From Torpedo marmorata (taxonomy: Eukaryota): 64,000 nucleotides of DNA. Under the pieces are notes generated by a model. That model ran no database searches and was not told the origin of the DNA. It saw only the letters and a list, made by a program, of their open reading frames with translations. Positions 1 to 64,000 of the stretch are shown in pieces (within the stretch, counting starts at the first letter, position 1; each line of letters opens with the position of its first letter). A program made the position numbers and the translations under genes. The DNA lies in contig OZ360228.1 in the NCBI GenBank assembly GCA_977017645.1, forward strand, positions 122,822,001 through 122,886,000, in the 5' to 3' direction.

Positions 1-1375
1 CAAAGCAGATGACAAAAGAAATAACTAAAGTTTATAGAGAATAAGAAGTAATGTAATGAGAAGATGAGATGAGTATGAGGCATTGAAAACATTTCCTGGT
101 GAGAAATACTTCCTTTGTACCATGCACTCTCAAGCTTTTGTTACAATTGGCCTTGCAAAGATTTTCTTCTATTGACCTTACTCCATAGGGGGGGGCGGGG
201 GGAATCACAAAGAACAGGCAAGGTTTTGTGCTTTTATTTGATCCTAAGTTTTAGGTCTGAGATGGCTGTCTGTTCACCCCTGCTGTGGTCCTTGATATAT
301 GGGCCTGGGATTAAATCACCAGTGTAGCACTGAAAATTCTACAACCACCTTATTAACTTTAGTCATTTACTGCATTAGAATTCTCAGTTGCAGGGTTCAT
401 AAAAAATAACTGAGTAGAAACTCATATGGTTCACAAAAAGAAATCGGCTGTGTTTACCTGATCTGGAATATATATACTGTAACTTCAGACCCAATGCAGG
501 AATGTGGTCAGCTCTTCATTGCAAGCCATTCAGTTGCAACACAAGGTCAATGTTAGGGGCTAGAGCAGTTCAAGAAGCCAGCTGACCACCACCTCCTAAA
601 GAGCTATAAGAGATGGGCAATTAATACTGCCCTTGTCAGCAATGCCCACATCCTGAAAGTAGCACAAATAAAAATCCAGCTGGTGCACTGATTTAATGTG
701 GAGTTTGGCAATGAAAAATGAATTATCATTATTATTGTACCAAGTTAACAACCAGCAAGGTTTTTAAAACTGTTTATGAGCACCGCAGAAGAAAGTAAAA
801 CCTTCCCACGTGCTTTAATACTGGCGGGCTATTAAAAACTTCCAAAGAAAGCAAAAAATTATGATATTAAATCACACTGTCTGTAACATTATTTGAACCT
901 TGGCATTATAACTTTCAGCATACTATTGGGTATCTTTTATTAGACAGGACAGCTTCAAGAGTGGAAGCTGGGAAATGTTATTGTGCATATTTTTGGTCTT
1001 CAGAGACCTTTTTGATGACATAGGCATTTGGACGTCCTAATGTGAAAATCATGTCTCACTGTTGTTTTATTGTTTTTAGCTGTCATTGAAGCTTCGGTAA
1101 ACTTGCTTATTTTTAATCAGATAATTCAGTCTCCATTATTGTGCTCGAGACAGGAAAGTTAAGACGAAGTTACAATTGATGGACACTGGATGCAGAGATG
1201 ACCAGAAATACCCTTGGCTATACTATATTTATCCAAGCATATTCTAAATTGCCCTATTTGTGTACCTGAGAGACCACAACAGTGTGAGTTTTCCCATTGT
1301 ACCCAATATTATACCCAGCACTCTCAGGTCAGACCCAAGTTATACCATTTTTCCGACCATTTTAATTTGGCACAT

Positions 1376-1740
1376 TTTTCCCTGGAGTGTAGAGGCTGAG
1401 GGGGGAATCTTATATTTTCAAAAATCATGAGGAACATGAACAATATGAATTGTTAGTCTTTTCCCGGGGGAGTATAAAACTAGAGGGTGAGAGGGGAAAG
1501 ATTGAACGTGGACCTGAGGGGCAGCTACTTCACAGAAGGTGGCGGGTATGTGGAATGAATGTCAGAGGAAGTGGTAGAGGTGGTACAATTACAATATTTA
1601 GAAGACATTTGGACAGGTACACAGATAGGAAAGTGGTTGAGGGACATGTGCCAAACACAGGCAAATAGAACTAGCTCAGGTAGACATGGACAAATTGGGC
1701 TGAAGGGCCTGTTCCAATGCTGTATACCTGTGACTGAATC
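1376..1740 (+). mobile_element. CR1-type LINE 3' fragment
   Basis: Degenerate ORF2 end (FSLECRG...; FRRHLDRY) and 3' tail gggctgaagggcctgtt shared with other copies. Confidence 0.75.
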
Positions 1741-2674
1741 ATCCTCTCAACATTACCCAACTTTTTCAGCCTTGTCTCTGCTGACTCTAACTTATTGTCA
1801 TTTCCATTGTATATTTCATGCCTCCGTCGAGGAGACTCATGTTTACTTCTGCTAATTTTGACTTGCTGGTCAACCAAATGTTTTAATGATATGGGAGAAT
1901 ATTCTCTGATTTTAAAAAAACGGCCTTCAGCCTTTTGGAAAAGATTGCAAGATATTATTTTTCTCGGTCATGATTTTGTTAATCACTTCCTTGCGCACTT
2001 AGCTCAACGATTGGCACCTTCCCCTTGCCTTCCTCTTCTGCGCAGATGTGCCTTGTTGCCACTGTTCATTTTACAAGACACGCTGGAACTCAAAACACTC
2101 CTATTGAGTAAGTTTTCCTTCCAGGTAAAGCAACCCTCTTCCACAAGGCATCTGTCTGAGCTTTGCTCTGCCTGTCACTGCATTGGGTGATACCTAAATC
2201 TGTGTAACGAATGCAAAATTAAGCCCCTCATAATATTCTCAGATCGCTCTCCAAAACAGATTGACAGGAAAACAAAATAAAATCCATGCCCTTCAGCGTC
2301 AATCTTGAAAAGTCTCAGCTGTTTTCTGTCATGTTTAGAATAGACCCAGGTTTGGGATAAAAATTGTAATTTTAATTCATGTTTTAAATAAAGGAATCAT
2401 TTCAAGAAGTCGACACAGTAAAGCTCTTTTTATATAAATATAAGCAGTCAAATTCTTTTATTATAAAAACTTGGATAAACTGGTGCAAAGGAATATGAAG
2501 GAAAAACACAATTATATATTTTTTCTTTAAAAAGGGGACAGCTGTCTACCAAAAAGAAAGAGAAAATAAAACTATTTCGTTTGTGAGTGAAAAATGTACC
2601 AAAGGGATTTTATGTGTGCTTTACCCAAAGAATGAATTCTACTCAGAAGATACGAGTTGGGCTTGAAAAGGTCC

Positions 2675-2680
2675 TTTATT
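2675..2680 (-). terminator. Candidate polyadenylation signal AATAAA (alternatives at 2457-2462, 3048-3053)
   Basis: tttatt on the plus strand near the distal end of the TE-free, UTR-like region; usage not demonstrated. Confidence 0.35.
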
Positions 2681-3234
2681 AAAAGATGATTAAAATTTTT
2701 TTTTAAAACACGGTGTACTGTCTAATTCCCAATGATAACTTACATTATGCCTTTGATCACGAACAAACAGATAACCTATGAAACAAAACTGGCTGCTAAT
2801 GGCCCAGTCCAAGGATTGGGTGGACCTTTAGGACTTGGTGCCAGAGTGAATCGTACAAATGTTCCATCATCGTTTCCAGTGCTGTCTAATATTTTATCTC
2901 ACTCGGAATCGATTGTGCTTGACTTGACATGTCATTCCATCGGTTATACAGGTGCTAACTGCTAAGTATACACTGTTGAAAATGTACTGAAATGGGGAAA
3001 AAATAGGCAGAAAGGTAAAAGTTTGAAGATTGTAAAGATAACTTCTGATTTATTTTTTTTCACTTGAAAATGGGACAAACATTTTGGATGAGTGTATGAG
3101 TGAAATGGTAGACACAAGCTGAAAACAGTGTGGCTTAGGAAAGGGCTTGATTTTGTACAGAGAACAGAACAATAAATATTTCACAAAGCCAAGCTGATGT
3201 GACCTCTGGTCAACACTTCAACATAAAAAAAGGA

Positions 3235-3242
3235 TAAAGTGC
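3235..3242 (-). promoter_or_regulatory. 8mer seed match, miR-17/20/93/106 family (GCACUUUA)
   Basis: Plus-strand taaagtgc; relevant only if the UTR extends this far. Confidence 0.35.
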
Positions 3243-6200
3243 ATCTGTTTTAAACAGAGCACAACACAAGCAATAATAAATAGTTCAAACTTGTAGTATA
3301 AGACCAAATCTCAAGTTACAATAAAAAGCTCTAAATACAGAAATATAAAAAAAGCTAATAAAATATTTGCCTTGCCATTACAAATAGGTCCAACTCAAGT
3401 GGCATTGATTTGCTTTGCATTTTAAGTACAATTCTTAAAAATACAACAGCACCATTAAAGTGTTTGGTCATGATAAAAGAAACAAGCTGTGGACTGTATT
3501 TGACAGAGGCGGGATGAAACACGTGTTCTTGATCTTTGAATGTTTTATCAGAGTTTTGCTTCTCCTAAATGTCCACACAGGGCAGTTCACAATGTCGTCA
3601 AGCTTGTGGTAAAGGGGACTTGAGTTATGACACACCATGGTAAAAATGGATAGTGGCCTGGACATTAACCAGTGATGGACAAGGTCAGAGAATTAAATGC
3701 AACCATGTTAAAGGAGCAATCGCTGATGCTCAAGATTACCTGATATTAAATGGTCATATGGGTGGGGGGGGGAGAGAATGGGAGAACGGTGAGGAGGGCA
3801 TCTGTACCATTAAATGAGCCCACAGTTTTTGAACAAGTTTGCCGAAGTTCGGGGAAGCAGGTATTAACGTTCTCAACAGGAGCTTGTTGTGCAATTATCC
3901 TTGCTCCGTCTGGGGGAAGCTCATCAATCCCAGGTGATGACACCTGAGATTTTCAACAGGTGTTACCTTCAGTACTGCACATCCTCGGCTTTCCAATGAT
4001 GAGAAGTGACAACCTGGGCGAATAACAGAGGGTTTGTCCTTTTTGGTATTCCCATGCCTGATGGTGGCAGATCCCTCCCAGTCACTGCCCACATAAACAC
4101 CTTCTTCACTCTTTGAGAGCTGAAAAGGCATTGCCAAGGGACAGCTTTGTAACACAACGTTACATTCAGTTCCAAGCCTCCCTTCAGTGGCACATAACTG
4201 GAGGCACTTGAATTTCCTATATGGGCAGCTAAATGCCTGTTTCCCAGAATATTTTCTGCGGAGGTCACTTGATGATGCAACAAGCAAACACTGCCACTTT
4301 ATAGTGACCAAATAAACCCAGGCTGCGCTGGAAGGGTAACAGGTATAACTCTATTTGATGCCACTTTCAGTCCTCTCTTTTACAGCAGTGTGCAACATTT
4401 AAAGGTCTAAAGATTAGATTTTTCCTCTCGGAAGTGTATATAAAGATGGCACAATGGGACTCTCTAGGTCCAGGTTCTCTCCCACTGGATGTGCTGGGAA
4501 AACTTTGGTCAATGGACCAGAAGCCGCAAGAGGGGCTTTAAATACAGAGGTTAGCTCCACACGTGGTCATTCTGGGACAATCGTTACAACGCTGCTGCTG
4601 TTTGGCCAAATGTCAAAGCTGGCACTATTATGTCTGCTGCCTAAGCCAGGAGCGGTGTAAATTGTAGAGTGGAGGAGTTGCTACTCGCTCGGGTTTGGAA
4701 GGGCGCTCACCTTCATTCCACCTCATTGAGGACCTGCACTAGGTGCGATCTTGCAGGGAAAACAAGGGCAGCCTTGCGAGCAATGACCATCTCCCGAACC
4801 CTTAGAAATCTGGGGCAAATGAGCATGCCGACGCCTCGTGTTAATTAAAAAAATAATTAAAGTTATGTAACCTTCAACAGCTGACATAATCGACTCCAAG
4901 TGACAATAGTGGCAGAATGCATTCAAATCTCAACAGCATTTTATTTACAGGCAATGCATTAAAAGGGCTAAATAACAAACCTTACTAAGAACTGGCCATT
5001 TAAAGTCACTTCGTCTATAAGCAACTTAGATTAATAAATGCTGATCACATCATTAGGTAGTGGAGTTGTAATGTTTTAGATCTTCAAATATTACATTTAT
5101 CTCATGTACCAATTATTTGCTCAGAATGGTTGGTGTCCCTGTTTTTAGTGCAAATTTCAAAGTGTCAAAATACCAACGGTTTCATCCCACCTCTTTGCGA
5201 TTATCATTACAAACATTGAGGAACTGTGGAATGTGAAATTAGGAGTGAATGATCCTGTTAACACAAGAAACCCAATGGCAGCTTAGATCAACATATACTT
5301 GTACCTGTCTCAGGGTTTTATACAGCAGCAGATCAAGGAGGCCCGAAACCCAAATCCCCATGGAAACGTTGGACTAAACAGTATCATGCGCGCAACATGG
5401 ATGTATCAGGGACAAGAAAGGAAAGCACAGAACTACTGAAAGGTAGGTCCACTGTTGAGCAATGCAGTATATATTCACTGCCACTGATGGTCTCTTGCAT
5501 GAGTGACATCTAGTGGTTTCTAATACTGCACAAATTAATGAGTTAATCATTGATTTTTTTTCTTCGAGAAAGAACTGTCCATATATTTTACAAAACAAAT
5601 AAAAGGCAGAAATGCATCCAACTTGAGGAAAGCTCATCCCTGTGAACATACACCTGCCCAGCATGTGCACAACATCGACTCATCCACTGCTTTCCATGCC
5701 ACATACTGAATGATCCTTAAAGCAGCGCGAGATACATGTTTTGGGTCTTCATTCAGTGGAATTTACATTGATCTAACTGTGACCACAACGGATCGAAACA
5801 GAGTCTGTGTGAACAGGGAAGAGTGAAGGCAGCAAATCACAAAGAAAAGAAACTCAAAACAGACTGGCAAACCTGTAAACCATGCATATCCAACAGGGTG
5901 GAAAAGCTGGGTAATGCTGAGTAAGAGGGGAACTGTACAAATGAAAATCAAATTATCAGTGACCAGCAATGCATTTCCTAATTCCTTTTTGTAATTTTTT
6001 TAAACAAAAGGTCGTTACACGACCTTTTTTTTTTCTCCTGTACAATAAGATTTCAGAACATACAAATTATTTTTGCACTATTTTTATCCTGCCAAAATTA
6101 AAAAAATATATTATGGCAGCCTGTGTGTTTTTTTCTTCTAATCCACTACCAAAAAAAAGGTACGTTTCTTTTTGTTGTACCTTTAAAAGGACAAGCAAAC

Positions 6201-7823
6201 AGTTAAAAAATACAAGCTCCTGTATAAATACAGCAAGTGCCTACACTATTATGAACCAATACCAAGTAACCATTCCAGAGAAACAGAGGGAAAAAGTACA
6301 GGTCAGGAATGTGATTTAAGCAAAGCAATTACATGAATATGCACTTTTCTACTAATTGTTTTTTTTTGCCTACATATGGTAGCAGTAATCGTTCTTCCCA
6401 ATACAAGTTCTATACAATTTTTGAAAAAAGATAAAACACTCAAGGCAAAAAAGTCTACTAAAACTGATAGTCAATTAGACTTTACAATTACAGTGACAAG
6501 AACAATTAATTTTAGACCCACAAATTTACTGCAACAATTTCCATTTTTGAAAAAAAAATAATAAATTTTTTTTGTTTTTTTTTTCTCTCCATTTTGTAAA
6601 ATGCCCAGGCATTCTCCATTATTACAAATACTGGTACACTTTTACAGTGATCAAGAAACTGTAATATATATATTAAACCCCGTCACCAGTTGAACCAGAG
6701 AACCAATATACACATGGCCATAATGGCACCCATGTATTTACTAAGCAAACTTCGGAAAAAAAAAACCTCTTGATCATTCAACAAACACGCACGCACGCAC
6801 ACACAATATTTTTTTGTTTTTTTTCCACTCTTGTAGATATTCAATACTGTAAACTTATTCGAGACTGAGTGCACTAAATTCTGTTCAGAACCAAAAAAAA
6901 ATAAGGAGTAGCCATTGTTCCTGATGAGTAACTGTCTTTATGTTCTTGTTGGGATTCTGGAGGCATCTTTTAGTTTACTATTGAGCCTTGCTACAGTGGG
7001 GTTCCCACAGTTTAAGCAGCGTCCTGCAGTGTCAATTGATGAGCATAGATCGACAGACCAGTTTCCGAAGTTGATTAGCTGGGTGGGATGGGGATGGGTG
7101 GGTTAACTGGGGGTAAGGGATGCTGTCACATCTTCACCAACTTGTAGCGCCTGGCGTGGAAGGTCCGCTGATTGTTTTTTTTGTTTGTCTATAAATTCTG
7201 GATTGTTGGTGCATGTAGAACTCTAGAATCTAATGACGTACATCTTTCTCTTTGTTGTGTGATTTTTTTTTCCTCTCTTCTTCAAATCAGTACTTTTTTT
7301 TAAACTTCACAAAAAGTGGTTTTGCATTTGTCTCAGAGACTCATTAGGAAGATCAAATATTCAAGGCACTCATGTCAAATTGAATGGCAGTATAAAAACT
7401 GTCAACTGACATTAACTTTTTTTTAATATAGTGCCAGCATTGTGAATGCTACGCTAAGCAACACTGACACTTTAATCTCAGTTGTTCCCTAATGTATATC
7501 ATAACCCTTTTTGGACCATAGATTTCCCATAGTTTTTCTTGTTCAGAAGTCGCAGTTTCTATAATTAAAAAAACAAATATGTTAAGGTGCGGGTTCAAAA
7601 AAAGGAAATATCTCAGGTACAAATTTAGCTCTTTAAAACACAATGGCCACAGACCATCCATTCCTGTTGGCAAAATATCTGTGCATTTCTGCAATAATGC
7701 ATATCGCATGCAATCAGGCACAGATGTTTTGGTAGGCATTGGCAATAATGCACTTTAGACTTTGCTTGGCTTATGTTTGCTGTGTATCTTACTCACTAAT
7801 TAGTAACACAAACTAAAAGACCG

Positions 7824-7831
7824 TTATTGCT
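7824..7831 (-). promoter_or_regulatory. 8mer seed match, miR-137 (AGCAAUAA)
   Basis: Plus-strand ttattgct within the proximal 3' UTR. Confidence 0.45.
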
Positions 7832-8466
7832 TAGGTTAAGTTTCTGGTCGGTATCACTGGGCACTCGATAGTAAATTGCCTCTCTCATCTGTCTGCTCCT
7901 TTTCTTTCTTGAATCGTCATCAACTCGATTAGATTTAGCCAGGGGTGTCACTGACGAAAATCAACAACGGCAGTTCCAGACTCCAGTGGCTAGTAAGTTC
8001 AGTGCTACAATTCGAACCCAGTTAAGCGATTTAAAAAAAAACTAGTTAAGTGCTATGATTTAGGATTGTGATCCGCCGTGGTTCTCCTTTCTTCTTTAAA
8101 ACAGAAACACATTTTTTTTTTAATTTGTGCAAATCCAATCTGTCTCATCCCAGCCTTCCCCTCCCCCGACTCCCGAAACAAGAAAAGAAATGAAAGGAAT
8201 CAACAAACGCGGCTTCTATGCAAGAAATTACTGTGTTAACTATCCAATTCCAGATAAAGCAGCGGCCCCGGAGACGGGTTATTTTTACATAACTGCACCT
8301 CAAAATGCAAGTAATCTCAGGTTTTCGTTTTTTTTTTCTTAAAAAAAGAGGGTAAAAATCAAAAGGGATACCCTAAAAAAAAAAGTTTCAAACAACAAAA
8401 ATAAAAGAAAAAGTACCTGCACATGATGCTTGAAAAAATATTTAAAAAAACAATAAATACAGAAAT

Positions 8467-8474
8467 TATTGCAC
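8467..8474 (-). promoter_or_regulatory. 8mer seed match, miR-25/32/92 family (GUGCAAUA)
   Basis: Plus-strand tattgcac, about 220 nt after the stop codon. Confidence 0.55.
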
Positions 8475-8693
8475 AGTAGAAAAGGCTCAACATTATTTTA
8501 CTGCCTCTACATCACCCTCAGGTTTGATTGCGCTTCCCAGACACAAATTATACCTTGAAAATTAAGTGCCACGGTAGGCATTCTGGGCTGACTTTCTCAG
8601 CTGGCATTTAATTAAGCTTTACAATTGAATTTTTTTTTTTGTGTGTGTTTTTTTTTTGTTTTAAAACCAAGTCTCTTTTTACTTCAAGGAGCT

Positions 8694-10690
8694 TTAGCTT
8701 CTTTCTGCTTGTTCGATTTTAACGTCGCTCGTCAGCAAGTGTTCTCCGTGCCATTTTTTCATGTGTTTCTCAAGGGTGCTGTAAACGCTGAAGGGCATTT
8801 GACAAATGTCGCACCTGTAAACCTCCTTGCCAATCTGGCCGTGCGTTTTCATGTGACGTGTCAGCTTGCTGCTCTGGGCGCATGCATAGTTGCAGAGCTC
8901 GCATTTGTAAGGCCGCTCGCCCGTGTGGCTCCTGCGGTGCACTGTCAAGTTGCTGCAGTTTTTGAACACCTTGCCGCAGTACTCGCAGGTGTCGCTGCGG
9001 CGTCCTTCCTTGGAGCTCGGTCTGCCGGGGCCCGGGCCGCCCATGTGGGGAGTGCTGCCGCTGCTGGCGGTGCCGCTGCGGCCGGAGAGACCTCCGTCCA
9101 GCATGTCGCCGGGAGGGGTGGAGAACCTCAAGCTGTCGTTCTCCGAGGAGTGCTCCGAAGACGTGGCGAAGGGCGACTGTCTGGAGTCGCCGAACCCCAG
9201 GAAGGGATCTTTCATGAAGTGGCGGGACGCCGCGTAGCCCACCAGCCACTGGGAGTAAACGTTCTCAGAGGGGATGAGCGGTGCCGAGGACAGGTCCAGG
9301 TCTTTCTCCATCTTGATTCTCTTCGCGGAGGCGATCGACGGAGAGGGGCTGGCGATCAGGGGGGGCTTTCGAGGCAACATGATGGGGAAGGGCTCGCCGG
9401 GGCCAAAGCCTCGCCCATTCACCGCCCCGTCTTCGGGGCGATCTAGCTCCCCCGCCACGGAGTCTTCGTCCCCGGTGTCCCTCTGACCGTCCGACGGTCG
9501 CTTGGAGAAGATGCTGCGCTTCTGCTTGTCAGTGAGCACGTCGCTGTAATGCTGGATGGCGCGCAGGCCCACGTTCTCCATCACCTTGCCCAGGACGCAG
9601 TGCTTCTCGATGGCCGGCAGCTTGAAGCCGTTCTCCCTGTTGCGGCTCAGCTCGGAGTCCATGCTGAAGCTGGACTCGGGCCTGCTCTCGTTCTCCAGCT
9701 CCTCCTCCTCTTCCTCCTCCTCCTCCTCCTCCTCCTCCTCGTTCAGGAGGCCGGGGTTGAAGCCGGCGGCGCCACCCTTCAGTCCGCAGCCCTCGCCGCC
9801 GGCATGCTCGCTGGTGCCAGGCTCAGGGGAGCTGGTGGCGGAGAGCCCGTCGTCCGACCTGCCCGCCACCGAGGCGCTCTTGTGTATGTGAGTCTTCATG
9901 TGGCGCTTGAGCTTGCTGGCCTGGGAGCAGGCGTGGTCGCACAGTTGACACTTGTACGGCTTCTCGCCCGTGTGGCTGCGCCGGTGGACGATCAGGTTGC
10001 TCTGGAACTTGAAGGTCTTGCCGCAGAACTCGCAGGACTTGGTCTTGGCCTGCGACTGCGGCGGGGTCGTGCTGCTCGGCGGCATGGGGGGCAGCGGCGG
10101 CGTGCTCAGGAATGGCGACTTGGGGCTGGGCTGGAAGGGCTGCAGCAGGCGGTGCATAGGATTGTGCCGGCTTGGCGACAAGGGCGGGGTGGAACTGTTG
10201 TTCCCCGCCAGTTCCCGGAGCCTCCTGGAAAAGTCCATGGTCTGCGATTCCAGGCCCAGAGGGTGATTTAAGCGCATTACTCTGTCGAAGGCACTGTGAT
10301 GCTGAGAGACCAAGCTCATTTCGTCGGCACTAAGGCGGTCCAGGCGGTGGGGGTCGAGGTGATGCCGAGGGGGCGGGCTGAAGATGGGGGGAGTGTTGGG
10401 GAGGCGCCCGTCGCCGAAGCCTGGGTGCTCCTGGAGGATGGGCCCCGTCATCCGCAGCAGGTTGAAAGGGTTGCTGTCGCCCAGGAAGTTGGTGAGGGGC
10501 GACTGCGAGATAGGGTCCGGGCCCAGCGAGGGCGGGAGCCCAATCCGGGGAGTGAGGGGGCTGCTGGACGGGTGTGTCTCCAAGTAAATGCGGAATCCAT
10601 GTGTGTTCTGCGCATGCTGGAGGAGGAACCAGGCGTTCGAGAAAGGCTGCTTGCATGTTGTGCAAATGTAGCTTGAAGGCTCGTCTTTAC
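8694..10690 (-). CDS. BCL11B: BCL11B (CTIP2) terminal coding exon, C2H2 zinc-finger transcription factor; upstream exons not in window
   Basis: Acceptor ttttcgtgcAG at 10692-10691, then G|GT AAA GAC GAG = (G)[37 protein letters not shown], in frame with the 629-aa ORF to the stop at 8694. Contains the finger pair [21 protein letters not shown] / [21 protein letters not shown], a 14-Glu tract and three C-terminal fingers. The end [21 protein letters not shown] and GFRIYLE are BCL11B-type rather than BCL11A-type. SUMO consensus motifs IKME and VKIE are present. Confidence 0.97.
8900..10620. other. CpG/GC-rich island over the BCL11B terminal exon
   Basis: Visibly dense CpG and high GC3 against AT-rich flanks. 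Confidence 0.7.
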
Positions 10691-10872
10691 CTGCACGAAA
10701 ACAGAAGAGTCTCTGGTTACATCGATTGCACCTTCAACCCAGTGAATAATTCCAAATGTTTAGATATATTTATTACAAATAATATTGCACTATAATATCG
10801 TATGAATGTGATTTCTTGTAGTCACTGAATAAACTACCTTGGTTGAAGGAAAAAAAAACGGAGCACACACAT

Positions 10873-11383
10873 TCCCTTGCCGTCGTGTCTGTCCATGGTC
10901 TCATGCACTTCCAAACTGAGACCTCCCACAAATTGGAGGAACACCACCTCATGTTCCACCTGGGCACCCTCCAACCAGATGTCATCAACATCGACTTCTC
11001 CGGTTTCTGTTAGCCCCCACCCCATGTCTCCATTTTTTCTAGCTCTGTCTCTCTCTCTCTTTCCCTATCCATCTGTCTCCTTTCCTCCAGCTCTGCATAT
11101 TCACAGAGCCACCCCCCCTCCCCCGATTAATTCTCAGCGTTTTTTGCTCCTGCCCTCCTATCTATGTCAACCTGTGACCTCTTGGCTGTTGGCCTGTGCT
11201 CTTCCCCCGCCCCTTCTTCCCTCCTCCCCCCTACCTTTATATTCAGGCGCCTGCCTGCTTTTTGCTCATGCCTTGACGAAGGGCTCAGGCCCGAAACGTT
11301 GGTTATATATCGTTGCCTCCTATGGACGCTGCTGGACCTGCTGAGTATCTCCAGCACTTTTGTGTATTTACTACAATCACTCC
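10873..11383 (+). mobile_element. Penelope-like element 3' fragment (GIY-YIG C-terminus plus pLTR with hammerhead motif)
   Basis: 10870-11013 translates HSLAVVSVHGLMHFQTETSHKLEEHHLMFHLGTLQPDVINIDFSGFC*, typical of a PLE endonuclease end. Flanked by a 15-bp near-TSD acgg(a/t)gcacacacat at 10858-10872 and 11384-11398. Confidence 0.85.
11270..11303 (+). ncRNA. Minimal type-I hammerhead ribozyme-like motif (PLE-associated)
   Basis: GCC-UUGACGA-A-GGGC(UCAG)GCCC-GAAAC-GUU-GGU: core, stem II, palindromic ACGU stem III, short stem I. Confidence 0.6.
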
Positions 11384-12177
11384 ACGGTGCACACACATAC
11401 ACAATACACAGCACATAATATTCACATATACATACAGATATACGGTATGTGCCGTACATTGTGGGTGTATATGTGTGCACATTGTGTTCCTTCAACAAAG
11501 GCACTTTATTCATTGATTACAAGAAATCACATTTACTACAATATTACAGTACATCGGTTACACACTAATTTACACATTCAAATTATAACATGGTCATCAC
11601 CATCCAGAACACAGTCAAGCCCCTGTGTTGCCCACGGGTCCTTGAAACCCCCCCCCCCACCATCGCATCAGAAGACACCACGTTCTCCTTCTCTGGAGAC
11701 ACAGGTATGCCTGGAAGATGGGCAGGTGTGTATGCACTGTGGTCCGGAGAAAAGCCATTTCATCTGGTTGTATATGTACAGTCAGATGTTAATGAACCTG
11801 ATCTTCCTTTTATATGACTGCAGAAAAGCTCCTCACAGAACAGTTGGCAGACAGCGGAGAGTTGGGTTCCAAGGGCAAGTCGTAAAGGGGAGGGGAGGGA
11901 AAGAGCAACAGGGAGGGCATTATGGATCTGGCAAGTGCAGACAAAGTGGTCCATTCTGTGGCAATGGACATGGGACATGAGCAAGAGTTGAGGGGTGCAC
12001 GGATCTCACAGGGTTGCTGTCTGAAAGAGCTTGCAAGAATGGCGAAGGGGGGACAATGTCACAGAGAGTTCCTGATGATGGGATGAGGCTTTGAAGTGTG
12101 ACGTGTCCCCTGGCTGGTACGTAGCATGGGCCGGTGGGAGATGGACAAAGCAGGGCAGTAGTACTGAACAAGAAGTG

Positions 12178-12906
12178 AGACAATAGACAATAGGAGCTGG
12201 AGTAGGCCCTTCGGCCCGTTGAGCCAACACCGCCATTTTACAAATCATGGCTGATCACTACTATCAGTACCCCTTTCCAGCCTTATCCCCATAACCCTTA
12301 ACTCCCCTGCCCACTAGAGTCTTATCTAACTCTCTTTTGAACATAATCAGCGAATCTGCCTCTACCACCCTCTGTGGCAGAGCATTCTACAGATTCACAC
12401 TTCTCTGGGTAAAAAAAATTTTCCTCATCTCCGTCCTAAAGGGCCTTCCCTGTATTCTTAAACTATGCCCTCTAGTCCTCGTCTCTCCCATCATTGGGAA
12501 CAAGTAATCCGACTTCACCCTGTCTATCCCCTTGATAATCTTGTACACCTCAATCATGTCCCCCCTCATCCTTCTAAACTCCATCGGATATAAGTCCAGT
12601 TTTTCTAACCTTTCAGCATATGTCAATCCTGCCATCCCTGGAACTAACCTTGTAAATCTGTGCTGCACACCCTCTATAGTTAGTATGTCCTTCCTCAAAT
12701 TTGGGGACCAGAACCGAACGTAATACTCCAGGTGAGGTCTCACCAGGGCCCTGTACAACTGCAGAAGGGTGTCTCTGCTCCTATACTCCAATCCCCTCTT
12801 TATGAAAGCCAACATGCCATTTGCCTTCTTCACAGCTTTCTGAACCTGCATGTTAGCCTTCAGTGACCGGTGTACAAGTACACCCAGATCTATTTGCACT
12901 TCCCCA
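12178..12906 (-). mobile_element. CR1-type LINE, 5'-truncated ORF2 C-terminus and 3' tail
   Basis: ORF with DLGVLVH...KANGMLAFIKRG...YRALVRPHLEY...RGDMIEVYKI...TRGH. Confidence 0.9.
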
Positions 12907-13091
12907 CTCCGTAGCGAACCCCGAGACTGACGCCACCAGCTGTAGATGGACGAGAGTGGACCTGGAGTAAGATAGGAAACAGCTCTAAAGTCAGGGTAAC
13001 TGGGAGTCAACCTCACCTTTCTTGAGTGGTTCACGGTGTTCTCACTACTGCTGGGTAACTGGTCTGCAGAGGAATGGCAGGGGGTGTAGTG

Positions 13092-13345
13092 GGTCAAGAA
13101 CTAGAGGACACGGGTTAAGAGTGAAAGGTGAAATGTTGAAGGAAACATTCGGGGGAACGAGCTGCCAGCTGGTGGTGAATGCGGGCTCCATTTTGACACT
13201 TAAGAAAAATGTGGATAGGTACATGGATGGGAGGGGTATGGAGGGCTCTGGTCCAGGTGCAGGTCAATGAGACTACGCAGAATAATAGTTCGGCACGGAC
13301 TAGATGGGCCAAAGGGCCTGTTTCTGGGCTCTAGTGTTCTATGGG
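13092..13345 (+). mobile_element. CR1-type LINE 3' fragment
   Basis: TRGHGLRVKGE...KKNVDRYMDGRGMEG; same subfamily as 15335, 21770 and 46428. Confidence 0.8.
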
Positions 13346-15334
13346 TGGGCGACGAGGGGGCCAGGCAGTGTGTTCACACGGCTAGTGGAGCACTTCCTCA
13401 TTTATACGCCCTTTTAAATAAATGGTTTGAGCAGAGTAAGTGGGGATGAGGAGGGGGGAATAACATGCCTGGGCTCAGTTTGTAGAGCATGTTCTTCACT
13501 GCCAAGGCTCCCTAGATTGGAATTCAGTAAGTGCTTATGAAACCGTGTGTAGGGTTGGGGAAAAGAGGGAGTGAGACTATTTGGAGAGGTGCGACAAAGC
13601 TGACAGAGGCGATTCAGGCTGAAGGATCTCCTTCTCGGAGAGAGGGATATCTGACACAGGGAAGGCATACTCATGCTGAACTCTGAAAGGATGAGATGTG
13701 CCTGGATTTTTAACGCAATAGAGTTCAGGGGACAGAGAGAGAGATTGTGTGTGTAGTTGCTCTCATCACTTCTACATTTCAATGAAAGTCAATTTTCTAT
13801 TAGTTAAACCTAATGCTGTGACAGAATCAATTATAATACACAGACATCCAAAAGCTATTTTCAATAATTAGCAAACAAAGCATGGGCTGAGTAAACTAGC
13901 ATTATCTTCCTCGGTGACTGAATATAAACCAGAGACCTCCAACACTTACAGAGGTTAACAGTTAAGACCAGTTAGTCCTCATCAGCTGCATTCTCAACAG
14001 CTCAATTCATGGAAGGCATACATTCTGGTACTGAGAAGGAAAGCAATAGGAAGGTATCCTAATGGAATGGATCTTTGCTTTTCTAAAATAAACTATATTC
14101 ATACAATTATATTCATGAAATACAAAAACATAGGGCTTTCTTTACGTTCATCATGGGGTGCAGTGTTATCGGTTCTGCACATCTGGAGTGTTAGCACATT
14201 CCATGCACAGAGCACCATTGCCTTTCATGTGGCTTCCTTGGACGATGCAGCTCACAGTGTTTTAAGGGCTTCTTCATCAGACTTGACTATTCAACGTCCA
14301 AGGACCTTATACTGCTGTCCTTCCTTCCCCACAAGGTCTCTGAGTTGCCTGCATCAAGCTTCAGTGGATCCCTAAGTTCGTAATTCTGCAACCTGGAATG
14401 TGCCAGATGACCGCATTCCCTTACGGGCATCTTTGCTGTTAACAACTCCCCTTGTTAACACTCTCTTCTTTCATTGTTTCCCCTCCTTGGCTAACACAGA
14501 TTCTGGTCACTCCACTTTTGAACAGAACTGAATTGTCACTGATGAAGTGAAAAGCTTTGTTTTGTGTGCTATCCAGGCAAGTCATCCCATTCTTAAGTCT
14601 AGCTCATAGTGCAATAATAAAACAAGTGTTTTAGTTGCATGTGATCAGTCCAGGTGAGAATTTCTATTGTCCTCTTAACAACCTTCCCAAAAGTAAGTAA
14701 CAGAAATCCCAAATGGGAGTGGGAGATCCTGACTAAAATCTTGTTCTTTTTGCTGATTCAGATTCAGAACAAATTCAGTGTTTTTTTTAAATTTTGCTCA
14801 AGAGCCAGGTAAAAATGTTTGAATTTATATAGCCCCTTTCAAGACTTCAGTAGATCTTCCAGCCAACACCGTAATACTGTTTTTTCTCCATTAACAAACA
14901 TTTAACAAACATTTTTTTTTACCGCAGCACTCTTGATTCTTTCGGGGATGTATCTTTGGTTGACAATCCTCCCGGTGTTTGGGGAAGGACTGTCCATTAC
15001 CTCCAGAACATGTTGCCAGAGAAAACTATAGAAGCGGGCATGGTTTTGATGTTCAAAAGACATTTGGACAGGAAAATGGATCGGAAGAGATTAGAAGGAT
15101 GTGCGCTAAATGCACGTAAATTGGAACTAGCCCAGATGTCCGATTTGGCTGGCATGGATGGGTAAGGCTGAAGGGCCCTATCTCCTATCCTGACTATGAT
15201 AGGAGATAGGGCAACATGAGGAACAGTGTGATTGTGTACTGCTTCCACTACCTTGGCCAGATCTCCAGGGGCAATTGACCCACTCTTCTTCGCAACAGCT
15301 TCATGGAATACTTTTTGCCTCAATGGAAGAGCAA

Positions 15335-15682
15335 TATATAGAACCATAGATGACTACAGCACAGAAATGGGCCCTTCGGCCCATCTACTCTGTGCCGAAC
15401 TATTATTCTGCCTATCCCATTGACCTGCACCCAGACCATACCCCTCCCATCCACGTACCCATCCAAATTTTTCTTAAATGTTAAAATTGAGACCACATTC
15501 ACCACTTCAGCTTGTTCCACACTCCCACCACTCTCTGCGCGAAGAAGTTCCCCCTAATATTCCCTTTAAACATTTCACCTTTCACCCCCAACCCATGTTT
15601 TCTAGTTCTTGTCTCACCCAACTGCAGTGAGAAAAGCCTGCTGGTATTCACTCTATCTATACCCCTCACAATCTTGCAGACA
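15335..15682 (-). mobile_element. CR1-type LINE 3' fragment
   Basis: KIVRGIDRVN...RGNFFAQRVVGVWN; (atagaacc) tail. Confidence 0.85.
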
Positions 15683-16727
15683 ATTTTGCATACTTCTGCT
15701 GGAGTCGCTTTCCCTGGGTGTTGCAAAGGGTTTCCGGCCTTAAGATTACCTGTGGCCGAGGGATTGGAACCCGCGAATCAGCGGCGAGGGGGCTGTCAGA
15801 CCGAGGCGCGGCTCACGTCACCCTGAGCGAGGATTTCCCAAAGGGGAGGGTGGATTTTGTTCGGGAAGGAAGCGGTCCGACTCGGAGCACAGGTTGCAGG
15901 CACAGCCCGGTGACGGCCTTTGCAACTGTGCTCAGCTCCTGGATCAGAGCACGTTATGCGTGCAAGCCCCTGGTCTCCGGAGCTGCTGCTGCTGGCTCGA
16001 TATTAGCCCTGTCCACCCTGCCCATCCGCAACGCACAGGACCTGTAAGGGGGTCCCAGGGGTGGTATTCTATCCATTTAATGAGCAGCCGCATCCTTCAC
16101 CTTGGATTTTACCTACTCTTCCTGGCTTTAAATTAATCAATTAATCAGAGACAGCTGTTCAATTAGACTTCTAAAAATTTACAGGAGATCTCTACAGCCA
16201 TTTCCATATGGTGTCTGATGAGGGGAACTTTAATGACCTGCTCACTGCTGCTCGACTCAATGAAGAGTGCCATTAATGTTTTTTCATTAAGGCTGTCCCA
16301 GTACATTGTGTTAATATGATAGCCTAATTCTTTATCTTTTACTGACAGGAGTTAACCCTCGCCACCCCTAAGTCACACAGAATGACAGTCAGATGACGAA
16401 ACTGTCTGCTCAAGCAAGCGACTTTCTCCTCCGCCTCTCCCCCCCCCCCCCCCCCCCACCGTCCCCCAACTCTGCAAAAGGCATATACACTGTGTAAGTG
16501 TCAAAATGCAGCACCAGGAACATTTATTTTGTTGGCCTGGTAATTTCTCGCCGATTGAAGCTTGGCCAAAAGAAAGAAGTCAAAAAAAAATATTGCGAGG
16601 CAGTGGGGTGATCTGCTGAACACACCGTCTATTGTTTAATCCCACTGTAGCCAAAAGAATGAATGGTTGGCCACTGAGTGTAATGGGTGACTGGTTCAAA
16701 AATCACCCACTTTATCTTGTCCTAAGG

Positions 16728-16869
16728 CAGTGGTTCTCAACCTTTTTTTCCCCACTCACATACCACCTTACGTAATCCCTTACTAACCACAGAGCACCTA
16801 TGGCGTAGGTGGATAGTAAAAGATTACTTAAGGTGGTATGTGAGTGGGAAAAAAGGTTGAGAACCACTG
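16728..16869. mobile_element. hAT-Charlie-type MITE, 142 bp, near-perfect palindrome
   Basis: TIRs CAGTGGTTCTCAACC...GGTTGAGAACCACTG; perfect 8-bp TSD TCCTAAGG at 16720-16727 and 16870-16877. Confidence 0.92.
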
Positions 16870-17624
16870 TCCTAAGGCAATGCTGCTATTTGACCGATGC
16901 AATGCCAAAGACTACTCACCACTCCTGACATCGATACACGTCTGACATGCTGCAGGACCCAAGCAGGTCGAACCGACTCTGGGTGTCCAGCACATTGCGT
17001 TTTGCTCCAGATTCCAGCATCTGCAGTCTCTCATGTGTCTCCAACTCACACACAGTCTTTGCATTAGAAGTGTTCAAGGGGTGAGCCTACAATGTAAACT
17101 GAAATCCCAAAACGAACAAAGTTTTGATATCCTCTTGCTGACCCCTGGTTCGCACTCTCGTGGCCTCCAGCCAGCATCTTCACAAAGATGCCTTTATACA
17201 TTTCCAACCAAGTTCATTCACAAGCCTTCAGCGCAATGTCCACAGCAGATCGGTACAGTTCAGCTACCCCTATGGAGAAGAACAATGCCTTGCATTGTGA
17301 ACCTCTTGTCACTTAAGAAGCATTCCCTTGGCATCGAGCCACGGGAACTGGAAGAGACCATTCAGGCAATCAATCTCACAGTGATTTTCACTGAATTTGA
17401 CACTTTCACCTCCCCCTCCCCATTTTCCATCATACCCCTTCTCTCTGCTTTACAAGAAAGACATCTTGCTTGGTTCTTAACTAATGATTTGTTTAAATAT
17501 CTTCCCCCCCCCCCCCATGTAACTCATATCCTTTGTCCATTGTTCTTTTGACAATCACCTCGCAATTACTCCTCATTTTTACATTTTGGATTTCCCGTTT
17601 TTAACTAAGATGAAACTAAAGATT

Positions 17625-17759
17625 NNNNNNNNNNNNNNNNNNNNNNNNNNNNNNNNNNNNNNNNNNNNNNNNNNNNNNNNNNNNNNNNNNNNNNNNNNNN
17701 NNNNNNNNNNNNNNNNNNNNNNNNNNNNNNNNNNNNNNNNNNNNNNNNNNNNNNNNNNN
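17625..17759. other. Assembly gap
   Basis: Run of N. Confidence 0.99.
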
Positions 17760-17775
17760 GGCAAGTAAATCTGGA

Positions 17776-18130
17776 TGTTCAAGAAGATTCAAGATTATTT
17801 TATTGTCATAGAAAAAAAACAGTATTACACAGACAAAGATTTGCTATCAGCAGAAATTGTCTGGCGCCCCATGCAGTCAGAGGAAGAGAACCAAAAGAGA
17901 ATCGCTTCAGAGTCACTGAGTGTCCGTGGATTCGTCTCCAGCACTCCTGCAGCCTCTGCAGTCGCACAGTCCAAATCATTGGCACCCTAAGCTCCAGATC
18001 CAAACCTCGACACCTGATACCCCTTCAGCCAGTTTCGAGCCAGTTTCCAGCAGTCCACAGCCTGGAGCACGTCCCTTGACCGTAGTTGCCAGCAGCTCAC
18101 AGCCTGCGTGGATTCCTCACCTCGGGTCAA
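17776..18130 (-). mobile_element. Non-coding retroposon family with AATAAA-(TTGAATC)n tail
   Basis: Homologous to copies at 21815, 25265, 44123, 46953 and 61256; share a 3' end with variable 5' truncation. Confidence 0.7.
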
Positions 18131-18904
18131 CAACAGCCCACCACCTGGTACCTTATTACCACCTTTTCAAATTTGGCTTTTAAATCCACAAGGTATAAGT
18201 GGGTCCTGGACAAGACAAAGCAATCATAATGTCTGAAACCCCTTAAGGCCAAGTGAAACCAGGAGAACTTTTCAAGGCCAGAGAGAAGAGCAATCTCATC
18301 TCGCTCAGTGATACGCCACATGGGCCAATGCAAAATGACTTGTCGTCAACCCTGATACAACTTGCTTATTCTTATTTTGGCTCAGAAGGGTGACATTTCA
18401 TGGTGTTATCAGAGTTGAGGCCCAGTGGAGTGTGTAAAGTGCGGAAGGCAACTGTGCAAGAGGATCATTTAAACCATCCGAGAGAGCCATTAACACCGAG
18501 CAGTGATGTTAATTCAGCCAACCCAACCACTGGACTCAACTCTTCCTGAAAACCAGCTCCCCCGATGATGCTGTGATAAAAAAGATCAACTGGGTATGAT
18601 TCTGAAGCGGAACCTTTCCTTAATGTACCTGTCAATAGTAAATGCATCACCCTTTGAAGCTGTTACCTTGTAGAGTAATCTCTTTCACTCATGAATGAGT
18701 TTGAGTGCAAGGACTTTATGTTTTGCATTAATTCAAATGGAGTGGGAGAAAAGCAGTAAGAAATTAAAGATGGGTTTAATGGCTGACAGATTTTGAATTT
18801 TAGCCCTCTGAGAGCTTCTAATCAAAAAAGCTGTGCAGTGAATCCACAGGAAACTGCAAAGTATTTCGATCAGGTGTGACTTTGAAGGGAACTTTAGCTG
18901 GTGT

Positions 18905-20377
18905 TGTTCCAAAAGTCTCCTTTCCCGGTCGTGGGAGAGTCTAGGACCAGAGGGCATTGCCTCAGAATAAAAGGACATCCCTTCAGAACAGAGATGAGGA
19001 GAGAATTCTTCAGCCGGAGGGTGGTGAACCTGTGGAATTCGTTGCCGCAGACGGCTGTGGAGGCCAAGTCACCGGGTAAATTTAAAGCAAGCGATGATAG
19101 GTCCTTGAGTTAGTAAGGGTGTCAAAGGTTCCAGGGAACATGACCATGTTGAATGTAAAAAGGTTCCCTCTTCTTCACCACATCTAAAACATCTGTTTGA
19201 TATCGCGGAGTTTCAATTTTTGTGGTGTGAAATATAATTGATGTAAAAAGTTGTATTGTACCAGTCTATATCTTACATTAACAGTGTTGGTCATACTATC
19301 TAAACATAGATTCGACCATCTTTTTTCGTCAATTATAACATTAAGATCTTGTTCCCATCTTTGTCTAGATTTATGAAGCCCTCGTTTTAAAGCTCCCCTC
19401 TGCAACAAAGAATACACCATAGAAGTAAACTTCTTAATATTTCCTTTCCTAATGAGAGTTTCTACCTCACTACAATCTTGTAACAAAAATTGAATAAGAT
19501 AAACTCCGCGATATCAAACAGATGTTTCAGGTGTGGTGAAGAAGAGGGAACCTTTTTACATTCAACATGGTCATGTTCAAAAGTTAAAGGTTTTTGGGCA
19601 GAGTTAGGAAACCGGTTAAAACAAATTACAGGTGTTACATTCCCTCAGAATCCTGACTTATTTTTATTGGGAAACGTAGAAGGAACTAGACCAAAATTGA
19701 AATTATCTATATGGCAATTAAAATTGCATTAGCAGTAGCAAGGAAATGTATAGCAGTAACTTGGAAATCGGATACAAATTTAAGTATGGATAGATGGAAT
19801 TCAGAGATGCAGAGTTGTATTCGATTGGAAAGAATAACGTACAACATGAGGAATAAATATGGGCTATTTTTGCAAATTTGGCGTCCATTTATCCAATTAT
19901 TAGGAATGAATATTTAAATGTGTTGCCCTACATCCCAGACCCTGCTGACTCTCTTAAATTTAAATTTAAAGAATGAGCACTGTTGAACTTATTGCACCGA
20001 GCCGTGGACCTGTACAGATATTTTTTCTTCCTCTCTCTCTTCTTTCTTATTCTTAGTGAGGGGAGGGGATAAGGGATGGGAAGGGTGGAGGGTGGGTTGT
20101 TTTAGTAAGGGTGGGTTTAGATGGGGTTAGAACCACGGTAATACGAAATCTGTATGTATTGAATTTATTATTGTTCACTTTGTACTTTGTATTATTTTGT
20201 ATTATTGTGAAAATTTGAAAATTTAAAATAAAATATTTTAAAAAAAAAGGTTCCAGGGAGAGTGCAAGAAAATAGGATTGAGAGAAAAGAAAATATATCA
20301 ACCGGGATTCGAATGGCAGAGCAGACTTGAAGGGCTAAATAGTCTAATTCTGCTGCCACACCTTTATAGTCTCATGG
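18905..20377 (+). mobile_element. CR1-type 3' fragment split by an L1 insertion
   Basis: SRTRGHCLRIKG...FFSRRVVNLWNSLPQ; resumes after 20259. Confidence 0.8.
19138..20245 (+). mobile_element. L1-clade LINE, 5'-truncated with inverted 5' segment
   Basis: CCHC-like region RCFRCGEEEGTFLHSTWSC on plus, AATAAA and poly(A). The preceding ORF2 part (RYRLVQYNFLHQLYFTPQKL) lies on minus at 19138-19482. 14-bp TSD AAAGGTTCCAGGGA at 19124-19137 and 20246-20259. Confidence 0.9.
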
Positions 20378-20929
20378 TCTCTCCCTGTCCCAGCCATTTT
20401 CTCTTATCCTGTCTTTTTAATCCAACATCCTGAATGAAAAACTTCTCCGACTGATGAAGCATTACAGGTGAAGAGGGCTCATAAGCATTTCTTCAACACT
20501 GAGACCTAAAGAGTAAGCTCCTTCATTGTCTATCAGCCATGGGAAGATTCCACAGTTCTCCGACAGTCCTGTGGAGGGCTGATTAAGCAGGTTTAAGTGA
20601 ATTTCATTGAAAGTGATCTCTCACACTCCAACTCATTAGTGACTGTTAGAGGTTACACCACAAGGAAACAGCTTCAAAGGATGATGTATATAGTTTCCAA
20701 TGCATCTCATCAGGTGAGTTAGACAAGATTACACTGGAAAATCACTGAAGGACCAAGCATGCCCCGGCTTTTTCCTGTTGTCTATTTATCATAGTATAGG
20801 AGGTCATTTGGTCCATTACACGTGCTGGCTCTCAGAGCAATCCCATTTCTATATTTACCTCCTGTAACCATCTTGTTCCTGCACTTACGGTAAGTTACAG
20901 TGGCCAATTAATCAACCAGCAAAAAAAAA

Positions 20930-21640
20930 AAAACACTAAACTGCTGGAGGAACTCAGCGGGTCGAGCAGCACCTGAGGGAGGGAGAGGAATTTCAACGTT
21001 TTAGTTTGAGACCTTGCGTCAGGACTGAGAGCGGAGAGGACAGGTAGTCAGTGGAGCAGTGGAGTGGAGAGGGGGAGGGCTGAGACGGGGCCCAGTAGGT
21101 GATAGGTGAGCTGAGGAGTGAAGGATGACGGGCAGATGGAGTGAGGCAGGGGAGCAAAAGGGGTGGCATTGGGAGGCAAGAGGCAGGAGGGTGATAGGCG
21201 GCTGCTGCCTCCTCCTTTGCCCTCCCTTCCCCCATTCACCAATCACCCATCTGACTCTGCCTCCCATTCCACCCCTCCTGCTTCCCCAACTTGCTCCATC
21301 TGCCCGTTGCCCTTCCTCGATCCACCTATCACCTACTGGCCGCGGTTTTACTCCACCCCTTCATCTCAAATATACTGGCTATCTTCCGTCCAGCAGGGGA
21401 CACAAGAGAAGCTGCAGGTGCCGCAATCTGGAGCAAAAAAACAACCCTCCCCTACTGGCTATCCCTCCTCTGCACTCTCAGTCTTGACGAAGGGTACCAA
21501 CCCGAAATGTCGACCATACTTTTTCTCCCACTGATGCTGCTCGACCCCGAGTTCCTCCGGCAGATGGTTTGTTGCTCAAGTTTCCCCAGTGGTCTGCTTT
21601 CTGCTCCAGATTCTGGCATCTGCAGTCTCTTTTGTCTTCG
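20930..21640. mobile_element. Penelope-derived inverted pLTR structure
   Basis: ctgctggaggaactcagc left arm and gagttcctccggcag right arm; purine-rich/pyrimidine-rich mirror halves; hammerhead-like motifs at ~20995-21025 (-) and 21481-21514 (+). Confidence 0.7.
21481..21514 (+). ncRNA. Minimal hammerhead ribozyme-like motif
   Basis: GUC-UUGACGA-A-GGGU(ACCA)ACCC-GAAAU-GUC-GAC; stems I and II covary relative to the other copies. Confidence 0.55.
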
Positions 21641-21769
21641 ATTAGTCTATCTTTGGGAGAAAATTGGGGCTACTGATATACAGAGGAAAACCATTAAAAT
21701 TCACACAACACACCTGGGAAACAGGGTTCAAGGTTCCTCAGATATAAAAAGGAGAGTCCAAACAAAGGT

Positions 21770-22793
21770 GTTGCACTTTGGAGGACTAACCAAGGTAGGA
21801 CATATGCGGTAAACAGGAAGGCACAGAGGGTTCCTGACCGTGTCGGAGGTTCGGATCTGGAGCTCGGGTTGCCGATGGTTTGGACTGGACTCTGGGTGGC
21901 TGCGGAGGCTGCGGAAGCGCTGGAGGCGAATCTACAGACACTCGGTGACTCTGGGGGGACTCTCTTTTGCTTCTCTTTCTCTGACTGTAAGGAATGTAGG
22001 AGGCGCTTAGGCAATTTCTGCCGGTGGCGAATTTGTCTGCTTTGCAGCAGGCAAAAAGAAATCTCATGTAATATGACACTGTTTTATTATTATGACAATA
22101 AATTGAATCTTGAATCTAAAATAGAGGGATCTGGGAATACAAATACATAATTCCGTGAAAGTGGTGTCACAGGATTATAGAGAGAGAGCTTATGGCACAT
22201 TGGCCTTCATAAATCAAAGTATTGAGTATTGGAGTTGGGGTGTTATGGTGAAGTTGTATAAGACTTTGATGAGGCCATATTTGGAGTATTGTGTGCAGTT
22301 TTGGTCATGTAACTACAGGAAACATCAATAAGCTTAAAAGAGTGCAAAAAAAAATTACAAGGATGTTGCATGGACTTGAGGAGCTGAGTTACAGGGAAAG
22401 GTTTAACAGGACTTTACTCCCTGGAGCGTCAGAGAATAAGGGGAGATTTGATAAAGGCACACAAAATTATGAGGGGGACGGAGTAAATGCAAGCAGGCTT
22501 TTTCTACTGAGGTTAGGTGAGAGAAATTCTAGAGGACGTGGGTTAAGGGTGAAAGATGAAATGGAACATTAGGGGGAACTTCTTCATGCAGAGAGTGGTG
22601 TGAGTGTGGAACGAGATGCCACCTGAAGTTGTGAATGCGGGCATGATTCTGACATTTAAGAAAATGTGGATGGGTACATGGATGGGAGGGGTATGGTCCA
22701 AGTGCAGATCAATGTGACCGTGCAGAATAACAGTTCGGCACAGACAAGATGGGCTGAGGGCCTGCTTCTGTGCTGTAGTGTTCTGTGATTCTA
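21770..22793 (+). mobile_element. CR1-type fragment interrupted at ~21815-22117 by the (TTGAATC)n-tailed retroposon
   Basis: LHFG..., gagtattgtgtgcagttttggtc, LEELSYRERFNR and CR1 tail. Confidence 0.8.
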
Positions 22794-23718
22794 CGGTCAG
22801 GAACCCCAGTTCTTGGAGCTGTGCAGGAGCTGCCCATCACCGATGCATTTATCTAAATAAAATCAAATGTCCATTTACCAAGGCTTCCACCCAAATCCTA
22901 GAAATTTAATAATATTTTGACCTTTTTAATCATTCTTGGGCATCGCTGGAAAGCATTTATTGCCCATCACCAACTACTCTTGAGAGCTAACCTGAATCTC
23001 CATTTTGAATTGCTTGTAATATTTTGATGGCAACTAAGCAGCACGGATGCCTACATGGCATGTTTAAATCAGCCAGGGTTTTAGAGCTGCATATAAAATC
23101 AGCCTGGAAAAGTACAGCAGCTTATTCCCCCCCAAGGAAAGTACAATAGTTTCATCATCCCTACAACTGACACGAGCTTTATTCCAGATTTATTTAATTA
23201 ACCAAACTTAAATTCCCCAGGTGCTGTGGGGAGATCTGAATTCATACCTTCAGATCATTAGACCAGGTCTCTGGATTACGACTGCAGCATTTTAACAAGG
23301 ATTCTGCTCTACCTATTCTGACGGGCTTCCTGGAGGGAGGTTTAAATCATAATGACAATGGGTTTATTGTCATATGCACAAGTACAATGAGCGCGTGCAC
23401 TGAAATTTTTACTTGCCACAGCTAAACAGTTGCAATACACACAAATGTGCTGGAGAAACTCAGCAGGTCACGTAGCATCCATAGGATTTAAAACGATTGT
23501 GGTGCTGGGATAGCTTATGATTAGGGTAGTACGGGGAGGTTCAAGAGCCTGACAGCCATTGGATATAAAACTGTTCTTGAACCAAGAGGTGCTGACTTTC
23601 AGGTTCTGTACCTTCTCCCTGAAAGTAACAGGGAGAAGACCTCATGAAGGGGGCATTGTTTTGGTTTTGGTGAGGTTTTAACTTTTGGCATCTCCCTCTC
23701 TTTATGAAAGGTGTCAAC

Positions 23719-23959
23719 TCAAAAAAAAAAGGAAAAAAATCCCGAAGTATCACACGGGAGAGCCGGTTTACGTCACATCTGATTATAAAGCCCTCCAGCT
23801 TTGAATGGAAATCACAGGGTAAACTCACAAAAACACCACTGGGAAATAGGGTGAAAAAAAAGCTCTCGGATTTAAAATGGGAAATTGCCTGTTCCGTGAT
23901 GCAGTGACCCAACTATCGTGTTTAAGCACGTTTCTTTAAGGCCGAGCAGATCTCCTGCT
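23719..23959 (+). repeat. ~240 bp local direct duplication, copy 1
   Basis: Nearly identical to 24405-24644. Confidence 0.95.
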
Positions 23960-24070
23960 CAAGGGCTCCACTACAAGCCAATGGTATTCAACTAATAGAA
24001 TTAAAACTGCAAAGCCCCTTCTCGTGAATCCAAGCAAAGACCGATTCAATCTTGGGGCAGGTCTATGAAA

Positions 24071-24303
24071 TAAAAACACAATGCTGGAGAAACTCAGCAG
24101 GTCAAACAGTCTACTTTATATAGCAAAGATAAAGATACATAACCAACGTTTCGGGCTTGGGCCCTTCATCAAGGGTTCAAACCTGAAACATTGGTAATGT
24201 ATCTTTATCTTTGCTATCTAAAGTACACTGTTTGACCTGCTGAGTTTCTCCAGCATTGTGTTTTTACTTCAACCACGGTGTCTGCAGACCTTCGTGTTTT
24301 ACT
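24071..24303. mobile_element. Penelope-derived fold-back insertion, 233 bp
   Basis: ~95 bp inverted arms meeting at the hammerhead motif; perfect 14-bp TSD GCAGGTCTATGAAA at 24057-24070 and 24304-24317. Confidence 0.88.
24142..24175 (-). ncRNA. Minimal hammerhead ribozyme-like motif, sense to BCL11B pre-mRNA
   Basis: CC-UUGAUGA-A-GGGC(CCAA)GCCC-GAAAC-GUU-GG on minus. Confidence 0.5.
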
Positions 24304-24404
24304 GCAGGTCTATGAAACATACAGTGAAGAAACGAAATTCTGAGGAATGCATACAAAGGCATGTTGAGTGCCTTCAGTGTCTCTGCAACAGATCGCTGCA
24401 GCAG

Positions 24405-24644
24405 TCAAAAACAAAAAGGAAGAAAATCCCGAAGTATCACACGGGAGAGCTGGTTTACGTCACATCTGATTATAAAGCCCTCCAGCTTTGAATGGAAATC
24501 ACAGGTAAACTCACAAAAACACCACTGGGAAATAGGGTGAAAAAAAGATCTCGGATTTAAAATGGGAAATTGCCTGTTCCGTGATGCAATTACCCAACTA
24601 TCGTGTTTAAGCAAGTTTCTTTAAGGTCGAGCAGATCTCCCGCT
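24405..24644 (+). repeat. ~240 bp local direct duplication, copy 2
   Basis: Nearly identical to 23719-23959; continues into unique AT-rich sequence. Confidence 0.95.
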
Positions 24645-25264
24645 TATTGCGAGGAATAAATATGTGTGATTTTTTTTTAAAAAGTAAAATAATAACTGAT
24701 ATCCCAGAACGTGCTGTGTTTAGCTCGGCAATGCGTGGTTATCAGCTGATGAGATTTAATAAAAATCAATCTCAGAATGGCTAATTGAAAACCTCAGATT
24801 GTTAACAGTTATGTTTTCCATTAGCCCCTTTTGTTGTAAATCGACACAAACCTCCAGACTAATCCCCCGAGTCAATGTACAGACAGTATTTTAGTTTTAA
24901 TGGAGCTATGCAGAGCATACATTTAGCAACTAAGTGGTAATTGACATTACACAGACACAGTCTCATAGCCACATTATATAGGTTAGCAAATACAGAGGGG
25001 AGTTATTAATGGGGCAGAGCAAACAAATGATAATATATGTATGTAGTGCTGAATGATGTGATGTTAAGAGTGTTGGGTCTTGTGGGATTTATAAAACAGG
25101 GAAAAATGGCAACTGAGCACAAGTAAATTTGTCTCATTTGTCTATTAAATTAAAGGTCAGCGTTCTGACCTGAAATGCAATAAAAGGTTGCAACTTCAGA
25201 GTGGGACTGAGTTGGTGCCTCTTCTGTCCAACTTCTTGCCGGCACCCAGCCTTTCTCGCTGGTC

Positions 25265-25563
25265 ACCTGGTGCTGAGGGCGCTGAGGGCTTCCTGATTGT
25301 GTCGGAGGTTTGGATCTGGAGCTCGGGCTGCTGATCGTTTGGATTGAAGGCTGCGGAGGCTGCGGGAGCGCCGGAGGCGAATCCATGGACACTCAGTGAC
25401 TCCGGGGAGACTCTCTTTTGCTTCTCTTTCTCTGACTGTAAGGGGTGCCAAACAATTTCTGCCGATGGCGAACCTTTGACTGCCTTCCGGTAGACTAAAT
25501 GCAATTTCATGTAATATTACATTTACTGTTTTATTACATGACAAAAAAAGAATCTTGATTCTT
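25265..25563 (+). mobile_element. (TTGAATC)n-tailed retroposon copy
   Basis: Matches 21815-22117. Confidence 0.75.
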
Positions 25564-26282
25564 AGCAGTGAGTTCCAGCACCTAGCATTCCAGACCAACC
25601 CTCTGGAGCAGCACTGAAGGAACATTAAGGTGTCAGAGGAGGCAGCTTTCAGGTGGTGCGTGTACCTGCATCCACAAGCACTACACAGGATGGAACCATG
25701 GGCGGTGTTTGAAGAGGTTCGCCTACTATTTCTTGGTTAGTGTTCGTTTAAAAGGGAAGTTGTGGGTGAATGAGAGACAATAAGCTGCAGGGCTGAGGGA
25801 AGTCAGAGGGAGGGGGGACTGGTGGGATTGCTCCTCTGGGAGCTGGAATGCCCACCTTCTGTGATATAACAGGTAAGTAAGCGAGCAGCAAAATGAAGCT
25901 AACTGGACATTGAGCACAGTTGCTCCTTCTGGGACCTTTTGATGCACACTGCTGCATTTGATTATTTAACAATGGTGAGTAGAATCAGGAGAGCTTGAAT
26001 GAGTGTGAGGTACACTGGGGCTTCCTAATAACCTGCACTTCAAGGTCAAGTTCTTAACTCTCAGACGGTTTCAGCAACTATACACGAATAATTGCCTGGA
26101 TTCTAGTAAAGGAAATACAGAACAAATCTACCTCCTTCCTGCCCAGAAGCAACAGGCTTTGAGCAGTCTGTGCTTCAATTCCATCCTCTGCAATTCTTAA
26201 CATGAAGATATTTGACTCTGCACTCACATGGTAATTACTTACAAAAGTGAAAAAGACAACAACAGCAAGCAATCCAGTCAAA

Positions 26283-26530
26283 ATTTTAAATTTAGACATA
26301 CAACACGGTAACAGGCCCTTCCGGCCCATGAGCCTGTGCAGCCCATTACATCCAATTGGCCTACAACCCCCGTACGTTTTGAAGGGTGAGAGGAAACCAA
26401 GAGCACCCGGAGGAAACCCACGCAGACACGGGAAGAACGTACAAACTCCTTACAGACAGCGCCTGATTCGAACCCGGGTCGCTGGCACTGTAACAGCGTT
26501 GCGCTAACTGCTACGATAACAGTGGCGCCG
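26283..26530 (-). mobile_element. tRNA-derived V-SINE (HE1-like)
   Basis: Box B GTTCGAATC, V-domain, tail ctgttaccgtg.tgtatgtctaaa. Confidence 0.85.
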
Positions 26531-27044
26531 AAAAGTGAAAGGGACCTTGGTGATGTTACCGATCAACCCAATTTCCCCAGCAATGGATCAAAAAAAAATT
26601 TATTTAGTACCCTTCAAAAGAACCCAAGGAATTCTGGGCAGCAAAAGATGTCCTTGTTTTGCTGGCAATCATCGCCTTTCAAAAGTCTTTTTTACCAAGG
26701 AAAATTATGCAGCCAATTGTTTTTATATTTAAAAGAAATGTTTGTGGGCCAGACCACAGCGGGCCCTCCATGACTTCCTAATCTCAAGACTTCTTCATCG
26801 GTATGGAGAAAGTAATGTGCGGAGTGTGACTCCTGTGGTTACTTCCTGCCCCAAGTCCCCAACTCTCAGTCTCCTGAAAGCACAGGAGAATAGAATAGAA
26901 AGGAGGTTTAGGGATATCCACTGTCCTATAAGACACTGTACAAAATCCAACTCTTGGTCAGATTGCATACGAGTCAAGTGCTCGATTGTTTTGTTTATGT
27001 TCTGGTAAAACTACATTTAGAGTAAAGAGTGTCAGCAATTCACA

Positions 27045-27606
27045 CATAAGACCTCATTTGGAGTATTGTGAGCAATTTTGGGCTCCTCATTAAAGAAAGG
27101 ATGTGCTGACGTTGGGAGAGGATTCAGAGGAGGTTCACTCGGATGATTCCAGGAACGAAAGGGTTTTCATATGGGGGAGCATTTGACAGCTCTTGGCCTG
27201 TACTTGTTGGAATTTAGGAGAATGAGGGGGGATCTCATTGAAACAATTTGAATGTTGAAAGGCGTGGACAGAGTAGATGTAGAAAGGTTGTTTCCCATGC
27301 TGAGAGAGTCCAGGACAAGAGGGCACAACTTCAGGATTGGTGTCCACTTAGAAAAGAGGAATTTCTTCAGACAGAGGGTGCTAAATCTGTGGAATTTGTT
27401 GCCACAGGCGGTTGTGGAGGCCAGGTCATTGGGTGTATTTAAGGCAGAGATTGATTGGTTCTTGATTAGCCAGGGCACCAAAGGTTATGGGGAGAAGGCC
27501 GGGCAGTGGGGCTGAGTGGGAAAATGGATCAGGTTATGGTTAAATGGCGGGGCAGACTCGATGGGCTGAATAGCTTATTTCTGCTCTTATTTCTTATGGT
27601 CTTATA
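27045..27606 (+). mobile_element. CR1-type LINE 3' fragment
   Basis: KGVDRVDVERLFPMLRESRTRGHNFRI...NLWNLLPQ; (cttatggt) tail. Confidence 0.88.
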
Positions 27607-27699
27607 CAAGATCAGCATTTGCTGGCTGAACTAGTAAACATCGCATCCTGTGAAAGAATAACAATTAAAGCTAATTTAATTAAAATTTTTATTTTTTAA

Positions 27700-27943
27700 A
27701 AAAAATTAGACATACAGCACGGTACAGGCCATTTCGGCCCACGAGTCCATGCCGCCCAATTTACACTCAATTAATCTACAACCCCAGTACGTTTCGAACG
27801 GTGGGAGGAAACCGGAGCTCCCGGAGGAAACCCACGCAGACACGGGGAGAACATACAAACTCCTTACAGACAGCACGGGATTCGAACCCCGGTACCCATT
27901 GCTGGCGCTGTAAAGGCGTCGCGCTAACCGCTACGCCGTCCGT
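27700..27943 (-). mobile_element. V-SINE
   Basis: Box A/B, V-domain and tail as in other copies. Confidence 0.88.
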
Positions 27944-28240
27944 GTTCTCTATGATATTAATGTTAAAAAAAAACTGCTGGTGCTGGAAATCTTAAATAAA
28001 ACCAGAAAATGCTGGAACTACTGAGTAGGTCAGATTGAAGCATCTGAAAAGAGAGAAAGACAGGGTGAACATTTCAGGAAAATGACCTAAGGTCCAAAAG
28101 GTCATCAATCTGAAACATGAACTCTGTCTCTTTTCTCTGAAGGTGCTGCCTTACCTGCTGAGTGTTTCCTGCATTCGCCGTTAATTGCAGCAATGTTATT
28201 TTGCCGCGATTTTGTGCCTCAACACAGTCTTTTTAAAAAG

Positions 28241-28431
28241 TTACAATATACAAATGTGCTGGAGAAACTCAGTAGGTCACGCAGCATCCAAAGGAAGTAA
28301 AAGTTAACCAACATTACGGGCCTGGGTCCTTTGTCAAGGTACGCTATGGATGCTGCGTGACCTGCTGAGTTTCTCCAGCACCTCTGTGTGTTGCACTCGA
28401 CCCCCAGCTTCTGCAGACTTTCTTGTTCAAC
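28241..28431. mobile_element. Penelope-derived fold-back insertion
   Basis: Inverted arms gtgctggagaaactcag/ctgagtttctccagcac; degenerate hammerhead on minus at ~28307-28340; probable TSD tct(n)aaaaag. Confidence 0.75.
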
Positions 28432-28534
28432 TCTTTTTTTTTTAAAAAGGTGTTTGCTGATAGAAGTTTATAGTTCACATACCAGAAATGCCAACTGAAA
28501 TATTTCACAGAGCAGTTGTCATTCCTTTACTTTT

Positions 28535-29209
28535 TTTTTGAATATTTTATTTTTTTATTTTTAAAGTCCACAATATAAACAGAAAATATACGATTTACAA
28601 CTATATACAACATTATCATTAAACTCACCCTCCCTCCCCCAACTGAAAAAAGAAAATAAAACATACAAAAGAAAAGAAAGAAAATGAAAAACTAAACGTA
28701 CCGTCAGTGCTTACATTGATTTTTCAATCTTTTTGGAGGCGCCACACCGTTAAATATTTCTACGCTATATTGTATTGTACCTTAGGGTTTGAATTACAAC
28801 TGGACCCCAATATTCTCCAGGTATGGTTGCCACACCTTTACAAATGTACCGTATTTATTCCTGAGATTATATGTAATTTTCTCCATGGGAACACAGCTGT
28901 GCATTTCTGCTGACCATCGAGTGATTTGAAAGGGGGAGTCGGACTTCCAAGTGACTGCTATGCATTTTTTTGCTACGGACAAAGCAACTAGCACAAATTG
29001 AATTTGGAATTTAGATAATTTGTAGCTTATGTCCATTAGATTTCCGGAGATACAACTCCGGGTCCAGTGGAAAGGCTACCCCCGTAATTCTGGTTAGTGC
29101 ATTAGATATAGACCAAAAGGGTCGTACCTTTGCACAGGACCAAGTGGAGTGCAGGGAAGTTCCAATTTCCCCACCACATCTGAAACACATTTCCGATATT
29201 TTGGATTTT
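28535..29209 (-). mobile_element. L1-clade LINE, 5'-truncated
   Basis: ORF2 end ALSVAKKCIAVTWKSD...EKITYNLRNKY...KVWQPYLE; poly(A); 16-bp TSD TCATTCCTTTACTTTT at 28519-28534 and 29210-29225; empty site reads TTTT/AA. Confidence 0.9.
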
Positions 29210-29896
29210 TCATTCCTTTACTTTTAAAGTTTTACTCCTTCTCTGTCCCCAAATTCCAAACGAAGATGAGTAATCCGGTCTGTTTAAGATCCTCGGCAGA
29301 GCAGAAGGATAGAAGGGAAGGCTCGAGGGATTAGCCTGCTCTGTCAGCAGTGGGCCAGATGAAGCCCGTGTAAACCCATCCTCTCAAGTAAGAGAGATGC
29401 TCGCAGACTTGTCACGCAGCACAAAAGTCATCAGTAACTAAATGTTCTTAGCTACGCCGCAATTAAGCAAAATCAATATGATGTGCCAGAAATGGTATTT
29501 TACTTTCAATAAGGCTTTTGGTGGAGTTTATTCAGAATATTTTAGCCGCCCCCGGGGGGATTTTGCTCAGTCACAGATGGCAAATAAAGTCTTCAGCCCG
29601 AGGCTACATGGTATTATGCTAATTTTAATGTCAGATGTACTTTTATATACAGCTCTATTTAATCACCCCATTATTCTGCATTTCCATATGAAAAACACAG
29701 CCCAGAGCAGCTCAGGTATAGCCCTTCGCCACAGTGGTTGCCTTCCCCTTCAGCTTCTGTAGCTGAATCTGCTCTGGTCACTGATACCTGGCTTCAGAAA
29801 AGAGCAAAAGCAAATGTCACCAGAATTGCAGCGAGAACACAGAAATCCTAGAGGAACTCGGCGGGTCTCGTGGCGTCGATAGGAGGCAAAGATATA

Positions 29897-29965
29897 CAGA
29901 TGGTCCCCGACATACGTCCGAGTTCCTTTCTGGATCTCGAAATGGACGTAAGTCGGATATATGTT
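29897..29965. mobile_element. Single Tigger/pogo-type terminal inverted repeat end
   Basis: TA|CAGATGGTCCCCGACATACG...ATCTCGAAATGGACGTAAGTCGGA; similar to the ends of the Tigger element at 44810-45927. Confidence 0.8.
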
Positions 29966-30184
29966 ACTCCGGGCCGACACGTTCTTAAACTTCATCCATG
30001 GCCCAGCCCGCCCGGCACTGGAAAGACCCGTTGTCCACCACCACCGGCATCTGGCCTGCGCTCACCTCCCCCACCTCGAACACCGGGTCCGCCACCACTT
30101 TCGTGTCCCGAAAATAGAACACATTCGGCGGCAGCGGAGTCTCGGCGCCCTCCCGGTCCGTGGCCGTCGCCATGTTGGTCCGTC
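29966..30184 (-). pseudogene. ACTR5: ACTR5 (Arp5, INO80 subunit) 5' fragment: short leader, ATG and ~70 codons with a frameshifting deletion
   Basis: MATAT...[17 protein letters not shown]...[17 protein letters not shown], then shifted KFKNVSARS. Matches the recalled ACTR5 N-terminus NVFPFRDARAAPDPVLE...PLVLDNGSFQVRAGWA...QFRAVCARG. Kozak-like ccaacATGG at 30173. Confidence 0.85.
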
Positions 30185-31296
30185 AAAATAAACTCTTTAT
30201 CAGGACTCTTCGTCGTTCACCCTGATGAAGAGTTTTGGCTCAACCATTCTTTTTGCTCCCACTGATGCTGAGTTCATCCAGCAGATTGAGTTTGGCTTCA
30301 CGTTCCAGCGTTTGCAGTCTCCTGGGGGTCAATCAGAAAGAGCAACCCATTTGAAGTCCACAAAGACAGAACGATGTGGAGGGGCCAGGGCGTTTTACAC
30401 CAACTTAATAAACTTTGCAAGCCGCATCACTTTTGATCTCTGATTTTGCTTGATGTTACCACAACAACTTCAAGAAACAAAACCGAAATAACTCTACTCT
30501 CACAAATTTCAGCTGACCTGTTTTGGCCAGACAAACTGATATGGCAGGATCACCCTATCAGGGCTGAGTGTGAAGAGGTTACTCTTCCCCACCACCCCCA
30601 TGGCCCACTCCACCGTGCATAGAGATGGTAGCATAAGTCAAAGAATTGGGGCCACAATCATGTAACCCTGCCTCTGACTCACCACCTCCCTTCCAAGCAC
30701 CACTTCCTGCCAGCGATGCAGTATCACCGGAATACATCTCTTGATCTAATGAAATATTTTGAGTGCATACTTGGGTTAGGGAGGTCAATTTTATTGGACT
30801 ACAGAGGCAGCAAGGGTTGTGAGGAGCAGGCAGCAAGGTGAAGTTGAAATCCAAACATCTGAGCAGGCATGATGGTGTTGAATAGCGGAGTAGACTGGAG
30901 GAATGCCATTGCTCCTATTTCTAATGTCTACCTCGGAGCTTTTGTGTATCGACTGTGCAGCCCGGATGTATAGAGTCTGTGGTTACCTTTTACTCCAAAT
31001 CTTGCTTGTATCTTTTCAAAGGGCGTGGCAGATTAAGACAGAAGAAAGACTTCCACTTAAATACTGCCTTGCACCCAGACTGAGTAAATAGTAAGGACCT
31101 TTTACCTCAGCTGAGAGGTCAAATACCTGGGGCCGTCAATATAAAGTAACTTGTGCAAGATGAGAGGGGAGATGCGTTCAAGAATTTCTTTGCACCTAGA
31201 AGGTGACATAGAACTCAGTGCCTGAACAGATGACAGCAGTAGAATCCCTCAAAACTGCACAAAGAGAGAGCTAGTTCAGTGGTATCACAACAACGT

Positions 31297-33560
31297 TAGC
31301 AAAACTAAGGAGCTGATTGTGGACTTCATGACAGGGCAATCAGGAGAACATGAACCAGTCCTCATCGAGGGGCCAGCAGTGGAAAGGGTTAAGAACTTCA
31401 AATTCCTGGGTGTCAACATCTCTGAAGATCTGTCCTGGCACCTCCATGTCGATGCAATCATGAAGAAGGCTCACCAGCGGCTATGCTTCGTGAGGAGTTT
31501 GAGGAGATTTGGTAGGTCACCAAAGACTCTTGCAAATTTCTACAGGTGTACTGTGGAGAGCATTCTGACTGGTTGCATCACTGTCTGATAAGGATGTGCC
31601 AGTGCACAGGACAGGAACATAAGAACATAAGAAATTAGGAACAGGAGTAGGCCAACCGGCCCATCGAGCCTGCTCCGCCATTCAATAAGATCATGGCTGA
31701 TCTGATCGATGACCTAACTCCACCTACCTGCCCTTTCCCCATATCCCCTAATTCCTTTTTTATGTAAAAATCTATCCAACTGAACCTCAAATATGTTCAA
31801 TGAAGCAGCCTCAACCGCTTCCCTGGGTAGAGAATTCTACAAATTCACCACTCTTTGGGAAAAACTGTTTTTCCTCATCTCTGCCCTAAATCTACTCCTC
31901 CGAATCTTGAGGCTGTGTCCCCTAGTTTTGGTCTCACCCGCCAGTGAAAAAAACCTTCCTAACTCTATCCTATCCATCCCCTTCATAATTCTATATGTTT
32001 CTATAAGATCTCCTTTCATTCTTCTGAACTTGAGCGAGTATAATCCCAGACGATTAAATCTTTCATCATAAGTCAACCCCTTCATCTCAGGGATCAACCT
32101 AGTAAACCTCCTCTGGACTGTATATCCTTCCTCAAATATGGAGACCAGAACTGCACACTGTACTCCAGGTGCAGTCTCACCAGTACCTTGTACAGTTGCA
32201 ACATTACCTCCTTGCTCCTGAATTCAATTCCTCTAGCGATGAAGGCCAACATTCCATTTGCCTTCTTAATAACCTGCTGCACCTGCAACCCAACTTTTTG
32301 CGATTCGTGCACAAGCACTCCCAAGTCCTTCTGCACAACAGCGTGCTGCAGTTTTTCACGATTTAAATAATACTCTGCTCTTTTATTTTTCTTGCCAAAG
32401 TGGATAACCTCGCACTTACTAACATTGAACTCCATCTGCCAGACCTTTGCCCACTCACCTAACTTAACTATATCCCTCTGCAGCCTCTCCACATCCTCAG
32501 TACAATTTACTCTTTCACTCAATTTAGTATCATCCGCAAACTTGGCTACACCACATTTTGTCCCCTCCTCCAAATCATCAATGTAAATGATGAACAGTTG
32601 TGGGCCCAGCACCGACCCCTGCGGCTCCCCACTTACCACTGTCTGCCAATCAGAAAAACACCCATTTATCCCGACTCTCTGCCTCCTGTCAGACAACCAA
32701 TCCTCAATCCATGCCAATATACTTCCCTGGACTCCATTCACCTGTAACTTACTGATAAGTCTCTTGTGCGGCACCTTATCAAATGCTTTCTGGAAATCCA
32801 AATATACAACATCAACCTGTTCCCCTCTATCTACCGCACCCATTATGTCCTCAAAGAACTCTAACAAGTTTGTCAAACAAGATCTGCCCTTCCTAAACCC
32901 ATGCTGCATCTGCCTGATTGAACCCCTTCGTTCTAAATGTCTCACTATTTCATCCTTAATGACAACTTCAAGCGTTTTCCCAACTACAGACATTAAGCTA
33001 ATTGGCCGATAGTTCCCAGTCTTCTGCCTACATCCCTTCTTAAAAAGTGGCGTGACATTTGCTGTCTTTCAATCTGCCGGGACCTGCCCAGAATCCAGAG
33101 AATTTTGGTATATGACCACCAATGCATCGACTATAACTTCTGCCATTTCCCTCAGAACCCTGGGAATCAGGGCCAGGAAATAAATTACAGAGAGTTGTGA
33201 ACTCGGCCAGCACCATCATGGCATCAGTCTTCACTCTATCGAGGACATCTACAAGAGGGGGTGTCTTAAGAAAGCAACCTCCATCCTCAAGGACTCTCAC
33301 CACCCTCTTCCCACTGCTACCATCGTGAAGGATGTTCAGAAGCCTGAAGACGAACACCCAACAGCATAAGGACAGCTTCTTCCCTTCTGCCATCAGATTT
33401 CTGAATGGACAATGAACCACAGACACGACCTCACTTTCTATTCTCTTGCAATAATTTATTTATTTTTAAATGTATTTTATAGCAATACTTGCATTGCAAT
33501 GCTGCCGCAAAACAACGAATTTTGTGACATGTTCATGTCAATAAATTCTGATTCTGACCT
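31297..33560 (+). mobile_element. Rex1/Babar-type LINE 3' part, split by a CR1
   Basis: VERVKNFKFLGVNISEDLSW...NFYRCTVESILTGCITV; resumes at 33180; AATAAA(ttctga)n tail. Confidence 0.85.
31618..33173 (-). mobile_element. CR1-type LINE with reverse transcriptase domain (disrupted)
   Basis: QHGFRKGRSCLTNL, YLDFQKAFDKV, PQGSVLGP, KFADDTKL; probable TSD CAGGAA at 31612-31617 and 33174-33179. Confidence 0.93.
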
Positions 33561-34456
33561 GGGGCTGGATGATGGGATGAGGGTGGGTCGATGTTCTTTT
33601 ATCTGAATGGCTGGTTGTGGTGGACAGTTCTGCCCAACTGTATATTTCTAAATGAACCATTCTCATAAACCTCATTCATACCAAATCAGTATTCAAAAAG
33701 AAACTGAAAGGTAAGAGAAAGAGAGAGAGAGAGGACAAACGGACAAGATGAAGTATATGGAATTGAAGGGGATTCGCGTAGATTATAGGCTGAATGTTCT
33801 GCTTCCAGGCTGAGGACACCAAGGGATGCTACTGTTGCTTAATATATTATCAGGGTGAAGTAGTCACTGGCAAAGGCTGCATTCCCTTCCTATCCGAAGC
33901 TGAGGTGTGTGCGGGACTGGAGTCAGATCCAGGCCGAGATCAAGAGATTTCTTTTCCTAAAAGACACTTACGTTTACTGCGACCATCTGTTAGCTTTACG
34001 CTCATGCCTACGATATGTTCAGATCCTCTGGTGATCTGGTTTACTGATCCAGTGGTGTATCCTTCACAGTGAAGCAGCATTCCTCCTTGTGAATTAGTAC
34101 AATGCCATTGATTCGCAGAGATAAAGACAGGTCACGTCCACCTTAGCTGGACAACCTCACAAATGCGCCATTCAGAAGGTTCTCGTCCCGAACTTCCCAC
34201 CAGATCGGCACTACTCCTCCCAAATCCAAGCACATCACCAGAACATCCGGATGCATGCCTCTGGTTGCATTTTAAGCTCCCTCAATTGCACCAGTATTAT
34301 TTAAAGAACACGTCAATGCTGTTGTTGTTGTTGCCCAGGTTCCTCTCTAGTCTGGAAGCAGAACTTGCGAAAGTGAAGCAAAGTTCATCCATGAAGCCTG
34401 CAGCGATACTGCTGTTCAAACCTCTCCAGTAATATTAGAACTTCTGAAGGTAAGAA

Positions 34457-34651
34457 CAGTAAAACACAGTACAAACAGGAATTGGTAGATATCAGATAAG
34501 TGAATTTTCCAGTTGCTTGAGATTGCGTGTTGCGTGGACTGACAAACTAACGGCAACGCGCGCCAATTTTAAATTTCCATATTTTTTACCTATTTATTTT
34601 CCTTGATTTTTTTGCCCGTTGCTTGAATTCCGGATAATGAGGGTTTTACTG
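34457..34651. mobile_element. Degenerate Tc1/mariner-Tigger-type MITE
   Basis: Ends CAGTAAAAC...CCGGATAATGAGGGTTTTACTG|TA; left TA not preserved. Confidence 0.55.
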
Positions 34652-35302
34652 TATTTCCTTCATCTATTTATTATTGGAGGTAACTTGTACAGGATCCCTT
34701 TCAAAAGGAAATTGCAATTGACTTACAAAAGTTGTAATAAAAGGCTGAAAATGCTCAGATCAGAGGGAGAAACAGGCTGATTGCTACAAGCCAATTATCC
34801 TTCTGATCAGGGCTGAAGAGTTGGAGATTTCAGATGCTGCTTGACCTGCTGTGCATTTCCGGCATTTTCCGCTTTCACTTCAGACATGCCGAATTGGCTT
34901 ATAAAAGTTGTGCTGGGAATCTGGGGATGATGTTCATTTGGTCACCAGCATAGAGATGCAGCAGATTAAAGGTTTCCCCTTCTTTCCTGCACCCCCACCC
35001 TATCCTCTTTCTCCACTAAGGGCTGAGAATTAAAGAGTGTGGGAGATCTGCTCTTTCATGTTCATGCTCTGCTGGCCTTCTGTTACGGTAAGGACCTCTT
35101 AGCTCGTGGCAGGAGTCTTGCATGTGGGCCACAAGGAAAGCAGGAGTGGTGGTGACAAGCCTCAGCGGCTGCCGCTGCTCGCAGGCCTGACGTCAGAGAA
35201 AAGGGGGCCCGCAAATATCCACCACACAGAGAAAAAGGAGGAGGGGCCATTGGGTGAGTGACAACTGATGGGAACCAGTGCCGGTTCTCTTTGCCACTAG
35301 TT

Positions 35303-35526
35303 AAATTTTTTTAAATTTAGACATACAGCATGGTAACAGGCCTATTCGGCCCACGAGTCCGTGCCGCCCAATTTACACCCAATTAACTACACCCCCGGGG
35401 AGAACGTACAAACTCCTTACAGACAGCGCGGGATTCGAACCCCGGTCCCAATCCCAGGCACTGTAAAGGTGTTGCTCTAACCGCTACGCCAACTGTGCTG
35501 CCCCATACGCCAACCGTGCCGCCCCA
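35303..35526 (-). mobile_element. V-SINE with internal deletion and 21-bp tandem duplication at the 5' end
   Basis: Tail and boxes present; tacgccaac(t/c)gtgc(t/c)gcccca twice. Confidence 0.8.
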
Positions 35527-35994
35527 AGTTACAAGGCATGGTTACACCAGTGCGGAGTACCAAGATAGAGTACACGAGAATTAGGAGCCAGAGTAGGCCA
35601 TCTAATCCTTCGAGTCCACTCTGCCACTCATCAAGATCATGGCAGATCTACCTCTGCTCCATTTTCTATCTCGATATCTCTTCATTCCCTTTATATCCAG
35701 CGATATATTGATCTCCGTTTTGAGTGAACTCAATAACTAAGCCTCTGCAGCCTTCCGAGGCAAGAAATTTTCTTTGCATCTGTCCTGAAAGGTCTAATCC
35801 TGAAGCCATGACCCCTGGTTCTTGCTTCCTCACCAAGGGGAAACTCCCTCCCTGCAGTTACACGGTCAATAATCTGTAGGGATTTTGTAAGATTCAATGA
35901 GATTATCTCTTGTTTGGGTGGAGAAGCATTAATGTGAGACTTCAAGGGAGTAGAGTGGAAGTCAGGCCAGAACGACTTGGAATAAAGACAGCGA

Positions 35995-36505
35995 GGGCTT
36001 CTTTAAGACTCTCGTAAACTTCTACAGGTGTACCGTGGAGAGCATTCTGGCTGGTTGCATCACTGCCTGGTATGGAGGAGCCAACTCTCAGGACAAGAGT
36101 AAACTCCAGAGGGTTATTAACTCGGCCTGTGACATCACAGGCACCAAACTTCACTCCATCGAGGACATCTACATGAGGTGATGTCTTATAAAAGCAGCCT
36201 CTGTCCTCAAAGACCCCCACCACCCAGGCCAAGCCCTCTTCACTCTGCTTCCATCGGGAAAAAGGTACAGGAGCCTAAAGACGAGCACTCAACGGCACAA
36301 GGACAGCTTCTACCCCGCTGCCATCAGATTCCTGAATAATCAATGAACCAGACACTGCCTTACTTTTCGTGCACTATTACTGATAATTTTTTATAGTAAT
36401 GTCGAAAGATGGTTATAATATGAATTTTAATTGCACTGTGATGCTGCCGCAAAACACCGAATTTCATGACTTGTTCATGACAATAAATTCTGATTCTGAT
36501 TCTTT
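35995..36505 (+). mobile_element. Rex1/Babar-type 3' fragment
   Basis: aacttctacaggtgtaccgtggagagcattctg; AATAAA(ttctga)n tail. Confidence 0.85.
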
Positions 36506-36802
36506 AATTTGATAGAGGTGCTCACGATCACAATAGACTTAGACAGGATAAAAGCAGGGAAGTTGTGTACAGCAGCAGAAACCAAGGAATAGAGAGTTAC
36601 AATTTTGTACACAATATATAACGAGAAAAAAAACCTTTATGCAGAGTAGTTATAACCTAGCTGGGAAGGGTGATGAGAACAGAGTAATTGAATTGTTTAT
36701 TGTTATCTGCACTAAAATACAGTGAAAATCTTTTTTATATGCTATCCAGACAGCTCAATCTAAACATGAGTACAACTGGTAGTGCAAAAATGCAGACTAT
36801 AA

Positions 36803-37008
36803 TTTTTTTTAAATTTAGACATACAGCACTGTAACAGGCCAATTCGGCCCTACGAGTCCGTGCCGCCCAATTTACACCCCATTAACCTGCACCCCAGTAC
36901 GTTTTTGAAGGGTGGGAGGAAACTGGAGCCCCTGGAGAAAACCCACGCAGACACAGGGAGAACATACAAACTCCTTACAGACAGCGTGGGATTTAACCGC
37001 TACGCCAA
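36803..37008 (-). mobile_element. V-SINE
   Basis: V-domain and tail. Confidence 0.82.
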
Positions 37009-37074
37009 CAAATGTTGCAGTGAAAAAGTGCTGTTAAAATAGGCATAATTTCACCAAGGAGTAGTCTATTCAAT

Positions 37075-37360
37075 TATCTTATTTCAGTGGGGAAAATCCT
37101 GTTCCTGAATCTGTTTTCATGATCACGTATCTTCTGCTTGACGGAAGGAGGGAGAAGAGTGTGATGGAGATGGGATGGGTCTTTTAAAATGTTGGGTGCT
37201 TTCCCCAGGCAGAAGGAAGCGTAGACTGAGTCGATGGAGGGTGGGGGGTGGGTGGTGGTGGTGGTTGGCATGACGGCTTGAGCTGCTTTCACAATTCTTT
37301 GCAGTTTCTTGCGGCCTTGAGGAGAGCAATTCCCGTACCAGGTCTGTGATGCTTCCAGAA
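37075..37360 (-). mobile_element. Rex1-type fragment
   Basis: WYGNCSPQGRKKLQRIVKAAQ...ILKDPSH. Confidence 0.75.
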
Positions 37361-37367
37361 TTATGAG

Positions 37368-37680
37368 GCATAGATAGGGTGGACAGCCAGCGACACAGGG
37401 CATCGGATTAAGGTGAGTGGAGGAAAGTTTAGGGGAGATGTCAAAGGCAAGTTCTTTGTATTTACACAGAGGGGAGGGTGCCTGGAATGCATTACCTGGG
37501 GTGGTAGGGGAGGCTTGTAAATTTGGACATTTAAAAGACTCTTAGGTAGGCACATGGATGTAAGAAAAATACAGGTTATGAGTGTGTGATAGGGAAGGAT
37601 TAGATTGTTGTGGAGTAGGTTTATATACGTCAGCACAACATTATGGGCTGAAGGGCCTGTTCTGTGCTGTAATGTTCTGT
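37368..37680 (+). mobile_element. CR1-type 3' fragment
   Basis: atttaaaagactcttaggtaggcacatgg; gggctgaagggcctgttctgtgctgt tail; inverted homolog at 50732. Confidence 0.8.
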
Positions 37681-38461
37681 AATCAATTGGAGCCTTCAAA
37701 AGGGAGATGGATGAGCACTTGAGGGAGAATAATTTGCAGTTAAGGCAAAGGAGAAGGGGACTGGGGCTAACAGGATTCAGCACACACATGATAGCTTCCT
37801 TCTGTGCCCTTACCTCTGTTGTATGTGGGGGGGGGGGGGGGGGGGAGCAGCGTTGTGGTTCCCAGCCATTGGTCTAACAAATCCCAGCCACTTTTGCTTG
37901 TCTTGTTGAACAACCTTGTGATCAGTCGGTAAAGTTCACAAGGCACAGTTGATTCCAGTTGTCCACACTACGTGTCTGATGCTCAGGGGCAAAAGAGACA
38001 ACTCAGTCGCTTGTTTATGTGATAAAGGTCGTGGAACCTCAAAAAGCTCCAGTGTGATGCTCTCGTCCAAAAGCTTGCTGCTATTCACACAGGCATTGGA
38101 TGGAACTGGCAGGATTTTATTTTATTCCATTAAGCAGCATCACAAGTTTGCTGTCTGGGACCGGAGCTGGATGGATGAACCTGTTGCTTTATCCACAATG
38201 TGTGTCCTGACTGGTACACCAAGGTCCACGAGTGATCAACAACAAGGACCTACAGAGGAAGGTTTGTACCACAATGTTACCCCCAAGAAGTTTCTGTGAA
38301 CACAATATGTTTCCGCGTTCAATAAATGGAGAAATTGCTCAATGGACAATAGTCATGACATTCAAAAGACTCCTCGACAGGCACATGGATTTAAGGAAAA
38401 TAGAGGGTTGTGGATTTGAGGAAGGGAAAAATTAGATTGTTGTGGAGTGGTGTATGGTCAG

Positions 38462-39483
38462 TCCTAACGGAAAGACCAGAATCTGTCCGTGTTGGTAGCA
38501 GAACGTCGAGCACCGTCACGCTGAGCACTGACGCACCTCAGGGCTATGTACTCAGCCCGCTCCTGTTCACGCTACTGACCCACAACTGCATCGCTGGATC
38601 CAGCTCCAAAAGTGTCATCAAGTTTGCAGATGACACAACAGTTTTTGGCCTCATCAGCAACAACGATCAGTCACACTACAGAGAAGAGGTGTAAAATCTC
38701 GTGAAATGGTGCAAGAGTAACAACCTGAGTCTCAACGTAGACAAGACGAAGGAGATGATCGTGGACCTCAGGAGAACCAGGAATGATCACCTTCCACTAC
38801 ACATCAACAACTCTGTAGTAGAGAGAGTGGAGAGCACCAGGTTCTTTGGAGTTCACTTGACTAGTGACCTATCGTGGACACTCAACATCTCCTCACTTGT
38901 CAGGAAGGCGCAACAGTGATTGCATTGCCCAAGAAGACTGAAGCGGGCAAGGCTACCAGCCATCATTATGTCAAACTTCTACAGGAGCTCTATTGAGAGC
39001 ATCCTGGCCTGCTGCAGAGAAATGGATCGGAGGTCAATCCACAGGACAATAGGAGTGACAGAGAGGATCACTGGAGTCTCCCTCCCCCGCTCCTCCCCCC
39101 CCCCCCCCATCGACATGATCTGAAGAGGGCGCGCAAAATCATCATTGAGGACTCCTTCCACCCCCGCACACAGCATCTTTCAGCTGCTCCCATCGGGAGA
39201 GAGATACAGGAGTATCAGAGCCAGCTCCACCAGGCTGAGGAACAGCTTCTTCCCACGGACACTGAGAATGCTGAACGACCAAAAGAACTGCTCACACTAA
39301 CCATCCGAGACTTTCATATTAACAAAACAATATTTATTTATTTGAATACTTGTCCTGCATAGGTATTGTTTGTCTGTATGTGTGTTATGTCTGGTTGTGC
39401 GTCTGCGTGTTTTGTACCGAGGACCGGAGAACGCTGTTTCGTCAGGTTGTACTGATGCAATCAGATAAACTTGACTTGACTTA
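38462..39483 (+). mobile_element. Rex1/Babar-type LINE fragment inserted in a CR1 tail
   Basis: APQGYVLSPLLF...KFADDTTV...LNVDKTKEMIVD; (cttga)n tail; TSD GGTCAG at 38456-38461 and 39484-39489. Confidence 0.88.
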
Positions 39484-40317
39484 GGTCAGCACAACATTGT
39501 GGGCTGAAGGGTCTGTACTGTGCTGTAATGTTTTGTTCTAATGACTGCAAATAGGCAAATCTTCTTGATGAAATAAGTTACCGAATCTTGCGGAAAATAC
39601 TGATGATGCCTGTTAGTGATGTGCGTGACTCAGTTCACACACAAGCTGGAAAAGGTCAAATGGAAAATCAAACAAGAAAAGCAGATGCTGGAAAATGTAG
39701 GAAACACTCAGCAGGTCAGGCAGCATCGTCTGACCGACCTGCTTGATGGTTCCAGCCTTCGTTCACTGTTTTTGCACTCCATTTTCACATTGGTGGTGGA
39801 GGCAATTAATCATAAGAAACCGTAAGAAAATAGGAAGTGTTAACGGCAGCAGAACAGGAAGACGACAAAATCCACTTATTCAATCCTACACCTTTCAATA
39901 TTTAAACCTACCCTCAACTCTCAAAGCCACAGCCAAGAGAAAGTTGGAGGGTTTGGGTGCCAGTCTTTAATGAGAAACCGCCTACAGTTTCTCTTTAGCT
40001 TGCAATAGTTTAGAGGAAGGGATGGGACAAATGATGATATAATTCTCACCCAAGGTTACATCCTGGCAGTGCAGAGCAGACCATGTGACACTCATCCATT
40101 TGTGTCGACTATTCTCTCTGTCCAGTAGCTGTCACCAATTCCCCAAGACTAAGGCTGCAGAAGGTGCAGGAAATCACCTTCTTTCAACAAATGCCTCCGT
40201 AAAAAATAATTTTCTGTTGTCGTCGGGTCAACTATTATCAGCTGATGATGATTAAGGGATCAAATTGAATGGAGTGACGGCCTGTGGGTGAATTGAGACA
40301 CACCACTTACTAACGAC

Positions 40318-41532
40318 AGGACTACAGTTCGGCATTTAACACCATCATCCCCTCAAAACTGATCAGCAAACTGCAAGGCCTGGGGGTTAACACCCGACTG
40401 TGTAATTGGATCATGGATTTCTTCACCTCCAGACCACAATCAGTGAAAATTGGTAAGAACTTCTTCTCCACAATCTCCATCAGTACCGGAGCACCACAGG
40501 GCTGTGTTCTTAGCCCCCTGCTCTACTCACTTTACACCTACAACTGTGTGGCTCGGTACGAAAATAACCCCATCTACAAATTTGCTGACGATACCACGGT
40601 AGTGGGTTGTATAAAGGAAGGGGATGAGTCAGCATACAGGATGGAGATTGGCTGAATGGTGCACCAACAACAACCTTCACACAATGTCACCAAAACGAAG
40701 GAGCTGATTGTTGACTTCAGGAAAGGAAAGCCAGAGGTATACAATCTAGTGATCATTGGGGGATCAGAGGTGGAGAGGGTGAGCAAATTTAGGTTCTTGG
40801 GAGTCACTATCTCGGAGGATCTTTCCTGGACCCAACACACCAATAGCATCATGAAGAAAGCACGTCAGCGCCTCTACTTCCTCAGGAGTTTGCAGAGGTT
40901 TGGTATGACACCAGACACCCTGGCAAATAAGAAACATAAGAAATTAGGAACAAGAGTAGGCCAACCGGCCCATCGAGCCTGCTCCGCAAATTTCTACAGA
41001 GGTGTGGTGGAAAGTGTGCTGATCGGCTGCATCATGGTCTGGTATGGGAACACCAATACCCCTGAGCTTAAAGCCCTCCAAAAGGTAGTGGACACAGCCC
41101 AGGACATCACTGGGAACGGCTGCCGTCGGAGAGCAGCAGCAATCATCAAAGACCCTCACCACCTAGCACACGCTCTGTTCTCGCTGCTGCCATCAGGAAA
41201 GAGGTACAGGTGCCACAAGACTCGCACCACCAGGTTCAGAAACAGCTGCTACCCCTCCACCTTTAGAATCCTCCACGACAATCAGAGACTCATTTAAGGA
41301 CTCTTACTTGTGCACTTTATTGATCTCCTTTGTTCTCTCTGTATTGCACAGTCAGTTTGTTTACATTCGCTATCTGTTTACAGCTCTTTTATTTGTTTAC
41401 ATGTTTACGATGTGTACAGTTTATTTTTTGCACTACCAATTAGTGGTAATTCTGCCACGCCCGCAGGAAAAAGGAATCTCAGGGTTGTATGTGATGTCAT
41501 GTATGTACTCTGACAATAAATCTGAAATCTGA
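40318..41532 (+). mobile_element. Rex1/Babar-type LINE fragment with RT domain
   Basis: [18 protein letters not shown]...[10 protein letters not shown]...KTKELIVDFRK; AATAAA(tctgaa)n tail. Confidence 0.9.
40929..40985 (-). mobile_element. 57-bp CR1 3' tail insertion
   Basis: Near-identical to 31620-31678; TSD GCAAAT at 40923-40928 and 40986-40991. Confidence 0.85.
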
Positions 41533-41702
41533 GGATTCACTATCTTATTTCACAGAAAAGAAATTGCATTTTTTCAGTCATTATTATTGTCCACAAGCAG
41601 TCTGGCTTATTTACCACAATTAACAGCGTGAGAGTCCACTGTTATCCTAAAAGGGGAATATACTTGACATGGAGTGAGTGTAACAAACATTTAAATTGTT
41701 TA

Positions 41703-41945
41703 AAATTTTTAAATTTAGACATACAGCATGGTAACAGGCCCTTTCAGCCCACGATCTCGTGCCGCCCAAATACACCCAATTAACCTACAAACCCCTGTAC
41801 GATTTGAAGGGTGGAAGGAAACCGGAGCACCCGGAGGTAACACACGCAGACACGGGAAGAATATACAAACAGACAGTGGCGGATTCGAACTTGGGTCGCT
41901 GGAGCTGTAATAGTGTTGCGCTAACCGCTACGCTAACCGTGCCGT
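41703..41945 (-). mobile_element. V-SINE
   Basis: Boxes, V-domain, tail. Confidence 0.85.
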
Positions 41946-42459
41946 CCAGTATAATCAGGTGCCATGGCACAATGTGCAGTCACAACCAGAAGCTGTCCAA
42001 GATCGATTCGATTTATACTGGATCAATTCCAAAATAATTTTATTATATATTGAAAAAGCACAAGCATAACTTCTAAGTAGAAAGTCACTTTTAAAAGGAA
42101 GTGAATAATGTCACTAAACGATATTGAAAGTGGTGAGAATTGGTTTGAATACGCTGCAGAAACACACCCACTAAAAGCTCTGAAAGGAATCCAACAGTGT
42201 CCTTTCTCAAACTTGCTTCCATCCACACAGTTCACTCTATGCGGATGCAAAGTTTCCATCATTTTCCAAGTGGCGTGGAGCTGGTGGGAAAAGGGCAGAG
42301 TCAGAATAACATTCTGTCAAGGAAACCCAGCGGCCACACACGAGATCGCTCAGTCCGTGGGAGTGAATGTCTGGATTTTATAGCCAGGCCATCTTTGAAA
42401 CTGTAAAGCTATTGTTTTGTAACTCACTTTAGTTTTGCAACTGTCTCTCGCACAATTGA

Positions 42460-42625
42460 GAAAGAGGGGGACGGGGAAAGAAGAGAATGAAAGATGGGTT
42501 TGAGGGAGGAAGGGGGAAGGGAAAGGCAGAAAGGAGTGAGATAGGGGAAAAAGGGTGAAGGAGAAGGGGAAGGGAGGTGAAGAGAGGGGGAGAGGAAAGT
42601 GAGGGAGAAGAAAGAGGAGGAGAGT
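42460..42625. repeat. Polypurine low-complexity tract
   Basis: G/A-rich; similar tracts at ~53110-53290 and 53680-53840. Confidence 0.8.
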
Positions 42626-42707
42626 ATATTTTAAACAGGGATAGATAAAATTTGAAAATTTGAGGATCCGGGGATGTGGCACAGAAGACGTGTTTTTAAA
42701 CTTTTTA

Positions 42708-42967
42708 TTTTTATTTTAGACATACAGCACTGTAACAGACCAATTCGGCCCTGTGAGTCTGTGCCGCCCAATTTACACCCCATTAACCTACACCCCGGTA
42801 CGTTTTTGAAGGGTGGGAAGAAACCGGAGCCCCCGGAGAAAACCTACGCAGACACGGGGAGAACGTACAAACTCCTTACAGACAACGCGGGATTCAAACC
42901 CAGGTCCGGTTCCGATCGCTGGCGCTGTAAAGGCGTTGCGCTAACCGCTACGCCAACCGTGCCGCCG
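42708..42967 (-). mobile_element. V-SINE, full length
   Basis: GGCGGCACGGTTGGCGTAGCGG start (box A), V-domain, tail. Confidence 0.9.
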
Positions 42968-43202
42968 TTGTGGCAGCGTGGATCATCAATGATTATAATG
43001 AATGGTGGGGCAGGTTTGAGGGGCTTGGTTGACCACGCCCTGCTCATATTTTCGAGAGAGAGCGAGAGAGATAAAGAACATGCCTACACACGCACACTTC
43101 AAAATCCACCTCAAGCTTATAAAACCAGTCTGCGATTTTCAGCACCACCCATTTCTGGAATATTGGGAAAGAAATGTATTTTTACAGCACATTACATAAC
43201 AA

Positions 43203-43485
43203 GATTCATTTAAGGACTCTTACTTGTGCACTTTATTGATTTTCTTTTTGTTCTCCCTGTATTGCACAGTCAGTTTGTTTACATTCGTTATCTGTTTACA
43301 GTTCTTTGTTTGTTTACATGTTTATGCTGCGTACAGTTTATTTTTACGCTGTGTACAGTTTATGTTTTGCACTACCAATTCGTGGTAATTCTGCCGCGCC
43401 CGCAGGAAAAAGGAATCTCAGGGTTGTATGTGATGTCATGTATGTACTCTGACAATAAATGTGAAATCTGAATCTGAAATCTGAA
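43203..43485 (+). mobile_element. Rex1-type 3' UTR fragment
   Basis: Highly similar to 41288-41532. Confidence 0.85.
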
Positions 43486-44122
43486 AGATTCCTGATGCAC
43501 TGTGCATTTCTAATAACTATAGGAAGTGTAACTGTTAATTTGTGCACAGCAAGTTCCCTCAAAACAGCAGCGGGACACAGACCATATCAGTTGAGGGTAA
43601 ATATTCACCAAGCCACTGGGGCTAATATTTTTGACTTTCCTTTCAAAAGTACCCAAAAAATCGTTAGCATCAGTCCAGGAAAGCAGCAGGAGGCTGTTTG
43701 ACGTCTGATCCGAAAGACCAGACGATAATGATATCGGGGATAGTGAAGAAAAGCCAGCATCCTGCCTCGAGTAACCGCTAAAAGGTGGCTAATGCCCAGA
43801 ATGCAGTTTATTCCAGAGATTTACCCATCATTTGAAAAGCAAGATACACTTTTCCTTTAGAAACCCATGTGCCTCTCCGGTACCTAAGCCTCTCCTCTGT
43901 ATCCACAGCAGGGTAGAAGTAAAAACAGGAAGCCATCACCTCAATCAACATCCTAAATTAATACCTCATCAGATTAGAGTGAGGAACTTCAATTCAATTA
44001 GCAGGATGGGATAGTCACGTGACTGAGTAACCATAACCGTCAGACTGATGTCACATCATAGGCTCATAGAATGGTTAAATTACAAGTGAAATGCACTTTC
44101 TTTATGGTTAGCTGCAACAATT

Positions 44123-44590
44123 AGATTCAAGATCAAGATTCAATTTATTGTCATAGTAATAAGACAGTGTCATATTCCATGAAATTTCTTTTTGCCTGCT
44201 GCAAGGCAGACAGATTCGCCACCGGCAGAAATTGCCTAAGCGCCTCTAACATTCCTTACAGTCAGAGAAAGAGAAGCAAAAGAGAGTCCCCCCAGAGTCA
44301 CCAAGTGTCCATAGATTCGCCTCCAGCACTTCCGCAGTCACACAGAGTCCAGTCCAAACGATCGGCACCCGAGCTCCAGATCCGAACCTCCGACACGGTC
44401 AGGTCGCCCTCGGCACACCCTCGCATCCCGGTTCCGATACCTGGTACTCCTCCAGCCAGTTCGAGCCAGCCTCCAGCAGTCCGCAGCCTGGCGTGAGTCC
44501 CCCGACAGCAGTCTCCAGCAGCCCACAGCCTCCGCGGGTTCCTCGCCTCGAGTCGCCAGCAGCCCGCCGCATGCACTGGTCCTTCAGCCT
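44123..44590 (-). mobile_element. (TTGAATC)n-tailed retroposon, longest copy
   Basis: Nearly identical to 61256-61450 over the shared part. Confidence 0.78.
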
Positions 44591-45066
44591 CAGAGCCACA
44601 TTGGCATTGAGTGATCAAGAAAATCTTTTCATTCGTCAAATGCATAAGAATATGAATAATGCAAGAGGCCGCAAAGTAAAATGGTGTGGGAGCATAATGA
44701 CAATATTCAGCAGATATTCTCCTTACATTCATTTGACCCTCTTGTATTGCTACTCTAACACTACCGGGATTACTAACATTGTTATTATTGCACGACCTGC
44801 TGTTATTATGTCCCCGATTTACGACTGTAATTGGGACCAAAGGATCGGTCGTATCTCGGAATGGACGTAAGTCAGAATTTTGCCCGCGCGCGTGGAGTAC
44901 CGAAGTCTTCAAGCAAACTTTTAAATCAAATCTTTTTTTCATCATAGATTTGACGAAAGCGACTTAAAGCTTCCTGAATTTGTCGATCAACCTTGGTGAA
45001 TCTTTCCACAATCTGGTCCATGCTTACCTTGCTTGTCGGCGTCCCGGGGTCCGTCGGCTGGGCGCG

Positions 45067-45288
45067 GCCATCCTGATTCCTGTGCGCATGCGCGAGTCTT
45101 CGGTTGGCACATGCGTGGTGGGTTCGCGTATTGGAGTTCGGTTGGCGCTTGCGTAAGAGTTAAGCGCCCTAACGATATTGAACTCGCGCCCTTAACTCTC
45201 GCGTATACACCAACCGAACTCCAATACGCAAACCCACCGTGTATGCGCCAACTGAAGACTTGCGCATGCGCACAGGAATCAAGATGGC
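45067..45288. repeat. Long inverted repeat, ~98 bp arms, ~26 bp spacer
   Basis: GCCATC(C/T)TGATTCCTGTGCGCATGCGC...GAGTTAAG on both strands, about 14 mismatches by hand count. Confidence 0.95.
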
Positions 45289-45289
45289 T

Positions 45290-45658
45290 TTCGTTCAGCT
45301 ATACCACTTGAAAAAATTACTTATAATTTACGTAATAAATATCATTTCCTTTTGAAAATATGGAGCCCATATATAAAAACTGTTAGTTTAAGGATTTGAA
45401 GATCTCTGGATATCAGATCTGACTGGTGAACCTATCCTCCACAATAAAATTAGTTTATAGTTGTTCTTTTTTAGATTGACATTCTCCTTACTTTATTTTT
45501 TTCTTTCTTTTTTTCTTTTCTATTTTAGTAGATTAGTAGGGGTGGGAGGGTTAGGTAGGGTGGGGGGGTGAAAATGTATCACATGTATTTTGATAATTTT
45601 GCATTTTATACTATGTATTATGTGATTTAAAAATTTTAAATAAAATATTTTTTTAAAA
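45290..45658 (+). mobile_element. L1-clade 3' end nested in Tigger
   Basis: IPLEKITYNLRNKYHFLLKIWSPYI, G-rich UTR, AATAAA; TSD AAGATGGCT at 45281-45289 and 45659-45667. Confidence 0.85.
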
Positions 45659-46427
45659 AAGATGGCTCTTCATACTTGCAGAACCTTTTACAGCCTCACG
45701 TATTTTCTCTTTGTCCTTTAAAATTGTTGAAACGGTGGAATGAGACAATCTATCGGCAAGGGATAGGTTTTTCCTCTTGCTTGCCATCTTTCTGGCGCGC
45801 CTACAGAAAGGCGACTGCGCGCCGGGCACTATATTGCACTGTATTGCGCATGCGCATACGCGTATTTTAAAAAAAATTTTGTCGTATGTGTGGATGGACG
45901 TAAGTCGAGTAAGTCGGGGAGTACCTGTATGGTTTGACCTGCCTGGATAGCGCGCAGCAATAAACAATTCAGTTCAACTCTAAGTGGGAGAATCAGGGGG
46001 CCACACAGCACAAAATAGGCCATTCAGCCCAACTTATCCTTGGCACTCACTGTCCTAATGCAGGTTCCGTCTCCCTGCCTCATTTTGCTGATGCAACGAT
46101 GTCATCATGATGCTCATGGTCCTGGAGAAACGCTATCTGTGTATATGGTCATGAATGACAAATAAAGGTGACTTGACTTGACTTGATCTGATTACAGCCC
46201 GAGACGTGATCTAAAGGTCATTTTGTGCAGTTTTGACTCTCGGTAAAACAGGAGCATCTCAGCGATTTTAAGGTTGGACATTGTTTTATATCTTCTGTAT
46301 TCCTTCAATGTACTGTATATCCTTTTTTTTCTATATTTGCTCTCTGCAGACATTTTAATGTATTAATATCTCATCAGATTAGAGTAAGGAACTTCAATTT
46401 ATCAGCGGAATTTATTGTCAGGTAATA

Positions 46428-46952
46428 GTATAGAACATAGAACCATAGAACTTTACAGCACGGAAACAGACCACTTCAGCCCTTCTAATCCGTGCCGAAC
46501 CATTGTTTTTTGCCTAGTCCCACTGACCTGCACCCAGTCGATAGCCCTCCATACCTCTCCCATCCATGTACCTGTCCAAATTCCTCTTAAATGTTAAAAT
46601 TGAGCCCGCGTTCACCACTTCAGCTGGAAGCTCGTTCCACACGCCCACCACTCTTTGTGTGAAGAAGTTCCCCCTCATTTTCCCCCTAAAACTTTCCCCT
46701 TTCACTCTTAACCCATGTCCTCTGGTTTGTATCTCACCTACCCTCAGTGGAAAAAGCCTATCTACATTTACTCTGTCTATCCTCCTCATAATTTTAAATA
46801 CCTCCATCAAATCTCCCCTCATTCTTCTACGCTCCAGGGAATAAAGTCCTAACCTGTTTAACCTTTCCCTGTAACTCAGTTCCTGAAGTCCGGGCAACAT
46901 CCTAGTAAATATTCTCTGCTCTCTTTCTATCTTATTGATATCTTTCCTGTAA
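46428..46952 (-). mobile_element. CR1-type 3' fragment
   Basis: YRKDINKIEREQRIFTRMLPG...LGLYSLERRRMRGDLMEVFKI. Confidence 0.9.
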
Positions 46953-47230
46953 TTTAATATTACATGAAATTGCCTTCTGCCTGCTGGAAGGCAGACAAAG
47001 AGAGAAGCAAAAGAGAGTTCCCTCCGTGGATTTGCCTCCAGCGCTCCTGCAGCCTCTGCAGCCATGCACAGTCCTGTTCAATCTATTTGCAACCCGAGCT
47101 CCAAAATCAAACCTCCGACACGATCAGGAAGCCTTTGGCGCCCGAGGACCTTCGGGAGCCCTTCTTCCCCTCAGCACCCTCTCGAATCCCGGCTCCGATA
47201 CCTGGTTCCCATGAGCCAGTCCGCGGCCCT
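46953..47230 (-). mobile_element. (TTGAATC)n-family retroposon fragment abutting CR1
   Basis: catgaaattgccttctgcctgctg...gagaagcaaaagagag shared with other copies. Confidence 0.7.
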
Positions 47231-48758
47231 TGCTGAGTATACGACTGAGTAACCAAAACTGCTGGCAGTGTGGAGCAGATTGAAGCGCTCTTGCACTGAT
47301 TTCTATGGGTCCCGATGCTTTCACTGCGCACAATAGCTCAGGGGGTCACCAATAGGAGGGTCACGGTTAACCAACCATGCCTCCCCGGCTGGGGATGGTG
47401 TGCGTTGCAGGAGAAGGACTCCATCTGGAGTCCCATGTCCTGAAAGTCCTCCCGTACCAGCCACAGCTCCTGTTCCCTTCCCAATCACGCAGAATTCATC
47501 TTCAACATTTGTTGAGGGCAGCTAACAATTTAGATTTCAGACTTATTGGCAACTTCAATTCCCCTTCAACAATTCCCCTTCAAGCGAGGATGTCCCGATT
47601 TTTTATTTTTTGTTTGATGACCTTCATTGGCATTCGGGCAAAACATTGAACACCTCAAAGATGTGCGAAATCTAATTTTTGGGCAACGGGCCAGCAAAGT
47701 GGAAAAACAAAGTGCTGAAAAATAACAGTAGAGCAAGAAGTTGTTGAGTGAGTCGAAGGGAAGTGGGAAGGAAAAGAGAAAGGAGGGAGGGAGAGAAAAA
47801 TATCATCAACAGCTGAGAGCGAGAGAGAGAGAGAGAGAGAGGGGAAGAGAAATAAGAGGGGAAAAAGTGTGAAAAAAGGCAGAAGCTTGTGCAGAAGGAA
47901 GTGCTTTTAAACCGCCCCAATCAGTCAGCATGGTCTGTTACTGGGAGGAATGTTGTGCTTGCTTTGGACTCTGTTCATACAATGTGTTGGCAAAGGCTGC
48001 TTGGAGAACGCACAGCAAAAGTGCCGTCAGAAAAGCTCGCAGTCAGTTCCTTCCATCCGTTTTCTAACATCGCACGTGCCAAGGGAAGCAAGATCAACAC
48101 AAAAAAAAAACCTTTACAGTGCGGGTGTGCCAAGTGTTTATTTATTTTTATATTATAATGAAGTAACATGTGTTCACAAACTGCCTTTCTGATGCAGCCT
48201 CTCCTGACTTATAGAAAGTGTTTATTTAGGCAGCGGTCTTTATATACACAAATGATGACTTTGGATGTCTTCCTAAACTCTAACAGCTACTGCTGACTTC
48301 CTCTTTCTGCGTGGGTTCTTGCTCGCTGATTCTAGATAAAGGCCACGATTAGTGACACTGGAGCAAAACTGAAAGGCGTTCTTTGGAAACACTTCAGTGG
48401 TTCTTGATTCCAATCAAGCGTGGTAGGCTGTTCCTCTGCTAACCAGGATTCTCTTTTAAATGTTCCCCAACTACCTATTATCTACCCGAGTTGCCACTGG
48501 AAGGTGTTCCCACGTGCTGCCTGCAGCTTTGAATTCCACCCGAGCTATCCTTTTGTCGGTGTGGATGGAACTACGGTCCTCCCAATCACAGCGGAGTAAC
48601 AGCAGGCACTAATGGGAAGATGCATGTGGGTTCCGCCTTAATTATGGATGCCACCATTTTGGCGTTTTGAAGATGGACTTGAGGGGGTGGCTGAAATCAG
48701 GAACGCATTGCCGGAGAAAGAGGCAGAGGCAGGTATTCTCGCTTTCAAGGAGTATCTT

Positions 48759-48990
48759 GTGGTTAGCGCAATGCTATTGCAGTGCCAGTGACCCCGGGTT
48801 CGAATCCGGCGCTGTCTCTAAGGAGTCTGTACGTTCTCCCCGTGACATGCGTGGGTTTCCTCCGGGTGCTCCAGTTTCCTCCCACCCTTCAAAAACATTT
48901 TGTAGGTCAATTAGTGGATTTGGGCAGCACGGGCTTGTGGGCCAGAAGGGCCTGTTACCGTGCTGTATGTCTAAATTTAAAAAAAATTAA
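48759..48990 (+). mobile_element. V-SINE
   Basis: GTTCGAATCC box B, V-domain, tail. Confidence 0.85.
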
Positions 48991-49002
48991 ATTACAATCT
49001 AC

Positions 49003-49180
49003 CAGGGGTGGTCAACCTTTTAATTTTTAATTTAGACATACAGCACGGTAACAGGCCATTTCAGCCCATGAGTCCGTGCCGCCCAATTAACCTACAACCC
49101 CCGGTACGTACTCGTGGGCCGAAATGGCCTGTTACCATGCTGTATGTCTAAATTAAAAATTAAAAGGTTAGTCACCCCTG
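49003..49180. mobile_element. hAT-ended palindromic element containing two inverted V-SINE tails
   Basis: CAGGGGTGGTCAACCTTTT...AAAAGGTTAGTCACCCCTG; ~70 bp arms; flanks atctac / atctagac. Confidence 0.75.
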
Positions 49181-50132
49181 ATCTAGACCATAAGACATAG
49201 GAGCAGAATTAGGCCATTTGGCTCATCGAGTCTGTCCCGCCATGCGTGTGAATTGCCCAGGCACAGTAGGTAACAGATCAAGTTCTGGAAAATGGGATTA
49301 GCATGGATTGTTCCTTGACGGTCGCATGCTTGGACCGTTACATGGATAGGACGAGTTTCGAAGGATGTGGGCCAAATGTAGGCAAATGGGACTAGCCCAG
49401 AATGCTAACTTGGTGGGTATGGACAAGTTGGGCCGAAGAGCCTGTTCTGTGCAGCGCGACTCTGACTCTATCTGGCCTGAAGAGATGATTTCTGTGCTGT
49501 GTGCCTCTACGGCTTGGTTTGTTGTGACAGCTTTGCTGCATTTATCCATTTGCTGGAGAGAGGACTCAGGAAATTCTTAAAAGACTCAAGAGATGTAAAC
49601 TTCTAGCCTGAGAAACCTCTCCTTCACACTCTGGCTTCACATTAAGAATGAAGCACGACTTAAAACACCTTTAAGTAACAGATCTGAGGCTTACTGTCAC
49701 TTTAACATTTAAAAGCAAGGGAGCTTATTTTGTTGTTGCCTAAAATGGAATGGATCCAAGGAATTCTTGGCACTGTTAATAAACTTGTACACTGCAACAA
49801 AACTCCTGGGATTAGGTGCAAGGCCTTTACAAATTTACAATTTAAAAGTGGCTCTTGAAAGATGTTCATTACTCTGTGATAGATGCTGTAAACGCCATTA
49901 CCGAATCTGCATGTCTTTAAAATAAAAAGGGACTGAAGTGGCCAATCATATCTAGTGAGAAACTTTCTAACTAAACATTTGAAATAAACACAAAGCTCCG
50001 TGATCGAAGAGTGGGTAACAGACCTCCTAACCAATTTAGCAATCCTCATGTGATCTCCCTTAACATGAATCTTTCTACTTACTCCCCAAAATGCAACACC
50101 TTGTATATTCTTGTTTTTAGAAATACAGCACT

Positions 50133-50455
50133 GTATTCGAATCCGGCGCTGTCTGTAAGGAGATTGTACGTTCTCCCCGTGTCTGTGTGGGTTTTCTCCG
50201 GGGGCTCCGGTTTCCTCCCACCGTTCAAAAACGTACCAGGGGTGTAGGTTAATTGGGGGTATATTGGGAGTAAATTGGGCGGCACGGACTCGAGGGCCGA
50301 AATGGTCTGTTACCGTGCTGTATGTCTAAATAAAAAAAATAATAAAGCACGGTAACAGGCCCTTCCAGCCCACGAGTCTGTGCTACCCAATTGACCTACA
50401 AACCCTGCATGTTTTTGGAGGGAAGGAGGAAACAGGTGCACCAGGAGGAAACATT
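50133..50455. mobile_element. Tail-to-tail V-SINE pair (+ then -)
   Basis: + copy 50133-50340; - tail fragment 50347-50455. Confidence 0.75.
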
Positions 50456-50485
50456 CATTTCAAAGATGCACGGGGTCACATAGAA

Positions 50486-50723
50486 CAGCCATTCTCAACC
50501 TTTTTGCGGCTATTGCCACCACCCCCCCACCCCACCCCTCCCCCCCCCCCACCCCAGGACTCTGCTCAAAGTTTATGGATCCCCTCCCCTGTGAAGGAGT
50601 CAAGTTTTGGTTTCTTCTGTACTTCTCTCCTACCGAGTACATAAAAAATATTCATGTTACGTGAGGTGAAAAGAGAACAAGACTTTTACACAAATGTGCT
50701 GTGGTCCCCGTTGAAAATGGCTG
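50486..50723. mobile_element. hAT-Charlie-type MITE, 238 bp
   Basis: TIRs CAGCCATTCTCAAC...GTTGAAAATGGCTG; 8-bp TSD ACATAGAA at 50478-50485 and 50724-50731. Confidence 0.88.
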
Positions 50724-50731
50724 ACATAGAA

Positions 50732-51085
50732 CATGACAGCAGAGTACAGGCCCCTCAGCCCACAATGTTGTGCCGACCTATGTAAACCTACTCCATAACA
50801 ATGTAATCCTTTCCTACCTCACACTCTTAATCCTCTATCTTTCTTACATCCACGTACCTACTTAAGAGTCTTTTAAATGTCCCTATTGTTCCAGCCTCCA
50901 CCACCACCCCCGGCAATGCATTCCAGGCACCCACAACTCTCTGTGTAAAAAACTTGCCTCTGACATCTCCCCTAAACTGCCCTCCACTTACCTTAATCAA
51001 ATGTCACCTGGTATTTGCTATTGTCGCCCCAGGAAAAAGGTGCTGGCTGTCCACCCCATCGAAACCCCTCATAATCTTATATACA
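50732..51085 (-). mobile_element. CR1-type 3' fragment
   Basis: Reverse complement matches 37368-37680. Confidence 0.8.
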
Positions 51086-51735
51086 ATATAGTAGGCTAAT
51101 TGGTCACAGGGGTGTATTTGGGTGGCACTTGCTCGTGGGCTGGAAGGGCCTGCTACCATGCTGTATCTCTAAATTTAAAAAATTAATTTAGTCAGGACCA
51201 GCCTCTGTGCAGAGGGAGTGGGTGATGCGCTTTACCATGCCACCTTCCTTGCACAGCTTGGCTGATAATAAGACTGCATATAAAACATAAATGGTGCCTC
51301 AGTTCCTCGGGTTTGAGGCTTTGAACACTTTTTAGCAAATCCCTCCCCAACTTGAGGGATCCTGTGTTAGAGAACTGAGCCAACACCAGGGCTGGGACAG
51401 AGATGTGAAGAGCTAGGATAAACCCTACCGGAGTTGATCGCGGCAGAGCTAATCAGGCTGAGGGAATGAGTAATCACAGGCGATAAAAGTGTTTTAAGTC
51501 AAACAAATCTGAGAAAGAACTGTCACGGATACAGAGTCAACTATTCAGCAGGCTGGCCGTAAAACCAACAGAATAAAATGGCAAAAACAGGATTTGCAGA
51601 TTTGCATACATCACTGGTATTTTCATACACCGTCTCAGGGTCCATTCAACTTCATCTTATGCCAAGGCAATCACCAGCATGGCAAGTGCTTCCTGATATA
51701 AACACGGCTTGACATTCACCACTTCATAATCCCTC

Positions 51736-51886
51736 NNNNNNNNNNNNNNNNNNNNNNNNNNNNNNNNNNNNNNNNNNNNNNNNNNNNNNNNNNNNNNNNN
51801 NNNNNNNNNNNNNNNNNNNNNNNNNNNNNNNNNNNNNNNNNNNNNNNNNNNNNNNNNNNNNNNNNNNNNNNNNNNNNNNNNNNNNN
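51736..51886. other. Assembly gap
   Basis: Run of N. Confidence 0.99.
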
Positions 51887-51912
51887 TGGAAAAAGACAGC
51901 TGAGCAAACACA

Positions 51913-51932
51913 AGAGAGGGAGAGAGAGAGAC

Positions 51933-51983
<51 letters not shown>

Positions 51984-52310
51984 ATTAGTGTATGTGGCGA
52001 TAATGAATGTGACAGGCAGCGAGTGCACAAGTGTGACCGTATGTGTGTGAGAGGGTGTCTAAGCAAAGAGAGAGCAAGAATGTATTCAAGAAACAAGTGT
52101 GAGAGTAGACAAATTTATGTCTGTGCGTGCGCCCGTGAGTTTGAGTGAATAAGAGAGCAACAGAATATAAGTGTGTGTGAGTGTCTGCGTGTATGTGTGT
52201 GCGCGCGCGTGTCTGTGTGTGCGTGTGTCTGCACGTGAATGCGTGCGTGTGCATGCGTGTGAGCATGAGAGTGAAGACATCTTATGTGTGTGTGTCTGTG
52301 TTTGAGTGTC

Positions 52311-52347
<37 letters not shown>

Positions 52348-52420
52348 GTCAGTGCGTGTGTGTGTCTGCGTGTGAATGCGTGCGTGTGAGCATGAGAGTG
52401 AAGACATCTTGTGTGTGTGC
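51913..52420. repeat. (GA)n followed by complex (GT/GC)n microsatellite
   Basis: Includes a duplicated unit gtgaatgcgtgcgtgtg...agcatgagagtgaagacatctt. Confidence 0.92.
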
Positions 52421-54724
52421 TACAATTTACACTGCCATCATTTTTTGGCGCAGACATCATGGGCCAAAAGAACCTGTTCCTGTTCTATGTATTCCAGTAT
52501 CCTCCAGGGTGCCCCTGAGATGATGTGTGCAGTGAATGCTCACAGAAAAACTCCACCAATATTCTTCATTTAACTGGCATATTTCAAAATACTTGAACTC
52601 GTCTCATGAAATCAGGCTGGAAAAACCTCATGATACTGGCAAATAACTGGCAATAATCTGAAATCCCAGAACTCAACTTGCAATTTTCTAATCTTGGCAG
52701 GTTCAGTAACAACATTTTAATATCTGCGGACTTTCCATTAAAAACAAACTGGGTTTTATATAAACCTCATAATACTTCAATAGCCCTCTGGGGATTGTGC
52801 TAACACTGATCACACACAAGACCAGACTGGTAAATGATCCTCATCCAGTAATAACAACCAGCAAACAAGTTCTGTACACTGGAAGCTGCAGTATCTTGTG
52901 ACATTTCCAGTGGGTTTCCGATGAAACTCCAAGGAGATTTGTGTTGCCAATCTGACTAAAGCCAAATGAAACTTGCTCAGGGCGAGATTCAACTTGTAGC
53001 CAATCACAAAACCAGTAATACTGGATAGGTCACTTCTTACACGCCCTTTCTCTAAGGGACACAAAGATTGGGTAAGTTTCAAAAGGGACTGTCTATTCTC
53101 TAATAACAGAGGGAGGGAGGGAGAGAGAAATCCAATGAGGGAAGGGAGAGTAGTGGAGGGAGCAAGGGAATAAGAGAAGAGGAAGGAGTGGAGTGATAAG
53201 GGGAGAGGGCAATGGATGGATTAAGAGTGGGAGGGAGGGGAAAAGTTGGAATGCAGGATGGTCCAAAAGTAAAGGAAGGAAGTAAAAACAGATACGAGGG
53301 GAAACTCTGGAAACTGACCGTTCCTTTGGTTTCTTGATTTAAAATGCACATTAACTCAGCCAAGAACTGTATCCCAAATGGAACTATGAAAACATTCCAA
53401 TGAATCAATAATCTCCAAAACATTTTCCTGAAGAAAACATGACCACTTGAAGCACAAATTAGACTTCTTAATCAATACTGATTGATCTATTACACTGCAG
53501 GATTTTCTTTTTAAAAATTAGCATTTTCTAACAACTAGTTGATATCCTAAGACTAATTTCTTAGGAAATGGTTGGCACTATGGAGGCAGAGGGGTGGTGG
53601 TTGATGGGAAGAGAGGTGTACAGGGAACACTCGCCCCTGTTTCTGATGAAATGTCCATCCCATTTTTTTTAAAGTCACGAGAGGAAGAGGGAGAGAAAGG
53701 AAGAAGGGGAGAGGGGGGAGAGGGAGAAGAGGGTAGAGGGGCAAGAGGAAGAGGGGAGAGAGGATGGGAGGAGAGAGAGAGAGAGAGGAGAGAGTAAAGA
53801 AAAGAAAAAGGGGTGGATGAATAGGAAGATAGAAAGAGAAGTCTCAAATCAGTCTGCAGTCAGTGAATACTTATGAAGTACGGACAGTGCTGTAGGGTTG
53901 GGATTGTGGCAGCCAACTTACACAGCCAGCTCCCACAAACAGCATTGTGATAATCACCTGAGTGAGGAGATGAAACCTTGCCACAATGTTGGGAGTGACG
54001 CTCTTCAATATCATGTCGTGCATTTGTACGAATTCACCTGAGAGAGAAAAGTGAGCTGCAGTTCAACGCCCCATCCAAAAGATGGTACCTCCAAATCCTT
54101 CTCGGTACACCTTAGTGATACATGCAGGGAGAGCAGCAATGAGATCACTGCCTTGACTGACCTACGTGTGCCTCCCGAAGGTCTCAAGACTTAATTTTTT
54201 AAAAAACAACCGAGGTCTTGCGCACATGCCAAGGAAAACTGTTCATCAAAAATTAATTGATCTATATTTTCCACACAATGGTGTCTAAATGTCAGCAGTA
54301 AGGGTGTTGCAAAGTGAGTCAAGCAAAGCTTTCGAAGAGATACGGTGGGCGCCTGAAGGAGAGCATTTTCTGCAGGGAAAGGAAATGGGATTAAATAAAC
54401 TTCTCTTTAAGGAGCCAAATTAACCCAAAGGCCTGGAGGTCTTCCCTGTGATAATGATTCTTATTTTTAATCCATTTTTTGGGAATAAAATCAGTAGAGA
54501 CCATTTCAGTCTCACCATCTGAGAGATGAGAAAGGGTGGGAAGAGGTCAGATCAAATGGTCTACTTCTGGTTGTTGAAGCAACTTCGGAACAAATTGCCA
54601 GTGACCAGAGAGGACATCTAACATCCAGGTAATAATTCAGCTTCAACTAGTTAGTGACTGTGGTTAAAAGGTAATCCAATCAAAATGATTCTCATTTACT
54701 CTGGTGATGTCTGCCAGCTACAAG

Positions 54725-54875
54725 GTAGCTACAGCCATCTTGAGGAAGGGCTCAGGCCCGAAACGTCAGTAATATATCTTTATCTCCGATGGACGCTGTG
54801 AGGCCGGCTGAGTTCCTCCAGCATTTCTGTGTTTTGACCACAATCGCAGCGTCTGCAGACTTTTGTGTTTCACTT
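54725..54875 (+). mobile_element. Short Penelope pLTR fragment beginning at the hammerhead motif
   Basis: UUGAGGA-A-GGGC(UCAG)GCCC-GAAAC-GUC at 54740-54767; TSD-like CAGCTACAAG at 54715-54724 and 54876-54885. Confidence 0.75.
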
Positions 54876-55452
54876 CAGCTACAAGATTCTCCTTGGCAGG
54901 AACAGGAACCCCAGCACCCTCTGTACCCAGTTAAAGGAGCTGCCTGCACATATCGCCAAATAAGGGGATATTTTGTGAGGTACAAAATGCAGGACAGGGT
55001 ATTCCATTCGGCAAGAAATGACCCAAGGATTACTCAATGGAAGAAGTCATGCAGAAAACTATCAAATTCTGTTTCCTATTTATTGATGCTATTTTTAGGT
55101 TAAATAAGACTTTCAGGTAATAGTGGAGAGATAAATCAGAACAAAGACTGAATGACTCTCCTGCTGGTCAAACCAAGAGACTGTCACTGCCAAGAGGTTC
55201 TCTGATGACTTTGTCCAGAATCTACACCATTTACAGCTAGCTATCTAACCTCCCCTTGTTATACAAATCATGGACTACTCCGACAGCACAAATGGTCTGT
55301 CTGAACTATTGTAAGTCACTATTTCCTGCAATTGCATCAATGTGAATATTTATTAACTATCTTCTGTGTTTATTGTCTTTTTTTCATTCAATTAAGTTTA
55401 TGATTATAGTTTTTTTTTGCAGGTATCTGCTGCAGTAAGTAAGAATTTTGGT

Positions 55453-55487
<35 letters not shown>

Positions 55488-56048
55488 GTGTACAATGTAT
55501 ATGACAATAAACTCAGTATTATTAGTAGTGTTATTTTCTGAGGAACTAATCCTGCTTTTTTTGGAGAACCGGCTGCCTCTCCTGTTTAGATTTGGGTTCC
55601 TGAGTAGACTAACTTCATTCGCAGTACCATTGGTTGAGTTTTTTTTATCTCTTGCACACCTCCATCTCATTAGCTGTCAATTAACATTATTTTAGTAATA
55701 TCAGTTGCTGAAATAAAACAGATCCAAACTTTAATAATTTGAAGATACAAAATAAAAACTAGTCCTGCAAGTTCTGTTCAATGTTTCTCCGATTCACCCA
55801 ATAATCCATTAACATTGTTCTTCTGATATTTATGCTCAGTACTTGCTAAGTTAGCGTAGCGGTTAGCGCAATGCGACTGGGGTTCGAATCCGGCACTGTC
55901 TGTAAGGAGTTTGTACGTTCTCCCCGTGTCTGCGTTGGTTTCGTCCGGGTGCTCCGGTTTCCTCCCACCATTCAAAACGTACCGGGGTTGTAGGTCAATT
56001 GGGTGTAATTAAGCGGCATAGGTTCGTGGGCTGAAAGGGCCTGTTACC

Positions 56049-56185
56049 TGTTATGCCTGACGACTCCCAACCGACTTCCAACTGACAACGCCCGCGACCC
56101 CGTCATATGTCACGTCCGGTTTCTGACCAACCGCGTGCATTGCATGCTGGGAAATGTAGTTATTATTTACACGCATAATAACACA
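56049..56185. mobile_element. Solo-LTR-like element, 137 bp
   Basis: TG...CA termini (TGTTATGC...ATAACACA); perfect 5-bp TSD TTACC at 56044-56048 and 56186-56190. Confidence 0.72.
56142..56160 (-). promoter_or_regulatory. ZNF143/Staf (SBS2-type) motif ACTACATTTCCCAGCATGC
   Basis: Close match to the ACTACAnnTCCCAGnATGC consensus. Confidence 0.7.
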
Positions 56186-56520
56186 TTACCGTGCTGTATA
56201 TCTAAATTTATAAAACAACACTGTGGGCCGAAGGGCCTGTACTGTGCTGCTGATTTCTATGTTATATTTCAACCGTACTTGCATGTGGGTAGTGTAAAAC
56301 ACTTTAATTAATCATAAGTACCCTAATCTTACACAGCCTACACCCTTAAATTTACTATTCCGGCAAATCTTCTTCAATATTAGAGATCCATTAAGTCTGT
56401 CTTATAAAGCTGTTTGCTCCGAGATTTGACAGGGAGCAAACTACTTAAAATAATGTAACACCATCAAAGGAAAATTATCAGGAAAGAATTCTTCCAAAAG
56501 ACCAAAATGTGCCTTTTATT

Positions 56521-56872
56521 AGGCCCTTTCACCGCCGAGTACATGTGGGTTAACCGGGCAGTTTACCCAGTAACTTACCCGGTAATCGTGCAGTGTGAAA
56601 CGTCCCAACCGGACAGGGCAGGTCAAGTTCAACCGGGCTCGGAGACATGGGGAGCGGGGGGGGGGATACTCTCGGAGCCCGGCTGAGTTATCCCGCCAAT
56701 CGCCTTCTGGCGGTGTGAAAGCACAACCTGCTCTCGCATTGTCACCGCTGGAGCTTAAAATCCCTGGTTGCCGATTTACCAGCAGTGTGAAAGGCCCCGG
56801 AGGTGCAGCCTTCCCAGGAACTTTACCCGGTTCCTAGGAGGGTTGGCAGGAATCGGCGGTGTGAAAAGGCCT
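56521..56872. mobile_element. PIF/Harbinger-type MITE, 352 bp
   Basis: TIRs AGGCCCTTTCACCGCCGA / TCGGCGGTGTGAAAAGGCCT; 3-bp TSD ATT; C(A/G)GTGTGAAA motif four times. Confidence 0.8.
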
Positions 56873-57761
56873 ATTGTCTCTAGTTTAGAAAGTAATGGAT
56901 AAATCTTCTCCAAAGACATCAGCAATAAGTTTCCTGGAATAACTTTGTGAAAGAAACTGAGGAACTGGTAAATGTTATAAAAGCTTTGATGTTTGGAGGC
57001 TGCTGTGTTTACATTGCTCTGGATCTATATTTAAACTGAGGAGCTCTTCACCGTAAGAATGGTGCACTGATTGTACTGGGTAATCAGTGAGGAGCAATTC
57101 AATTCTGGCTCTCAACTTAGAGGTGGTAGTGGGAAAAAGGCAAATGGAAAATCTTCATCTTGTCCTTTCAACCTTCAACAATACAAATCATTCAGTGTCA
57201 CATTCTGCTAACGAAGGACAGAGCTCCCTGGTTTAGTAAGTATTACTGAACCATGCCAGAGGGAGATAGAGATGAAGAAACAGGTCAACCATAATTTAAC
57301 AAAATGGTGGACCAGGCTCAAGAGGTTAAATGGTCTCTTTCTGTTCTCATTTTATTTCTAAATGAGTTGCAGTTCAGTGAATGGTTGGCCAGAACTTCTT
57401 TCTAATTCAGTATGAAATGCTGGGAGTGTAGTGAAGCCAGTTCTGATAGATACTCGAGGGGCAGCATGGTCAGTGGGATGAAGGGCATGTTTCTCTGCTG
57501 TGTAACTCTATGACTCAGTTAACATTAAGGCAAGCCAAGGCTTCAGAAGAGGCGCCATTATCAATTCCAGTGCAGTGCCTCCAATCCGTATCTTCTGTTT
57601 TCATGCTCACTTTTCAGCATTTGCTATTTATCCGTCAACCCTCTCAAGCAGCTGAAAACAAACCCTTTGGGATTGTGTTGAAGAGGAGGAGGGGGAGGTC
57701 TTCCCACTGTCATTATCACTTCACTGTGGCAGCCTGCTGTGCACAAACACAAATTTAAATT

Positions 57762-57961
57762 TGGGCGGCGCGGTTAGCACAACACTGTTACAGTGCCAGC
57801 GAGTGGGACTGGGGTTCGAATCCCACGCTGTCTGTAAGGAGTTTGTACGTTCTCCCCATATCTGCGTGGGTTTCCTCCAGGAGCTCCGGTTTCCTCCCAC
57901 TGTTCAAAACGTACTAGGGGTTTTAGATCAATAGGGTGTAATTGGGCGGCACGGGCTCGTG
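57762..57961 (+). mobile_element. V-SINE, 3'-truncated
   Basis: Box B and V-domain. Confidence 0.82.
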
Positions 57962-59093
57962 TTGTTTGACTACATTTAATTTAAATCGCCCATTGTATTT
58001 CACGCACTCTTACAGTGCCCACGCATCACTGGCTGTAAAGTGGCTTGGGATGTCTCAAGGTTGTGAAAGGTTCCATGGAAATGAAAGTAATATTTCTCCA
58101 AGAAATAAACATACCTTCAAAATCAGGGGCAGGGTCCAAGGTAGCACATCTGCATTGCTAAGCAAAACCTCAACATTGGAATTCCACCCAATAATATCCT
58201 CTCTCATCTTGCCAGCAGGGATAAAGAGCCAAACGGGAATTTTGTGGAGAGTGGAAAAATATGCACAGGCAGGTTAAAAACTGTGATTAATTCTGACATG
58301 TTTGGAATAATTGGAATTAGGGGATGCGAGCCCCGCTGTCTTTTCAAGCAGGGCTAAAATATTCCGCAAACCTATATTTCCAGGTGGGCTGGGGAGAGGA
58401 GCAGGAGGCTTTCACAAGTGCCATTGCTTTGCCTGACATCAGTCACGACTAAGATGATGATACATGGTAACAAACAGGGAAACAACTCACATAAAGGGTG
58501 GGGAAAAAATATTAAGTCTGCGGACTGCTATTTTAGTTCATTGCATTTTGGAAAGATCCTCTTCCCGGTATAACAGAAAGCAGTGCTTTGCAGCAGCTAA
58601 AAAGTTTGTCTGGTGAGGGACATCATAGACTCGGGCAATGGTGAGTCAAGAATTATTTGAAGCTTGCAAGGGCGAACATATTTCCTTCAACTCTGGAAAA
58701 GGTTGTGAAGTGCAAGGTGCTGTATCATTTTTATTGGCTCACTTGCGTGGGGCTGGCAAACTCCTTGAGATTTAAGTCTATGGCTTCCCTTCTGTAAACA
58801 CAGAACCAAATCCACTGCAAACTCGGTCACCCGTGCAACTGACTGCTGCTTACGTTGTTCTTCCCAGCGACTTCTAAAAGCCCCTCGTGCTATCTTACAT
58901 GTTCGGATCCCCATCGCTTCAACTGCGCTGTACCTTTGTAAGTTCTACCCATCACACTACCAAGCAGCAGGAGTTCACAGGGCTTCACATCCGAGTCGGA
59001 TTGTGGGTTCCAACCCCACTCCAGGGATATGGAAAAGATAGAGGCCATTCAGCCCATCATGCCCGGACCAGAAATCTCCTCTCTCTGTTGCTT

Positions 59094-59350
59094 GGGCGGC
59101 ACGGTTAGCATAGCGGTTAGTGCAACGCTGTTACAGCACCAGCGATCGGGACCGGGGTTCGAATCCGGCGCTGCCTGTAAGGAGTTTGTATGTTCGCCCC
59201 GTGTCTGCGTGGGATTCCTACGGGTGCTCCGGTTTCGTCCCACCCTTCAAAACATACCGGGGGTTGTAGGTCAATTGGGTGTAATTGGGTGGCACGGGCT
59301 CGTGGGTTGAAAGGGCCTGTTACCGTGCTGTATGTCTAAATTTAAATTTA
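59094..59350 (+). mobile_element. V-SINE, full length
   Basis: Box A TAGCATAGCGG, box B GTTCGAATCC, V-domain, tail ending tctaaatttaaattt. Confidence 0.92.
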
Positions 59351-59680
59351 AAGAGGACACATGCTGCCAACAGTTGTTGGAGGAATCTCCATTGGGGAAT
59401 GGATAGAAAACCTAAAGGAGCACACGGTGGGGGTGTCAGCAGGAGGGTTGGGATGGAGTGTGGGAAACAGAGCTGCATTGCAAGTGGAAAAAAGGCAGAA
59501 CATACGGCAGAGAAGAATATGTGGGCATTGGAGTACCTTGCCGAAGACAGCAATGAAGGGAGAAGGTTTCCATGCACATGATATGTGCTCCTTGTTGTAA
59601 ATGTGTTTGCATATACATGCATCTGTGCATACTATGCACACATTTTGATAATCGGTGTGTTTGAGTGTGAATGTACATGA

Positions 59681-59815
59681 NNNNNNNNNNNNNNNNNNNN
59701 NNNNNNNNNNNNNNNNNNNNNNNNNNNNNNNNNNNNNNNNNNNNNNNNNNNNNNNNNNNNNNNNNNNNNNNNNNNNNNNNNNNNNNNNNNNNNNNNNNNN
59801 NNNNNNNNNNNNNNN
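59681..59815. other. Assembly gap
   Basis: Run of N. Confidence 0.99.
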
Positions 59816-61255
59816 TGTCCGCACACACCATACAGGTAAAACAAAGTGAATGCCCCACATTCTAACACAGCTGCACATAGCTTGATACAAGTTTCCAGAA
59901 TATTATAATCACTCGATCCACCCTTTGTCAAGCCACACAGTTTGTGTCCGTCAGAAGCACGTTTCAATTACAGAACTGAATGCAATGCAATAGGCTGAGT
60001 TTAAATGAAAGAAATGCTTCAAACAATACCGGAGTCATGAGAAGGTAAGAAAGGGTTAATTGAACTCAACAGGAAAGCTGTCATATGGCAGTTCCATGTG
60101 CCCTTTCAATTATTGAAATGATCTGTTGAGCTCCCTGGGGAGATGTCACACTGCATTTCACAGCGACATTGAATGACTACAAGTTATATTAGAGGCAGAG
60201 GCAGCCTATTCCGATAGACTATGGGCGGTGTCACATTTGTAGACACGTGAAGCAAAATGATTGTTGGGAATGGTGAAAGTATCTTTTTTTTTGTCGAAGG
60301 GTACACAATATATGGTGCACATAATACTGCAACTATTATGTGGGATGGCAGCAGATAAATCATTTAAAAGGTTGGTGATTTAATAAAAGGTTAAAGTCAG
60401 TATTGTCAAATCTGTTCTGTATCCTGCCACTGAAGGTGATGCAATAGGTTTTCCTGTAACCTGACATGGAGACCAACAACACCTATCCCATTCCAGCAGC
60501 CTGCATTTCACACATAAATACCGTGTGGTACACAGAGACATTTGCAGCAACCATTAAGAGATGACATTCCCCGTATCTTGGTCACAAATGACAGAAAGCA
60601 AGAATTACAAGGCAGAATAAACCAAGCTTCTGCCTCAGCGTGCACTGCTACCAAGCAGGATTATTGCGTGCTTCCAATCCACTGTGATGCTCAAACTCCG
60701 CAAGCACCAATTCCCTTTTCTTGCAAGGGGGCGGGGGGGGGGCTTGCCCCTGAGAAGATAAAACCCACCCTTTTGCAAATATGCAACTAAAAACAAAATA
60801 GTGACAAGAGGGATGGTAGCAACTGCCCTTTCTAATTTGGGACAAGGAAGGTGGACATCTAACACTCTTCCAAACAATGGGCACATTTTCACCTAGGTTT
60901 ACACACTCACTCCACACCCCATCCAACTTAGTAGCCACAGCAATCAAGTTTTCAAACCCCAAAGCACTGCCTGCAAATAAATTCCCAGCACAGAGCAGAA
61001 ACTCAGAAACGAGTGCTGCAGAGGCAGGCATTGGGCTGGGTGGGGTGAGGAGTTAGGTTGGGGTTCATTAGTTAGAGATTTTAGCACTTTTATCCCCGGG
61101 GCTTCATGGTAGTCTTCACAAGGCCATTCCAATGGACGGCATATTCCCGTCTCCACCAGCAGTGAATGAAAGTATCGACAACTAAGACTAAAACAAATCA
61201 TATGTAACTCAGCTCTTCCAATCAATAGACACAATGTTATGTGTCAATGGGACAA

Positions 61256-61450
61256 GTTCAAGATTCAAGATTCAATTTATTGTCATAGTAATAAAACAGT
61301 GTCACATTCCATGAAATTTCTTTATGCCTGCTGCAAGACCAACAGATTCGCCACCGGCAGAAATTGCCTAAGCGCCTCTAACATTCCTTACAGTCAGAGA
61401 AAGAGAAGCAAAAGAGAGTCCCCCCAGAGTCACCGAGTGTCCATAGATTC
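61256..61450 (-). mobile_element. (TTGAATC)n-tailed retroposon, short copy
   Basis: Matches 44123-44320. Confidence 0.8.
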
Positions 61451-62820
61451 AGTAAAGCTAGGGTTAATCACAGTTCAATCTACACGGGATTTCTGGGCCA
61501 ATAGCCATTTATTTTTCTCTACATAATTTATGGTTCTGTGTCGTGCCGTCCCATTAAATTTCTTACGTGTGTACTTTCCTCTGAACCTTATTTTTTTTCA
61601 ACAGTTACAGTATAAATATTACTTCATTACAGTCAATTGAAACCTCATTAATAAGAACACCTTGTCGAAAAAGCCTCAATCTTTTGTTCCTCAAGAAAAG
61701 GGCCAACTTTTTTTCCCAAACATACACCCAAGGGACTTTATCGCAATCGTGGCAACATTAATCATGAAGAACAATACAACAGGGCACTGCCAATCCATAG
61801 GGTGTTCTCCTGACTGTGGTGTGGGTTTTATTTTAAATATCATACTTTGTATTGGTTATATTGACTGATCTGTTGCGAGTGTAGCACTCACATCACCTTT
61901 CAGGAATTTCGTTCATTCTCCTTGTTGACCAAGGGAAGATTTTAGATGTGGTACAAGCAGTGGGAGCTGAATCACATAGCCCTCTTCTACACTGTAGAGC
62001 CGCAGCAAACAACAACCTGATTGATAGCTCAAAGAATCAACCTACTTCACTGACATGCATTATACTTTCACTTAAATTTTAGATAACGTTTTCAACATGT
62101 TCAATTTACTGCTGTTCGTTTCAGGAAATAATTGCCCATCATTGACAATATATCTCCCGCATGACATCACGATAGCACTTGGTTCAGAACTGTCACTGGC
62201 CGATTACTCTCAGATGAAATGTGGCTCAGAGAAAACAAGCCCTTCTGACCGGAAGATGGTTACATCATGGTCTAGAGACTGACTGAGATACAGTGAAGGT
62301 TTGATGGATGGAGTTGGTACATTCCAAAGCCCATTTATAAATCCTTACTTCTTACTTCATCAACCCAATGCTCGATCAATGAGTGGAAAATTAATGTGTG
62401 TGAGTTTTCCTTGCAATATGGTCCACCGAAGCTTCTGCTTCTTCCTTCCCCTCTGCTCTGGTTATTAGATGTGTGTCCTGATCTGCACTGTGCTAAAAGA
62501 CCATAAGACATAGCAGCAGAAATAGGCTATTCAACCCATCGAGTCTGCCCCGCCATTCAATCATGAGCCAATTTATTTTCCCCACTCAGCCCCACTGCCC
62601 GGCCTTCTCCCCATAACTTTTGATGCCCTGGCTAATCAAGAACCTATCAATCTCTGCCTAAAATACGTCCAATGACTTGGCCCCCTCAACCACCTGTGGC
62701 AACAAATTCCAGATTCACCACCCTATGGCTGAAGAAATTCCTCCTCATCTCTGTTCTAAGTGGACACCCTTCAATCCTGAAGCTGTGTCCTCTTGTCCTA
62801 GACTCTCCCACCATGGAAAA

Positions 62821-63003
62821 TAAGTAAATCACGAAAATCTTTAGACACCGTGGTTGAAGTAAAAAACACAAATGCTGGAGAAACTCAGCAGGTCAAACTT
62901 TGATGAAGGGCTCAAGCCCGAAACGTCGGTTATGTATGTCTACCTTTGCTACATAAAAGACACTGTTTGACCTGCTGAATTTCTCCAGCATTTGTGTTTT
63001 TCA
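62821..63003. mobile_element. Penelope-derived fold-back insertion, 183 bp
   Basis: Perfect 12-bp TSD CACCATGGAAAA at 62809-62820 and 63004-63015; inverted arms aaatgctggagaaactcagcaggtcaaac. Confidence 0.88.
62896..62931 (+). ncRNA. Minimal hammerhead ribozyme-like motif (best-preserved copy)
   Basis: AACU-UUGAUGA-A-GGGC(UCAA)GCCC-GAAAC-GUC-GGUU; GUC cleavage triplet, 4-bp stem I. Confidence 0.6.
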
Positions 63004-63801
63004 CACCATGGAAAACAACCTTTCTACATCTATTCTGTCCATGCCTTTCTACATTCAAAATGTTTCAATGAGATCCCCTCTCATTCTCCTAAATTCCAAC
63101 AAGTACAAGCCAAGAGCCATCAAATGTTCCTCTTATGATAACCCTTTCATTCCCAGAATCATCCTTGTGAACCTCGTCTGAGCCCTCTCTAGCGTCAGCA
63201 CATCCTTTCTTAAATGAGGAGCCCAAAACTACTCACAATACTCCAAGTGAGGTCTCACTAGTGTCTTATAAAGAGAGGGAATAGGTCTCCTACTTGAGAG
63301 AGTAGAGTGATTTTCCCTCTCCCCTATGGTTTTTCTTGACTTGGGAAGTCCCTTGTTTTATGCTCTGCGCAGCCATTTGGGATTAGGTCATCCCGACTGG
63401 AACGGCATTAGCAGAGGGCAAGGTTGACACAAGGTAGGCAGGTCAGGAGCAAGCTCCTACCTTCTGGCAGCCAGGATGAACGAGAGGAAGTGCTTACACC
63501 ACTGAACCCCATCACAAGCTGGAAATCAATCGAGAAAACAAGCCTTGCCACTCAAGTCGTCACGGTCATGCACATTAGGACTCTCAGCTGCATGGGCTAT
63601 GTGCCACAGTCTATAAAAATGTCAGTGCAACAATAATTAAGAGGCACAGGCTAGCTACTGAGTGATTAGCTTTCTTTCACCAGACCACAATGAACAAGTC
63701 CATCAGACGAGCAAAGGGTTATTAACTTTTTGTTTTTCTTTTAATGAAGTATTTCACCTACCATTAAACAGCCTGGTTAATGTGAGTCACCAACAAATAA
63801 T

Positions 63802-63861
63802 GGGGGTGTGAATCCAGATACAAACCCAACGGGGGGGTATGAATCCAGATACAAACCCAAC
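63802..63861. repeat. ~31-bp tandem duplication
   Basis: gggggt(g/a)tgaatccagatacaaacccaac twice. Confidence 0.85.
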
Positions 63862-64000
63862 TGACTCAACCCAACCACATTTAGGGTCACAATCATGTTC
63901 CTGTGAGGTGGTACTTTCTGTGGTCTTTTGTAACAAGTTTATCTGTGTTGCGTTTCCTAACATTTTACAGACCATCAAACAGGTCCTGATAAATATGCAC

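Follow-up and report, generated by a model that had tools for sequence, protein, structure and literature searches.

A multicopy Tigger-type Pack-TIR carrying the 5' end of ACTR5 in Torpedo marmorata, and its truncated copy in a BCL11B intron

In animals, TIR transposons carrying pieces of host DNA (Pack-TIRs) have been surveyed by Tan et al. (2021), who reported 370 cases in 100 genomes, 4 multicopy cases among 281 and, as an example, an element with three copies (PMC8277862). In the accessible text of that survey, nearly all animal cases are single-copy repair accidents and sharks are not mentioned (PMC8277862). The survey pipeline required a unique top match for the cargo (PMC8277862), a filter that likely drops high-copy families, so part of any gap in copy number would be methodological. 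In bats, a different kind of element, the Helitron HelibatN3, carries the NUBPL promoter and exon 1 (Thomas et al., 2014; PMC4224331). Here, we describe a multicopy Pack-TIR of the Tigger kind that carries the 5' end of ACTR5, an essential gene, and occupies about 250 places in the genome of the marbled electric ray Torpedo marmorata, a copy number far above the published animal Pack-TIR cases. In the open literature, with subscription papers, Repbase and Dfam outside the scope of the search, no report of an ACTR5 capture or of high-copy Pack-TIRs in cartilaginous fishes was found.

Like Pack-hAT-N8_XT (CAPSL 5' UTR) and Ssk-FB4, the ACTR5 element has a few hundred bp of host sequence enclosed by the ends of a single TIR element and, like animal Pack-TIRs as that survey's accessible text describes them, it has a distant, transposon-free parent, distinct target sites, GC-rich cargo and microhomology at one joint (PMC8277862). 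Unlike the multicopy animal cases in the same text, it has about 250 copies and a secondary subfamily, belongs to pogo/Tigger and carries a coding exon (PMC8277862). Bat Helitrons, in the part of the source available, are similar in being found in a vertebrate, carrying gene 5' ends, reaching hundreds or a thousand copies and showing sequential captures, but they are rolling-circle elements with neither TIRs nor TA duplication, whereas the ACTR5 element is of the cut-and-paste type (PMC4224331). Plant Pack-MULEs and Pack-TYPE elements are likewise described as non-autonomous TIR elements with a GC-rich gene piece of ~300 bp, moved in trans; the ACTR5 element differs from Pack-MULEs in being a pogo element with a TA target and short TIRs, and in belonging to another kingdom (PMC8277862). 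With the Tigger family it shares the TA target, TIRs of ~23 bp and a candidate 2.2-kb partner whose transposase combines CENP-B/HTH and DDD parts, and these features fall within the Tigger ranges given for cartilaginous fishes in the accessible text (PMC9219625). Unlike other Tiggers described there, the ACTR5 element has no transposase and its interior is host DNA (PMC9219625).

The window analysed here is a stretch of 64,000 nucleotides of contig OZ360228.1. Its copy of the element lies on the minus strand and has the form claimed by an earlier sequence-only reading, in which a TA and a Tigger end were joined directly to ACTR5: the TA target site is at 29895..29896, the Tigger/pogo end at 29897..29966 (-), and this end abuts the captured ACTR5 piece, 20 nt of leader plus the 5' half of exon 1, at 29967..30193 (-). 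That reading took the Tigger part for a 70-bp TIR. It is a Tigger end, but not a TIR of that length: alignment to the family consensus, and 86% identity to the end of a complete Tigger (L123, below), identify it as the transposon 3' end, composed of a TIR core of ~23 bp and subterminal DNA. The ACTR5 assignment holds, as alignments to the gene and the translated piece agree, the latter matching the solved ACTR5 structure 6hts_H (E 4.4e-10). The ACTR5 ATG lies at 30173-30171 in CCAACATGG context and opens an ORF of 62 codons (29985..30173, -). Both the strong-Kozak ATG and the ORF are thus present as described, but the weight placed on the ORF is not sustained, because its early stop is due to a frameshifting 14-bp deletion near 29988, in the ACTR5 part, that is unique to the window copy among 30 aligned, and because the cargo shows no purifying selection. 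A further private deletion, of 12 bp, follows 29931 in the Tigger part on alignment to the family consensus.

The inner end of the copy is a deletion breakpoint (30193..30194), where 148 bp of the element are missing (the rest of the leader, the Tigger 5' end, the second TIR and its TA) together with about 22 bp of host repeat, the latter figure being inferred from sister repeats. The second TIR, which could not be seen from the window, is therefore absent here by deletion, whereas it exists in most family members. The surrounding host repeat, an older dispersed repeat of a degenerate fold-back type, is the landing site; its left part (29825..29894, +) matches two window copies, at 11306-11377 and 54773-54844, with 74-76% identity in 72 nt, and both of these run on past the TA without any element; its right part (30194..30325, +) is 68-82% identical to window copies at 16986-17030 and 21510-21605. 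The earlier description of a PLE fold-back around the element is correct as to the repeat, but the arms are complementary at 69% over 36 nt (E 0.11) and the PLE label is unconfirmed. An Rfam search of 20000-36000 gave 19 matches at E<=1, generic hairpins only and no hammerhead family, and the arms are degenerate; the likeness of the repeat to a PLE is our assumption. Elsewhere in the window, long, near-perfect fold-backs at 24066-24271 (101-nt arms, 91%) and 21115-21320 score as generic microRNA-like hairpins below family thresholds.

The truncated junction is also present in sequencing runs. A contig of run X1 bridges the 30193 junction with 32 letters on the left and 367 on the right, differing at 13 of the 399; the truncation is therefore real and is found in organism A too. 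In run X2, a contig match to the right flank begins at 30193, the letters beyond not being shown. The left flank (29700-29815) has zero read cover in four runs, and run support for the junctions of the window copy refers to the 30193 side.

The copy lies, as proposed, inside BCL11B and in its sense. The last large coding exon of BCL11B, by its best named matches, is at 8697..10733 (-), and exons 1 and 2 are found some 184-190 kb past the end of the window, also on the minus strand, which places the element in an intron upstream of the last large exon. About 237 kb separate exon 2 from that exon (G000:C40, to about 123,075,500). BCL11B is a landing site only; the capture event happened elsewhere.

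The capture is documented by the family rather than by the window copy. DNA search of the 6.2-Gb genome of the same organism gave 270 candidates, of which 40 were scored; 28 of 29 other returned loci begin with the same transposon end, the exception being the parent gene. The 22-mer spanning the TIR-ACTR5 junction has 42 exact genome matches (control 0) and is therefore not a chance junction; the sequence-only reading had named many loci with this junction as the sign of a mobilised family. A 29-letter cargo pattern, at <=3 mismatches, occurs at 257 places including the parent gene (control 0), a count from which the window copy is missing because it is cut inside the pattern; a pattern ending in letters private to the window gave 67 matches, an undercount. 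We examined 101 loci, chosen by likeness and thus leaning towards well-kept copies, of which 92 carry cargo, 90 are distinct and 89 remain when the parent is excluded. Both inverted ends are present in 70/89 of these copies; in the two-ended copies, TA stands on both sides in 55/70 and the left flanks are distinct in 69/70, as expected of a multicopy Pack-TIR with separate insertion sites. The full element measures 473 bp, with TA at each end and ~265 bp of ACTR5 cargo, which lies within the 100-5000 bp of non-transposon interior between two ends of one element that define a Pack-TIR; the window copy has one end, so its classification comes from the family. These counts (42 junctions, 257 cargo places, both TIRs in 70/89) support the DNA-transposon-linked capture proposed at the outset. 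All copies have the same two joints, which points to a single founder, and the element likely arose once.

The parent gene is found on a different contig from the window (L003, G000:C49:13784126 on), where exon 1 is complete to its GT donor and two further ACTR5-like exons, located with ACTR5 motifs, follow ~5 and 7 kb downstream. It is the one locus among the 90 distinct cargo loci that continues into the gene. Over 253 bp, this locus and the family consensus agree at 98%, above the >=90% identity expected between a Pack-TIR and its parent. The cargo begins about 45 nt ahead of the ATG and extends to codon 73, ending mid-exon 1, and therefore contains no splice junction; in agreement with the earlier description, it consists of leader and part of exon 1, the gene's 5' end only, and has no poly(A). 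A Pack-TIR parent is also free of flanking transposons, and in 60 kb around ACTR5 there was no Tigger end, with short AT-rich matches of <=34 bp only. The founder locus was not found among the copies examined. A candidate for a founder near the parent, 585 kb away at C49:13.199 Mb, was rejected, as it has none of the parent-like non-CpG states.

A related Tigger is L123, a 2.2-kb element with one 598-codon frame, picked from the best 30 of 15,861 DDE_1 candidates. It has both ends in common with the ACTR5 element, at 86% identity for 84 bp and 91% for 115 bp, carries CENP-B_N (PF04218), HTH_Tnp_Tc5 (PF03221) and DDE_1 (PF03184) domains over the Pfam cut-off and has a catalytic spacing of DD32D. 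On domain order, spacing and TIR form, it is probably a Tigger rather than a member of another pogo family. Frame and cargo have the same orientation, which makes the TIR in the window the 3' end and means that ACTR5 replaced the transposase. The outermost TIR bases of L123 differ from those of the ACTR5 element, so L123 is a relative of the mobiliser and a candidate partner. Elsewhere in the assembly, near-identical DDE_1 scores and 494-codon open frames recur on many small contigs (C318, C923, C1031, C1135, C1625, C1637, C1727 and C2732 of G000), which suggests either a repeated array or a pogo family that is young and perhaps active.

The same ends are shared by other non-autonomous elements. 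The 5'-side Tigger sequence has 388 matches; among the first 100 listed, counted by eye, 42 are plain derivatives, 31 carry ACTR5, 26 are a 328-bp sister element and 1 carries DMRT1 sequence. Full-length donors were sought among 19 ends of autonomous type, all of which proved to be short derivatives. The 328-bp sister MITE (sister element A; L067-L096, L267-L296) has 1641 candidates and a 102-bp interior with two motifs, presumably of promoter type, one YY1-like and the other TCTCGCGAGA. A source for this interior was sought, and 30/30 best loci were copies of the element, with no parent. Further sister elements combine the same Tigger ends with GC-rich tandem-repeat interiors (L068:874-1590, L071:1501-2129, L192, L196-L198, L201-L204, L206).

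Taken as a whole, we consider it highly probable that the window holds a truncated copy of a 473-bp Tigger-type element with an ACTR5 front, an element present at ~250 places, with a likely single origin by template switching, likely movement in trans and a likely inert cargo. Its history may be pictured as the repair of a broken Tigger, in which synthesis would have left the Tigger 5' end, switched to ACTR5 as a template, copied the stretch between ~45 nt upstream of the ATG and codon 73, and finally switched back to the Tigger 3' end. The joint on the 3' side is blunt. On the 5' side, parent and Tigger interior have an 8-bp word in common at the cargo end, ~50 bp inside the present joint; in a post hoc test, 0.8% of windows drawn at random from 20 kb of the parent locus gave as good a match. 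The word and its offset fit a homology-guided switch followed by a small deletion: the 8-bp word may have guided one switch, with ~50 bp lost afterwards, so the microhomology reading requires one extra deletion. Transposase of intact relatives likely mobilised the element in trans. The window copy would then have inserted at the TA of the older repeat in the BCL11B intron, and the 148-bp, 14-bp and 12-bp deletions would have come after its insertion.

The template may instead have been RNA, a 5'-truncated or prematurely ended ACTR5 transcript used in the repair. The intron-free cargo has the same sense as the lost transposase gene and starts close to a possible transcript start, as this proposal would predict. 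That start is putative, and the cargo stops mid-exon with no poly(A); also, intron DNA is part of both other amplified captures in this genome, which shows capture at the DNA level to be at work here. Since the cargo ends inside exon 1, the family itself looks the same under either template, and we regard capture via RNA as improbable. Far less probable, to the point of being negligible, is that independent insertions, segmental duplication or an assembly artefact brought a Tigger end and a scrap of ACTR5 together. The single TIR of the window copy would be compatible with such an accident, but identical joints recur at dozens of unrelated sites, there is no Tigger at the parent, and TIR-cargo joints are found in contigs of other organisms as well as in the X1 contig across 30193. 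Distinct flanks with the same joints rule out segmental duplication, the joints in other organisms' contigs rule out an assembly artefact, and bypass of the end of a Tigger beside ACTR5 is ruled out by the lack of a Tigger end in the 60 kb around the parent. Repair of a broken Tigger by template switching is the reading that we retain as likely.

The function of the cargo is a separate question. The family consensus has an open frame of 101 codons that continues through the TIR, and 36/65 undeleted copies retain an open cargo frame. A first, cruder count suggested coding selection (ratio 0.79, z 3.1), but the apparent signal is gone under site-level permutation of 89 copies with six frames as controls, where the non-CpG dN/dS-like ratio is 0.97 (p 0.53). 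A residual signal at CpG transitions (0.79, p 0.04) is mirrored in the opposite-strand frame. The cargo evolves neutrally, and the selection on the ORF that marks a functional chimeric gene of the Ssk-FB4 type was not detected, with the window copy frameshifted. Contigs of run X12, which we guess to be RNA, match the cargo and include one TIR-cargo joint, but they could come from DNA or introns, and the window locus is not among them.

Also, some copies might act as portable promoters or regulatory sites and give rise to chimeric transcripts or small RNAs affecting ACTR5 or host genes, BCL11B for instance. The observed/expected CpG ratio of 1.08 in the cargo of the window copy, against 0.48 for the window, points this way, as do a 12-nt motif over the ATG, kept with <=1 mismatch in 79/89 copies and presumably YY1-like. 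Bat Helitrons with gene 5' ends, in the accessible part of their description, reach higher copy numbers (PMC4224331). On the other hand, the captured sequence upstream of the ATG is only ~45 nt (20 in the window copy), strong splice sites are lacking, CpG sites decay as in methylated DNA, and cargo copies are no commoner than sisters with the same ends in the first 100 of 388 matches listed (31 vs 26 vs 42). A regulatory role of this kind therefore seems unlikely to us, if slightly less so than capture via RNA. The cargo is read as a passenger, likely inert, a regulatory role being possible for some copies, and the copy in the BCL11B intron is probably a decayed passenger, likely inert as well.

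The family is old, not recent. A 95-bp deletion common to 24/89 copies (23 with identical breakpoints), plus 5 diagnostic substitutions, indicates a second master copy and a second wave of amplification. At non-CpG sites, copies differ from the two subfamily consensuses by 2.4% and 3.0%; for CpG sites, which decay ~5x faster than other sites, the value is 12-13%. The sequence-only reading had taken the CpGs of the window copy as retained and the insertion as recent, a view contradicted by these values and by the presence of the family in runs from three other organisms. In runs X1, X2 and X6, which come from three studies and from organisms A, B and C, contigs extend over the cargo and include TIR-cargo joints, and the joint of the deletion subfamily is seen in X1 and X2. 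The source for the epaulette shark, as far as it is accessible, gives a rate of 7e-10 per generation (PMC10587355); at this rate, which may not transfer, the family would be tens of millions of generations old.

Other amplified captures occur in the same genome. A 728-bp TIR element with different TIRs (L127-L156), which we take to be Tc2/Kanga-like, carries the DMRT1 leader and exon 1 start, with internal deletions, and pieces resembling an intron 1 repeat. Its junction pattern has 449 matches (control 0), both ends are present in 23/30 loci, and its parent (L169, G000:C2:246427132) lies in a three-gene DM cluster on C2. The DMRT1 piece also stands behind the Tigger end of the ACTR5 element at four loci (L085:1033-1589, L086, L090:1501-2125, L131), so this cargo is common to two transposon families. 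Further, 19 dispersed loci (L161-L168, L172-L184) carry a DMRTA-type exon 1 that retains the DM domain in full or for the most part, together with the first part of intron 1. All 19 tested copies match the parent L160 (G000:C2:256478365) at 87-93% and have one 5' terminus in common, presumably hAT-like; the far end and a target duplication were not found among the loci tested. Of 3770 DM candidates, 150 were scored and yielded 87 hits over the Pfam cut-off, against an expected handful of genes; the DMRT1 and DMRTA families matter in this way for annotation, and also for sex-determination studies in these fishes. It is conceivable, although we hold the idea tentatively and think it rather doubtful, that, within this lineage of fish, at least three kinds of cut-and-paste transposon captured gene 5' ends (ACTR5, the sex-development regulator DMRT1 and a DMRTA), amplified each to dozens or hundreds and passed the DMRT1 piece between families, as Pack traffic on a plant-like scale biased to gene starts open in the germ line. 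Such traffic would keep portable promoters and DM-domain fragments constantly available, some of them put to use.

The ACTR5 family stands at the other end from single repair accidents, as one capture amplified in the manner of a MITE to about 250 copies. Its parent, a candidate transposase partner, sisters and a derived subfamily are found in one genome, and the family is also present in related organisms. Through it, the mechanism of capture, the bias towards 5' ends and the fate of the cargo become directly testable. These observations suggest that high-copy Pack-TIRs are perhaps hidden inside repeat consensus libraries, where filters that demand unique hits miss them.
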